64,000 bases of DNA from Octopus vulgaris. Taxonomy: Eukaryota. Location of the stretch: contig OX597826.1 of assembly GCA_951406725.2 (NCBI GenBank), positions 25,544,001-25,608,000 of the forward strand, in the 5' to 3' direction. Each line of letters starts with the position of its first letter. The first letter of the stretch is position 1. The position numbers and the translations under genes are program-made. Below the pieces are notes generated by a model. The model did not search any database, had not been told where the DNA came from, and was given only the letters and a program-made list of their open reading frames with translations. Positions 1 to 64,000 of the stretch are shown piece by piece.

Positions 1-635
<635 letters not shown>

Positions 636-943
636 CATACATACATACATACACACCTAACACTCTATACATACATACATACATACATACATACATACAT
701 ACATACACACCTAACACTCTATACATACATACATACATACATACATACACACCTAACACTCTATACATACATACATACATACATACATACATACATACAT
801 ACATACACACCTAACACTCTATACATACATACATACATACATACATACATACATAAATACATATATGTTAATGTTTATTTTTATATAATAAAAACTAGTT
901 TACATTAATTTGAGATGTTACCCTATACTGATGTCGAGTAGAA

Positions 944-1069
944 GTTTATTCTTAAACAAGAATATTTTTGACTTCGAAGTTTCGGCCAGTTAAGCTATCA
1001 TCGCATGGGCTTAACTGGCTGAAACTTCGAGGTTACGGGCAACAATATTCTTGTTCAAGAATAATAAAC
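944..1069. repeat. Imperfect hairpin of a PLE terminal-repeat fragment with a partial type I hammerhead
   Basis: Arms ttattctt...gaagtttcggccagttaagc / gcttaactggctgaaacttcgagg...aagaataa; minus strand reads gatga-tagcttaactggcc-GAAA-cttcgaag-TC. Confidence 0.55.
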
Positions 1070-1072
1070 ATC

Positions 1073-1575
1073 GATGTCTGGGATTCCTGATAGATGGCGA
1101 CACTGAACAGACAGAAAGTTTACACACCTATTTACCATAAGTGAAATATTTTTCCACGGTAACTGCAATGAATTTTGTCTTTTAGCAGTTGAAATATGTC
1201 ACAAATGTGTTTTAACTAATCTAAACGCTGCTTGGCGCTAACATTTCGTTATTTTCCATAATCGGGCGATCTACCAGCGCAAATCAGTCAACATTGTTGA
1301 CTATATTTTACATAAAGCTATGGTTTTATAAGTTTCTACAGAGTTGCCTCTCTTGAGTACATCCCACTGACAAGAGTAAAAAAACTCGACACACAGATGT
1401 CTGGGATTCCTCATAGATGGCGACACTGAACAAACAGGGTACTTTTACGCCTTTTTACCATAAGTGTAATATTTTCCCCACGGTAACTGTCTTTTAGTAG
1501 TTGAAATGTTAGAAACATATTTAAACTAAACTAAATTTTCCTTATGCCTAAACACTGCTTGGTGCTAACATTTCG
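1073..1575 (+). repeat. Diverged direct repeat pair (1073-1248 and 1396-1575)
   Basis: Both begin gatgtctgggattcct(g/c)atagatggcgacactgaac and end ttgg(c/t)gctaacatttcg. Confidence 0.8.
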
Positions 1576-2233
1576 ATATATATATCAAAGACACGAAATT
1601 AGATTTATTAGATTCTTTATTCAAAATTTACTACAATTGTTTCGACTCATTTTGCACTTGTAGCTCTGAGATATCAGACGAACCCACATCACAGCAAAAC
1701 ACGCACAAAATGCACGCGCACGTGTGTATTAAAGTTGCTGGCATTTTTTCAGGTATTCAAATTGGGGGCCACAGTAGGAGAGGTATATGACAACCAAGCT
1801 AGTATTAATCCTGTCCCTTATTCTTTGAAGACACTAGGGCCATCTCACAGCAACAATGAAAGCCATTGGAATTGAGTCTAAATCGTTTGAAACACAAGCC
1901 CGAGACTGTAGCATGTGGTGGTTCCATCACCACCGTAAACAAAAGCTTCGAAGCCATCAGAAGAGAATGTAAAATTGATCAAAATAAACGAAAAATGTCT
2001 TGCCCATTTTTACATTTTGGCATTTTGGTGATATGTTTCTTGAGAACACATTCTTCGTGGTAGTGATGATTTGACGTCTATGTTTAGCATATTAGGTGTC
2101 CACTTTAGTGGTCATTCCTCTTAATTTTGTATGTAACACAATTCTTAATCTTCGGATTTTTTAAATATGCTAAGCCACTGGTTTTAATTGATTAACATCA
2201 ATTTCTACCCTTATTATTTAATTTATATATATA

Positions 2234-2613
2234 CACTATCGTCAGAAATTAATTAGCACCCTTGATTTGCTCTTCACTCAAGGTATGTGCTGTCACCTAG
2301 TGGCCATATCTCGAACTATTGCTTTGTTGCGAGTTCACTGTTGCGCAGAACGATGACGTAACTTTGTTTGCAGAGCAGTTTGAGAGTCTACAGCCTTATG
2401 ATGTTGACATAGCAGTGCAACAACAACTTGGAGTGCGGATGCAGACAAATCTTCCTTTGTTTAATAGATATAGGTAGCGCCTCGCAAGGACCGAAATCAC
2501 ACCATACTAAGTTTTCTCATCGCGTAAGACGTTTTGAACAGCTCATAGGTTAATTGATTTAACCTATTTAATGTAGAAATTTGAGAAGTGCTAATTAATT
2601 TCTGACGCAAGTG
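2234..2613. mobile_element. Tc1/mariner-type MITE
   Basis: TIRs cactatcgtcagaaattaattagcac / gtgctaattaatttctgacgcaagtg, TA on both sides. Confidence 0.75.
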
Positions 2614-2644
2614 TATATATATATATATATATATATATACATAA

Positions 2645-2688
<44 letters not shown>

Positions 2689-2935
2689 CGAGAAAGAGAG
2701 AAAGAGAGGGGAAAAGAAGAGAGAGAAAGAGAGAGAGATTAGGGTTTATAAAATAAATAGAGAATACTATTTATAGAGCATAATAGCAGGATTTTTACGA
2801 ACAACAAAATTCTATAGCAGGGTATATGAAACCGCAAACAAATTTTTCGAAAATATCACTTTTAAATAAAGAATTTGAATAACTCTATTCTTTCAGTGTA
2901 GCAAATATTTAGTGTCGTCTCAGACGAGTGAGAAA

Positions 2936-2966
<31 letters not shown>

Positions 2967-3343
2967 CCACACAAAATAACCTTAAAAATGAACAAATGAG
3001 AAAACGAAAATAATTTATGAAATTGATTTTCACTTTTCTTTTCTAAGCAACTTAATTGCATCTGGTAAAAGTGGTGGATGTCCTTCCTATTGGCTCACTT
3101 TTATTAGGCGATTTCAGCAGCTGAAAGTGCCTTAATCCTCTTTGTTCCAACAAAGTTGAAAAAAGACAAAAAAAAAAAAAAACTCTTAAATCGCGTGAGC
3201 GCGCGTCTGTGCGCTTTGTGTGTGGGAGAGAAAGAATTGGTGTAAAAAGTAGAAAAGTAGGGAACTTAATACTCCATTATAACTATCAGTCTTTCACCAT
3301 CTTTTTAGCCGATTCCTCCCTTATCTATCTATCTATCTATCTA

Positions 3344-3411
<68 letters not shown>

Positions 3412-3494
3412 AACCAGCTTAGAGAAGAAGAAGAAACGAAACGAAACCAAACGAATCGAGTCGAATCGACGCGAAGGCGCTCAGTCATACAATA

Positions 3495-3840
3495 GTGTAA
3501 TAAATAAAATATATGCATACATACAAACATATATGTACGTACCTACATCTACATGTATATACACATGCATATATAAATATATATACGTGTGTACAGGACA
3601 CCACAAATAGACGTAGAACTCAACGAGAAACGAAAATGTAAAAACAGCATGGAACGGACCATTCCTTTAACAACGAAAAAACAGAGTACAAGACAACTAC
3701 ACAAGGAAAAATCCCCTTCATCAGCCGTCCCTAGTTCAACTCCAGCGTGTTTCGAAGTTGAGGACAGAGCACGTCTCGTCGAACTAGTCCTTCCTGCGAA
3801 GGAATTAAATAAAATTCCTTTGCAGAGGGGTAAAAACAAG
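3495..3840 (-). mobile_element. Non-autonomous PLE-type terminal repeat (same family as 56220-56558)
   Basis: Reverse complement matches 56220-56558 (ggtgtcctgtacac...gtaggtacgtacatatatg); contains a hammerhead core. Confidence 0.6.
3711..3832 (-). ncRNA. Non-circularly permuted hammerhead-like ribozyme (degenerate cleavage triplet)
   Basis: Minus strand: cccct..gaag-ga-ctagttc..cgtg-ct-ctgtcc..cttc-GAAA-cacg..gaactag-ggacgg-CTGATGA-agggg. Confidence 0.6.
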
Positions 3841-4329
3841 GAAAAAAAAAATATATATACATATGTGCGTGTGTGTGTGTGTGTGCGCGCGCGCGTGTGT
3901 GTGTTATACTTGGCAAAATAACTAACACCTTATCAGCTAACATTGAACGGCTTACAAACAGCTGGTCAACAATCCTTGTACTATTAAACTAATAACTGAA
4001 AGCAGAACTATTATCTTTGATGTTATATCATAAGCACCCCTACCCCACATTACCACCAAAACCATAACCACTAGCATAACCTACACATATATATACACGC
4101 AACTCTTACATACACAAGCACACGCATATATATAAACACGCATACATATATGCATATGTGTATATGAATATTCAAACGTACACATGTATAAATATATGTG
4201 TTTGTGTAAACATTGGACTGACGAATATAAAAGAGAATGATCAAAATATGTTGTAGAGTCTTTATTAAATAATCTCCTTGTCAGAAATGGATAAAAAGTG
4301 AGATTAATGAGCGCTAAAAGAAGAGTTAT

Positions 4330-5260
4330 ATATACTTTATTGGAAACAAAATGTCACAAATAGTTACTTTAAGACTCTCCTCGCCAATCTTCGGATGATT
4401 ATGGAAAATGGAACAGGAAATTTCATATTTCGAGACATCCACGGATTAAGCAATCAATCAAATTTGTATGATTTTTGTAGATATGCCTTAAGTATTTACT
4501 TTTTCATTAGGTAAACCTCTAATTGTTGATTTGTAATGTTTATTCTGGATGGTTGATTATTTGCAAGAAAACCAAATGTTTTTAATCTTATTACCTTTGG
4601 CTTAAAACATTTGAAAACCAGTTAAGTATCTGGAGATTGAAACATATATCATTGACAAATATCTGTTAGCAATACTAACATTTAAAAAAGATCTGACATT
4701 ATCTCCATAAAGCTTGAAGCCAAAGAAATTGTCATTAAACTCTGCATAGACAACAGAATAGTATATTCACCATCAATTATACCATACATTACACTTAAAG
4801 ACCACAAGGTTAATTCCCCTTCTAACTTTAATACAGGTTAATAAATCTTGCCAAAACTGTGTTAGATACAACTGACTGACATACCCTAAAATAGTATCAC
4901 ATTGTTAATGGAATAGTTTAGCAGTGTTAACACCAAAAGACACTGTAAATTTATGCAGTCTGATACAATAGAAGTTTATTTTTCATTACCTAGATTCCTT
5001 CTTCCCAAAGCCTTAACTTTCGACAACAATATTGGACCAATTAGCGAATCTAATATTATGATCCTGATGCATAGAAGGAATCCTTTTGTTTTTCGGTAAC
5101 ATATTCTGGCTGAAGAAAAGTAATAGCAAATTAATTGATGCTTCCATAGAAACACACGATGAAACTGAATCTCTAATATTAGTGAATGTATATCTTCAAT
5201 GTCTGTGTCTTCGTTAGATATGATCAGGCTTTGTTCATTAAAATGAAGCACTCCACAAAA
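4330..5260. pseudogene. Decayed Penelope-like RT fragments in both orientations
   Basis: + strand ~4780-4860 PYITLKDHK...RLINxAK; - strand ISNEDxDI and DSLIGPILLS; many stops and frameshifts. Confidence 0.55.
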
Positions 5261-6024
5261 ATGGCATTACAGATAAAATATAATACACAATCCGCTCTAA
5301 TGAATACATGCTTAAAAATAGAATGAAATACCTTATGAAATAATCCGCCGTGAAGTTTAAATGTGAGGACACATATCAAAGACATCTTAAATTTAATCGG
5401 TTTTGATTTTCTTACAAATCATAGATATCATAAAATTTTAAAGTGGAATTCAATTTATGTAAGTAGTTCTGATGAAAAGTATTTTTGAAGCTCAATGAAG
5501 TATTTTAAGTTCGAATATCTCGACAGCAACAATAATATAATCACTCCCCTACCTGTAACTTTCCTCATGACTGTAATTGTCTTTCGTAAGCTCTAAAATG
5601 TGCCAAAATCCAACAAGACGGCTACAGTTTACACAGAAATTACATTGGCTAAATCGATTCACACACTTTTACCAACATTGTCATACATTCAGGGAGCGGA
5701 TAAAAACAACTCTAACATAAAACGAAAAGAAAATTCTACCACTTTTTCAAACAATTTTGATTTATACAAAGCTTTGGCAATGTATAAAATTACATTTATC
5801 GAACATACGACTCCGTAAGTTCATCAGCTTTTATCCATATTCGTCAAGTAAATTCGTCAAGTAAATTTTGCTTAGTTCCTCAAAACAATTTGTGTAATTT
5901 CAGCTTTCAGTAATACGTACACACACACACGCACACACGTACATACTTATGCGCATATACACATATATATTTATGTGTACACACTTATACATATATGCAA
6001 ATATATATGCATGTGTATGTATAT

Positions 6025-6107
<83 letters not shown>

Positions 6108-6139
6108 ACACACATACACACACATGTATATTTTTATAT

Positions 6140-6545
6140 TCCTTTACTCTTTTGTTTCAGTCATTTTGACAGCAGCCATGCTGGAGCACCGCATGAAGTA
6201 TTTTAGTCGAACAAATCAACCTTGGAACATATTTTTAAACTAGTATTTATTATATCGGTCTTCTGCTGAACTGCTAGTTTACGGGGACGTAAATGCGCCA
6301 ACACCGGATGACAAGCAGTGAAGGGGGCGGACAAACACAGATAGAAAGACACACAGAGATAGATATATACACATATATACGTAAAAGACGGGCTGCTTTC
6401 AGTTTCCATCTACCAATTCCTCTCACAAAGCTTTAGTCGGCCCGCAGCCACAGCAGAAGATACTTCCCCAAGGTGCCACGAAATGGGACCGAACGCGGAA
6501 TCATGTGTTTGGGAAGCATGCGTTTACCACACAGCAACACTTGGC
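6140..6545 (-). mobile_element. tRNA-derived SINE, family A (CORE-like)
   Basis: Reverse of tgtggtaa...ggttc...gtggcaccttggg...ggaaactgaaag...ccagcatggc...actgaaac. Confidence 0.85.
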
Positions 6546-6635
6546 CCATGAAAAAAATATAAATAGAAAAATATACAGAGAGAAAGAGGGGGAAGAGAAA
6601 GAGAGAGAAATATAGATATATATATATAAATGTGC

Positions 6636-6951
<316 letters not shown>

Positions 6952-7208
6952 TGAATTCTTTCAGATTTCTTCATCTTGCTGCCTCATTTCTTTCTTGCAG
7001 TTTTTTTCTCGCTCTCTAAAAATAGATATTTTGTTCAATTATAGAAATTGGCGAACAATCAAATCGACTCTCCTTGATTAAAACAAAACGAAGCAGAAAG
7101 AAAACACATACATATGGACAGATACGAAATAAATATATAGACATCGACACACCCACACACACACACATTTGAACACATAAATCTATATGTATAAGTATGT
7201 ATGGATGT

Positions 7209-7610
<402 letters not shown>

Positions 7611-8224
7611 ATATGCTTGTTTATAAATATACATATACATACATACGTGTGTATGAGTGTGTGTAAGTTTATGAGAATATGTATGCGATCATATATGCAT
7701 ATATGTGCGTATGTATATACAATTGTATTTATGTTTACACACGCACACACAAATATGTTTGTGTACGTGTGTGTGTGCATACACACACAGACACATACAT
7801 ACACACAAACACACAAGACACCACTCACACACTAATAGATATACATTTATACGAAACAAACCGATTGGCGTAATTTAATTAAAAAACACTCAACACGTAG
7901 CTAACCATTGGTAAACCATTCTCCTTCCTTTAAAGCCAACTACCAATCTGGGTTGAGTTTTTCTTGCCTCATCGCCCCTCCGCCTCTATTGTTGTGAGCC
8001 GCCTATCACCGACCGCCGACCACTTACCCATTACCCCTATCGTATCGATTTATTAGAATGATCCAAGTTATTACCAGTTCACCACGACACGCAGTACAAT
8101 AGACAGGACCATTTTGGTTGTTTGCCAACGTGTAAAATATGATTATTCACGAGTATTTTCCTTGGCTCTCCAGTCATCTGCCGATATTCTAAAACATGAG
8201 AAAATATAATGAAATAAAATCAAC

Positions 8225-8534
8225 AGGCGTGGCAGTGTGGTAAAATGCTTGCTTCCCACCACATGGTTCCAGGTTCAGTCCTACTGCATGGCGACTTGGA
8301 CAAGTGTCTTCTACTATAGACTTCGGCCGACCAAATCCTTGTGAGTGGATTAGACAGAAACTGAAAGAATCCCGAGGGCACAGAAAGTGTGTCAATAGTC
8401 AGCCGGAGGAGGTGGCCTCCTCGGGCTACAAGCTACAGTAGCATCCACCCTTAGGGGTTAGCCACATTTAAGTGGTAAATATACTTCACGATGTCATGCA
8501 GCTACTGATTATACCTCGCTCAGAGATTTATTAT

Positions 8535-8575
<41 letters not shown>

Positions 8576-8855
8576 AATAATAAATCTCATATATATACGT
8601 GTGTGTGTATTTGTGTTTGTGCCTCGCCACTGTTTGACAACCGGTGTTGGTGTGTTTGCGTTCCCTTAACTATAGTGGTTCGGCATAAGGGTACGATAAA
8701 ATAAATACTAGGCTTGTAAAAAAAAAAGAAAAAAAGAAAAAAAAAACAACCAATTACTGGGGTTGATTCAGTTGATTAAAATTACTTTAAGGTGGAGTCC
8801 CAGCATGGCCGCAGTCAAATGACTCAAACAAGTAAAAAGATAAAAAGTAAAAGAT
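8225..8855 (+). mobile_element. SINE family A, interrupted at ~8375-8595
   Basis: Head ggcgtggcagtgtggtaa, ttggacaagtgtcttctactatag; 3' half ttgacaaccggtgttgg...ccagcatggccgcagtcaaatgac. Confidence 0.8.
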
Positions 8856-9139
8856 ACAAAAAAAATTAATTAATTAATTAAAAAAAAAATTATTAAACAG
8901 ATATTGAAAACAATTAAAATTTCCGTAGTGATTGAGGAATGTTTGATTATGTTTGAAATCTTAATCCCGGATTAACGAGTTAGAAGAATCTCACAGCTTC
9001 CATTCTCCAACGTTTCCTTTCCATATATTCGATCGCTGTTGTATTGGAGGACATGTTCCTGTGCTGGATGATTGTCTGTGGGTGATAAAACATAATACAG
9101 AACAGACGGCAGTATACAACACACTACATCATATATCAG

Positions 9140-9443
9140 TGGAGGCACATGGCCTAGTGGTTAGAGCAGCGGACTCGCGGTAGAGGGATCGCGAGTTCGA
9201 ATCTCAGACCGGGCGATGTGTGTGTTTATGAGTGAAACACCTAAGCTGCACGCCGCTCCGGCAGAAGGAAATGGCGAACTTCTGCTGACTCTTTCGCCAC
9301 AGCTTTCTCACACTATTTCCTCCTGCATCTTGCAGCTCACCTGCGATCGGCCGGCGTCCCGTCCAGTTGAGGGAACCTATACGCCAAGGAAACCGGGAAA
9401 CCGGCCCTCATGAGCCAGGCGTGGCTCGAGAAGGAACAACCAA
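9140..9443 (+). mobile_element. tRNA-derived SINE, family C (tRNA-Arg-like head)
   Basis: ggaggcacatggcctagtggttagagcagcggactcgcgg...gttcgaatctc (A and B boxes); tail gaaaccggcc...atgagcc. Confidence 0.85.
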
Positions 9444-9544
9444 CATCATATACAACCAGCTATTAGAACCAGAGTCCCGCTCCAAAGGCAATGTTTTTGT
9501 TATTCTTTAGCCCCAGGGCAGTCCAGATCCAGCGTAACTATCTT

Positions 9545-9780
9545 TTCATTTTTATCCTTTGTCTTTTACTTGTTCGTTCATTGGACAGCGGCCATGCTGG
9601 GGTACAACCTTAAAGCGTTTCAGTCAAATAAAACGGCCCCAGTACAGTAATTATATTTTTGCAGTAAGTCTGGAATTTAGTTTATCGGTCTTTTTTCTCG
9701 AACCGCTAGGTTATAGAGACGTAAACAAAGCAATACTAGGTCTCAAGTGGTTGGGTATGGGTGACAAACAGACAGACAGA
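9545..9780 (-). mobile_element. SINE family A, 3' half
   Basis: gcggccatgctgggg...gaaccgctaggtta...gacgtaaaca. Confidence 0.7.
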
Positions 9781-10014
9781 CACACACACACACACACACA
9801 CGCACGCACACACACGCGCACGCACACACACACACACGAGCACACATACACACACAAAATACGGAAATGTATATATATATAAATATATATATATGTATAT
9901 AGCTACATTGGTCCAGGAAAGAATGCTGGTAATAATTGTTTAATAAAATTATAGATGTGGAAAATCTCCGTTCTCCTTATAATTATGAACACTATATATA
10001 TGCGCGTTCTTTGT

Positions 10015-10412
10015 TTCCTTTACTTGCTTCAGTCTTTTGACTTCGGCCGTGCTGGAGCACCACCTTGACGGGTATGTTTTAGTTGAACAAATCGATCCCA
10101 GGACTTATATTTTTAAAGCGAAGTATATATTCTATCGGCCACTTTTTTGGTAAACCGCTAAGTTACAGGGACATAAGCACACTAACACCAATTACCAAGC
10201 GGTAATGGGGGGGGGGGGGAGCAAACACAGACACAAAGACAGACAGACACACATACATACTTATATACGACGGGCTTCTTTCAGTTTCTGTCTATCAAAT
10301 CCACTCACAAGGCTTTGGTTGGCCCGGGGCTATAGTAGAAGAAACTTGCACAAGATGCCACGCAAAGGACTGAAACCGGAACCATGTGGTTGGGAAGGAA
10401 GCTTTTTACCAC
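10015..10412 (-). mobile_element. SINE family A
   Basis: Full-length match to the reverse complement of 14673-15097. Confidence 0.85.
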
Positions 10413-10521
10413 ACACACACACATACATGCTCACGCACACACATATGAATATACAAATGTGTGTGCGTAGGTGGGGTGTGCATGTATGTGCACATAAATA
10501 TACAAGCTATATTAAAATATA

Positions 10522-11316
10522 GGATCTTTTCCTTTGAACGGCAGACAAATTCTTGTTAACTAAACACTTTAAAACTTCGTATACTGGTAGAATGTGTCGA
10601 AATAAAACATTTTTTTCTCTTGGCTTTCTTGAGAAAATTGTAATTTGTTTGTTTAACGTAGTTTAATTTTTCGAATTTTAACCAATTCTATGCTCTCTTT
10701 TGAGCTAAAATCATTTGCTGCGTCTAAAACTGAGACAACTAACCCTAACCCTAATTTTTTTTTCTAAATTGTTAAATTAATTTAATTGTTACGCGTGTAA
10801 AAAAAAAAAAACCCGAAAGCAATAGAAAATGATTCAAACAATTAACTAACAAAATAATTCTATAATTTTACACACACGCTTTCCGTACGTATACGGAAAG
10901 CTTGTGTTACGGAAAGCTTGTGTTACGGAAAGCGTGTGTGTAAAATTATAGAATTATTTTGTTTGTTAATTGTTTGAATCATTTTCTATTGCTTCCGGTT
11001 TGTTTTTTTTTTACACGCATAACAATTAAATTAATTTAACAATTTAGAAAGAAAAATTAGGGTTAGGGTTAGTTACAGAATGTTGTCTCAGTTTTAGACG
11101 CAGCAAATGATTTTAGTTGAATGGAGGTAATCGATTGGTTAAAATTGCCGAAATGCTCGGATTTTCAGAAGAAATATCTTACAAACTATAGAATTTTCTC
11201 AATAAAGCCAAGAAAAAATGATGTTTTATAAACACATTCTACCAGTATACGAAGTTTAAAAGTGTTTAGTTAACTAGAAATTGTGTTGACATGTGCCGTT
11301 CAAAAGGAAAAGATCC
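10522..11316. mobile_element. Palindromic MITE-like element with internal TTAGGG repeats
   Basis: Termini ggatcttttcctttgaacggca / tgccgttcaaaaggaaaagatcc; arms complementary along nearly the whole length; ctaaccctaaccctaa and ttagggttagggttag inside. Confidence 0.8.
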
Positions 11317-11339
11317 AAAAGATAATATAATACATACTC

Positions 11340-11745
11340 TCTACTCTTTTACTCTTTTACTTGTTTCAGTCATTTGATTGCGGCCATGCTGGAGCACCGC
11401 CTTTAGTCGAGCAAATCGACCCCGGGACTTATTCTTTGTAAGCCCAGTACTTATTCTATCGGTCTCTTTTGCCGAACCGCTAAGTGACGGGGACGTAAAC
11501 ATACCAACATCGGTTGTCAAGCAATGCTAGGGGGACAAACACAAACACACACGCACACACACACACATATATATATACATATATACGACAGGCTTCTTTC
11601 AGTTTCTGTCTACCAAATCCACTCACAAGGTTTTGGTCGGCCCGAGGCTATAGTAGAAGACACTTGCCCAAGATGCCACGCAGTGGGACTGAACCCGGAA
11701 CCATGTGGGTGGTTAGCAAGCTACTTACCACACAGCCACTCCTGT
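11340..11745 (-). mobile_element. SINE family A (young copy)
   Basis: Near-identical to the reverse complement of 14673-15097 and 18820-19240; (tttactc)n tail. Confidence 0.9.
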
Positions 11746-11951
11746 ATATATATATATACACATACACAAAAATATTATGTGTATGTGTGTGTGTGCGTTC
11801 TTGCATTTATGGTTGCCCCACCACTACTTGACAACCAGTGTTAATGTGTTTGCGTCCTCACAACTTAGCGGTTCGGCAAACAGGTCCAATAAAATAAATA
11901 CTAAGCTCGCAAAAAATATGAATAGATATATACATACAGTACACACACAGA

Positions 11952-11979
<28 letters not shown>

Positions 11980-11984
<5 letters not shown>

Positions 11985-12209
11985 CTTTATTACCCACAAG
12001 GGGCTAAACACAGAGGGAACAAACAAGGACAGACATAGGTATTAAGTCGATTACATCGACCCCAGTTCGTAACTGGTACTTAATTTATCGACCCCGAAAG
12101 GATGAAAGGCAAAGTCGACCTCGGCGGAATTTGAACTCACAACGTAACGCAGACGAAATACCGCTAAGCATTTCGCCCGGCGTGCTAACGTTTCTGCCAG
12201 CTCGCCGCC
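11980..12209 (-). mobile_element. SINE family B, young tailed subfamily
   Basis: Reverse of ggcggcgagctggcagaaacgttagc...gttcaaattccgccgaggtcgactttgcctttcatcctttcggggtcgataaattaagtaccag...ccccttgtgggtaataaagaaata. Confidence 0.9.
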
Positions 12210-12532
12210 TATAAAGCATTTTTAGAGAGTTATAGCCAAAAAATAGCAAAAAAATGGAAAAAAAATGATGGTAAATTTTTTTTGAGAGTTAAAAAAGGTG
12301 GAGTTGCGTCCCCTAGACGGTCTGTGGTTTGGGTTTCTGATTCTCGACCCCATGTCGAATTTATCGATTTTTTTCAGAACTGGGGGAACTTTTCAAAATT
12401 TTCGCTGCATTAGTTTTGAATTATGACATTGGGCTATGTGTGTGTCAAGTTTCATCAGAATCGGTTGAAAGCCGTGGTCAGAGTGAGGGTACGAGAAAAC
12501 AGACACACAGAAAACGCACAGACAAACTGCCG

Positions 12533-12534
<2 letters not shown>
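12209..12534 (-). mobile_element. Inverted, 3'-truncated copy of the adjacent Helitron
   Basis: Reverse complement of 12651-12973, apparently identical. Confidence 0.8.
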
Positions 12535-12596
<62 letters not shown>

Positions 12597-12605
12597 GGCA
12601 GTTTG

Positions 12606-12629
<24 letters not shown>

Positions 12630-12653
<24 letters not shown>

Positions 12654-13017
12654 GGCAGTTTGTCTGTGCGTTTTCTGTGTGTCTGTTTTCTCGTACCCTC
12701 ACTCTGACCACGGCTTTCAACCGATTCTGATGAAACTTGACACACACATAGCCCAATGTCATAATTCAAAACTAATGCAGCGAAAATTTTGAAAAGTTCC
12801 CCCAGTTCTGAAAAATCGATAAATTCGACATGGGGTCGAGAATCAGAAACCCAAACCACAGACCGTCTAGGGGACGCAACTCCACCTTTTTTAACTCTCA
12901 AAAAAATTTACCATCATTTTTTTTCCATTTTTTTGCTATTTTTTGGCTATAACTCTCTAAAAATGCTTTATAGTTATTTCCCTTACAAACCTGAGCAACG
13001 CCGGGCGATACTGCTAG
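12630..13017 (+). mobile_element. Non-autonomous Helitron
   Basis: 3' hairpin cctgagcaacgccggg followed by cgatactgCTAG|t; 3' end shared with 17929-18325. Confidence 0.8.
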
Positions 13018-13547
13018 TATATATATATATATATATAAGTACTGTAGTCGGTTCGTTGGACTAAAATTCTTCAAGGTTGTGCCCCAGCATGACCGTAATC
13101 TTTTGACTGAAACAAGTAAAAGATTAAACATGAAATATAAAAGATTAAAGATACAAGAAATTCCTCTCATAAACTATATTGGTCAGAACGAGGCTACAGC
13201 TAAAGACACTTTGCCAATTTACTATTCGGTGACATTCTGCCCTGAAACGCGTTGCTTCATTGTTGCGATGTCAACTTCTTAAGCAGATAGTTATATTTCA
13301 GTCATTGTTTACGATGTTGGACGAAATCAATTTTTCTAATTCTTTTGAAAACTATAATGAGATCCCACCTCAACATAATAGCGTTATTTAGAGACCATAC
13401 TTCATTAAATATCAAATGCTTTTAGAAACACATGTGAAAGGAATTGTCACCTTATTGATTTCTACTTTGAAAGAAACGCTACAAGAACGTCAATTTAAGG
13501 GGCATCGTTTGTCTTCAGAGACAACGAACGAGCGAGTGAGCGAGAGA

Positions 13548-13596
<49 letters not shown>

Positions 13597-13637
13597 AGAG
13601 AGAAAGAGAGAGAGATGCTTTTAGTAGCTGATATGCA

Positions 13638-13672
<35 letters not shown>

Positions 13673-14017
13673 TAATAAAGATAGTGATAATGATAATGGT
13701 GATAAAGAAAGCCATCGTTCGTAAAGAAGAATATTATCGGTTGTCAATGAGAAACCATTCGCATGCAACAAGCTTACAAGACAGCAAAACCTTCTTGAAC
13801 ATAATCAATACAACCTAGAATGAATTACTAATGGAACTTATCGAGTAGAAGACAACGATTCAATATAAAAATAGACTTGGATATTGGAAGAACATTAAAT
13901 GCGAACAAAGAAAGGGAAAAGAAAAGGAAAAACCTCTTTAAACGTACAGAAAAGCTACAAAATGAAGGACTCTGCATTTACACGGTTTTCTTTTTATTTC
14001 ACAAGGTTTATCTAGAA

Positions 14018-14229
14018 TAAGGGTCGGGGAGCTTTTTAACCAAATACCCCAAATATATTTATTTATGCCGACGTTTCCCCCCTTGATTCGAAAGGAAGAA
14101 AACCATAGATAACAAGGAACACATTTTTGTTTTACATAACTTTGCTTATGTTTAATGATTCCTCATTACCCCTCAACAATTTCATTTTTACCTCACTTGG
14201 GGCAATTTACTCCGGTTCGCCGACCCCTA
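14018..14229. mobile_element. hAT-type MITE
   Basis: TIRs taagggtcggggagc / gttcgccgaccccta; 8-bp TSD-like atctagaa / gtctagaa. Confidence 0.7.
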
Positions 14230-14334
14230 GTCTAGAACAAGCTTCTTCTTTATGGTTCAGTCGGCTAGAAATAGAAACAAAATTTCCTTAGTTTTAGAAG
14301 AACGTATTAGATAACCACAAAGCCACACTCGAGT

Positions 14335-14620
14335 GGCTTTGTGGTTAGGTCATTCGGCTCACCGTCGTAAGGTGGTGAGTTCGGTTCCTGGCGGCGTGTT
14401 GTATCGTTGAGCAATGCCCTTTATTTCACGTTACCCAGTCCACTTAGCTGGCAAAAATGAGTTCTATCTGTAACTCAAAGGGCCAGCCTTGTCACATTCT
14501 GTGTCACGCTGAGTCACCCTGGGAACTACGATATGGGCGCGCGTGTCTGTGGAGCTCTCAACCGTTTTCCCGTTTATTTTCACGAGCAGCCTAAGACTCG
14601 TCGTAACCGACGAAATGCCA
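14335..14620 (+). mobile_element. Old tRNA-derived SINE
   Basis: gtggttagg...gagttcggttcc...ttgagcaa...ccagtccacttagctggcaaaaatgag. Confidence 0.6.
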
Positions 14621-14672
14621 GTATATATAATTATGTAATGGGATTATCACGACTGAAATGTTTTTCATTATA

Positions 14673-15097
14673 TAGGCGCAGGAGTGGCTGTGTGGTAAGT
14701 AGCTTGCTTACCAACCACATGGTTCCGGGTTCAGTTCCACTGCGTGGTACCTTGGGCAAGTGACTTCTACTATAGCCTCGAGCCGATCAAAGCCTTGTGA
14801 GTGGATTTGGTAGACGGAAACTGAAAGAAGCCTGTCGTATATATGTATATGTATATGTATATATATGTGTATGTGTGTATCTGTTTGTGTGCCTGTGTTT
14901 GTCCCCCCAACATCGATTGACAACCGATGCTGGTGTGTTTACGTCCCCGTAACTTAGCAGTTCGGCAAAGAGACCGATAGAAGAAGTACTTGGCTTACAA
15001 AGAATAAGTCCCGGAGGTCGATTTGCTCGACTAAAGGCGGTGCTCCAGCATGGCCGCAGTCAAATGACTGAAACAAGTAAAAGAGTAAAAAGAGTAT
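14673..15097 (+). mobile_element. SINE family A (reference copy)
   Basis: ggcgcaggagtggctgtgtggtaag (A box), ggttcagttcc (B box), CORE-like ccttgggcaagt, internal (TA/TG)n, (gtaaaaga)n tail. Confidence 0.9.
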
Positions 15098-15309
15098 ATG
15101 ACTGATCATTCGCGGATGATTTGGAACTAAACAACAACATGGATATTGTAACAACCTCTAACAAATAACTATAATTAGGTTAAACTTTCGTGTGCTATGA
15201 ACCAGAGGATTCGTACAACCTGATCTTAACCTGGTTTTGATAGAATATAGTTTTGGCAGTGTATGAGCCATTTGAAGTAAAGTTTGTTATTTCTTGATGT
15301 CGATATATT

Positions 15310-15523
15310 GGCTTGGAATTTTGAAATAAGGCCAGCAATTTCGGGGGAGGGGGTAAGTTGATTACAGCAACCCCAGTGCTCAGCTGGTATTTATTTTATC
15401 GACTCTGAAAGGATGAAAGGCAAAAATCGACCTCGGTGGAATTTGAACTCATAACATAAAGACGGACGAAATGCTGCTCATCATTTTTCTCGGCATGTTA
15501 ACGATTCTGCCAGCTCGCCGCCT
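15310..15523 (-). mobile_element. SINE family B
   Basis: tcgactctgaaaggatgaaaggc...gaatttgaactc...tctgccagctcgccgcc. Confidence 0.8.
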
Positions 15524-15624
15524 TCTTGATGTAGTCATTTGTTTCTAATTTAAAACAAACATCAGAAAGTGATCGCATACTATTTAGTATTACTATGGTT
15601 ACTTCACGTTACTCGGCAAGGAGC

Positions 15625-15841
15625 ATAAGGTCAGTTTCCTGGTTTCAGTGGTGTATATGTTCCCCTCCCGCTGGATGGGATGCCAGTCTCTCGCAAGATT
15701 AATCATTTTTACCAGTTGACTCGAGCAACGAGAAATTAAATATTTTATTCAAGAACACAACGCATCACCCGGTCCAAGAATCGAAATCACCATCTTATAA
15801 TCATGAGTCCAACACCCTAGCCACTAAGCCACGAGCCTCCA
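15625..15841 (-). mobile_element. Old tRNA-derived SINE
   Basis: ccactaagccacgagcctcc head on minus strand; aatcgaaa B-box reverse. Confidence 0.6.
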
Positions 15842-16446
15842 TTTACTCTTACTATGGCGAAAGTGAACCTTTAGGAAACCATCCTCAAAGAGGTCCCTTT
15901 TTCCCTGTTGTCATTCTCATGCTTTCAACCAGAAGGGAATATAAGATTCGAATTTTGGCACAAGACCGGATAGTTCGGGCGATGGGGTAAGTCTATCACA
16001 TCAAACCTAATGTTCAATTGGTACTTATTTCATTGATCTCAAAAGGATGAAAGGCAAAGTCAACCGCGGCAGAATTTTAATTCAGGCGGAGTGCTAACGA
16101 TTCTGCCAGCTCGTCGCCTAATTGAAAATAAATATTGTCGAATCAGTGGCTTATCTGAACTTGAACGCAAAGAGTCTTGAACTATTCCATCTTCCTGTAT
16201 CCCTGTATTGACATCAGATGTAAAGGTTAAGTTCCTGTTACCAAACAATGTCGGTCTATTGACCTAAAACTTATATTTTTGTCCAAATAGACCAAGATTT
16301 GGTAATTGTTTATCAGAACTAACCATAGAATCAGTAATCAGGTTATCTTGAGAATCTTCATTATTACTACGAACAGGGTCTTTTGTCTTTCCATTTTCAA
16401 TATATATATATATGAAAAATAGTGTACATTTATACATTTATATGTA

Positions 16447-16525
<79 letters not shown>

Positions 16526-16729
16526 ATATATATATATATATGTATACGTATACATACATATGTATACAAATATGTGTGTATGTGTATTTATACATGTGCA
16601 AAGAAACTCGCCGAAAACACACGCATACACACACAAACACACACACATATTCATAGAGAGAATGCGAGAGAGACAGTAAGAGATAGTGAGAGAAAAGGAG
16701 AAGGAAGAGGTGGGAGAGATAGAGATAGA

Positions 16730-16760
<31 letters not shown>

Positions 16761-17504
16761 CAGGAATGGTAATGAGTTTATTTCTGTTGACATATGTAAA
16801 ATATGGTTATTTATTATCCTCATATTGTATTTATGGGACATTTTCATATTGCCTTCTCCTTTGTTCTCTAATAACCAACATCAAATTGGAAAACTATAAA
16901 ATGATAGAGATGGTGGTAATGATGGCGGTGATGATGATGGTGGTGGTGGAGGTGGAAGAGTTCTTAGTGATGATAATTGCTAATGTGGTAAACCGTTGTT
17001 GTTGCTGTTGTTATTCGTTAGCACTGGACATTATTTCCACTTAGTTCCGCTTGACCAAATTTATGCTAATAACGTAATTAATTTAACGAAACAGAAATAA
17101 CAGTATTTGAAACAATGGCTAATCCTACTCACTGGTGCGATACAGAGGGCTCGACCGATCATTAATTGATCAATCGAATGATCTTTTCTTGATGTAACAA
17201 TTACTGATTAGTTCTATTGATGTTTCTCAATTAAAAGAAAATTTGCCCCCCTATTTTCGTGATATCTTGACTAACCGACGGGATGTAGAAATAAAGACGA
17301 GAAACAACCATGACGCATGAAGCAACGGATTAGAACTCACGACCCATGAGCAGAGAGTTTAATATGATATCCCACCCGTTCGTCCATTTTGTATTCTTGA
17401 GCAAAACATACAGTTAGTTGGGTTTTGGTGCACCCCATTTTGTTGGTGATTCCTTGACCCTGTATAAATTTCTGTTGTATATAATCTATATTTCTACACA
17501 CAGA

Positions 17505-17928
17505 TAATGTGTGGTGGTAAAAAGTTTGCTTCCCAACCACATGGTTGCGGGTTCAGTCCCATCGTTTGGCAAATTGGGCAAGTGTCTTCTGCTATAGCCT
17601 CGGGCCGACCAAAGCTTAACGGCTGAATTTGCTACATGGAAACTGAAAGAAACCCGCCGTATATATATATATATATATATACGGCGGGCGGGTATATATA
17701 TATATAAGTGCGTGCGTGTGTGTGTGTGTCTTTGTTTCTGTGTTTGTCCCTCACCACCGATTGACAACCGCTGTTGGTGTGTTTGCGACCCAGTAACGTA
17801 GCGGTTCGGTAAAAGAGAATAATAGAATAAGTATCAAGCTTAAAAAAAAGTACTGGGGTCGATTTATTTGACTAAACATTCTTCAAGGTAATGCTCCAGC
17901 AAGGACGCAGTCTAAAGATTGTAACAAA
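17505..17928 (+). mobile_element. SINE family A with Helitron inserted in its tail
   Basis: ggtaaaaagtttgcttcccaaccacatgg...ttgggcaagtgtc...ttgacaaccg. Confidence 0.8.
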
Positions 17929-18325
17929 TCTTTATATATAAAAGTGAAGTTGTGTGTCTGTCTCCTACGATTTAGATTCCTAACTACTCCCACATTTTGC
18001 GGTGCAGTTTAACCAAAAGCGGATATCTTATAGTCGTGATTCATATCGAGCCCTTCTGGGTATTAGCGCGCGTCTACGATGAGTCTACGATTTAAAAAAT
18101 AATTTACCATCATTTTTTTCCATTTAATGCATTTTTTCGCTATTATATAAGGGAAGTAACTCTCTAAAAATGTCTACGATGAGTCAACGATTTAAAAAAA
18201 AATTTACCATCATTTTTTTTTCCATTTTTAATGCATTTTTTTGCTATTTTTTGGCTATAACTCTCTAAAAATGCTTTATAGTTATTTCCCTTACAAACCC
18301 GAGCAACGCCGGGCGATACTGCTAG
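17929..18325 (+). mobile_element. Non-autonomous Helitron
   Basis: 5' TC, 3' hairpin cccgagcaacgccggg plus CTAG, inserted between A and T without TSD; internal direct duplication (gtctacgatgagtc...aatttaccatc). Confidence 0.9.
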
Positions 18326-18819
18326 TAAAGGATAAAAGACCAGCTGGGATAAAAATGTAATACCGAAGCGGACTGACAGGACTGGGTTTGAACTTAGTAA
18401 TTAATCAACTCTGTTGACTACAGCTCAGGGAGTTACCATCTGTGCCACCCTCACAAAGCTCGGAACGAGTTTACAATAAATCTGTATTAAGATAATAGTT
18501 ATACTAATGGTTTCCAAATATTGCACAAGGCCAGAAATTTTAGGGAGTGGAGTTCGTTGCGTGATTATATATTTGCACACTTTCGAAATAACTAAGGATT
18601 GAAGTTTCGCTTTCATATTATGTATTTGAGAAGATTAATAACGTTCGTTGATTAATTATCATGAGGCGTGTTCAGGCAACCATTTGAATGTAACAAATCA
18701 AATCTATGTAAGTTTCTCCTGCGTAGCTTTGTAAGAGAGCTTTCTCGAAATGTACGATAGAGCGTATCTATCTATAGATTTATTAATCAACACTATGAAT
18801 TATGCTAACTGTAAACAAT

Positions 18820-19240
18820 CGGCACAGGAGTGGCTGTGTGGTAAATAGCTTGCTTACCAACCACATGGTTCCGGGTTCAGTCCCACTCAGTGGCACCTTG
18901 GGCAACTGTCTTCTACTATAGCCTCGGGCTGACCAAAGCCTTGTAAGTGGATTTGGTAGACGGAAACTGAAAGAAGCCCATCGTATATATGTATATATAT
19001 ATATGTATGTATGTGTGTATATGTTTGTGCGTCTGTGTTTGTCCCCCCCCCCAACATCACTTGACAACCGATGCTGGTGTGTTTACGTCCCAGTAACTTA
19101 GCGGTTCGGCAAAGAGACCGATAGAAGAAGTACTTGGCTTACAAAGAATAAGTCCCGGGGGTCGATTTGCTCGACTAAAGGCGGTGCTCCAGCATGGCTA
19201 CAGTCAAATGACTGAAACAAGTAAAAGAGTAAAAGAGTAA
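18820..19240 (+). mobile_element. SINE family A
   Basis: Near-identical to 14673-15097. Confidence 0.9.
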
Positions 19241-19255
19241 ACCATCTGTACAATA

Positions 19256-19469
19256 CATAGAGGTGGAGCTGAAAAGTTTCTGGCGTTAAGAGTATTACGA
19301 AAGGCCTGGTTGGTGGCCCAACTTTCAAGTTCTTTTACAGAGCTTAGAAAAACCGAAGGAGTACTGCGCTAAGTGCGTGAATCTGAGAGGGGAATATGTT
19401 CAATAAAATCATGACTGATCTTCCCGTATTTTCTTTTATCCAAAGCCAGGACTCTTTCTGTACCCCTCG
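19256..19469 (+). mobile_element. Mariner-derived MITE
   Basis: Degenerate TIRs ending cccctcg|ta; retains transposase C-terminus KCVNLRGEYVQ*. Confidence 0.6.
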
Positions 19470-19714
19470 TATGTGCGAACAGAAAAGTTGGAAACATCTA
19501 TATATCCGTTTCAACCCTTTTTGAAGTCTTCGTCAGCGGCCGTTAGCCATATACAAACACATTCATTACTTATAAAATCGTTGCGTTACGAAATTTCATC
19601 AGCAGCAGATGTCATCGCTGCTGTAGACCAAGGGCAGGCCTTGTACGGCACACACGAGCATGCAGAGATGGTTATTGAACAAGAACAGTCAACGTCGACC
19701 TACGACGAACAGCC

Positions 19715-19864
19715 GAAGAAGAAGAAGAAGAAGAAGAAGAAGAAGAAGAAGAAGAAGAAGAAGAAGAAGAAGAAGAAGAAGAAGAAGAAGAAGAAGAAGA
19801 AGAAGAAGAAGAAGAAGAAGAAGAAGAAGAAGAAGAAGAAGAAGAAGCAGCAGCAGCAGCAGCT
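19715..19864. repeat. (GAA)n(GCA)n trinucleotide repeat
   Basis: Direct reading. Confidence 0.95.
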
Positions 19865-20198
19865 CATAAAACTACAAATATTAATGCTTAAAGTAAATAA
19901 CAGCGAGATCAATTTGCATATTTAGCAGCGAGATTATAGATTAAATTGCTGAACTGTTAATAGTGTTTCGATCCGTTGTTATAATGTATTATAGAATAAA
20001 CCGAGCTATTTTAGCCGACATTGTGTTGCTGAGAATAGGAAAATAGATTTTCTTGGAAAAATGATAATGAGGATGTTTCACCATTGATTAAAAAGGTCAA
20101 GTAATTAAGTGTTTATTTTAATCACTCTAATGCATAGATTAAATAGATATTTACGTAACAAACCACAGACAACACGTGATAATTACTTTCATATAAGC

Positions 20199-20242
<44 letters not shown>

Positions 20243-20376
20243 GTCCTATATACAAGACTATATATATATATAGTCTCGCCCATATAAGGATTTATAGGAT
20301 GAAACTCATACGATATTGTTTAGTTTTAGTTCTCTGTCTTACAAACATCAACAGTAACAATATCAAGCACAACAGA

Positions 20377-20390
20377 TGCTGCTGCTGCTG

Positions 20391-20449
<59 letters not shown>

Positions 20450-20471
20450 GCTGTTGCTACTGCTGCTGCTG

Positions 20472-20505
<34 letters not shown>

Positions 20506-20506
20506 A
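20377..20506. repeat. (CTG)n/(CTA)n trinucleotide repeats
   Basis: Direct reading. Confidence 0.95.
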
Positions 20507-20702
20507 TGCTTGGAAGTATTGTTTCTTATCGGTGCTCGGATGTTTGGCCAGGGCCTCTAAAGAATGGCTTGATTCCTTATACGGAAACAATTTTCGGTTC
20601 TACTGATGGGGAAAAGCATAGGTGTAGAGTTATTTGTGACAGTCTTAGCTGTGTGTGTGTGGTAATGATGAAAATTGTATTAAAATATATTTTATGTAGG
20701 AT

Positions 20703-20996
20703 CAGGTACAGTTGTGTGGTTAAGAAACTAGCTTTGCGTTTCAGGTTCAGTCCCACTGCACGCAACACCTTGGGCTTCTACTATACGCCTGGACCGACCA
20801 ATGCTTTGTGAGTGAATTTAGATATGTGTGTGGTGTGTACGTTTGTGTACGTTTGTGTGCGTATGTGTGTCTGTGTGAATATTTGTGTGTGTGTGTGTCT
20901 GTGAATGTTTATGTGGGTCAGTGTTTGTCCCCCTTCCTGGACGCGTCACAATGTGTTGGTTTGTTTACGTCTCCGTAACTAGCGGTTTGGCAAAAG
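20703..20996 (+). mobile_element. SINE family A, diverged
   Basis: ggttcagtcccactgc...ccgaccaatgctttgtgagtg...gtttacgtctccgtaac. Confidence 0.7.
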
Positions 20997-21064
20997 TGTG
21001 CTAACGATTCTGCCAGCTCGCCGCCCGAATAACAATAACAATAATAATAATAATAATAATAATG

Positions 21065-21455
21065 CTTTCTAGTATAGGCACAAGGCCTGGATTTTTGTGA
21101 GGAGGAGATAATTGATCACGTTGACCCCAGTACTTGACTGGTACTGAATTTATCGACTCCGAAAAGATGAAAGACAAAGTCGACCTCGTCGGAATTTGAA
21201 CTCAGAATGTAGCGACGGGAGAAATACCTATTTCTTTACTACCCACAAGGGGCTAAATACAGAAGGGACAAACAAGGACAGACAAACGGATTAAGTCGAT
21301 TATATCGACCCCAGTGCGTAACTGGTACTTATTTAATCGACCCCGAAAGGATGAAAGGCAAAGTCGACCTCGTCGGAATTTGGACTCAGAACTTAGCGAC
21401 GGGAGAAATACGGCTAAGCATTTCGTCCAACGTGTTAAAGATCCTGACAGCTCAC
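21065..21455 (-). mobile_element. Nested SINE family B pair
   Basis: Two gaaaggatgaaaggcaaagtcgacc-type blocks separated by the tail junction gaaatacc|tatttctttac. Confidence 0.85.
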
Positions 21456-21468
21456 AATAATAATAATC

Positions 21469-21830
21469 ACGAAAAGCAAAGTTGCTTGCTAATTAATCCA
21501 TCATGTCCGTTTGATTCCAGGATTGTAAAGAAAGAAGGCATAAAACAAAATAACTCCCTCCCCACAAAATACAATCCTTTAAAATTTGCAATTTCAAGAA
21601 TTTGGAATATGGAAGATGTAAATTTCGTACCTATAATAATTGGTGCATTGGAAACTGTAAGCCAAAATACAGACAAATGGTTGAAGGAGATTAGAAAAGA
21701 ATGTCCTGTAGAGCTTCCATCAGAAGGGTTCTAAGCACTTGTAAGACCAATGAAAGCAAGTGGATACCTAATGTTACGGATACTGACCCGCTACCCACAT
21801 AAATTCTACCAGGGATCAATAGTAATAAAA
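21469..21830 (+). mobile_element. 3' fragment of an R4/Dong-type non-LTR retrotransposon (restriction-like endonuclease)
   Basis: CLLINPSCPFD..KE..K..KYNPL....RIWNM....VPIIIGALETV matches the REL C-terminus; sits next to (AAT)n, the known Dong/R4-type target. Confidence 0.7.
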
Positions 21831-22591
21831 ATAAAACTCAGAGGTTTTATGCTATTAAAAACAGCCTTCGAAACTCCATTATCCGTCTTGAGAATGTATC
21901 TCATGCAAACGTTAAAAAACAGAAAAATATCAGCGCCAGGCAAAGTTCATCCAACTCTAGTCGTGAAATTGCTGGATCTAGGTTTCCTATTAACTGCAAG
22001 AAATATCCATATCACCTCATGTCAAGCAAATATATTAGCGTGGATACCATAGTTTAAAAGGCTCTGAATATTGTACGCAATATTGAGAGCTAGCAGAATC
22101 GTTCATGTTGATATTGTTAAAAGATTCAATGAAAGAGCTTTGGAGATCTATGTTAGAAACCGGCTCATTTTCTATTGGCAAGAAATCTTTAAATATAGGT
22201 GAATATCACACATAGCTGCATAAGTATACAACCGAAATGTTATTGACCTGGGGAAGACTATTGACTAACGAAATGTGTTCATCCATATTTGTTTTTGTCC
22301 TACTTTTAATTGTTGTGTGTGTGTGTACAAACACATACACACATTGCGACACACATTTGTCATAATGGCCCACAATTAGTTACTCGCGTATATACCGGAG
22401 TGGGATGGGTGTATATACTAAAATTTAACTGAACATACACAATACTCCAGTCACAAAGACCTCTCACCATGTTTTTTAACAACTCTATCCCGGGGCATGG
22501 AAACCTTTCATTGACTTCATTCGTTTGAACTCATTTCTTTTTTATGATCCACACACATATCTTCCTTTCTTACTTTCCCTCCTCCCTCACT

Positions 22592-22635
<44 letters not shown>

Positions 22636-23479
22636 TCCTTCTTTCTTTCTTTCTTTCTTTCCTTCTTTCCTTCTTTCTTTCCTTTCCTTTCCTTTCTTTT
22701 TTACTGAAGACATTGACCAGAAGATGTTCTGATTGGGCATTGACCTAATCGATGTAATTAACAAGTCATAGTAGACTTGCAAAAATGCTAGTTACTCCAA
22801 CCTTCTCCCCCTCCTCTCCTCCCTTTTTCGCTTTTGTCCACACCTTCTCTTCTTCCCCTTCCTCCTCCTCGTCCTCGACCTCGTCATCCTCCTCCTTCAC
22901 ATTCTTCCTCGTCTTTGTCCACCTTTTCTCCTTCTCTCCTTTTCTTCTCCTACTCTCTCCCTTTATCCCCTCTCCACCCCGTTCCTGTCGACGCCGCTAC
23001 TGCTGACACCGATCAAACTGTCTTCGTCGTTCTTGTTCTTCGTCTGATGATGATGATGATGATGATGGTGACGGTGATGATGATGACTGCTACTGCTTAT
23101 CAACTCCAGAAGAACGAAACGCAAAATTGAGCTTGGTGACATTTGAACTCCAAGTGCAGACAATCGGAACTACGACCTTGAGACATTCTGTCCGACGCTA
23201 AAAGGGTTGCACCAATTCGCTCCAACTTTGCTCAAGACTTACCAGCTGTGACCACCTCGTTTATTTCCCCACCTCACCATAGATATTGTGTCTAGAGCAG
23301 CATTATACAATGTGTCTTTCCATTAATTCGGTTTGGCATGAGACCTAGGACTCACAAGGGTCGAATTGGTTCCTATGGCATGTAAGTGGCTGAGAGTACA
23401 TGCCCACTTCCCAGCTGTTTGTTGGAACTTATTTACAGCTGAGTAGACTGAAGAAACATGAAATGAAGTGTTTTTACCT

Positions 23480-23952
23480 CTTATCTTTAATTCTTTCACT
23501 CATTAGACTGCGGCCATGCTGGGGCACCGCCATGGTGAATTTGGTCAAACAAATTGACTCCAGCACTTGTTATTGTTACTTTTTTTTGAAAGCTTTGTAC
23601 GTATTCTGTCCGTCTATTTTTGCCAAACCGCTAAGTTACGTGGATGTAAACAAACAAACACCGGTTGTCAAGCGGTGGTAAGGGACAATCACAGGCACAA
23701 AGAGACACGCACAATATACACACGTACACACAACATAAACATACACACACATACATACACACACACACACATACATACACATACATACATACATACATAC
23801 ATACATACATACATACATACATACATACATACATACACATATATTTATGACGGGCTTCTTTCAGTTTCTGTCTTTGGTTGGCCCGGGGCTATAGTGGAAG
23901 ACATTTACTTCAAGGTGTCATGCAGCGGGACTGAACCCGAAACCATGTGGTT
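23480..23952 (-). mobile_element. SINE family A
   Basis: ctgcggccatgctgggg...aaccgctaagttacg...gggactgaacccgaaaccatgtgg. Confidence 0.8.
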
Positions 23953-23999
23953 TCAGGAACTGAAACCAAGATCTTACGATCAATATCTTAACCAATAAG

Positions 24000-24262
24000 C
24001 TACATGAGCCCTGGAAACTCATAAGGCGGGAGCTTAATCCGATTTTCATAGCGAATAAGGGACTAAGATTACGAAACTCTCCGCCTGAAATGGGACGCCG
24101 GTCCGTAACAGGGTTAATTACCCAGCTATGACTGGAACCCGTTTGCTGTTGAGTATGAAATGAAGTGCTCAAGAAAACAACACACTATCTAGTCTGGGAA
24201 TCGAAACCACGATCTTGGGAATGTGAGTGCAACACCCTATCCACTAAGCTACGCGCTTTCAC
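24000..24262 (-). mobile_element. Old tRNA-derived SINE (similar to 15625-15841)
   Basis: tgctcaagaaaacaacac...ggaatcgaaaccacgatc...ccactaagctacgcg. Confidence 0.55.
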
Positions 24263-24364
24263 ATTAAATAGGAAAATACGGTTGTCTATGATCTGTAGGG
24301 TTGCGATTTCTAGCATGTAGGCCGACTACATAAAAGCTATTTCTCTGGCTAGCTGCATATAATA

Positions 24365-24922
24365 TTGAGTTGTCTGGAAAGTCGGTGCTGATTTTTGAAG
24401 GAAAGAAGAAAATTCAATAAATACTTGCCATTACATTTTTAATCAACCAAATATGAACCATTTTGTTGCACAATGCGTCTCCATCTTTCCTTTAACTTGA
24501 AAATACCCTCTTCCTAGAATTTCGGTGGTTTCATGGCAAAGAATTCATCAAGGTATCTTTTTACGTCATGCAAGGAATTGAAATTTTTACCATTAAGACT
24601 ATTCTGCAGAGACCTGATCTCCGAAGGAGCAATATCTGGTGAATATGGAGAGTGGGGTAACTCATTCCAGCCGAGCTGCAGCAATTTTTGTCTGGTTCCC
24701 AAAGCATCAAGTGCCGAAAATGAACTTTCTTATCTTCCATTTTAAAGGGTTACAGAATTAACACAGATTATAGAAACATAAACCTTCTTCCACGAAAAGA
24801 TAGCTTAAACTGTGCTCTAAATGGAGGTGTAGTCAAGTCGTATTTTATGGAAGCAACCATATTGTAAAATAAGTCGAAAGGTAAGCTACTATAAATCGGC
24901 ACGAACTTTCCGGACAACCCAA
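24365..24922 (-). mobile_element. Internally deleted mariner transposon
   Basis: TIRs ttgagttgtctggaaagt / actttccggacaacccaa with TA TSD; ORF remnant LPHSPYSPDIAPS...SLQNSLNGKNF. Confidence 0.9.
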
Positions 24923-25821
24923 TATTTTTCTGCAGGATGAAGTGCGGGAGTGATACAGTGATTAGAACATACTCCATATACAATACAGATATTTCATTAT
25001 AAATGTTTACAGTCTGGATCTACATGAGATGGTAATTTTATCGATGTTAGCGTATCGATTCGATATATATATATATATATTTATGCTGGAAAAGAGAATA
25101 GTTTGGCTCAATGCTTTTAGAAATGGAAAAGATTTAATTAATAGCAAAGAAAATAAACATTTATTTTTGATTAGGAAATACGGCACTTAATGTTTGTCTG
25201 GCGAAGTGAAGAGAAAATTGAATGTTGTATGTTGTGATGTTTATTTCTATTTCACAAATTTCTCAAGCTAAACTTTATTACATGTCTCTCGCTCGACCTA
25301 GAAAACAAATAATATTTAATCAGAAAGCTATGATTTCCAAGAGAGAGGAATAAGATTCCGAGACAATAATCTCTTTCTCAAAGATGTTATCATAATGAAA
25401 TATAATGGCTACAATCTGATATCGAGAACAGTTCACGCACGGTTTACCTTGTATGTTGTCCGCTTCTAATGAAAAATATGTTTATTTCCTTCGCTGTTAA
25501 TTAAATCTTCGCAATTTCTAAAAGTATTGCATCAAGCCATTTTATTCTCCAGCAAATATATTTCTAATCGATATTTTGTCGTCGATAAACTCATGATCTG
25601 TTGTAGACCCCAGACGTTATACTTTAGATTTTAATCTCACTACTTTACCATACACACCAGGAATCGAAATGCTGAAAATATCAAAAGGAGTCAGCAAAGG
25701 AATCTATGAATTAATAAGGAACCGTCTTACAAGGTTGCTTTGACTTGTAAAAAATAGTACCCAAATCGAACTCAAGTCACTATTTCATTCTGTTAGAATA
25801 GAATTATTGGATATGTGGAAC

Positions 25822-25902
<81 letters not shown>

Positions 25903-26687
25903 TATGTCTGAGAATAAAAATAGAAATGGATGGGGTAGCCATCCATTATCATAGGTTTATTCAATTTAGAATGGCCTGGGGATAAACTTGTTATTAATTT
26001 CTATCAATGGCATCTTGCAATGTTGGCTTATGGTTCTTTGTTTTGTAATTATGTGGTAATATATACCCCGGGAAACCTCGCGCCATGTATCATTTAATAA
26101 TGTCGCAACCATGTTGAGGCTCATCTTCAGAGTATGAGACATTTCGGTACAGCCGTTTTGGCGTCGCTGATTCAAAACAGACATTTTTTAATGTATCTTT
26201 GGTTCTCCCCCGACCCCCTTTCTTTGTGTTAATCTAAGTGATAATATTCCTCCTTATGTGTATTAGAAGAAAGTGTCTATGTCAATTATATTCAGTTAAA
26301 ATGAAATTGTAAAGTCCCTTCCTCTGTCTGTCTGTCTGTCTGTCTGTATCGCTTCCTCACTTTATTTTTTAATGTATATAATTTGCACACACATGCTTGT
26401 GTTTGCGTCTAGTGCCAAGAAGAACTGTCGCCAAAACAGGTTCAATGCATAATCGACCATGCCAAGGCGCCACCGTCCAAACTGCCGCGTCCAATCGTGC
26501 CATTTTGTACTCTTCGTGTCAAACATCTTCATAAGTTCTACTTTCAGATCGACCACGAAGAAGCAATGTGTAAGGGGCTGGAGCTTCTGTTTTCTTCTGA
26601 GCTAATCAGGCGCCATTCAACCTCCCCACCCCACCTTTACCCAACAAAAACTGGAGAAAGAGGTTTATTGAAAATATAAGCAGTATC

Positions 26688-26759
<72 letters not shown>

Positions 26760-26760
26760 T

Positions 26761-26820
<60 letters not shown>

Positions 26821-27340
26821 AGAGAGAGAGAGAGAGAGAGAGAGAAAGTGTCTCCTTGAAATATTGCTCGAAATTCACTCTTGCCACACTGTAACCTACA
26901 GGTAAAAATAGATTGTATTTATCTTCAGGTTGGTGTCTTACGGCGAAGTCAAGTTGTCTGTGGAATTGATGATAGTTTCTACTACTTTCAGCATGTCAAA
27001 AGGCCTCAAGAACTCTTAAGGGAAGAACGGAATCATATTCCTTTTTTCTTTTTTTTGTCTAACTTTGCCAAATTATGGCCAACTTCCTTCCATTCCACCG
27101 CACATCTGACATCACAGTTTTGCTAATTAAGAATTGGTCTCTACTTCCCAAAATACGTTTCTGTCTCCAGCTGCTTGTTCAGCTGTGATGATATTATTGC
27201 TGTCACAGTGTCCCTGGAGGAATACATTCAGACAGACTGTACATACATACATACACACATGCATGCATGTATACGTACACACATACATACATACATACAT
27301 ACATACATACATGTATACATACATACTTATGCACATACTG

Positions 27341-27382
27341 GATTTCACGCAGGCGGCCTGGGTTCGATTCCCGGAATGGAAA
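27341..27382 (+). pseudogene. tRNA 3'-half fragment (Glu/TTC-like)
   Basis: tttcacgcaggcggcctgggttcgattcccgg: TTC anticodon-like loop and intact T arm; no D arm or acceptor stem. Confidence 0.4.
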
Positions 27383-27428
27383 CGCTTATTAGTCGCAGGC
27401 AAAGCTGTGTGGTAAGAAGCTAGCTTCC

Positions 27429-29515
27429 ACTGCGCATGTGCGAATAATTGTGGTGTTCGGCACCAAAGAGGTGAGACATGCTTTTGAAGCCGTCTCGAAT
27501 TGAAAAGTTTTGAAGCTAAGATTTTGTTTTTTGGGTCCAGTGGGAATTTTTGTTGAGAATTGTTTTTGTACAGGCAGGAAGTCCTACTGGATTCAGAATT
27601 CTGGTTCTGCCTACTTGGGGCAAATACTTTTTCTCGCTGAATTGTGAGAATTTTTGTTTGAGGGCGTATTCGTCTTCGGTTTATGTTGCGTGAATATTTG
27701 TCTCACTTAATTATGAGAATTATTGCTTGTATTGTGGCTTTTGAAGAACTTTAATAATTGCGAGAACTGCTGTTTGGGGGAGTGTCTTTGCCTCCGAAGA
27801 TTGAACAATTTGTATATCAATTTTTGTGGAAGTTGTGTTCCAGTTGTGGCGTTCCGGGTTCAACCTAGGCCGGGAGTACCGAATGGCCGGAAGATCTTTT
27901 TGCTGTGTTCCTGAACTATTGACTTTCTTCTAAACTTTATTTGACTTTCTCCTTTTTGTTTATTGTGACTTTCTTTTGATTTCTTTTTTCTTCTCGCTTT
28001 TTAAGTTTTATTTTGAATATATTTTCAAAAAAAAAAAAAAAAAGAAACATGGCAATGAAAAAAGACAAAGTTTTGGAGTGGGAGATTATACCGCCCAAAA
28101 AGTGGTTGAAAGACCGTGAAGATAGGAAGGTGGTGTTGAGAACCTACTCCAAGTCACTCGACAACATCGCCCTATTCGAAAAGACGGCAATTGAAAAGGA
28201 GTTGGCGGAGTATTTGCCAACAAATTCATTTCCAGGGGTGTCAGATATGCAACGGTGTAGTTGCTATTTGATACCCCTGAAGAGGCTCGCAAATTTACTA
28301 GTCAGCCCTTGGAGGGTGAGGAAATTTTGTTCCTTCCTACATATTATGGGAGAGGTTGACGAAAGCTTGGGTCTGCGGGTTGCCACCCGGGATAAAACCC
28401 AAATAGATAGAGGAGACTATCCGCCAGGGTCTGTGTGGCAGCGGGACCAAGCTTCTTAATGTGAAAGTTCTTCTTGCGGCTGATTGGTTTGGGTCAAAAC
28501 TGTTTTGACTTTTTTGACCCAATCAGCCAATCTGGTTTTTCCAGATTTTTTTTTAAATGGCCGGGTGCAGGTACCCGGTGATACTTGAGGGTGCCCCCCC
28601 CCCCCAGGTGTCATCGGTTCCTGGAGTCCGGCCATATAAAGAAAAACTGTCCCGGGAACAAAATAAGGTCCCGGAGCAGTTGAGTGAGACCCCTGTAGAA
28701 GAGGGAATGAAGGCGGCCGAGGAAGCGGAGGACTCCTCAAACAGGGGCCGAAAGAAGAAGAAGGTGAGCAACAATGGGTGCTCACTGAAGGATCCTAGGG
28801 ATGAGGAGGGGAAGGCGAATCTTCCGGCCACGGAGGTGATGCACCCTCCCTCAGTTGAAAAGAAAAAAAAGAGGAAGAGGAAGAGAAACGAGACATTGCC
28901 GGCAGTCGGTGACATAGTACCGGAATGTCCCGGAACTACGTCGGTTGGGGTTGTGCCACCGGCAGGAGAAGAAACACCGTTGGCGGGAACTGTGCCGCCA
29001 AGGAAAGAATTGGATATACCGCCCCCGGAGGAAGACGAAATATTGATCTTCTTCTATAGAGGTGGAGAGATTGAAAAGGTGATGGAAAAGCACGACAAGG
29101 GAGCACCTTTAGCCTTCACACAGGACCCCGAATGGCCTCTGCAGATAGCTGTGGAGGCCATAACGTTTGACGTGACGTTTGGGCTGAAGGGGCTCAATGA
29201 GGAATATCGCTTGTACCCGGGCAACGCTGACACGGAACTCGATTCGGCTTTGAAAGAGGCGTGGAGGATGGTAGAGGATGCGGGCACAAGTTATTTTGAG
29301 AGTGAGTTATAAATTGTGGCACTGTGTGACACAAACATTTGATAATAGGCACTTCGCTTTCTTTCTGAACTCCCGGCTGTCAACATGGTCTGCTCTGCAG
29401 GCGGCTAAATAATTGACTGGGGGTCCGGAAAGAGGAGGAAGGGAAAAGTGATAATGCATTTTTTATGTTTGATTGACTTGTTGATTTTTATGTAAGTGGC
29501 TAATTTGATAAAATA
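27429..29515 (+). mobile_element. ORF1-only Tx1/L1-like non-LTR retroelement
   Basis: 15-bp TSD aagaagct(a/t)gcttcc; ~600-bp 5' UTR, one broken ORF, AATAAA-like 3' end; no RT or endonuclease. Confidence 0.7.
28049..29312 (+). pseudogene. Frameshifted ORF1-like nucleic-acid-binding protein
   Basis: RRM-like ISRGVRYATVxLLFDTPEEARKF, then YPVILEG and zinc knuckle CHR(F)LESGHIKKNC at 28609-28650, basic NLS-like KKKKRKRKR. Confidence 0.65.
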
Positions 29516-29530
29516 AAGAAGCTTGCTTCC

Positions 29531-30009
29531 CGGAGGGAGGAGCCCATTCCCTGGACAGGGGACGAGGAGTGGCCTTCGCAGGTGACTACGAAGATCATAT
29601 CGGATGTCGCTATGGTCAGGGTAATGAACACCTTCTCAAAGGACATGTTTAGATACGCCTTGAGGGGCCCCGACCCAGAGCTGGCACATTGCCTAAGGGA
29701 AGTGTAAGCCAGGTCTGGGAGGAGGGGCTTTGTGTATTGTATTTATATTATATGTAATTATTGAACTATGTTGTTGTTTGTAATGGACTGTTAAGTCCAA
29801 AAATTGAAAAGTTGTAAGAGGTTTAATACCTCGTTTTGTGTTTGTTTTAAAGAACATGGTTTTAGAGAAGCAAAAGTCGGCGGGTGCTTTTTGTCTTCTC
29901 CCATCCTTATCATCCTTGTTTCGTTATCATTCATTTCATTAATGTCCTTGTCCAGCCCGCAAAGCTACTTTACTCTATGTACTGCCTTTATGGCAGATGT
30001 AATGAAATA
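29531..30009 (+). mobile_element. 5'-truncated diverged relative of the ORF1-only element
   Basis: 29531-29707 reads PIPWTGDEEWPSQV...PDPELAHCLREV, similar to PLAFTQDPEWPLQI...ADTELDSALKEAW; same TSD on both sides. Confidence 0.7.
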
Positions 30010-30420
30010 AAGAAGCTTGCTTCCCAACCACATGGTTTGTGGCACCAGGGGCAAATGTCTTCTCCTATAACCTCGGGCCGACAAAAGCCTTGTGAATGGA
30101 TTTGGTAGGCAGAAACTGAAAAATGCTGAAAAATATGTATATATATATATGTGTGTATGTATGTATATATATATTTGTGTGTGTGTGTGTGTGTCTGCTT
30201 CTCCTCCCCCATCAATTGACAACAGATATTGGTGTGTTTACGTCCACGTAGCGGTTCGGCATAAGAGACCGACAGAATATGTACTAGGCTTACAAAGAAT
30301 AAGTCCTAGGGTCGATTTGTTCGACTAAATGCCATGCTCCAGCATCGTCGCAATCAAATGAATGAAACAAGTAAAAAAATTTTTTTAAATGTATATATAT
30401 GTCTAAATTCCCTTCCACAT

Positions 30421-30503
30421 GGGCTAACTCTGATGAACGTAAGGTTATATAACCGGACTGTTACCTAACATTCGTGACACGAAACCGATTGGTAAGATCA
30501 GCC
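30421..30503 (+). ncRNA. Type I hammerhead-like motif with insertion after A9
   Basis: ggctaact-CTGATGA-insert-tgttac/gtgaca-c-GAAA-cc gatt gg-TA-agatcagcc. Confidence 0.5.
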
Positions 30504-30900
30504 GAGATGGATATATAATACTGTACATTTCAGATGATATATATATATATATATATGTACACACACACACATAGATATATATATATATATTAATTATTTC
30601 AAGGATTTCAATCCTTATTACAGGTATGTCTTCTTTCATTTATATATATATATATATATATATACATACACGTGTGTGTGCATGTATGCATGTATTCTGT
30701 ACATTAGATTCTAGTATGTAATTGCCCGGGAGATTTTCGCTACGAGTGTTTTTATTTTCGGGTATCAATGTTGTTTCTGCTTGTTCTAGCCTTCATGATA
30801 CATTTATGTATCTATCTTTTGAGAGCTTTCTGGTAAGGGTCGTAAATCTGTGTGTGTATGTATGTATGTATGTATGTATGTATGTATGTATGTATGTGTG

Positions 30901-30947
<47 letters not shown>

Positions 30948-31732
30948 TTATGTGTATGTATGCGTATATGTACGTACGTATGTACGTATATGCATATGTA
31001 TGTATGTATGTATATATGTATGTATAAACTGAGTGACACAATTGTTATATTATTTTCGGAAGCGGAAAAGGTTTTAAGCGGAAGTGTGATAATGGAAAGT
31101 ATGTTTTGATTGGCAAAAATCGTGATAATGACTCGTGATAATATGGTGGTGGTGGTAGTAGCTGTGTAGTGAGAGAAAAAAGTGACTGAGAGGGGGAGAG
31201 GGGGGGAGAGAAGAGGAGAGAGGAGAGATAGAGAGGAGAGAGAGACACACACACAAGGAATGAGGGGGAGAGAAGGGGAGAGAAGGGGAGAGAGAAACCT
31301 GATATGAAAGATGATAGAAGGATCGGAAGTGACTGTGTGTTTTGAAATCAAAGTGGTTGGTTGGAATCTCGTTGCCCCAACGTGGATATGCGTATGTACC
31401 CTTATATTTGTGCGTTAATATGCAAATCACTGAGTTTGTATGTATGTATGTATGTATGTATGTATGTATGTATGTATGTATGTATGTATGTATGTATGTG
31501 TGTGCGTGTGTCTATACACACTCACACGTGTGTGTGTATATGCTTATATAGCTTGATCCATACATGTAGGTCCCAATAAATGTGTTGAGTGTCCTTCTTT
31601 CGTTTGTCCACTGACTTGTGTATGTAGGCCTCTATTATTTATCAATTACTCTATACGTTCACACTCATACATACATACATACATACATACATACATACAT
31701 ACATACATAAAGATATATATATATATATATAC

Positions 31733-32130
<398 letters not shown>

Positions 32131-32163
32131 TATAATATATAGGCTAGTATATATATATATACT

Positions 32164-32213
<50 letters not shown>

Positions 32214-32465
32214 CATATATAGCTATATATAAATCCATATGTATACACACATATATATACATATATATGTATAGATATTCTGTTGTGTCTGGGAGTCATT
32301 TTCTTTTTGTGCCTTATAATTTAACACACTCACCAGTAAAATTTCCACTTATTTCTTACTTTTATTTTCCTACTTGCAAACGAAACCCAAAAAAAAAAAA
32401 CGATACATACATACACATGTATATATATATATGTATATATAGAGAGAGCTATATATATATATATA

Positions 32466-32649
32466 TATTTCTTTACTACCCATAAGAGGCTAAACACAGA
32501 GGGGACAAACAAGGACAGACAAATGGATTAAGTCGATTACAACGACACCAGTGCGTAACTGGTACTTAATATTTATCGAGCCCGAAAGGATGAAAGGCAA
32601 AGTCGACCTCGGCGGAATTTGAACCCAGAACGTAACGGCAGAGAAATAC
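32466..32649 (-). mobile_element. SINE family B (tailed), 5'-truncated at the PLE junction
   Basis: tatttctttactaccc...gaaaggatgaaaggcaaagtcgacctcggcggaatttgaac. Confidence 0.85.
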
Positions 32650-32653
32650 GTTA

Positions 32654-33331
32654 TTGAGAGGGTTGTGTGTGGAGATGTATCCCAAATCAAAGAAAAACTT
32701 ACAACCAAAAGCCTTACCATACATCTCCACACACAACCCTCTCAATAACGAAGCCTTCGACACCATCCTCCACAACATACCCCTCCTAAAAAAAGACCAC
32801 AGAATGAACACAATCCTCCAAACACACACGATCATAAAAAGCAAAAGACAGCCTAGATCCATGAAAAGTCTCCTTACACAAGCCCGAATTCACTCTTCAA
32901 CACAGAAGCCGACAGTAAAAAAATGTGGAAGACCCAATTGCGGGATATGCGACTATCTAATCGAGGGTTCTGAGTTCTCCTTCAAACAGGGACAACGGTT
33001 TACAGTGAAAAGCAACTTCATATGTGCTTCGGAGAACCTAATATACTCACTAACCTGCTCCGGGTGTCAAGAGCAGTACATAGGCCAAACAAAAAATGGT
33101 TTGCGTAAACGAATGGCCCTGCACAGATCCCAGATAAAAATTCCCCAAAACAGAAAAATAGCTTTTAGCCGACACATAGATACTTGCGCCAACAAAAAAA
33201 CACCAAACTTCAGAATTTTCCCCCTCTACCAATTTAGGGACGATACAACCTCGAGACAACGAATAAGTAAAGAAAATCTCTTTATTACAAAATACAAGCC
33301 ACTTCTTAACGGGTCTACGACAAACAATTAA
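32654..33331 (+). CDS. PLE C-terminal region: Cys-rich linker plus GIY-YIG endonuclease (5'-truncated, stop-free)
   Basis: KKCGRPNCGIC linker (Neptune-like), NLIYSLTCSGCQEQYIGQT, R..LH, KENLFITKYKPLLN; first ~9 codons derive from the inversion. Confidence 0.85.
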   Translation: MRGLCVEMYPKSKKNLQPKALPYISTHNPLNNEAFDTILHNIPLLKKDHRMNTILQTHTIIKSKRQPRSMKSLLTQARIHSSTQKPTVKKCGRPNCGICDYLIEGSEFSFKQGQRFTVKSNFICASENLIYSLTCSGCQEQYIGQTKNGLRKRMALHRSQIKIPQNRKIAFSRHIDTCANKKTPNFRIFPLYQFRDDTTSRQRISKENLFITKYKPLLNGSTTNN

Positions 33332-34070
33332 TATACCTCAACTTTAGAATAAAAGAAAAAAATATATATACACACACAAATACTACACTCCATAGAATCC
33401 ATTACTAATCAGCCCCTTCATAGCTATATTTACACCCATTCATATTCTCCCTTCTCTGTTTTTTTCTTCTTCTTCTTCTTCCTCTTCTTCTTCATCATCA
33501 TCATTATCATCATCATCGGCGTCATCATCATCACCACCATCATCACCACCATCTTCTCCTTCTCCTCCTTCTTCTTCTTCTTCTTCTTCTTCATCATCAT
33601 CATTATCATCATCATCGTCGTCATAATCATCACCACCATCACCATCATCGTCATCTTCTCCTTCTCCTTCTCCTTCTTCTTCTTCTTCTTCTTCTTCTTC
33701 TTCTTCTTCTTCTTCTTCTTCTCCACCCCCTACCCCTTAAGTTTGTCACTAATGTTTTTTAGTATAACACCTACGCTAATTCTATAAACAAGCCTGTCAA
33801 TATAAATATTCTCCTGAATTGAACTGAGACTGCCAGCCGCCACTGACCATTCAAAATACGACCATCAGGGCACTCCCAGATTCTCCCACCCCCTTTCCTC
33901 ACCAGCCTTCCCTCTACTACCCTACCAAGAACTCACAACTACCTCGAACACACAAGTGCAAACAAGGGAGTCAGAGAAAGGCAGAATGCCACTTAAATCT
34001 GAACACTACTATAGAAATATTCTTTTAAAAAAACTTTTCTTCTAATTTTTCTAAATTTAATTATTTAATC

Positions 34071-34116
34071 GTTACAGTTGAAAAGGTCTCAAAATGACCG
34101 AAACCGGTACTGAAAT
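34071..34116 (+). ncRNA. Minimal type I hammerhead, U3-A8 variant
   Basis: ttacag-TTGAAAA-ggtc tcaaaat gacc-GAAA-ccgg-TA-ctgaaa. Confidence 0.65.
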
Positions 34117-34172
34117 GTTCACTATAAAATTATTTTAGCATTTTCTATTTTTTACTTGTTTTTTCATATATT

Positions 34173-34276
<104 letters not shown>

Positions 34277-34280
34277 ATTT

Positions 34281-34348
<68 letters not shown>

Positions 34349-34522
34349 GTATATATATATTCATACATACAAACATGCACACATGTGCGCGCGCTCACAC
34401 ACATACATTTTTATATACACAAACAAGTGTGTGTGTGTGTTTTGTGTGTTAGGCTAAACATTTACAGCGTCCAACCCTCCAGTGAAAGAGTTTTTGTAAA
34501 ACACGGGTCTTGGGCACTGATG

Positions 34523-34882
34523 AATTTCCTTATTTACTTACTTACAAGAATCAACATTTAATTCTCCGAGTTTTCTATGAGCTGATTTACAATGACCACC
34601 TCTATTCCACCTTATTTTTAACTGATCGGAAAGATTCTACGAGTCGCTCCACTTTAGAGGCTAAAGTCATTCATAAGTACGGCGGACATTTTGATTTTCA
34701 ACACCAAATTGGGATGCGTTTCGTTGTTGCTGTCGATACGTCTAGAAAAGAAAGAAGTTTAGAATTGGGTGAATACCACTTTCTATTATTTTCGGTTTTC
34801 TTCTATTTGTGCTCGATTTAATTTCTCAGTCTCTCTGTCTCTATCTCTGTCTCTCACTATATAATGCATATATATATGTACG

Positions 34883-34892
<10 letters not shown>
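34523..34892 (+). repeat. 370-bp segment duplicated at 38789-39158
   Basis: Two copies read identically. Confidence 0.9.
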
Positions 34893-34930
<38 letters not shown>

Positions 34931-34942
34931 TGTATATATATG

Positions 34943-35015
<73 letters not shown>

Positions 35016-35102
35016 CCAAAGTGTACGTACGTCGCTATATGTATATAAAAAAGAATACAAAAGGTGGGATAAGAACGCAACAGGCGATAACAAAACATCC
35101 AG

Positions 35103-35368
35103 ACAGATGATACAGAAAACGACAAGAAAAAACAAGAACGAGTCAATCGGAGTTTTCTATACTCAGTCGAGTTCCATATCATCTTTGCAGTTTCGGCTGG
35201 TTATACTTGATAATGCTCCAATCTCGATTTTCCTTGGGGCTGGTCAGATTGGAGCAGTCTTGAGTATAACCAGTCGAAATTGCAAAGATGATCTGGAACT
35301 CGACTGAGGAAAGAAAATTCTGAATGTCCCGTTCTTGTTTTTTCTTGTCCCTTTTTGTATCATTTTGT
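35103..35368. repeat. Inverted PLE-type terminal-repeat pair
   Basis: Arms ~35103-35224 and ~35246-35368, imperfectly complementary, between microsatellite tracts. Confidence 0.8.
35227..35318 (+). ncRNA. Non-circularly permuted hammerhead-like ribozyme
   Basis: attttcctt-gg-ggctggt-cagatt-gga-gcaGTC-ttgagt-ata-accagtc-GAAA-ttgc..gatctg..actcga-CTGAGGA-aagaaaat. Confidence 0.7.
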
Positions 35369-35408
35369 GTGTGTCTACACACTCACATATAAATGTATAC
35401 ATATATGC

Positions 35409-35500
<92 letters not shown>

Positions 35501-36049
35501 GTGTGTGTGTGTGCGTGCATGTTGTGTGTGTGTAATGGGGGAGGAGACGTTGGTATAAGTGTACAATAGTTTAAGACCGAATTAGTGGCTAGAAAAGCCC
35601 CAAATTCTTAAAATCCAACTTCCTAATAGAGGTGAAAATAATTCTGCAGAAAAAGATTTGGTTATAAGAACTGTGCAACTCAACTGAAAAATAACAATCG
35701 GAAAGATTGACAACAACGTTAATATGGGGTATATCATTTACAAAAGCGGTCATATTTTTATAAGTAAATTACAATCGAAGAAGAGATACTCCGAAATAGG
35801 TATTTACAGCTGTTTCAAAATTTCAGTGGTTGTTTCATGTAGTAATATGTATCGGGCAAACGGCTGTGCATACTGATGAAGTAATACCCATTGTATAAGT
35901 AGGAAATTTCTTATATATGATGATGTTGATGGTAAGGCCAGTAGAATCGGAGTGCAGGTGATTGGACTGAATTTAAACAGAAAACAATTTGAGAAGCAAT
36001 GAAGTACAGTAAAGATTTCTGCTCCGTTATACTTAGAGCTGCGACAAAC

Positions 36050-36568
36050 CAGTAGTAGCAATAGCAGCAGCAGCAGCAGTACCAGCACCCCGACTACGAC
36101 CGCCACAACCACGTCTCATACACCACCATTACCGTCACTGCCACTACCACCTCTGTCACAACCACCACCACAACCACCCACCACACCAGCACTATCACCA
36201 CTTCCACCACCTGCGCCGCCACCACTAACACCTTGACCACTACCACAACCGCTAACACGACCACCACCACCACTATCACCACTTCCACCACCATCACCAC
36301 CTGCGCCACCACCACTAACATGATCACCACTACAACCACTAGCACGATTACTACCACCACCATAAACACCCAAACCATCACAACCATCACCATCACCACA
36401 ACCACCACCATCACCACAACCACCACCATCACCACAACCACCACCACACCACCACTATCACCATCAGCAGCACCATCACCATCACCACCACCACCACCAC
36501 CACCACCACCACCACCACCACCACCACCACCCACCACCACCACAACAACAACAACAACAACAACAACA

Positions 36569-36621
<53 letters not shown>

Positions 36622-36645
36622 AGCAACAACAACAACAACAATCGG
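36050..36645. repeat. Degenerate (ACC/ACA/ACT)n trinucleotide array
   Basis: Direct reading. Confidence 0.9.
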
Positions 36646-37355
36646 CAGCATACCAGCCCACCAATTACAGCATTTTACTCTTTGATTAGGAGGAAATCAT
36701 TATCATTTTATTTTTAAAAAAGCATCGGTGCACCTACAACAACAACAACAACAACACGTACAGGTCCCAACAAGAAACAACTGCAAAAGTAACAACAATA
36801 ATAAACAACGAAACCAGCAACAAACATCAGAAAGGAAAGCAAAAGTAAAAAATAAAATGGAAGATAAAAATAAATGTAAATAAAATAAAAAATGACGATA
36901 AATATAAAGAAAAAATAAATATCTAAACGATTTTTGAGATTATGTAATTTTTCTTTTTTTTTTGGGGGGGGGATAAAGCAAAGAGCCATATTTTAATTAA
37001 GCTACATCTATTATGTTAGGAAGGGGGGGGAAAAAGAAAACAACAACAAAGACAGACTGAAAAGGCAAAATGGTAAAAAATAACCAGAAAAATAGCATAA
37101 AAAGAACTACAGGACTATCATTGCGTATAAACATGGCGGCGATGGACTTGTTTTAGTTTAAATATGTTGGAAACATGTCTCTCTCTCTCTTCTTTTGTCT
37201 TTTTTTTTCTAATAGAAAAAAAGTTGAAAATCGATCAGCTCTATTAATTTAACTGAAGTCGATAGTAGTACAATTAACAGCTGTGTGTACGTGTGTGTGT
37301 GTATACATTTTGGTATATATGCACATCTAAATAGGCACATACATCCATATATAGA

Positions 37356-37426
<71 letters not shown>

Positions 37427-37434
37427 ATATATAT

Positions 37435-37469
<35 letters not shown>

Positions 37470-37715
37470 ATATATGCATGTATATGTATATATAATATAT
37501 ATATATATATATTATATATCTGTATGTATATGTATACATATATATATTATACATGTATGTATATATATATATATACACACACATATATATGTATATGTGT
37601 ATATATTATATGTATACATATACATATATTATACTTGTGTATATATATATGCATGTATATGTGAATATATCTGCATGTATATGTTTGTATATATGTGTGT
37701 ATATATTTGTGTATA

Positions 37716-37762
<47 letters not shown>

Positions 37763-37900
37763 ATCTATCCTTACATACAAGTATGCACACATACATATAT
37801 ACATGTATACATATATATGGTTATATGTGTATATATATATATGTACACACACACGCACACACACACACACTCACACACATACAAATATATATTATCTATA

Positions 37901-37980
<80 letters not shown>

Positions 37981-38629
37981 CATAACATTATACTCGATAA
38001 TGATAATGTAGTTGTGGATACAGCGTGTCTGATTAAAAGCATAAATAAATTGGTGATCTTGTCGATCAGAGCTGACCTGGGGCTAAACAGCAACAGCAAC
38101 CATAACCACAACAACAACAACAACAGCAACAACAACAACAACAACAACAGCAACAATAAACAACTACAACAACAAACTGCAACAACAACCGCGATACAAA
38201 ATAAGATTCATACAATCGGTTTTTTTAAAGCTTTCTTTCAACTCATGTTATTCAAGTGCAGATCTGTAGGAATTGTGTGTATGTGAGTGTATGTTTCTTT
38301 GTGTTCGGGTGTGTCTGTGTTTTTATATGTGTCTATGTGCATGAAAAGTTCTGTGTTTGTGTGTGTGTGTGCTCTATAATTGAATGCAATAAACTGTTAG
38401 ATGATTTTTTTTAGAATATTGTTAAATTCATCTTAAATTTGCTTTTTTTAAATTTTTGCTTAGCATATCGGCTGTGCGTCCACTCGGTCTCCTGGAAACC
38501 TCTAGGTCATCAGTGGACGAAACATAGCAGAGGGAACTTCTGGTATTTCCACGGGGAGCTAGCTCTACGTACACTATTTCTCATGAGCAAACTAGAACAA
38601 ATATTTGATAATAGTAGCAGAGGAATATA

Positions 38630-39440
38630 AAGGGAGGACGGATTAATAGCTTCCAAGAACAGGAATGTGCACACAGCCAACACTCTCAAGGAAAGTCACA
38701 GCTACCTTCACAAAGCTAATCTCAAAACAAACATATAAATCAGTCCGCTATCTGCCAACTTCCTAGATAAAACAATGAAATTAATCTCAATTTCCTTATT
38801 TACTTACTTACAAGAATCAACATTTAATTCTCCGAGTTTTCTATGAGCTGATTTACAATGACCACCTCTATTCCACCTTATTTTTAACTGATCGGAAAGA
38901 TTCTACGAGTCGCTCCACTTTAGAGGCTAAAGTCATTCATAAGTACGGCGGACATTTTGATTTTCAACACCAAATTGGGATGCGTTTCGTTGTTGCTGTC
39001 GATACGTCTAGAAAAGAAAGAAGTTTAGAATTGGGTGAATACCACTTTCTATTATTTTCGGTTTTCTTCTATTTGTGCTCGATTTAATTTCTCAGTCTCT
39101 CTGTCTCTATCTCTGTCTCTCACTATATAATGCATATATATATGTACGTATATGTATGCACATATATGCACGAAGCACATATAAAATCAGTCTATACACA
39201 TTCAGATTCCAACCATTCACTGAATTTTATGAAGTAAATACTTCTTTAAGTAAATAAAGGAATGAATCTATCAGCAATATCGCCTATATTGAAGCAACCT
39301 ATCACAGAGTCGAAGATAAATACAACTAGATAACCACACACAACCTATTCAGAAGTGCAATAGTATATAACCATAAATAGCAACAAAAGGAAACGTACAT
39401 GAGAGAGAAGTTTCATTTGGTTCAATCCTCCTTTTGATAT
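38630..39440 (+). pseudogene. Decayed Penelope-like RT fragment interrupted by the 370-bp insert
   Basis: EDGL and ANFLDKT before 38789; YTHSDSNH and WFNPPF after 39158. Confidence 0.6.
38789..39158 (+). repeat. Second copy of the 370-bp segment
   Basis: Matches 34523-34892. Confidence 0.9.
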
Positions 39441-40199
39441 TTTCGTTGCTTAATCACAGTAATTTTTAAAACAATGCAAGCCAAAAGGCAGATAACTGTA
39501 CTTGCCGAAACACTGAATAGTTTTTTTGAAATAACCAATGCTTGAGGAACTGAAAAATGCATCAGGTTACTATACCTGAAAAAATTCCGGTCTTACTGCG
39601 TCATTCAACAGTTTAACAGGGAACTCATTAAAGAGCCGATCAAGAAATTGAACCTACGAACTTATGACACTTGAGTCGAATACTCGAACAACTAGGCCAA
39701 GCGCCTTCACAAATTGATAGTTTAGATTTCACGTAACTGTACACATAAATTTGGATGTCTTGCCGTATACCTACCTACCTACCTACCTACAAACATACAT
39801 ACATACCTACCGACCTCACGGTATCAACCAAACTATCGGATGTCGTTATACAACATTGATCGCAATGTCCTTTGCATCAGTTTAATTTTTGAATGATGCC
39901 GCCACGCTGGCTAGGCAGCAGGTCAACATTCCTCCACCTTATCGGAAACCTATTACATCACATGGCTGCCCTTTTTACAAGTGAAAGGACTGCAGCAAAG
40001 TGAAATGAAATGTTTTGCTCCAGAACTCAGCACACCGCCCAGTTCAGGAATCGAACCCACAATTCAGCGACCGTGAATGCAATACCTTAACTACAAGACC
40101 ACGCAACTTCAGCCCCCACCCCACACATCTTTACAGTGTATATATGTATGCATACACATACTTACATTCACATGTATGATACACCTACACACATACATA

Positions 40200-40693
40200 T
40201 CTTCTTTTATTCTTTTACTTGAGTCAAGTGACTGCGGCCATGCTGGAGTACCATCTTGAAGGGTTTTAGTCAAACAATTCGACCCTACGAGTTATTTTTT
40301 AAGCCTTGTGCCTATTCTAACGGTGTTTTTTGTCGAACCGCTGGGGTATGGGGACGTAAACACACCAACAACCGTTCTCAAGCGGTGAGAAGGGACAAAC
40401 AAAGACACACACACACACAAACACACGCGTACACACACACACTCACATACATACATACATACATACATACATACATACATACGTACGTACGTACATACAT
40501 ACATACATACATACATACATACATACATACATACATACATACATACATGATCCCTATTGATCGTTTTTTACTTTCCTTTTTACGATCCTTTTTGATCGAA
40601 AACCTACCCCACTTTTTTTTTCTCCCAGAAAGAAAAGCTCTACTTTGTAATTTGTCCCGTCTGTTCGGCCCTGTGTGACTAATAAAGAAACAC

Positions 40694-40763
<70 letters not shown>

Positions 40764-40935
40764 TATATATATATACATACATACATACATACACGACGAG
40801 CTTCTTTCGGTTTCCGTCTACCAAATCCACTCGCAAGCCCGAGGCTAGAGTAGAAGACAAGGTGCCACGCAGTGGAACTGAACCCGGTATCATGTGGTTT
40901 GGAAGCAAGCTTCTTACCACACAGCCATGCCTGTA
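40200..40935 (-). mobile_element. SINE family A with expanded internal microsatellite/insert
   Basis: 3' half at 40200-40405, head at 40795-40935. Confidence 0.8.
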
Positions 40936-41100
40936 TATGTATAATACACACATGCACACGCACGAAAACGCGCGCATACATGCATGCACGCACATACACA
41001 TATATACACATACTTATATACATAGATACATACACTCATATATGTATACGTACATGCATACATACATACGTACGTGCAAATATGTGCATGTGTGTGTGAT

Positions 41101-41226
<126 letters not shown>

Positions 41227-41643
41227 CGTCCGTCCGTCCGTCCGTCCGTCCGTCCGTCCGTCCGTCTGTCTGTCTATATATGTGTAAAAATATGCATAAC
41301 AAAATTGATTACGATCCGCGCCATTCTCCATTGCCTACTCACCCTATCTGTCCAACAGAACGTTAAAATAAGTGTGTGTGTGTGTGTGTGTGCGTGTGTG
41401 CGCATGTGCGTGTTGATTTGAATCGATAACGAGATGTAACATTCTTGAGACATTTTAATATAATCCTGAAGTAATGGATATATATGTAAAATATGTCAGT
41501 GAAGATACTTGGAAGATGTAGATGTCGACATCTTTGGATTGTTCCCATGGCAACGGCAGACATCATTCAGTACGATTGTTCTCACAGCCTTTCTCTTTCG
41601 TCTGTCTGTCTGTGTCTATCTGTCTGTCCCTCTGTTCTGTCTG

Positions 41644-41702
<59 letters not shown>

Positions 41703-41811
41703 TTCTCTCTCTCTAGCTCTATATCTGCCTACCTGTCTATCACACTTCTCTCTCCCTCTATACCTCTCTCTTTCTCTCTCCACATACACACACACTATAT
41801 ATATATATATA

Positions 41812-41882
<71 letters not shown>

Positions 41883-41959
41883 TTAAAGACATATGTCTAT
41901 GTATATTTATGTCTATCTATTTATGTTTATGCATGATTTTGTATATTTATATGCATATA

Positions 41960-42128
41960 TAGGCGCAGGAGTGGCTGTGTGGTAACTAGCTTGCTTATCA
42001 AGCACATGGCCATAGGTTCAGTCCCACTGTGTGGCACCTTGGGCAAGTGTCTTCTACTATAGCCTCGGGCCGACCAAAGCCTTGTGAGTGGATTTGGTAG
42101 GCGGAAACTGAAAGAAGCCCGTCTTATA

Positions 42129-42195
<67 letters not shown>

Positions 42196-42420
42196 TTGTG
42201 TATATGTCTGTGTGTCCGTGTTTGTCCCCCCAACATCGCTTGACAACCGATGCTGGTGTGTTTACGCCCCCGTAACTTAGCTGTTCGGCACAAGAGACCG
42301 ATTGAATAAGTACTAGGCTTACACAGAATAAGCACTGGGGTTGATTTGCACGACTAAATGCGGTGCTCCAGCATGGCTGCAGTCAAATGACTGAAACAAG
42401 TAAAAGAAAAGAAAAGAAAA
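41960..42420 (+). mobile_element. SINE family A
   Basis: Near-identical to 14673-15097. Confidence 0.9.
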
Positions 42421-42450
42421 GAAAGAAAGAAAGATAAGTATGTATATGTA

Positions 42451-43027
42451 CGAGGGAGTACTCCAAAGAATCCTCCGGAATTTTGCAATATTATTTTATT
42501 CACTTAGTTTTACATGTTTACACTTTTATCGCCTTCATGGTATTATCCCCTTCAAGCAATGCATCGGTCCAGGCACGTTTTCCACTCTTTGAAACAGTCC
42601 TGGAACTCTTGCCGAAATGTGTGTAGACAATTTGTTGACAGACAATTCACCGACAGACGATTCGCTGACAGACAATTCCCACACAGCCTTAGACTCAACA
42701 CGGAGGCCTACATCAAGTGCCTGAAGGAGGTTAGGCTACCCTGGTTCAAGAAAGTGGCTGCTGGAACACCCTCCGTCTGGAAACAGGATTCTTGCACCAT
42801 ACCACACAATTGTCCTGTCTGTAAGTTGTTTGTCGGCCACTTGTCTGTCGGTCAATTGTCTGTCGGTCAATTGTCTGTCCACGAATTATCCGTCTACTCT
42901 TGCGAAGTGATGCTTTTTAACGCCCCCGTCGTTTTTTCTTCACCTCTTCCACGTCTGCAAAACATTTTCCCTTATGGCCTTTTTTCATTCGAGGGGAAAA
43001 GAAGTCGCATGGAACAAGATTGAGTAT
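42451..43027 (-). mobile_element. Mariner 3' fragment interrupted by a MITE
   Basis: ta|cgaggg terminus; minus strand PCDF..FPRMKK...FADVEEVKKK...FQDCFKEWK.CLDRCI. Confidence 0.75.
42623..42897. mobile_element. MITE with inverted 15-bp subterminal repeats carrying a Tc1/maT-like transposase fragment
   Basis: gtagac/gtctac ends; (gacagacaatt....)n versus (....aattgtctgtc)n; centre FPHSLRLNTEAYIKCLKEVRLPWFKKVAAGTPSVWKQDS. Confidence 0.65.
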
Positions 43028-43430
43028 TGTTCGCATCCTTTTGTCTCGGGAGACAATGGAGTTGCGCATAAACTAATCCAGTCTGGTTTTTACATTTCAT
43101 GTCCTCTCCAGTTTTGCGCAGGCCTGGGCTAGATGTAAGAAAATCCTGGGTAGCCCAATCATCAGGATACCTCTCTCGACCTTTCTGGCATAGTCCAAAG
43201 GAGTGCAGAGCATTACGTTTGGCACCAGCTTGGTTGCAGGAGCTGCTGCAAGAGTGTCGAGTCGAACACTAAACCGCCTACGGGGCCCCACTCCAGACTT
43301 TTTTGAATGCTGTCTCCTTTCTGTAACTCTGGATAGAGGCCCAAACCGGGTACTGTGATCCGGAGCCAGCTGAGCCCGGGACTAATGTCAGGCAGGGTTG
43401 TCACTCCCTGAAGTACTGAAGAAAATCGCT
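43028..43430 (+). mobile_element. Probable RTE-clade LINE 5' region
   Basis: GC-richer block with gtctcgggagacaatgg and cgtttggcaccagcttggttgcaggag, recalled from RTE 5' UTRs; not verified by search. Confidence 0.35.
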
Positions 43431-43734
43431 ACCCACTACCTAAAAATTAGGTGGTTTAAAAATAAACTATACTGGTATATTCACTTCTTATAAAAAAATT
43501 GTCTAGATTATAACTTCACTAATATACAATTAGCATGTTCCTCCACTCCTCCACTCTCCCATTAGTACCAGTATACACCAATCAATCAATACTCACAGAC
43601 ACCACCCGATGAGTTAGCACTTAAGTGTACAACATTACAAATACTAAACCACTTCTGGACAATTTCCCTCCCTCCCTCCCTCCATTGTGGCAATACCTAT
43701 TTCTTTAGGTATTGCCTAAAGAAATAGGTATTCA

Positions 43735-44012
43735 AATTCGACCTCGGCGGAATTTGAACTCAGAACGTAACGGCAGACGAAATACCTATTTCTTTACTAC
43801 CCACAAGGGGCTAAACTCAGAGAGGACAAACAAGGACAGACAAACGGATTAAGTTGATTACATCGACCCCAGTGCGTAACTGGTACTTATTTAATCGAGC
43901 CGAAAGGATGAAAGGCAAAGTCGACCACGGCGGAATTTGAACTCAGAACGTAGCGGCAGACCGCTAAGCATTTTCTCCCGGTGTGCTATCGTTTCTGCCA
44001 GCTCGCTGCCTT
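43735..44012 (-). mobile_element. Nested SINE family B pair
   Basis: Junction gcagacgaaatacc|tatttctttac at ~43785. Confidence 0.85.
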
Positions 44013-44964
44013 TTAAGGAATAAATATCGTTACAGGTTTTGAATTTTATTCTAAATATGTTTGTTCTTAAAGATAGTTTTGGCTGATTACATACGAATCG
44101 GTCCCACATGGATTTACTGTGATGTAATAATGGCTTGAAGGTTTACGATCTGTTCTTAACTGAGTCGAGAAGATGCTTAACAGCATTTCTTCCGGCTTTA
44201 CCCCTCAATTCAAATTCCGCTGAGGTTAACTTTACGTTTCGTCATTTCGATATCGATAAAATAGGTACCTGTCAAGTTCTGGAATCGATGTAATCGACTA
44301 GCTCCCCGCCCCCGCAAAATTTCAGGTCTTGTGGCAAGAAAAAAAGTTGAACTCTTAATTATCGTCGATTCAGTTTTTTTATGCGTGTTCATTAATTCTC
44401 TATATGGATATCATTCAACATTAATTAATGAGATTAAAGCTCCTGGCCTATTTGGTAGATTAAAAGATTTTTAAAGCCGACATTTTTCTGAGAGGAAATA
44501 TCGGACCGTATTATTCCGAAGAAAGACCATCCATTACCAGCACACATTAAACCATTAGTTATAGCGAAGCCAAAGAAAATAATTAATGGACGTCTTTTAG
44601 ATGTTTCTATCAATAGAGGTAAAAGGTTCTCCTCTTTAATGGTTTTGCGAAAATAGGTGTCAATGAAAGAATTTGTTTATGTTCTTTTCCAATCCGGATT
44701 TCTGAATCGATATTACATGTTGTCTCTGACTTGAAGTATTTTCTTAAACTGGATTCAAAAGGGGTGTGATGGTAGTGGGATAGGTATATCATCAACAAGA
44801 AAAATGTTTTCTGAAGCAAGAGAGGTTATTACGATAAATACATCAACAAGTCCTTTTAAAACAGACACGTCTTCCTTGCGGGATTCAGTCATCTTGCTCT
44901 GTTTCTAAGAGCAATTGAACATGCCGGAAACGATATATATAGTGGTCCTGAAACTGTTGAATGT

Positions 44965-45009
<45 letters not shown>

Positions 45010-45059
45010 GACACACACACACACACATACAAACACACACTCACACATAATCATAGAAA

Positions 45060-45700
45060 AGCTGGAATTATCACTCACGGTGATCAATCGAGCTAAATGT
45101 CTAGTAGAGAGTGACAAAGTGTCGTTTTAGAGATTATAGCTTTACAAAGGAAAAGATGATCGTTTGTCAATGAGAATTATGCATATAAAACTGCCAACGG
45201 GAATGGGAAGCAATTAGAATCTTTCTTGGAACATGTTAATTTCTATGGAAAATTTATTGATCATTATTCGGGTCGCATATCATCGCTTGCATCATTTCGT
45301 AAACGTGGTGGCGCATTTGTGTAGGAAGTCCTACGACAAAATGCATTTGTGCATATAAAAATTGATGTTATTATCAAAGCCAAGTGTTCAGATTTATGAT
45401 GCCATGAAAGAAGTTAGCTTAACTGATGCAAATAAAAATGCTATATCAGGAATGTTTTCACAAGGTGACCATCCTGTATTATATTTTTCAAGAACATGGA
45501 TTACCGCAGAGGCAATATGCTCAAAATACTGTGAAGGAATCCTTGGCAATTCTGTGGTGTACTCCAAGAGCATGGCATTTTTCGCTTGGTCGAAAATTGA
45601 AGTTGGTCGAGGATGAGAGATAACAAGAATTTATTTTTTGTAATAATTGTAGTATACTAAAAGTAATATCTGTACGTATATGTGATTAATCTTAAAGGTT
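45060..45700 (+). pseudogene. Ty3/gypsy pol remnant (RT thumb/RNase H)
   Basis: KQLESFLxHVNFYGKFI; LTDA..AISGMFSQGDHPVLYFSRT..TAE. Confidence 0.75.
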
Positions 45701-45738
45701 ACAATCTGCTAGAAGCTTTAGAGCGGTAGAAGCTTTCA

Positions 45739-45880
45739 AGGCGGCGAGCTGGCAGAATCGTTAGCACGCCAGGTGAAAGGCTAAGCGCTATTTCGTCTGT
45801 CTTTACGTTCTGAGTTCAAATTCCGCCGAGGTCCCCTCTAAGCAGTGACCTGAATAATAACAATAATAATAATAATAATA

Positions 45881-45928
<48 letters not shown>

Positions 45929-47500
45929 TCGAAAAATACCTTAGGAATGAGAACCCAGGTTCGAAATTTCCCCAAGACACCAGATGAAGGCTGTAGGGTA
46001 TATCAGCCGAAATGTTGTGTTAACAACAAACAAGATGAGGACAAATATCCGTCAAATGTAAATAATGTAAATGTAAAGTCTCGACAAATATTTAAACCAC
46101 ATGATTTTTGAGTTTAAAATCACCAGACAATCCTTCTACCGAGAAGACATTTTAGTTCATCTGCTATATTCTATGGGAAGAACTGCGAGCCCAGATTCGG
46201 CCCAGAATGGTTTTAATTTACTCGCCGAGTCGGCCTGATTCCAAATTGGTATATGTTGAGCTACGGCCTCTAGCAGTAAAGTTGAAAAAGTGTGACACAC
46301 TGACACACTGACATTCGCATTTATTATATTAGAGTGGTATACTCACCGAAGGCGACGTGTTGGCAGAATCATTAACACGTTGAACAAAATGCCTACAGGC
46401 ATTTTGTCCCTCTTTACTTCTGAGTTCAAATTCTGCCAAGGTCGACTTTACCCTTTATCCTTTCGGGATCAATAAAATAAATATCAGCACTGGATTGGAA
46501 GTAATAGACTCACTCCTTCCCATAGAATTTCTGAAACCAATATTATTGTACTCATTTTACATGCTTACGAGTGACCCGGACCCTCTAAGTTGGTATTATT
46601 TCTAAGTTGGTGGCGAGCTGGCAGAATCGTTAGCACGCTGGTCGAAATGCTTAGCAGTATTTCGCCCGTCACTACGTTCTGAGTTCAAATTCTACCGATG
46701 TCGACTTTACTTTCCATCGTCTCGGGGTCGATAAATTAAGTACCAGTTGCGTAATGAGGTGGATGTAATCGACTATCCTCCTCCCCAAAATTTCAGGCCT
46801 TGTGCTTATTATAGAAACGATTATCTCATGAAAGGCGGCGAGCTGGCAGAATCGTTAGCTCGCTGGACGAAATGCTTAGCTGTATTTTGCCCGTCGCTAC
46901 GTTCTGAGTTCAGATTTGACCGAGGTCGACTTTGCCTTTCATCCTTTCGGAATTGATTAAATAAGTACCAGTTTGCACTGGGGTTGATGTAATCGACTTA
47001 ATCCCCTCTCCCAAATTTGTGGCCTTGTACTTCCAGTAGAAAGAATTATTTCATGAACCAGTTTAGCTATTCAGCTAAATTATCTGAGAGAGAAAAGATC
47101 GCGTGCAACTGCTATATGCATTTGGAATAAAATTATACAATACGGTAGTTAGAGAAGAATAAGAATAAGATAGAAGCGTTAGATTTATACATAAAAGAGA
47201 ACTAAATTTTTCTAGAAAAAAAAATAATAGATATTATTACTTTAGATGTCTCATTTGTAAGTTATCGTTATAATATTTTAAGCTGGATTAAGGCGGCGAG
47301 TTGGCAGGATCGTTAGCATGCCGGGAAAAATGCTTAGCTGCATTTCGTCCGATGTTGCGTTTTGAGTTCAAATTCTGCCGGGGTCGATTTTGTCTTTCAT
47401 CCTTTCGAGATCGGTAAAAAAGGAAGACCTATTGAGCACTGGGGTTGATCTAACCGATTTATTTCCACCCCATAAATTGCTGGCCTTGTGCAAATATTTG
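45739..47500 (+). mobile_element. Cluster of five co-oriented SINE family B copies (starts ~45739, 46349, 46610, 46833, 47291)
   Basis: Repeated ggcggcgagctggcagaatcgttagc...gagttcaaatt...gtcgacttt. Confidence 0.85.
45976..46021 (+). ncRNA. Mutated minimal type I hammerhead in a PLE terminal-repeat fragment after (AAT)n
   Basis: gacac-cagatga-a-ggctg..cagcc-GAAA-tgTT-gtgtt; U4>A substitution probably inactivates it. Confidence 0.55.
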
Positions 47501-49240
47501 AGATAATTTTTTTTAACTGAATTAAAAATACGAGACAGGAAAACAAATTATTGTTAGTTTTAGAATTCACTTTTCGAAATCTTTCACAGAAGAATATATT
47601 TATCATGAAATATAAGATATTCACAGAAAACGCAAAAGAAATATCTTGGAAATATCTAAAAGTAAAAGAAAAAAAATAAAACAAAACAAAAAACAGAAAC
47701 AATATACATAGCTACAAAACAAGAACAAAAGCAATTGTCTTCGAGGAAACCTATATAAAACAAAAACTGAAGAGGCTGACATTTGCTGAAGAAAAGAGAA
47801 ACAACAACTGGAATAGTGACAAAGATAAAAACTAAGAGACGTATAAGTCTACGGAAAGCCATATTAAAATGATGATAATAGAAATCCCTCCATGTCTAAT
47901 ACCTGAAGAAGAATAAAAGAAAGACTGGAAATAGACAAAAAAGAAAGACTGGAAGAAAGAAAACTAAGTCGTAGTACTGGGTAAGAAGCGCATAACTCGA
48001 AGCAGAGACTGGAAGATTTTTTGACTGAGTTACCGTATCTAATTCTTTTTTTTTTTTACTTTTGCGGAAACAACCAAAAGCACATGATGAAGTGGAATAT
48101 TATAAATGTAGAATGAAGAGAGGTTGAGAAGATACAATTAATCACTTTGACTCGGTCTACACAATCTTACGTTGCAGCGAAAATTTCTGAAGACGTAACA
48201 GAAATGTGGTGGAAGCATGTTGGAAATAATGCGTGAGTTATAAAATATCAACAGAAAGAATATCGTTACAGATATACACTGAACAATGACAAAAGCAACT
48301 GTATTTTGCGGTATGCCAGTCCACATTGATAAAGATATCAATGCTTAACTGCCAGATATTGTTAGTAAGGACCATTGGGTAAAAAGTGCCTTCAAATTGA
48401 AATAAAGAAATTATCCAAATATAAAAATCGTGAAATAGAGATAACCAGAAAATGGGGACAGAAAACCGAAATAATCCCTGTGATAATAATGTTTTTTTAT
48501 TTTATTATTGTTTTATTTTTATTTTGGAATAAATAAGAATAACAAAAATGATGATGAAAAATGTGTAATAAAACATCAAGGATTTGCAGATATGCACAAT
48601 GCAAAAACAAAACAAAACAAATAGCCTTACAGGTTATAGTACAGCGTACATAATATATGGTGTAATGTTATTGTTGCAATATAAAATATATAATCAAACA
48701 AAACTTAGCACAAACTCAAAGAGCTCAGACACGTGATCAGATTTTCAGTGAAAGTACAGTGAAAATAAATCTGCCGAAAAAGAAAAAAAGAAATAAAATG
48801 ATATAAATAGAAAATCGATTATTTCTACAGAAAGACATTCTGTTCGTTGTGTTCTTTGAGTACACATTGTTCCAGTCTTTACTCAGGTGCAAAATGAGTA
48901 CAAACCGAAAGGTGTATAAAGCTCTTTCTCACTTCGGACGTCATATCCTAGACGTGCCGCTGGGTCAAAGTATGAGAGGGCCGAGAGGATATCAATGTCT
49001 GCACACGACTACACGTGCACCTAAAACAAAGTCGAAAAATCATGGTACATGTAACAGAGGTAGGTAGATAGATAGATAGATTGGTAGAAAGAAAGAGAGA
49101 GAGAGAAAGAAAGAGGGAGGGAAGGAGAGAGGGAGAAAGAGAGAGAGGGGAGAGAAGAGAGAGAGAAGAGAGAAAGGGAAATGTCTGAAGAAAAAAGAGA
49201 AAATAGAGAGACAAACGAAAGCTAAAGACAGGCAGATAGG

Positions 49241-49285
<45 letters not shown>

Positions 49286-49479
49286 AACGGAGAGAAATGA
49301 CGATACAGACATAGAAATAGCTATATACCAAGCTAGATAGATGGACAGAAGAAAAAGAATTAGAAAGAGAGATACAGAATTGAGAGAGAGGGAGAGAGAG
49401 AGAGTAGAGAGAGTAGAGAAATGGAAATAGAAGAGAAAGAAAGATAAAGAGAGAGAGAGAGGAGAAGAGAGACAAAAGG

Positions 49480-49705
49480 AAAGAAACCTAAAGACAAGGC
49501 ATGTACTTAGCCAGGAATTTCAAAAGTAGTCAATGACACTAATACCATCACGTAGACAGTTTTATCGAATGACGTATTATAGAGAATTCAGAGCGCATAC
49601 AACGTGCTCAGAACTATAGAATGATAGAATAACAAGATAATGGAATGTAACTGAATTGCAGAATAGCTAAATAACAGAATAGCACAATTACTGAAATATC
49701 AGGAA
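49480..49705 (+). repeat. Unclassified dispersed repeat (second copy ~59448-59672)
   Basis: aggaatttca.aagtagtcaa...catcacgtagacag.tttatcgaatgacgtatta shared. Confidence 0.7.
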
Positions 49706-49762
<57 letters not shown>

Positions 49763-49765
<3 letters not shown>

Positions 49766-49903
49766 TAAGTAGCTTGCTTACGAGCCACATGGTTTCGGGT
49801 TCAGTCCCACTGCGTGGTACCTTGGGCAAGTGTCTTCTACTATAGCCTCGGGCCGACCAAAGCTTTGTGAGTGGTAGACGGAAACTGAAAGAAGTCCCTC
49901 GTA

Positions 49904-49961
<58 letters not shown>

Positions 49962-50418
49962 CAATATAGGGTGGCGAAAAAAAATTTTGTAGAATTCTTT
50001 TGCCACCAGCGGCCTAGTGGGAAAAAATTTAAATAGTCATAGACCATTTTTAAGTTCAACATCAACAATCAAGGAACGGCCATAATAGGCCATTCACCCA
50101 CTAGAAATAACAGCCAAAGCTTCAATTGATTTTTATTTGCGGTTGAAGCTTTGGCTGTTATTTCTAGTGGGTGAATGGCCTATTATGGCCGTTCCTTGAT
50201 TGTTGATATATATATATATATATGTGTTTGTGTGTCTGTGTTTGTCCCCCAACATCGCTTGACAGCCGATGCTGGTGTGTTTACGTCCCCGTAACTTAGC
50301 GGTTCGGCAAAAGAGACCGACAGAATAAGTACTAGGCTTACAAAGAATAAGTCCTGGGGTCGATTTGCTTAACTAAAGGCAGTGCTCCAGCATGGCCAAA
50401 TACCTGAAACATGTAAGA

Positions 50419-50420
<2 letters not shown>
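49763..50420 (+). mobile_element. SINE family A with a hairpin insert in its internal (TA)n
   Basis: Head at 49763-49905, 3' half at 50225-50420. Confidence 0.85.
50061..50207. repeat. Perfect hairpin, 65-bp arms
   Basis: 50061-50125 is the reverse complement of 50143-50207. Confidence 0.9.
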
Positions 50421-50467
<47 letters not shown>

Positions 50468-50470
<3 letters not shown>

Positions 50471-50858
50471 GCAGTATCACCCGGTGTTGCTTGGGTTTGT
50501 GTCGACCCTTTAGATTTGGAATTTTTGAAAAGTAAAAGTTTTGTATTATGCAACTTGTTATTCTCTTCAAGTGAACATTTTCCCAGTTGAAATACACCGA
50601 AAAATGGTGACACAGCAGTCAAAAATCGTAAAAAATAGGGATTTTCATAGAAAAAAAAAGCACCTTTTTGATGTAAATATCTTTTGGTGTTAACATGGTC
50701 CGATTTGAATTTTATCTCCTACAGAATGAAAAGCAAGCCTTCTTCTATCATACTCTCAATTTTGGTCAACTTACGCTGCAGGGTCTCGAAGGAGATAGTG
50801 TTAGTTGAAGGCTACCAAACCTGCCACACACAGACAACTTCAGCCTTATATATATAGA
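50468..50858 (-). mobile_element. Non-autonomous Helitron
   Basis: Minus strand starts TCtatatatataa and ends cccaagcaacaccgggtgatactgCTAG. Confidence 0.85.
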
Positions 50859-51822
50859 TTTGCTACACACTACATTCCATCCTTAATAATGAAACTTGGT
50901 AGATCCAAAAGTTAAACACACAGACACACACACAGATACACACACAGATACACACACAGATACACAAGTTGAGTTTTATATATATAGATTTCTCAACGGG
51001 GATTTCAGGGAGAGTTTCAGGGGAGAGTGATGATCAAAAATCCGGCCTGCTAAAATTTGGTTAAAGTGATTCAAACTGCAGACTCAACGCAAAATAGTCA
51101 CATTTAATTCAAAGCGTTAAAAATGTTATTAAAACAATTGGTATGTGTTCACAAAGTCCAAACGATTAATACGAAAAAACCCTCCTGGCTACATCCCGAA
51201 AATTCATTTCTTTGCCGAATTTCTACAATGTTTACGGCGATTCGTTTTTATATCTTGACTTTTTATTTTTCATGCAATTTACGCATGCTTGCACGCGTGG
51301 TGAACACAGTTCACGTCAAACAGCTGACTGAGTAAAGTTCACTATTCAATGCATGGCATAAGGCCTAAACAAACACATTATCGATTTTTGCACTTGCGTG
51401 ATGAATTTCGGAACAGAAATAGCGCAGTTCAATTTTCATTCGCCTAAACTTTAAGTGACCCATTTTTGGTGGTTATACGATTTGTTGGCTAGGAGGAGAT
51501 GTGGCGGGAAGTTAAACACACAGACACACACACAGATACACACACAGACACACAAGTTGAGTTTTTGTCCCGAGGGAGATCAAAGAGGAAAAGGATCCCA
51601 TCAACTTTAAACGGAGTCTGGATAGATTCCTTCAAAGAATACCAGATAAGCCACCCATAATTGGATACAACTCACCCAACAAGAACTCACTACTTGAATG
51701 GACCATAAACAAAACTTGACTTAAACAGGATTCGAATAATCCTATCAGGTGGTGCTATTAAGTTAGACATGGCCTGGACCAATCTTTGGTCGAAACATAT
51801 CTAAGTTTTATCTAAGTTCTAA

Positions 51823-51835
<13 letters not shown>
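50859..51835 (-). mobile_element. Stacked extra Helitron 5' segments
   Basis: aagttaaacacacagacac...caagttgagtttt(atatat) at ~50909-50988 and ~51509-51566. Confidence 0.55.
51567..51827 (+). mobile_element. CR1/L2-group LINE 3' end
   Basis: FKRSLDRFLQRIPDKP...NSLLEW* then short 3' UTR and (tctaagtt)n tail. Confidence 0.75.
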
Positions 51836-51867
<32 letters not shown>

Positions 51868-51934
51868 GTATGTATATATGCATGTATGCATGTATGTATG
51901 TATGTATGTATCTCTCTCTCTCTCTATCTATCTA

Positions 51935-52025
<91 letters not shown>

Positions 52026-52031
<6 letters not shown>

Positions 52032-52153
52032 TATATAGAAGGAGCTTCTACAGGACTAGTACTGTTTCATTCAAGAGAAATCTTCAGGAAGCTGAAGATT
52101 TCTCTTGAATGAAACAGTACTAGTCCTGTAGAAGCTCCTTCTATATAATAAAT
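52026..52153. repeat. Perfect hairpin (62-bp arms, 4-nt loop) of a hammerhead-bearing PLE repeat
   Basis: Right arm begins CTGAAGA-tttctcttgaat-GAAA-caGTA-ctag. Confidence 0.85.
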
Positions 52154-52219
52154 TAATTTTACTCTGCTATGTATTGAGTACCTTACTTACTGTGGTTAAC
52201 CCCGAATCAACCCGGGACC

Positions 52220-52433
<214 letters not shown>

Positions 52434-53050
52434 ATGAGCGAACGACGACGACACGGTGGTAAAGAATGTGAAGTCTCCTTCGGCTGTCCGTCGTCGGTTG
52501 ATGTTGACTGTACTTGTTCAGTAACCATTCCTGGCAGGCTCGCATGTTGGCTGCAAGGCCTATTCTTTATCTGCAGCAAGTGAAGCTACTTGACGCAATA
52601 AAAAAGCGACTATTCTCACGCGCTCTATTGTATTCTTTCTGGTGTGCTAGCATATAAAATGATTTGCTAAAGTACTTGCGTACTTGCTTCAGGGCTTTCT
52701 AACCCTCTCGCAGTTTTTACGTCATGAAGGACACGTTTGTTTTTCTTTTCTTCTTTTTTTTTATTTCCGTGGTGATGAGCAATGGTGTGCGTGTTGCGTC
52801 CATCAATGTGACAACCTGTTTCATGTCTTCTGAGCTGGCAGAGACGGACAAAATGCTTAGCGGTTTTCTTTCAACTCTTTACGTTCTGAATTTAAATGCC
52901 GCTGAAGTGAACATTTTGCCTTTCGTCTTTTTTGGGGTGTCGTTAAAATAAGTACCAGTCATTTACTAGGATCGATGTAAGCGCCTTACCTTCTCCCACT
53001 AACATTGTTGGTCGTGTCAGAATTTGAAAGAAATCTATTTTACGTCTTCC

Positions 53051-53155
53051 TCGGTCATTTACTTATACGTCATGGAAACCGGGTACCATGCTTTTTATCC
53101 TCCAGGACTCATAAACTCGGTACCCGGTTTCCATGACGTGTAAGTAAATGACCGA
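53051..53155. repeat. Short inverted repeat element, 37-bp arms
   Basis: tcggtcatttacttatacgtcatggaaaccgggtacc / ggtacccggtttccatgacgtgtaagtaaatgaccga. Confidence 0.8.
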
Positions 53156-54239
53156 AATCACAACATTTTTCCTGAACGGGATGCCAAAGCAGATGCAGGG
53201 TTCGCGGCCAGCAATATTGAGGTAAGGGAGAGAGTTGATTACGTCGACTCCAGTACGTGACTGTTACATTACTTTTATCAACTCCGAAGGGATGAAAAGC
53301 AAAGTTGACCTCGACAGGATTTGGAAGAAATGTCACTGATCATTATGACCGACATACTAACCATTCCGCTACCTCGCCGCCATTTCACAGCTATTCAGCT
53401 ATCACATCCTGTGACTTCCGTTGGGCCAAGGTCGCTGGAAAAGAGAAGGTGTCTGTGTTCACTTATGATTTCGAGGCACTTAAAATAATTAGCGAAAGCA
53501 TGGTATATGGTACCCAACCATACTCGCTCATGGGTTCACTGCCGGTTCTTTAAGTACCAGATGACAATAGTGTTGTGCAGGAGAAAGCTGAAAAGTTACG
53601 GAATTATACTGATCTAACTCTTACACTAAAAATATTCTAACATTTAAGGAATGCATCTATTATTCTATTTGTAACAGGCACCACTGGAATGGTACAACTA
53701 CTCCCGTAAGAACATTGATAAATTACCAACAAGGATAGACAAGGGAATATAGCGATGTACTGGGATTTGTGAATATTCTTGGGACTTACACAACATTTCT
53801 TAGCTTTCAACACGTTTGTTAATTTTATATTTTTAACCTTGTTCTCCAAGGTGTTCATAATTCTTGCTTGACGAAAGGGAATTCTTGATCTCTCATCACC
53901 ATCATTATCTTCTTCCTCATCGTCATCGCCATCGTCATCGACGCTATCTCCAGATCATTAACGTCATCGTCATCATTATCATCAGCAGCGGTGCAACAAT
54001 TTTTCTCTTCCTTATCACCGTCGTTGTCGTCGTCGTTCTCATCACCGCCGTCATCTGTATTATCGTTGTCACCGTCCTCACCTTCGTTCGTCGTCGTCGT
54101 CGTCGTCATCATCATCATCATTATCACCATTATCATCAACATCATCGCCACAAACGCACTGGGTAAGGTGACATTACAAGGGCAGAATAATAAAGATCTT
54201 TTTAGTGTTACATCTAAACACACACACACACACAAGTAC

Positions 54240-54286
<47 letters not shown>

Positions 54287-54450
54287 AATACTCTCTCTCA
54301 CACACTCACACACAGATACACACATGCACTGTTTACACAAGCGATACTCATCAGATTCCGCTCTGATGTTTGGCACACACAAACCTCGTCGATACGAGAT
54401 CTCAACTCCCTCCTCAAGGTCCTCACATTCTCTATTAAATGACAGGGTAT

Positions 54451-54507
<57 letters not shown>

Positions 54508-54989
54508 CATATATATCAAAGATACAAAGACACACTTATGTACACAGGCACAAACACAGACAGACCGACACACACACACATGCATCAATTGTGCTGTAAT
54601 AGGTTTTAGAACTTGATACGCACAATGGTAAGACAATACCTAATCCACTCCATCATTTTTTTGCCGTCATAACCCAACAAACGCATGCGCAGATACCTAT
54701 CCACACGTGCGCACGCGCGTATACACAAAGTTACATGTACCTATATACACACATACACATATAGTACATGGTTGAACTCGCAGAAACTTACATATGTGCA
54801 TGTATAGAAAAGAAAATTGCATACACATATACAAACATATTTATGTACATTCCAAAACCCATACACATGCACACACACATATATTCACACAAACAAATAT
54901 TCGTACATACATTGATATATACATACATATGTATGTGCATACATACAATCATGTATACCTCATGCATGCGTTTATATATATATACATGC

Positions 54990-55037
<48 letters not shown>

Positions 55038-55149
55038 CTATAAATACAGCGTACATTTAAGCACATAAGAGGCATCCATCATATGACTCTTGTACGCTAG
55101 ACATTTCAGTTAAATTCCAAACCCTATTGGTAGATATTTTAATATTTTT

Positions 55150-55530
<381 letters not shown>

Positions 55531-55532
55531 AT

Positions 55533-56558
55533 TTGCGCTTATTGTCCTGTATCTCTCTTTTTTTGCTTGTCTTGTTCCTTGGTTTGTGTCTATGTTTTTC
55601 GTCTCTCTATGTGTTCGACGTCTTTTTGGTGTCCTGTACACATATATGCGTGTATATGTACATGTAGAGGTAGGTACGTACATATATGTTTATATATATG
55701 CATATGTTCTATTTTATTAACATATTATACGACTAAACGCACGCACCCTATTAAGTAAGATTGTTCTGTTTATCAAGTTAGCCTTGATATTAACTCTCAC
55801 GCGACTCTGCATCTTTCTTTCTTTCTCTCCCATTCCCTTTTTCCCTCACTTAACTTGTCTCTTCCTCTCTCTCTCCCCCTCACCGTTCTTCATGGTCTCC
55901 TCGCACCATTCCCCTTCTTCTCTCTCTTCCTCTTGCTCCTCCTCCTCCATTCCCGTCGTCCATCTGCGACGATACTTCCGTCGTAACTGCTATCCTGTCT
56001 TTTCTCGGCTGCCTTCTAAGGCTACTGGTCTGACATTCTTTCTCTCTCGTCGTCCACTATAATCCAGCGTTTGCAATACTTTTTTCGTCTGGCGTTAACA
56101 GCCCTTCTTATCTTGTTCTCTTTGTCCTGTCTCTCACTGTTATATATTTATTTTTCCACTGTTTATATATATATATTTTTACTGTTTATATGTTTGTACT
56201 GTCGTTACCGTCTTGCTTTTTTTTACCCCTCTGCGAAAAGATCTCAGAATTTTAATTGATTTGCTTTTCGCAGGAAGGAAGTTTTCTTCGAAGTATACGT
56301 CTCGCTTTTATCCTTCGAAACGTTTAGTAGATGAAACCTTAGCGACTGAAGAAGGGGATTTTTCGTTGTGCTTATTGTCCTGTATCTCTCTTTTTTTGCT
56401 TGTCTTGTTCCTTGGTTTGTGTCTATGTTTTTCGTCTCTCTATGTGTTCGACGTCTTTTTGGTGTCCTGTACACATATATGCGTGTATATGTACATGTAG
56501 AGGTAGGTACGTACATATATGTTTATATATATGCATATGTTCTATTTTATTAACATAT
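55533..56558 (+). mobile_element. Non-coding PLE-type element with 193-bp terminal direct repeats, embedded in (TA)n
   Basis: 55533-55725 matches 56366-56558; hammerhead core lies immediately before the 3' repeat. Confidence 0.65.
56226..56357 (+). ncRNA. Non-circularly permuted hammerhead-like ribozyme
   Basis: cccct-hairpin-gaagga-agttttc..acGTC-tcgct..tccttc-GAAA-cgt..gaaacct-t-agcga-CTGAAGA-agggg. Confidence 0.7.
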
Positions 56559-56588
56559 ATATATATATATATATACATACATATATAT

Positions 56589-56703
<115 letters not shown>

Positions 56704-56708
56704 CATAC

Positions 56709-57110
<402 letters not shown>

Positions 57111-57111
57111 G

Positions 57112-57155
<44 letters not shown>

Positions 57156-57319
57156 AGATAGGGGTTGTAAATGCAACCCTCCATGGGATAACATATATCC
57201 AATATACTGCTAGTGAAGTACCCAACAAAGTTAATACATAAATGTTAAGGATTGCGATGCAATCAATTCATTTACTGTATTATATGGGCAAAGGTAAAAT
57301 GATTTACCACAAATTACTA

Positions 57320-57587
57320 ATACAAGATAAGAAAATGGAGAAATACATCTAAATCAAATATCAATTACCAGATAATACTCAATCACATACCTTATTAAAC
57401 CACCACATAAGAGCTGTAGGGTTAAACATAAAAAAACAGAACAAACATTCCTTTATGTACACTGATTTGTTCTGCTTTTTTATGTTTAACCCTACAGTCT
57501 CTTATGTGGTAGTTTAATAAAGTAGGTGATTGAGTATTATCTGGTAATTGATATTTGATTTAGATGTATTTCTCCATTTTCTTATCT

Positions 57588-57592
<5 letters not shown>
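57320..57592. repeat. Imperfect foldback, ~125-bp arms
   Basis: atacaagataagaaaatgg...cagaacaaa / tttgttctg...ccattttcttatcttgtat. Confidence 0.85.
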
Positions 57593-57667
<75 letters not shown>

Positions 57668-57775
57668 TGTATGTATGTATGTATGTATGTATATATATAT
57701 ATATATATATATATTGATAAAAACGTTAAGATAACAAAAGAAATTATGTAAATTATGTAAATAGAGGAATTTATC

Positions 57776-58399
57776 TGTAAATGTAATGTGTGACAATTAT
57801 TCGGTAGCCAAGATAAACCACCGAGTTTCGGATGCCGAAGTGGAAATCCACGCCACCATCTCTTCAGTTAACCGGCCATCGGAAAAACGCTATGAAAAAT
57901 GACCGTTATATAAAGGGAAATTACTGTGTTATTGACCGCTAATAAGACAAAAGAGCTATTCGAATGACCGCTACTTAAGGTAAGGGGGTAAAAAGTTCAT
58001 AGTATTCGCGTAAGCGCGCCTGTTCATACCTACATATGTGTGAGTTTGTATGTATATGTATATACATTTGGCGAAGGATGCGAGGGAAGATGCGTACGTT
58101 TTTCTAGTGAGGGTGGATGAATGTATGCGTACGCACGCGGGTGTGCGGGCGCACGTGTTAGGTATGAACAGGCGCGCTTACGCGAACTTTTTACCCCCTT
58201 AACTTTATTAGCGGGCATTCGAATAGCTCTTTTGTCTTATTAGCGGTCAATAACACAGTAATTTCCCTTTATATAACGGTCATTTTTCATAGCGTTTTTC
58301 CGATGGCCGGATAACTGAAGAGATGGTGGCGTGGATTTCCACCTCGGCATCCGATACTCGGAGTTTTATCTTGGCTACCGAATAATTGTCACGTATTAC

Positions 58400-58406
<7 letters not shown>
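57776..58406. mobile_element. Inverted PLE terminal-repeat pair with a type I hammerhead in each arm
   Basis: Arms 57776-58032 and 58159-58406; gataa-CTGAAGA-gatg..catc-c-GA(A/T)A-ctcggaGTT-ttatc at 58305-58376 (+) and 57806-57877 (-). Confidence 0.75.
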
Positions 58407-58462
<56 letters not shown>

Positions 58463-58762
58463 CACGCGTCTTTGCTAGTATATACGCAGTGAAGCTATAC
58501 ATTAGCGACGTATTTATTACACACAAACGCATACATATATATGTGTACATATACTTTGCATGTAACAACATAATTACATTTATACATCTATTTCATACAT
58601 ATAGACAGACAAAATGACAGATAAGCAAATCAAAAGAACAAGAAGATTGAATGTGAAAATGACATGGTAATAATAATAATAATAATGACAATAGCAACAA
58701 CAACAACAACAATAACAACAACAGTAACAACAACAACAATAATAATAATGATAACAACAAAG

Positions 58763-59120
58763 AATGAAAGGCAAAGTCGACCTCGGCGGAATTTGAACTC
58801 AGAACGTAGCTGCAGACGAAATACCTATTTCTTTACTACCCACAAGGGGCTAAACACAAAGAGGACAAACAAGGACAAACAAACGGATTAAGTCGATTAT
58901 ATCGACCCCAGTGCGTAACTGGTACTTAATTTATCGACCACGAAAGGATGAAAGGCAAAGTCAACCTCGGCGGAATTTGAACTCAGAACGTAACGGCAGA
59001 CGAAATACGGCTACGCATTTCGCCCGGCGTGCTAACGTTTCTGCCAGCTCGCCGCCGGGCAGACGAAATACCGTTAAGCATTTCTTCTAGCGTGCTAAGG
59101 CTTCGGCTAGCTCGCCGCCT
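58763..59120 (-). mobile_element. Young SINE B (58826-59058) inserted in an older SINE B with a 14-bp TSD
   Basis: gcagacgaaatacc at 58812-58825 and 59059-59072. Confidence 0.85.
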
Positions 59121-59332
59121 TCGTCGCTTTCTTGATAATGATAATCATAAAATAATAACTCTTTCCACTAAAAGCATAAGGCCTGAAATTAACGACTGTT
59201 CTCGACGGATCATCGAAGGCGGCGTGCTGGCAGAATCATTAGGACACTGGGCAAATGCTTAGTGGCATTTTGTCCGTCTTTAGGTTCTGAGTTCAAATTC
59301 CACCGAGGTGGACTTTACTTTTCAAGATATAG

Positions 59333-59371
<39 letters not shown>

Positions 59372-59728
59372 CATAGAGAGAAAGATAGATAGATAAATAT
59401 ATAGATAAATAGATGGAGAGAGAGAGAGTGAGATGGAGAGAAGAGGGAAAGAAACCTAAAGAAGGGGAGCACTAAGTAAGGAATTTCAGAAGTAGTCAAA
59501 GAGGCACCAATGTCATCACGTAGACAGATTTATCGAATGACGTATTAGAAATAACTCAGTGCTTATAGAACCTGCTTAGGACTACAGAATGACAATAACA
59601 AGATAAACAGAATGTACCTGAATTCCAGAACAGCTGAATAACAGAGTAACAAAATCAGTGAAGAAATACCAGAGATGATATATACGTACGTACGCACGCA
59701 CACACGCACACACATACATACATACATT

Positions 59729-60317
59729 GCTAGACTCAAATGGTCGAAGGTTTATAACCTCTTTACAACTGGAAGGATGAAGACGTCATGGTCAGTTAGT
59801 TTTGTGAACAAAAATTACATCCGAAATGGCCACCTAGTTGTTACAGGCGGAACGAGGTTATCTCCCATACATCGATTTCGGTCGTAGTGATATTCGAAGA
59901 TGCTGCTGAGATTCTATTTAACGAATGGAGAATTCCTAGTTTGTAGCGGGAATCATCCTAGATGAAGGCATTGACCCAATACTTCTTTCCTGGAGTTTAA
60001 AAAGGTTCCTGTGTCAAGCGAGTTTTTTTTAGGATTCAAACTCTCTCTTCCAATCAAAGCTTACGTCGTTTGTTCCCGTTTATGTAAGTTTGCGGTTGTT
60101 CAAGGAGCTTCCATTTATTGGAATTTCCCATTCATTGTATAGCGCCGCTGTAGCATCTTCGGATATCACCTCGACCGGAATCGATGTAAGGGAAATAACC
60201 CAGTCCCGTCTGTAACACATCCCGAAAGGTCATTACGGATGTTTACAAAGCTAACTCACCATTGTGTCTTCCTCCAGCTGTAGAGAGGTTATGCATCTTC
60301 GGCCATTTGAGTCTGGC
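59729..60317. mobile_element. Old MITE with long diverged TIRs
   Basis: gctagactcaaatggtcgaag...tcgaagatgct / agcatcttcgg...cttcggccatttgagtctggc. Confidence 0.7.
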
Positions 60318-61426
60318 GAGTCGCCTAAACGACTAAGCGCTTTATAGGTGCGAAACCAATAGTCAGTCTCTGACCGCTCATATCAATCCCAAATGGGACA
60401 TCAGTCCGTTGCAATGTCCATGACCGGTAACTTTTGGCGTGGGGAGAGAGGACAAATCGATTAAACCGACCCCAGTTATTGATAGGTTACCTTATTTTTA
60501 TCGACCCCGAAGGGATGAATGGCAAATCTGAGAGCGTAAGGACGCAGAAGAAATGCTACTAAGCATTTTATCCGATGTGCTACCGACTTTGCTAATTCAC
60601 TGCCATTTTGCGTTAACTCAACTGTAAACAAAACCCAGTCAGGGTGATGCTAGTGCAGTACTTTCCCTTCCACTGGATTTTACATTCTGGATGTTCTGTT
60701 GGCTCAATTCTAACGAGGCCGAGAGAGTATTTGTGTGTGTTAGTGATTACATATACAATAAAAACAATTAACTAAAACATACTCGCTCGCGAGTGACGGC
60801 TGGTTGTACTGTGTAAATAAATGATTAAAGAGGTGGCTGAAATGAGCAGGTTGTAAAAGCTGTTGTGATTTGTCAACTGATCATTTGGTGCAATTTTGGC
60901 AAAATAGGTTTTCGCCAGTAGGATTACAATTTACGAATATGCAGTGACTTGGTCTTAGGTGAATCGAGTGGAAGTGTGCAGATGACAGTGTGTGTGTGTG
61001 TGTGTGCGCGCGCGCGTGGCGAGTGTGAGATAGATAGCATTGGTATGGAAGACTAAAAGGAGCACAACGCTTTATTATTCCCATGATACTGACGAAAGAA
61101 GTTCATACAGAAGTTTTGGATAAATAAATTGGAAGTCGGCTGTGTACGTTTAAAAGATATATACTGTTAACTTAAATATATCGATCTCGGTAGATCAATA
61201 AGCAATAAAGTTAATTCAAAATTGAAATCAGTTAAGTATCCATAGAGGATTCGTAACCAAACCCAGGGTTATCACAGCATGATATATGAGGCAAAAATAG
61301 GAAACAAGCTATGACAAGAGAGAATAACGTGTACGTGACTATGAAGGTAGTGGCATGTATGAGGTGTGTGCTCGAGTATTAATGTGCGCGCACGCATGTT
61401 TGTCAGTCTGTCTGCCTATCTATCTG

Positions 61427-61497
<71 letters not shown>

Positions 61498-61499
61498 GT

Positions 61500-61665
61500 C
61501 TGTGAAGTGAGAGAAAGTTGTGGCGAAAGAGTACAGCAGGGAACGCCACCACCCCCTGCCAGAGCTTCGTGGCGCTTTAGGTGTTTTCGCCCGGTCTGGG
61601 AATCGAAACCGCGATCCTACGACCGCGAGTCTGCTGTCCCAACCACTGGGCCATTGCACCTCCAC
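61500..61665 (-). mobile_element. SINE family C, 5' half
   Basis: cccaaccactgggccattgcacctcc, reverse of the family C head. Confidence 0.8.
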
Positions 61666-61736
<71 letters not shown>

Positions 61737-61859
61737 ATATCTATATATAAAGCCCATGTTATAATTATGGAAATATGTAGCACTTCCACAGTGCATTTGC
61801 TTCCTCCGATGTCCTGATTTGAAATCACCATCAACCAAAGGTGCAGTGCTTCCATTTTT

Positions 61860-62080
61860 ATCGTTATCTTTTATCTTTCCTCTGTAACTGCTTTCAGTCA
61901 TTTGACTACGGCCATGCTGGGGCACCGCCTGAAGCGGTTTTAGTCGAACAAATCAACCCAAGAACTTACTTTTTTTTTAAAAAGCCTAGTACTAATTCTA
62001 ATGTTCCCTTTTGTCGAATCACTAAGTTACGGGGATGTAAACACTAAAACCGGTTGTCAAGCGGTGGCGAGGGACAAACA
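61860..62080 (-). mobile_element. SINE family A, 3' half
   Basis: tttcagtcatttgactacggccatgctgggg...ccggttgtcaagcggtgg. Confidence 0.75.
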
Positions 62081-62108
62081 TATACACTCACACACACGCG
62101 CGAGCACA

Positions 62109-62169
<61 letters not shown>

Positions 62170-63938
62170 CTGTATGTATACAAAACAAAAAAAAATGTGT
62201 ATTATATAGGCAGCAGTATGAAGTGCTCAGGTAGAGAACCCGAGATGCAAGATATAAATAATATTTAAGAGGAGAATTCAAGCAAGTTCAATCATTTATA
62301 TAAACATATAGTCAGACATAAACCAATGTATATCAGTCATTAAAATATCAAAACATTAAAATTTTATGAATATATAAATATATAAAAATATAATATACAT
62401 ATATGGATAGAAATATCAAACTGAGGTATACAAATGTTGATCTTTAAAATTATATATAAACATCTTAAACTACTATCCTGTTAATAGATTAAAAGCGTTG
62501 TTAAAATCATTAAAGAATGAAAATATAAGTCCTTACGAAAAAGTGAATAAAAAAGTTGAAAGCATGGCGGTTGGAGTCTCCAAAGAACAGATATAGTTTA
62601 AATAATTAGGTAGTAGTGTTCCAACGGCCGTTTCAGGGTTCAGCATGAAATAACCAGAAGAAGTCTAAATGAAAGAGAGACAATGACAGTGACCCGGCAG
62701 AACGAATATATTCTTGCGCGCGCATGTGTTGGTGAGAATGGTGTATGTGAGTGTGTATGTGTGGATGGTGGTGAGTTTGTGAGTATGTATGGGTGAGCTG
62801 AAAAATATGTAGACCTATGTGTGTGTGTGTGTATGTGTGTGTGTGTGCGTGTTTGTAAGTGACTCAGTGCGTACATTATGTGGTGTGATATGCGTTACAT
62901 GTACTGGTATGTATGTGCGTGTGTATATGGATATACTTACTTTTTGTAAAGCCTGGTACTTACTCTTTCGGTATCTTTTGCCGGACAGCTACGTTATGGG
63001 GCCGTAAGCAAACAAGCAGCGGTTATCAAGCGGCGATGGGGGACAGGCACGTACACATACACACACGTACACTCGTACACGTATAAATGTGATGCTGTGT
63101 CATAATTAAACTGCATGATGTCCGTGGCAGTCCTTGAGTTTAGCGAATCCCTCGGGCCTCCACGATTATACAAGCTTATACGGCAGACCCAAAAGTGTCC
63201 CCCTCATAACACCTTCCCCACTAGTCACGCTGCTGTTCTGCTTTTATGGAAATAATCAAACAAATTATTTGCTGATGCGTCCTGATGTCTGTCAAATGGA
63301 TAATAAATCATCACGTGCACATAGAACAGCGAGGATAAAAACAATTGTATGCCTATTCAGCGATTGGCATATTCACGTCCGGGTCTACGGGAACATATTA
63401 AGAATGAATAACTAGGTAGATCAGTGCTTACCACGTTTATTTACATACACTTTGGTAAACTCCAAAGCGAAGTTGTCAGGTAATTGCCTGATTGTTCAGT
63501 TCAGCCGATCAAAGGTAATGTCAAGCTACCTCATTAATTCCTGCAACATCAATTTATGTTTTCTGTACCGCTTCGTTTAGAAAATAGATATTGACCAATC
63601 AGAATGTATTATTGCAGTTTAGCTGCTGTTCATTGATGTGACAGTAATTAATAGCCAATAGTTAGTAAACGATTGTGACTGAACAATGTCAAATTAAATG
63701 TGAGCCGCGATCTCAACATAATTTGTGCGTGTCTGTAAGCAAGAAATATGGAACTATGACGGTAGCAAAATAACGCTATGTAAAATTATGTAGGTGTGTG
63801 TATTTGCGACTGTGTGAAAAAGAGAGGGAAGACAAAGAAAAATATAGAAGACTGACAGTAGCAAGATACGCTATATGCATGTATTTGTAAAATTATGAGT
63901 GTATTTATTTGACTGACCGTATGCGAGAGCGACAAAAG

Positions 63939-63975
<37 letters not shown>

Positions 63976-64000
63976 GGAAGACTGACTGTAGCAAAACATG

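Follow-up and report, generated by a model that had tools for sequence, protein, structure and literature searches.

How far can the strands of a hammerhead ribozyme be rearranged, and what kind of element would carry such a form? The question is raised by a short segment of the 2.8-Gb, microsatellite-rich genome of Octopus vulgaris, which lies in a 64,000-nucleotide stretch of contig OX597826.1 (positions 25,544,001 to 25,608,000, forward strand; hereafter the window). From comparisons with related copies, we regard the segment at 35226-35363 as a worn, front-truncated copy of a likely self-cleaving RNA with a scrambled hammerhead order.

Layout of the copy at 35226-35363 and of its relatives

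Alignment to a natural full copy identifies the segment as a forward-strand copy of a repeat, family A, truncated at both its 5' and 3' ends, with its start at 35226 falling inside the 3' arm of a hairpin, H. The leftover of that arm (35226-35237; the 5' arms of H and of a further helix, E, are absent) is followed by the 5' arm of stem II (35238-35243, with G10.1 at 35238), which stands apart from the CUGAnGA motif and pairs with 35270-35275. Next come the 5' arm of helix B, the stem I-stem II interaction helix, with the G-A of a predicted kink-turn (35244-35253), and block S (35254-35265), which comprises the 3' arm of stem III, U16.1 (35258), C17 (35259) and the 5' arm of stem I, the predicted cut site being 3' of C17. 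Block G (35270-35283) supplies the 3' arm of stem II, GAAA (35276-35279) and the 5' arm of stem III, and gives way to a 3-nt bulge and the G-A of the predicted kink-turn, then to the 3' arm of helix B (35284-35296). The first half of block C (35298-35310) holds the 3' arm of stem I and CUGAGGA (35304-35310); behind it, at 35311-35326, are the 3' arm of helix E (35311-35317) and an outer E arm reaching 35326, the partners of which are gone. The core of CUGAnGA, GAAA, U16.1 and H17 is intact and the GUC is kept, and stems I-III carry wobble substitutions. All 11 of the 11 motifs named in an earlier, sequence-only reading of this DNA lie where it had placed them, and its predicted cut after C35259 is strongly supported by analogy with known hammerheads.

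Head to head with the forward copy (35226-35363) lies a second 5'-truncated family-A copy on the reverse strand (35012-35224), which is set in (TA)n and includes the element's 3' end. Only this inverted twin has a tail, of about 30 bp (35012-35040), which matches the description of Naiads and other PLEs in the consulted text of Craig et al. (2021; PMC8557442). The span given to the twin earlier, 35150-35224, is to be extended to 35012, the element's 3' tail being included. The twin's core, S block and helix B are all mutated. The Watson-Crick alleles that had been drawn from it in support of the layout are indeed present, but they are those of the family majority and come from a copy with a mutated core; they add little, and the support for the layout comes from covariation between subfamilies. 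In place, the two copies fold into a hairpin of -167 kcal/mol. Self-cleavage by the truncated window copy is therefore unlikely, because it has lost the 5' arms of E and H, carries wobbles in stems I-III, and would be sequestered by its inverted twin. Nested folding of the 92-nt RNA proposed earlier from this site is not unusually stable against shuffles (z -1.22), as would be expected of a pseudoknotted fold with two crossing helices.

In full copies, sequence comparison gives the 5'-to-3' order E5'-H-II5'-B5'-[III3'-UH/I5']-[II3'-GAAA-III5']-B3'-[I3'-CUGAnGA]-E3', that is, a strand order S-G-C in which CUGAnGA and stem II are no longer adjacent, helices E and H occupying the space between them. 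Across families A, A2, B, B2 and N (introduced below), the arms of E, H and stem II join with the core without an unpaired base, and this is the geometry predicted for a perfect four-way junction. A 3-nt bulge and tandem G-A pairs separate stem III from helix B in five of six families, a combination which, set against the general kink-turn consensus, we read as a predicted kink-turn; family B and the loci outside this genome do not fit that reading.

A strict descriptor of the layout (stems I and II of at least 5, stem III of at least 4 and helix B of at least 5) found two matches in the window (35259 and 56301), against one in 150 dinucleotide shuffles of the window. When all strand orders were allowed, the window returned S-G-C only, which speaks against types I, II and III with their C-G-S cycle. 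Nor is block C uninterrupted: the best stem II following CUGAnGA in the window copy has 2 bp, and the actual 5' arm lies upstream and not within 2 nt of that motif. A canonical type I reading by way of the GAAA just after CUGAGGA was rejected, there being no stem I partner downstream, and the descriptor's assignments of E and H in the window copy were discarded as spurious, as they use the inverted twin. At gathering score, Rfam gave no match on six representative family loci or on 20 Naiad loci, and an Rfam E-value scan of the window gave microsatellite-driven matches only, among 150 of the 344 matches listed.

Another form to be compared is the PK hammerhead, which was reportedly first described in Weinberg 2015. 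In the consulted part of Zhan et al. (2024; PMC11300833), it resembles the present RNA in having the core plus an extra helix, with helix II formed as a pseudoknot; unlike here, helix IV, the additional one, takes the form of a stem-loop attached to helix I, and the connectivity is pistol-like. That description mentions neither a break between A9 and helix II nor a four-way junction, and on this basis we set the two apart. The 'additional helix' variant to which the consulted portion of PMC13725137 refers appears to be this PK hammerhead.

A closer likeness is to the type-SGC and type-CSG hammerheads, which, in the consulted text of Eckert et al. (2023; PMC10085705), share with the present RNA the S-G-C cycle, a 3-4-nt linker between stems I and II and a full core. 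Type SGC further shares a helix that binds the far sides of stems I and II, so that block order, short linker and interaction helix are all found here. Unlike in type SGC, block C is split, and the 5' arm of stem II lies upstream, behind E and H, and not after CUGAnGA. Hence, judged from its strand order, the rewired form would work like type SGC without being a member of it, since the contiguity of block C fails. According to the same text, in vitro cleavage is seen with both strand cycles, CSG and SGC, and known hammerheads have at most one or two inserted nucleotides within block C; the split seen here contrasts with that limit and counts against a catalytic reading. We found no description of a rewired split-block hammerhead in the literature searched, in which coverage of subscription journals was poor.

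Conservation and covariation across repeat families

Seven families with this layout were collected (A, A2, A3, A4, B, B2 and N, the last being of Naiad type). Taken family by family, spanning copies with an intact core number 22/29, 26/30, 3/3, 18/22, 15/16, 16/20 and 23/27, or 123 of 147 overall, figures which are biased upward as the searches favour query-like copies and which are inflated for family N, most of whose copies were found with a pattern demanding GAAA and CUGAUGA. The units of families A and B have in common only low-complexity matches of 18 and 21 nt, and, as had been suggested earlier, the family-A copy shows no BLAST similarity to the family-B copy at 56.2 kb.

Within their own families the majority arms pair almost throughout (stem I 35/35, II 32/35, III 21/21, E 31/35, H 32/35; 151/161 in all), versus 313/644 when arms are swapped between unrelated groups (I 67/140, II 68/140, III 31/84, E 92/140, H 55/140). 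Two-sided changes are found at 21 of 23 positions, and every helix has compensatory changes across the seven repeat families of the genome. In a MAFFT alignment of 49 copies from the four A subfamilies, 95% of cells are paired and 12 of 24 pairs have two-sided changes; none of 500 shuffles reaches the observed percentage paired, number of changed cells or covariation score, and slid partners give only 15-50% paired. Two other measures do not go beyond shuffles, namely the number of pairs with a two-sided change (reached in 70/500) and further pair types (350/500), and the relatedness among copies, which are not independent within a family, inflates such tests. Because MAFFT shifts A4 in helices E and H and in most of stem III, these were counted per family and kept out of this alignment.

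The individual helices differ in how well they are kept. Stem II has two-sided changes at four of five pairs across the A subfamilies; helix B is 91% paired in the 49-copy alignment, with two-sided changes at two of six pairs, and forms nine of nine pairs in the outside loci L320, L322 and L326. In family A, helix E is paired in 93% of 145 cells; in the 49-copy alignment outer E reaches 95.5%. The paired share of E falls to 0.72 in family N, 0.81 in A2 and 0.60 in A3, and that of H to 0.63 in A4, all four of these families having mismatches in E or H. Stems I, II and III thus flank the core and covary, as in a hammerhead, and helix B would provide the tertiary contact between stems I and II. 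The proposal that unrelated repeat families have a non-circularly permuted hammerhead layout in common is strongly supported by the covariation and the descriptor matches, and we hold this scrambled layout, as read from the aligned copies, to be very likely real.

Carrier repeats and the link to Naiads

Family A is represented by 82 matches in the 40 candidates scored of 3071 found at first look in the octopus genome. Its unit of about 740 bp is non-coding, forms partial tandems (with a period of 738 in L010), ends in a tail of about 30 bp and sits in (TA)n. The unrelated family B is young and has a complete six-helix copy in the window (56226-56357, forward strand, C17 at 56301), where it stands in partial tandem (55533-55647 and 56080-56480, forward strand); a B2 copy with all six helices and U16.1 changed to C is found at 3713-3830 on the reverse strand. 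An 18-mer of family B has 496 exact matches genome-wide, and the best 40 matches of the family are 98-100% identical. Tandem arrays reach six units, as in L273, where six 835-bp family-B units are flanked by inverted copies. Four assembled contig sets, presumed to be of RNA origin, cover the unit; assembled contigs cannot show RNA ends. Two other repeats deserve mention in their own right: an abundant, near-palindromic repeat of about 200 bp (L017:1160-1360, L199-L203; 2475 first-look candidates) and, in a GC-richer stretch of the window at 28557-29312 (forward strand), a 251-aa Lys/Glu-rich open frame that is probably part of another mobile element.

In their (TA)n target, 5' truncation, partial tandems, adjacent inverted 5'-truncated copy and tail of 30-40 bp, these insertions have the hallmarks that the consulted text of Craig et al. 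(2021; PMC8557442) gives for Naiads and other PLEs. Unlike Naiads, families A and B are only 740-840 bp long and have no match to an RT or endonuclease among their loci, so that they are not themselves autonomous Naiads; nor does either resemble the Naiad 3' end in sequence, family A having only the layout in common with it. The carrier is best described as a Penelope-like non-coding repeat. Such repeats resemble the animal non-LTR retrozymes, non-coding tandem units with one hammerhead each which, in the consulted parts of two accounts, are regarded as non-autonomous PLE derivatives passing through circular RNA (Cervera and de la Pena, 2020, PMC7229834; Li et al., 2026, 10.64898/2026.07.22.740005). 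As described there, however, retrozymes have type I hammerheads in units of 150-450 bp, in place of a rewired hammerhead in units of 740-840 bp.

Within this genome, 13 of 25 loci with a Naiad RT end have a family-N ribozyme downstream on the same strand, and the octopus Naiad consensus motif has 400 exact matches, against none to its reversed control. The RT piece matches proteins with N-terminal GIY-YIG, CxC and DKA motifs. All 83 Naiad RT matches in the genome lie in short open frames of at most 263 aa, with no intact Naiad ORF, and a word-indexed homolog search with the RT piece and two viral-contig scans found nothing. An intact PLE family with a 781-aa product and a C-terminal endonuclease was not supported as the parent, as ten 9-kb loci of it showed no such ribozyme, the sole match (L059) being weak, with a 2-bp helix B. 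Intact 781-aa ORFs of this C-terminal GIY-YIG family (L051-L060) are numerous in the genome, and the family also has an ORF upstream and a 3' region that is LTR-like; one of its 3' fragments is present in the window at 32684-33331 (forward strand).

The layout follows the Naiad RT in metagenome contigs too. At 90 outside Naiad-RT loci (4 of 94, L378 and L385-387, were left out as their matches end well short of the RT end), the strict descriptor found three downstream sense matches, no antisense match and no upstream-sense match, besides one canonical-order match that is upstream-antisense; a relaxed pass added L326 and L384. At these ribozyme loci all the helices pair, with different letters. 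Among outside loci with at least 500 nt downstream, 5 of 55, from about three lineages, have the layout and most lack it. Three loci that carry the ribozyme (L320, L326 and L384) also have the ORF of an autonomous Naiad, with GIY-YIG, CxC, DKA and a C-terminal RT. Most telling is L384:3620-3720, in which the order is C-S-G and two local hairpins, E and H, both closed, stand between A9 and G10.1; it is the same junction, opened elsewhere. The contig with this Naiad is filed under a Planctomycetota MAG and is probably eukaryotic carry-over.

The consulted text of PMC8557442 reports Naiads to be without canonical hammerheads, marks eight of them 'HHR_half_core' and does not resolve the present fold; the rewired hammerhead sits at the 'HHR_half_core' of Naiad_Ovul. 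Inspection by eye of the supplement of that paper, covering 58/62, 30/43, 15/25 and 15/23 places of four core spellings so that the counts are lower bounds, found the full split layout in at least nine entries (three from Acropora, two from Octopus, four further ones) among the 54 families listed, with two more fitting partly. In its nematode block, block C is unbroken in at least six Naiad entries, which follow the order C-S-G and of which one has one base inserted, and by eye these nematode Naiads appear to be plain type CSG.

Several further features of Naiads came to light. A conserved twister-like motif lies 250-640 nt after the RT match on the sense strand in 20 of 55 outside loci, and on the antisense strand in none (L308, L328, L329, L334, L336-341, L343, L345, L350, L351, L356, L359, L360, L364, L375 and L377); the ad hoc pattern used for it follows the general twister consensus, and Rfam gave no twister match in these loci. 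Naiad ORFs of about 1300 aa in L320:267-4187, L326:221-4117 and L322:2-1762 have a C-terminal UCH (ubiquitin carboxyl-terminal hydrolase) domain after GIY-YIG and RT, with a Pfam match at E about 1e-33. SECIS-like matches below gathering score in Naiad 3' regions (L334:3095-3159, L350:2146-2208, L360:3207-3269) agree with the selenoprotein Naiads described in the consulted text of PMC8557442. By eye, arthropod-block Naiad entries in its supplement (parts 16-19) have stems I and III in S-G-C order and are possibly further variants.

Mechanism, alternatives and significance

We propose two stacks in full copies, the core upon stem II and E upon H, joined without any unpaired linker, such that coaxial stacking at the four-way junction held by E and H would stand in for the A9-G10.1 bond. 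Helix B would clamp stems I and II as in type-SGC hammerheads, and in five of six families here the kink-turn would join B to stem III. The RNA would then cut after H17 (C35259) by standard G12/G8 chemistry; to judge from the consulted text of PMC10085705, an active core that cuts at this point can arise from a reversed strand cycle provided with an interaction helix. In tandem or circular RNA, the rest of the element would form the loop of E, and two cuts would release a unit RNA to be ligated and copied round, by analogy with retrozymes as described in the consulted part of PMC7229834. The role of the ribozyme would be to turn tandem transcripts into unit RNAs that are circularised and reverse-transcribed into (TA)n by a Penelope-like, likely Naiad, enzyme. 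With all core nucleotides and six covarying helices present in scrambled order, full copies, that is, those with both E and H, likely cut themselves, the A9-G10.1 link being replaced by the predicted four-way junction.

Two other explanations deny a ribozyme of this form. The sequence-only reading had taken family A to be compact, without H and with a single closing helix (attttcctt/aagaaaat), and the window 92-mer to be an active ribozyme. Eight pairs with one bulge can be drawn for that helix in the window copy, which keeps its core and GUC; however, this copy is truncated inside H, and 25 of 31 family-A places have both E5' and H5' upstream, one has H only and five have neither, with differing breakpoints. 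Read this way, there is no compact subfamily, and the six helices of the 56.2-kb family B are all found in family A. The proposed helices do recur across families, except for the closing one, in whose place E and H are found; it is a chance register of the H remnant with the 3' arm of E, at unfavourable energies. In the full copy L008 the nested set E+H+B+III has -21.4 kcal/mol and B+III alone -9.8, whereas the closing register with B+III has -7.7, worse than B+III alone; in the 92-mer the closing helix costs energy (-2.7 versus -5.5 kcal/mol without it). An unconstrained fold of the full copy recovers E, H, B and III, and in the window the inverted twin would draw the locus into its long hairpin. 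The compact form is thus very improbable, and the 92-nt RNA would be the wrong construct, whose failure to cleave would be no refutation, because this copy is truncated and the family carries the hairpin. A second possibility is that no RNA structure is under selection and the helices are chance complementarities copied along with a small number of repeat families, which would accord with the ordinary nested fold of the 92-mer, the dependence among copies of a family and the lack of an Rfam family at gathering score on six representative loci. Against this, the six helices persist, spelled with different letters, in unrelated families and in Naiads from other animals, and the strict descriptor matched as often as twice in the window but once in 150 shuffles; cross-family covariation largely refutes the idea, which we consider barely credible.

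A third explanation grants that the fold is real and conserved, and holds that its cleavage is slow, or requires a dimer or the binding of the element's protein, its main job being recognition by the RT. The split between A9 and G10.1 adjoins the active site, and in family-B arrays none of 63 mapped 5' ends starts exactly at the predicted cut: with no pile-up there, the ends spread over the unit, three of them within 8 nt of it, and therefore the templates run through the site uncut or re-ligated. There is also a precedent in the Poseidon PLE, which, in the consulted text of PMC11167929, uses mainly unprocessed RNA in vitro and has a hammerhead that does not cleave without protein and is dispensable for insertion in vitro. 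Yet all the catalytic nucleotides and the NUH are kept across unrelated families, the related CSG and SGC forms cleave alone (consulted text of PMC10085705), and uniform 5' ends and multimers are also expected from a ligated circular template. Arrays of up to six units with unit-wide 5' ends would fit such a template, and uncut templates equally well. We judge a slow or protein-dependent RNA to be improbable, and prefer self-cleavage by the full copies.

More generally, we think it probable that Naiads across animal phyla carry self-cleaving ribozymes that standard searches have missed. One of these would be a hammerhead with the reversed, C-S-G cycle; its catalytic strand would run uninterrupted in nematodes and, in corals, hydrozoans, cephalopods and other animals, be interrupted at A9/G10.1, where a perfect four-way junction is inserted. 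Other Naiad lineages appear to use a twister-like RNA in its stead. If true, hammerheads would gain an undescribed topology in addition to the six permutations, and animal genomes a first example of a non-circularly permuted ribozyme; such ribozymes, so far seen in environmental sequence only, would number hundreds to thousands of copies there. The working rule by which CUGAnGA and stem II have to be contiguous would fall, and the helix port thereby provided by nature next to the active site would lend itself to ribozyme engineering. It would also explain why Naiads, dominant in many invertebrate genomes, seemed to be without the hammerhead that other PLEs have kept.
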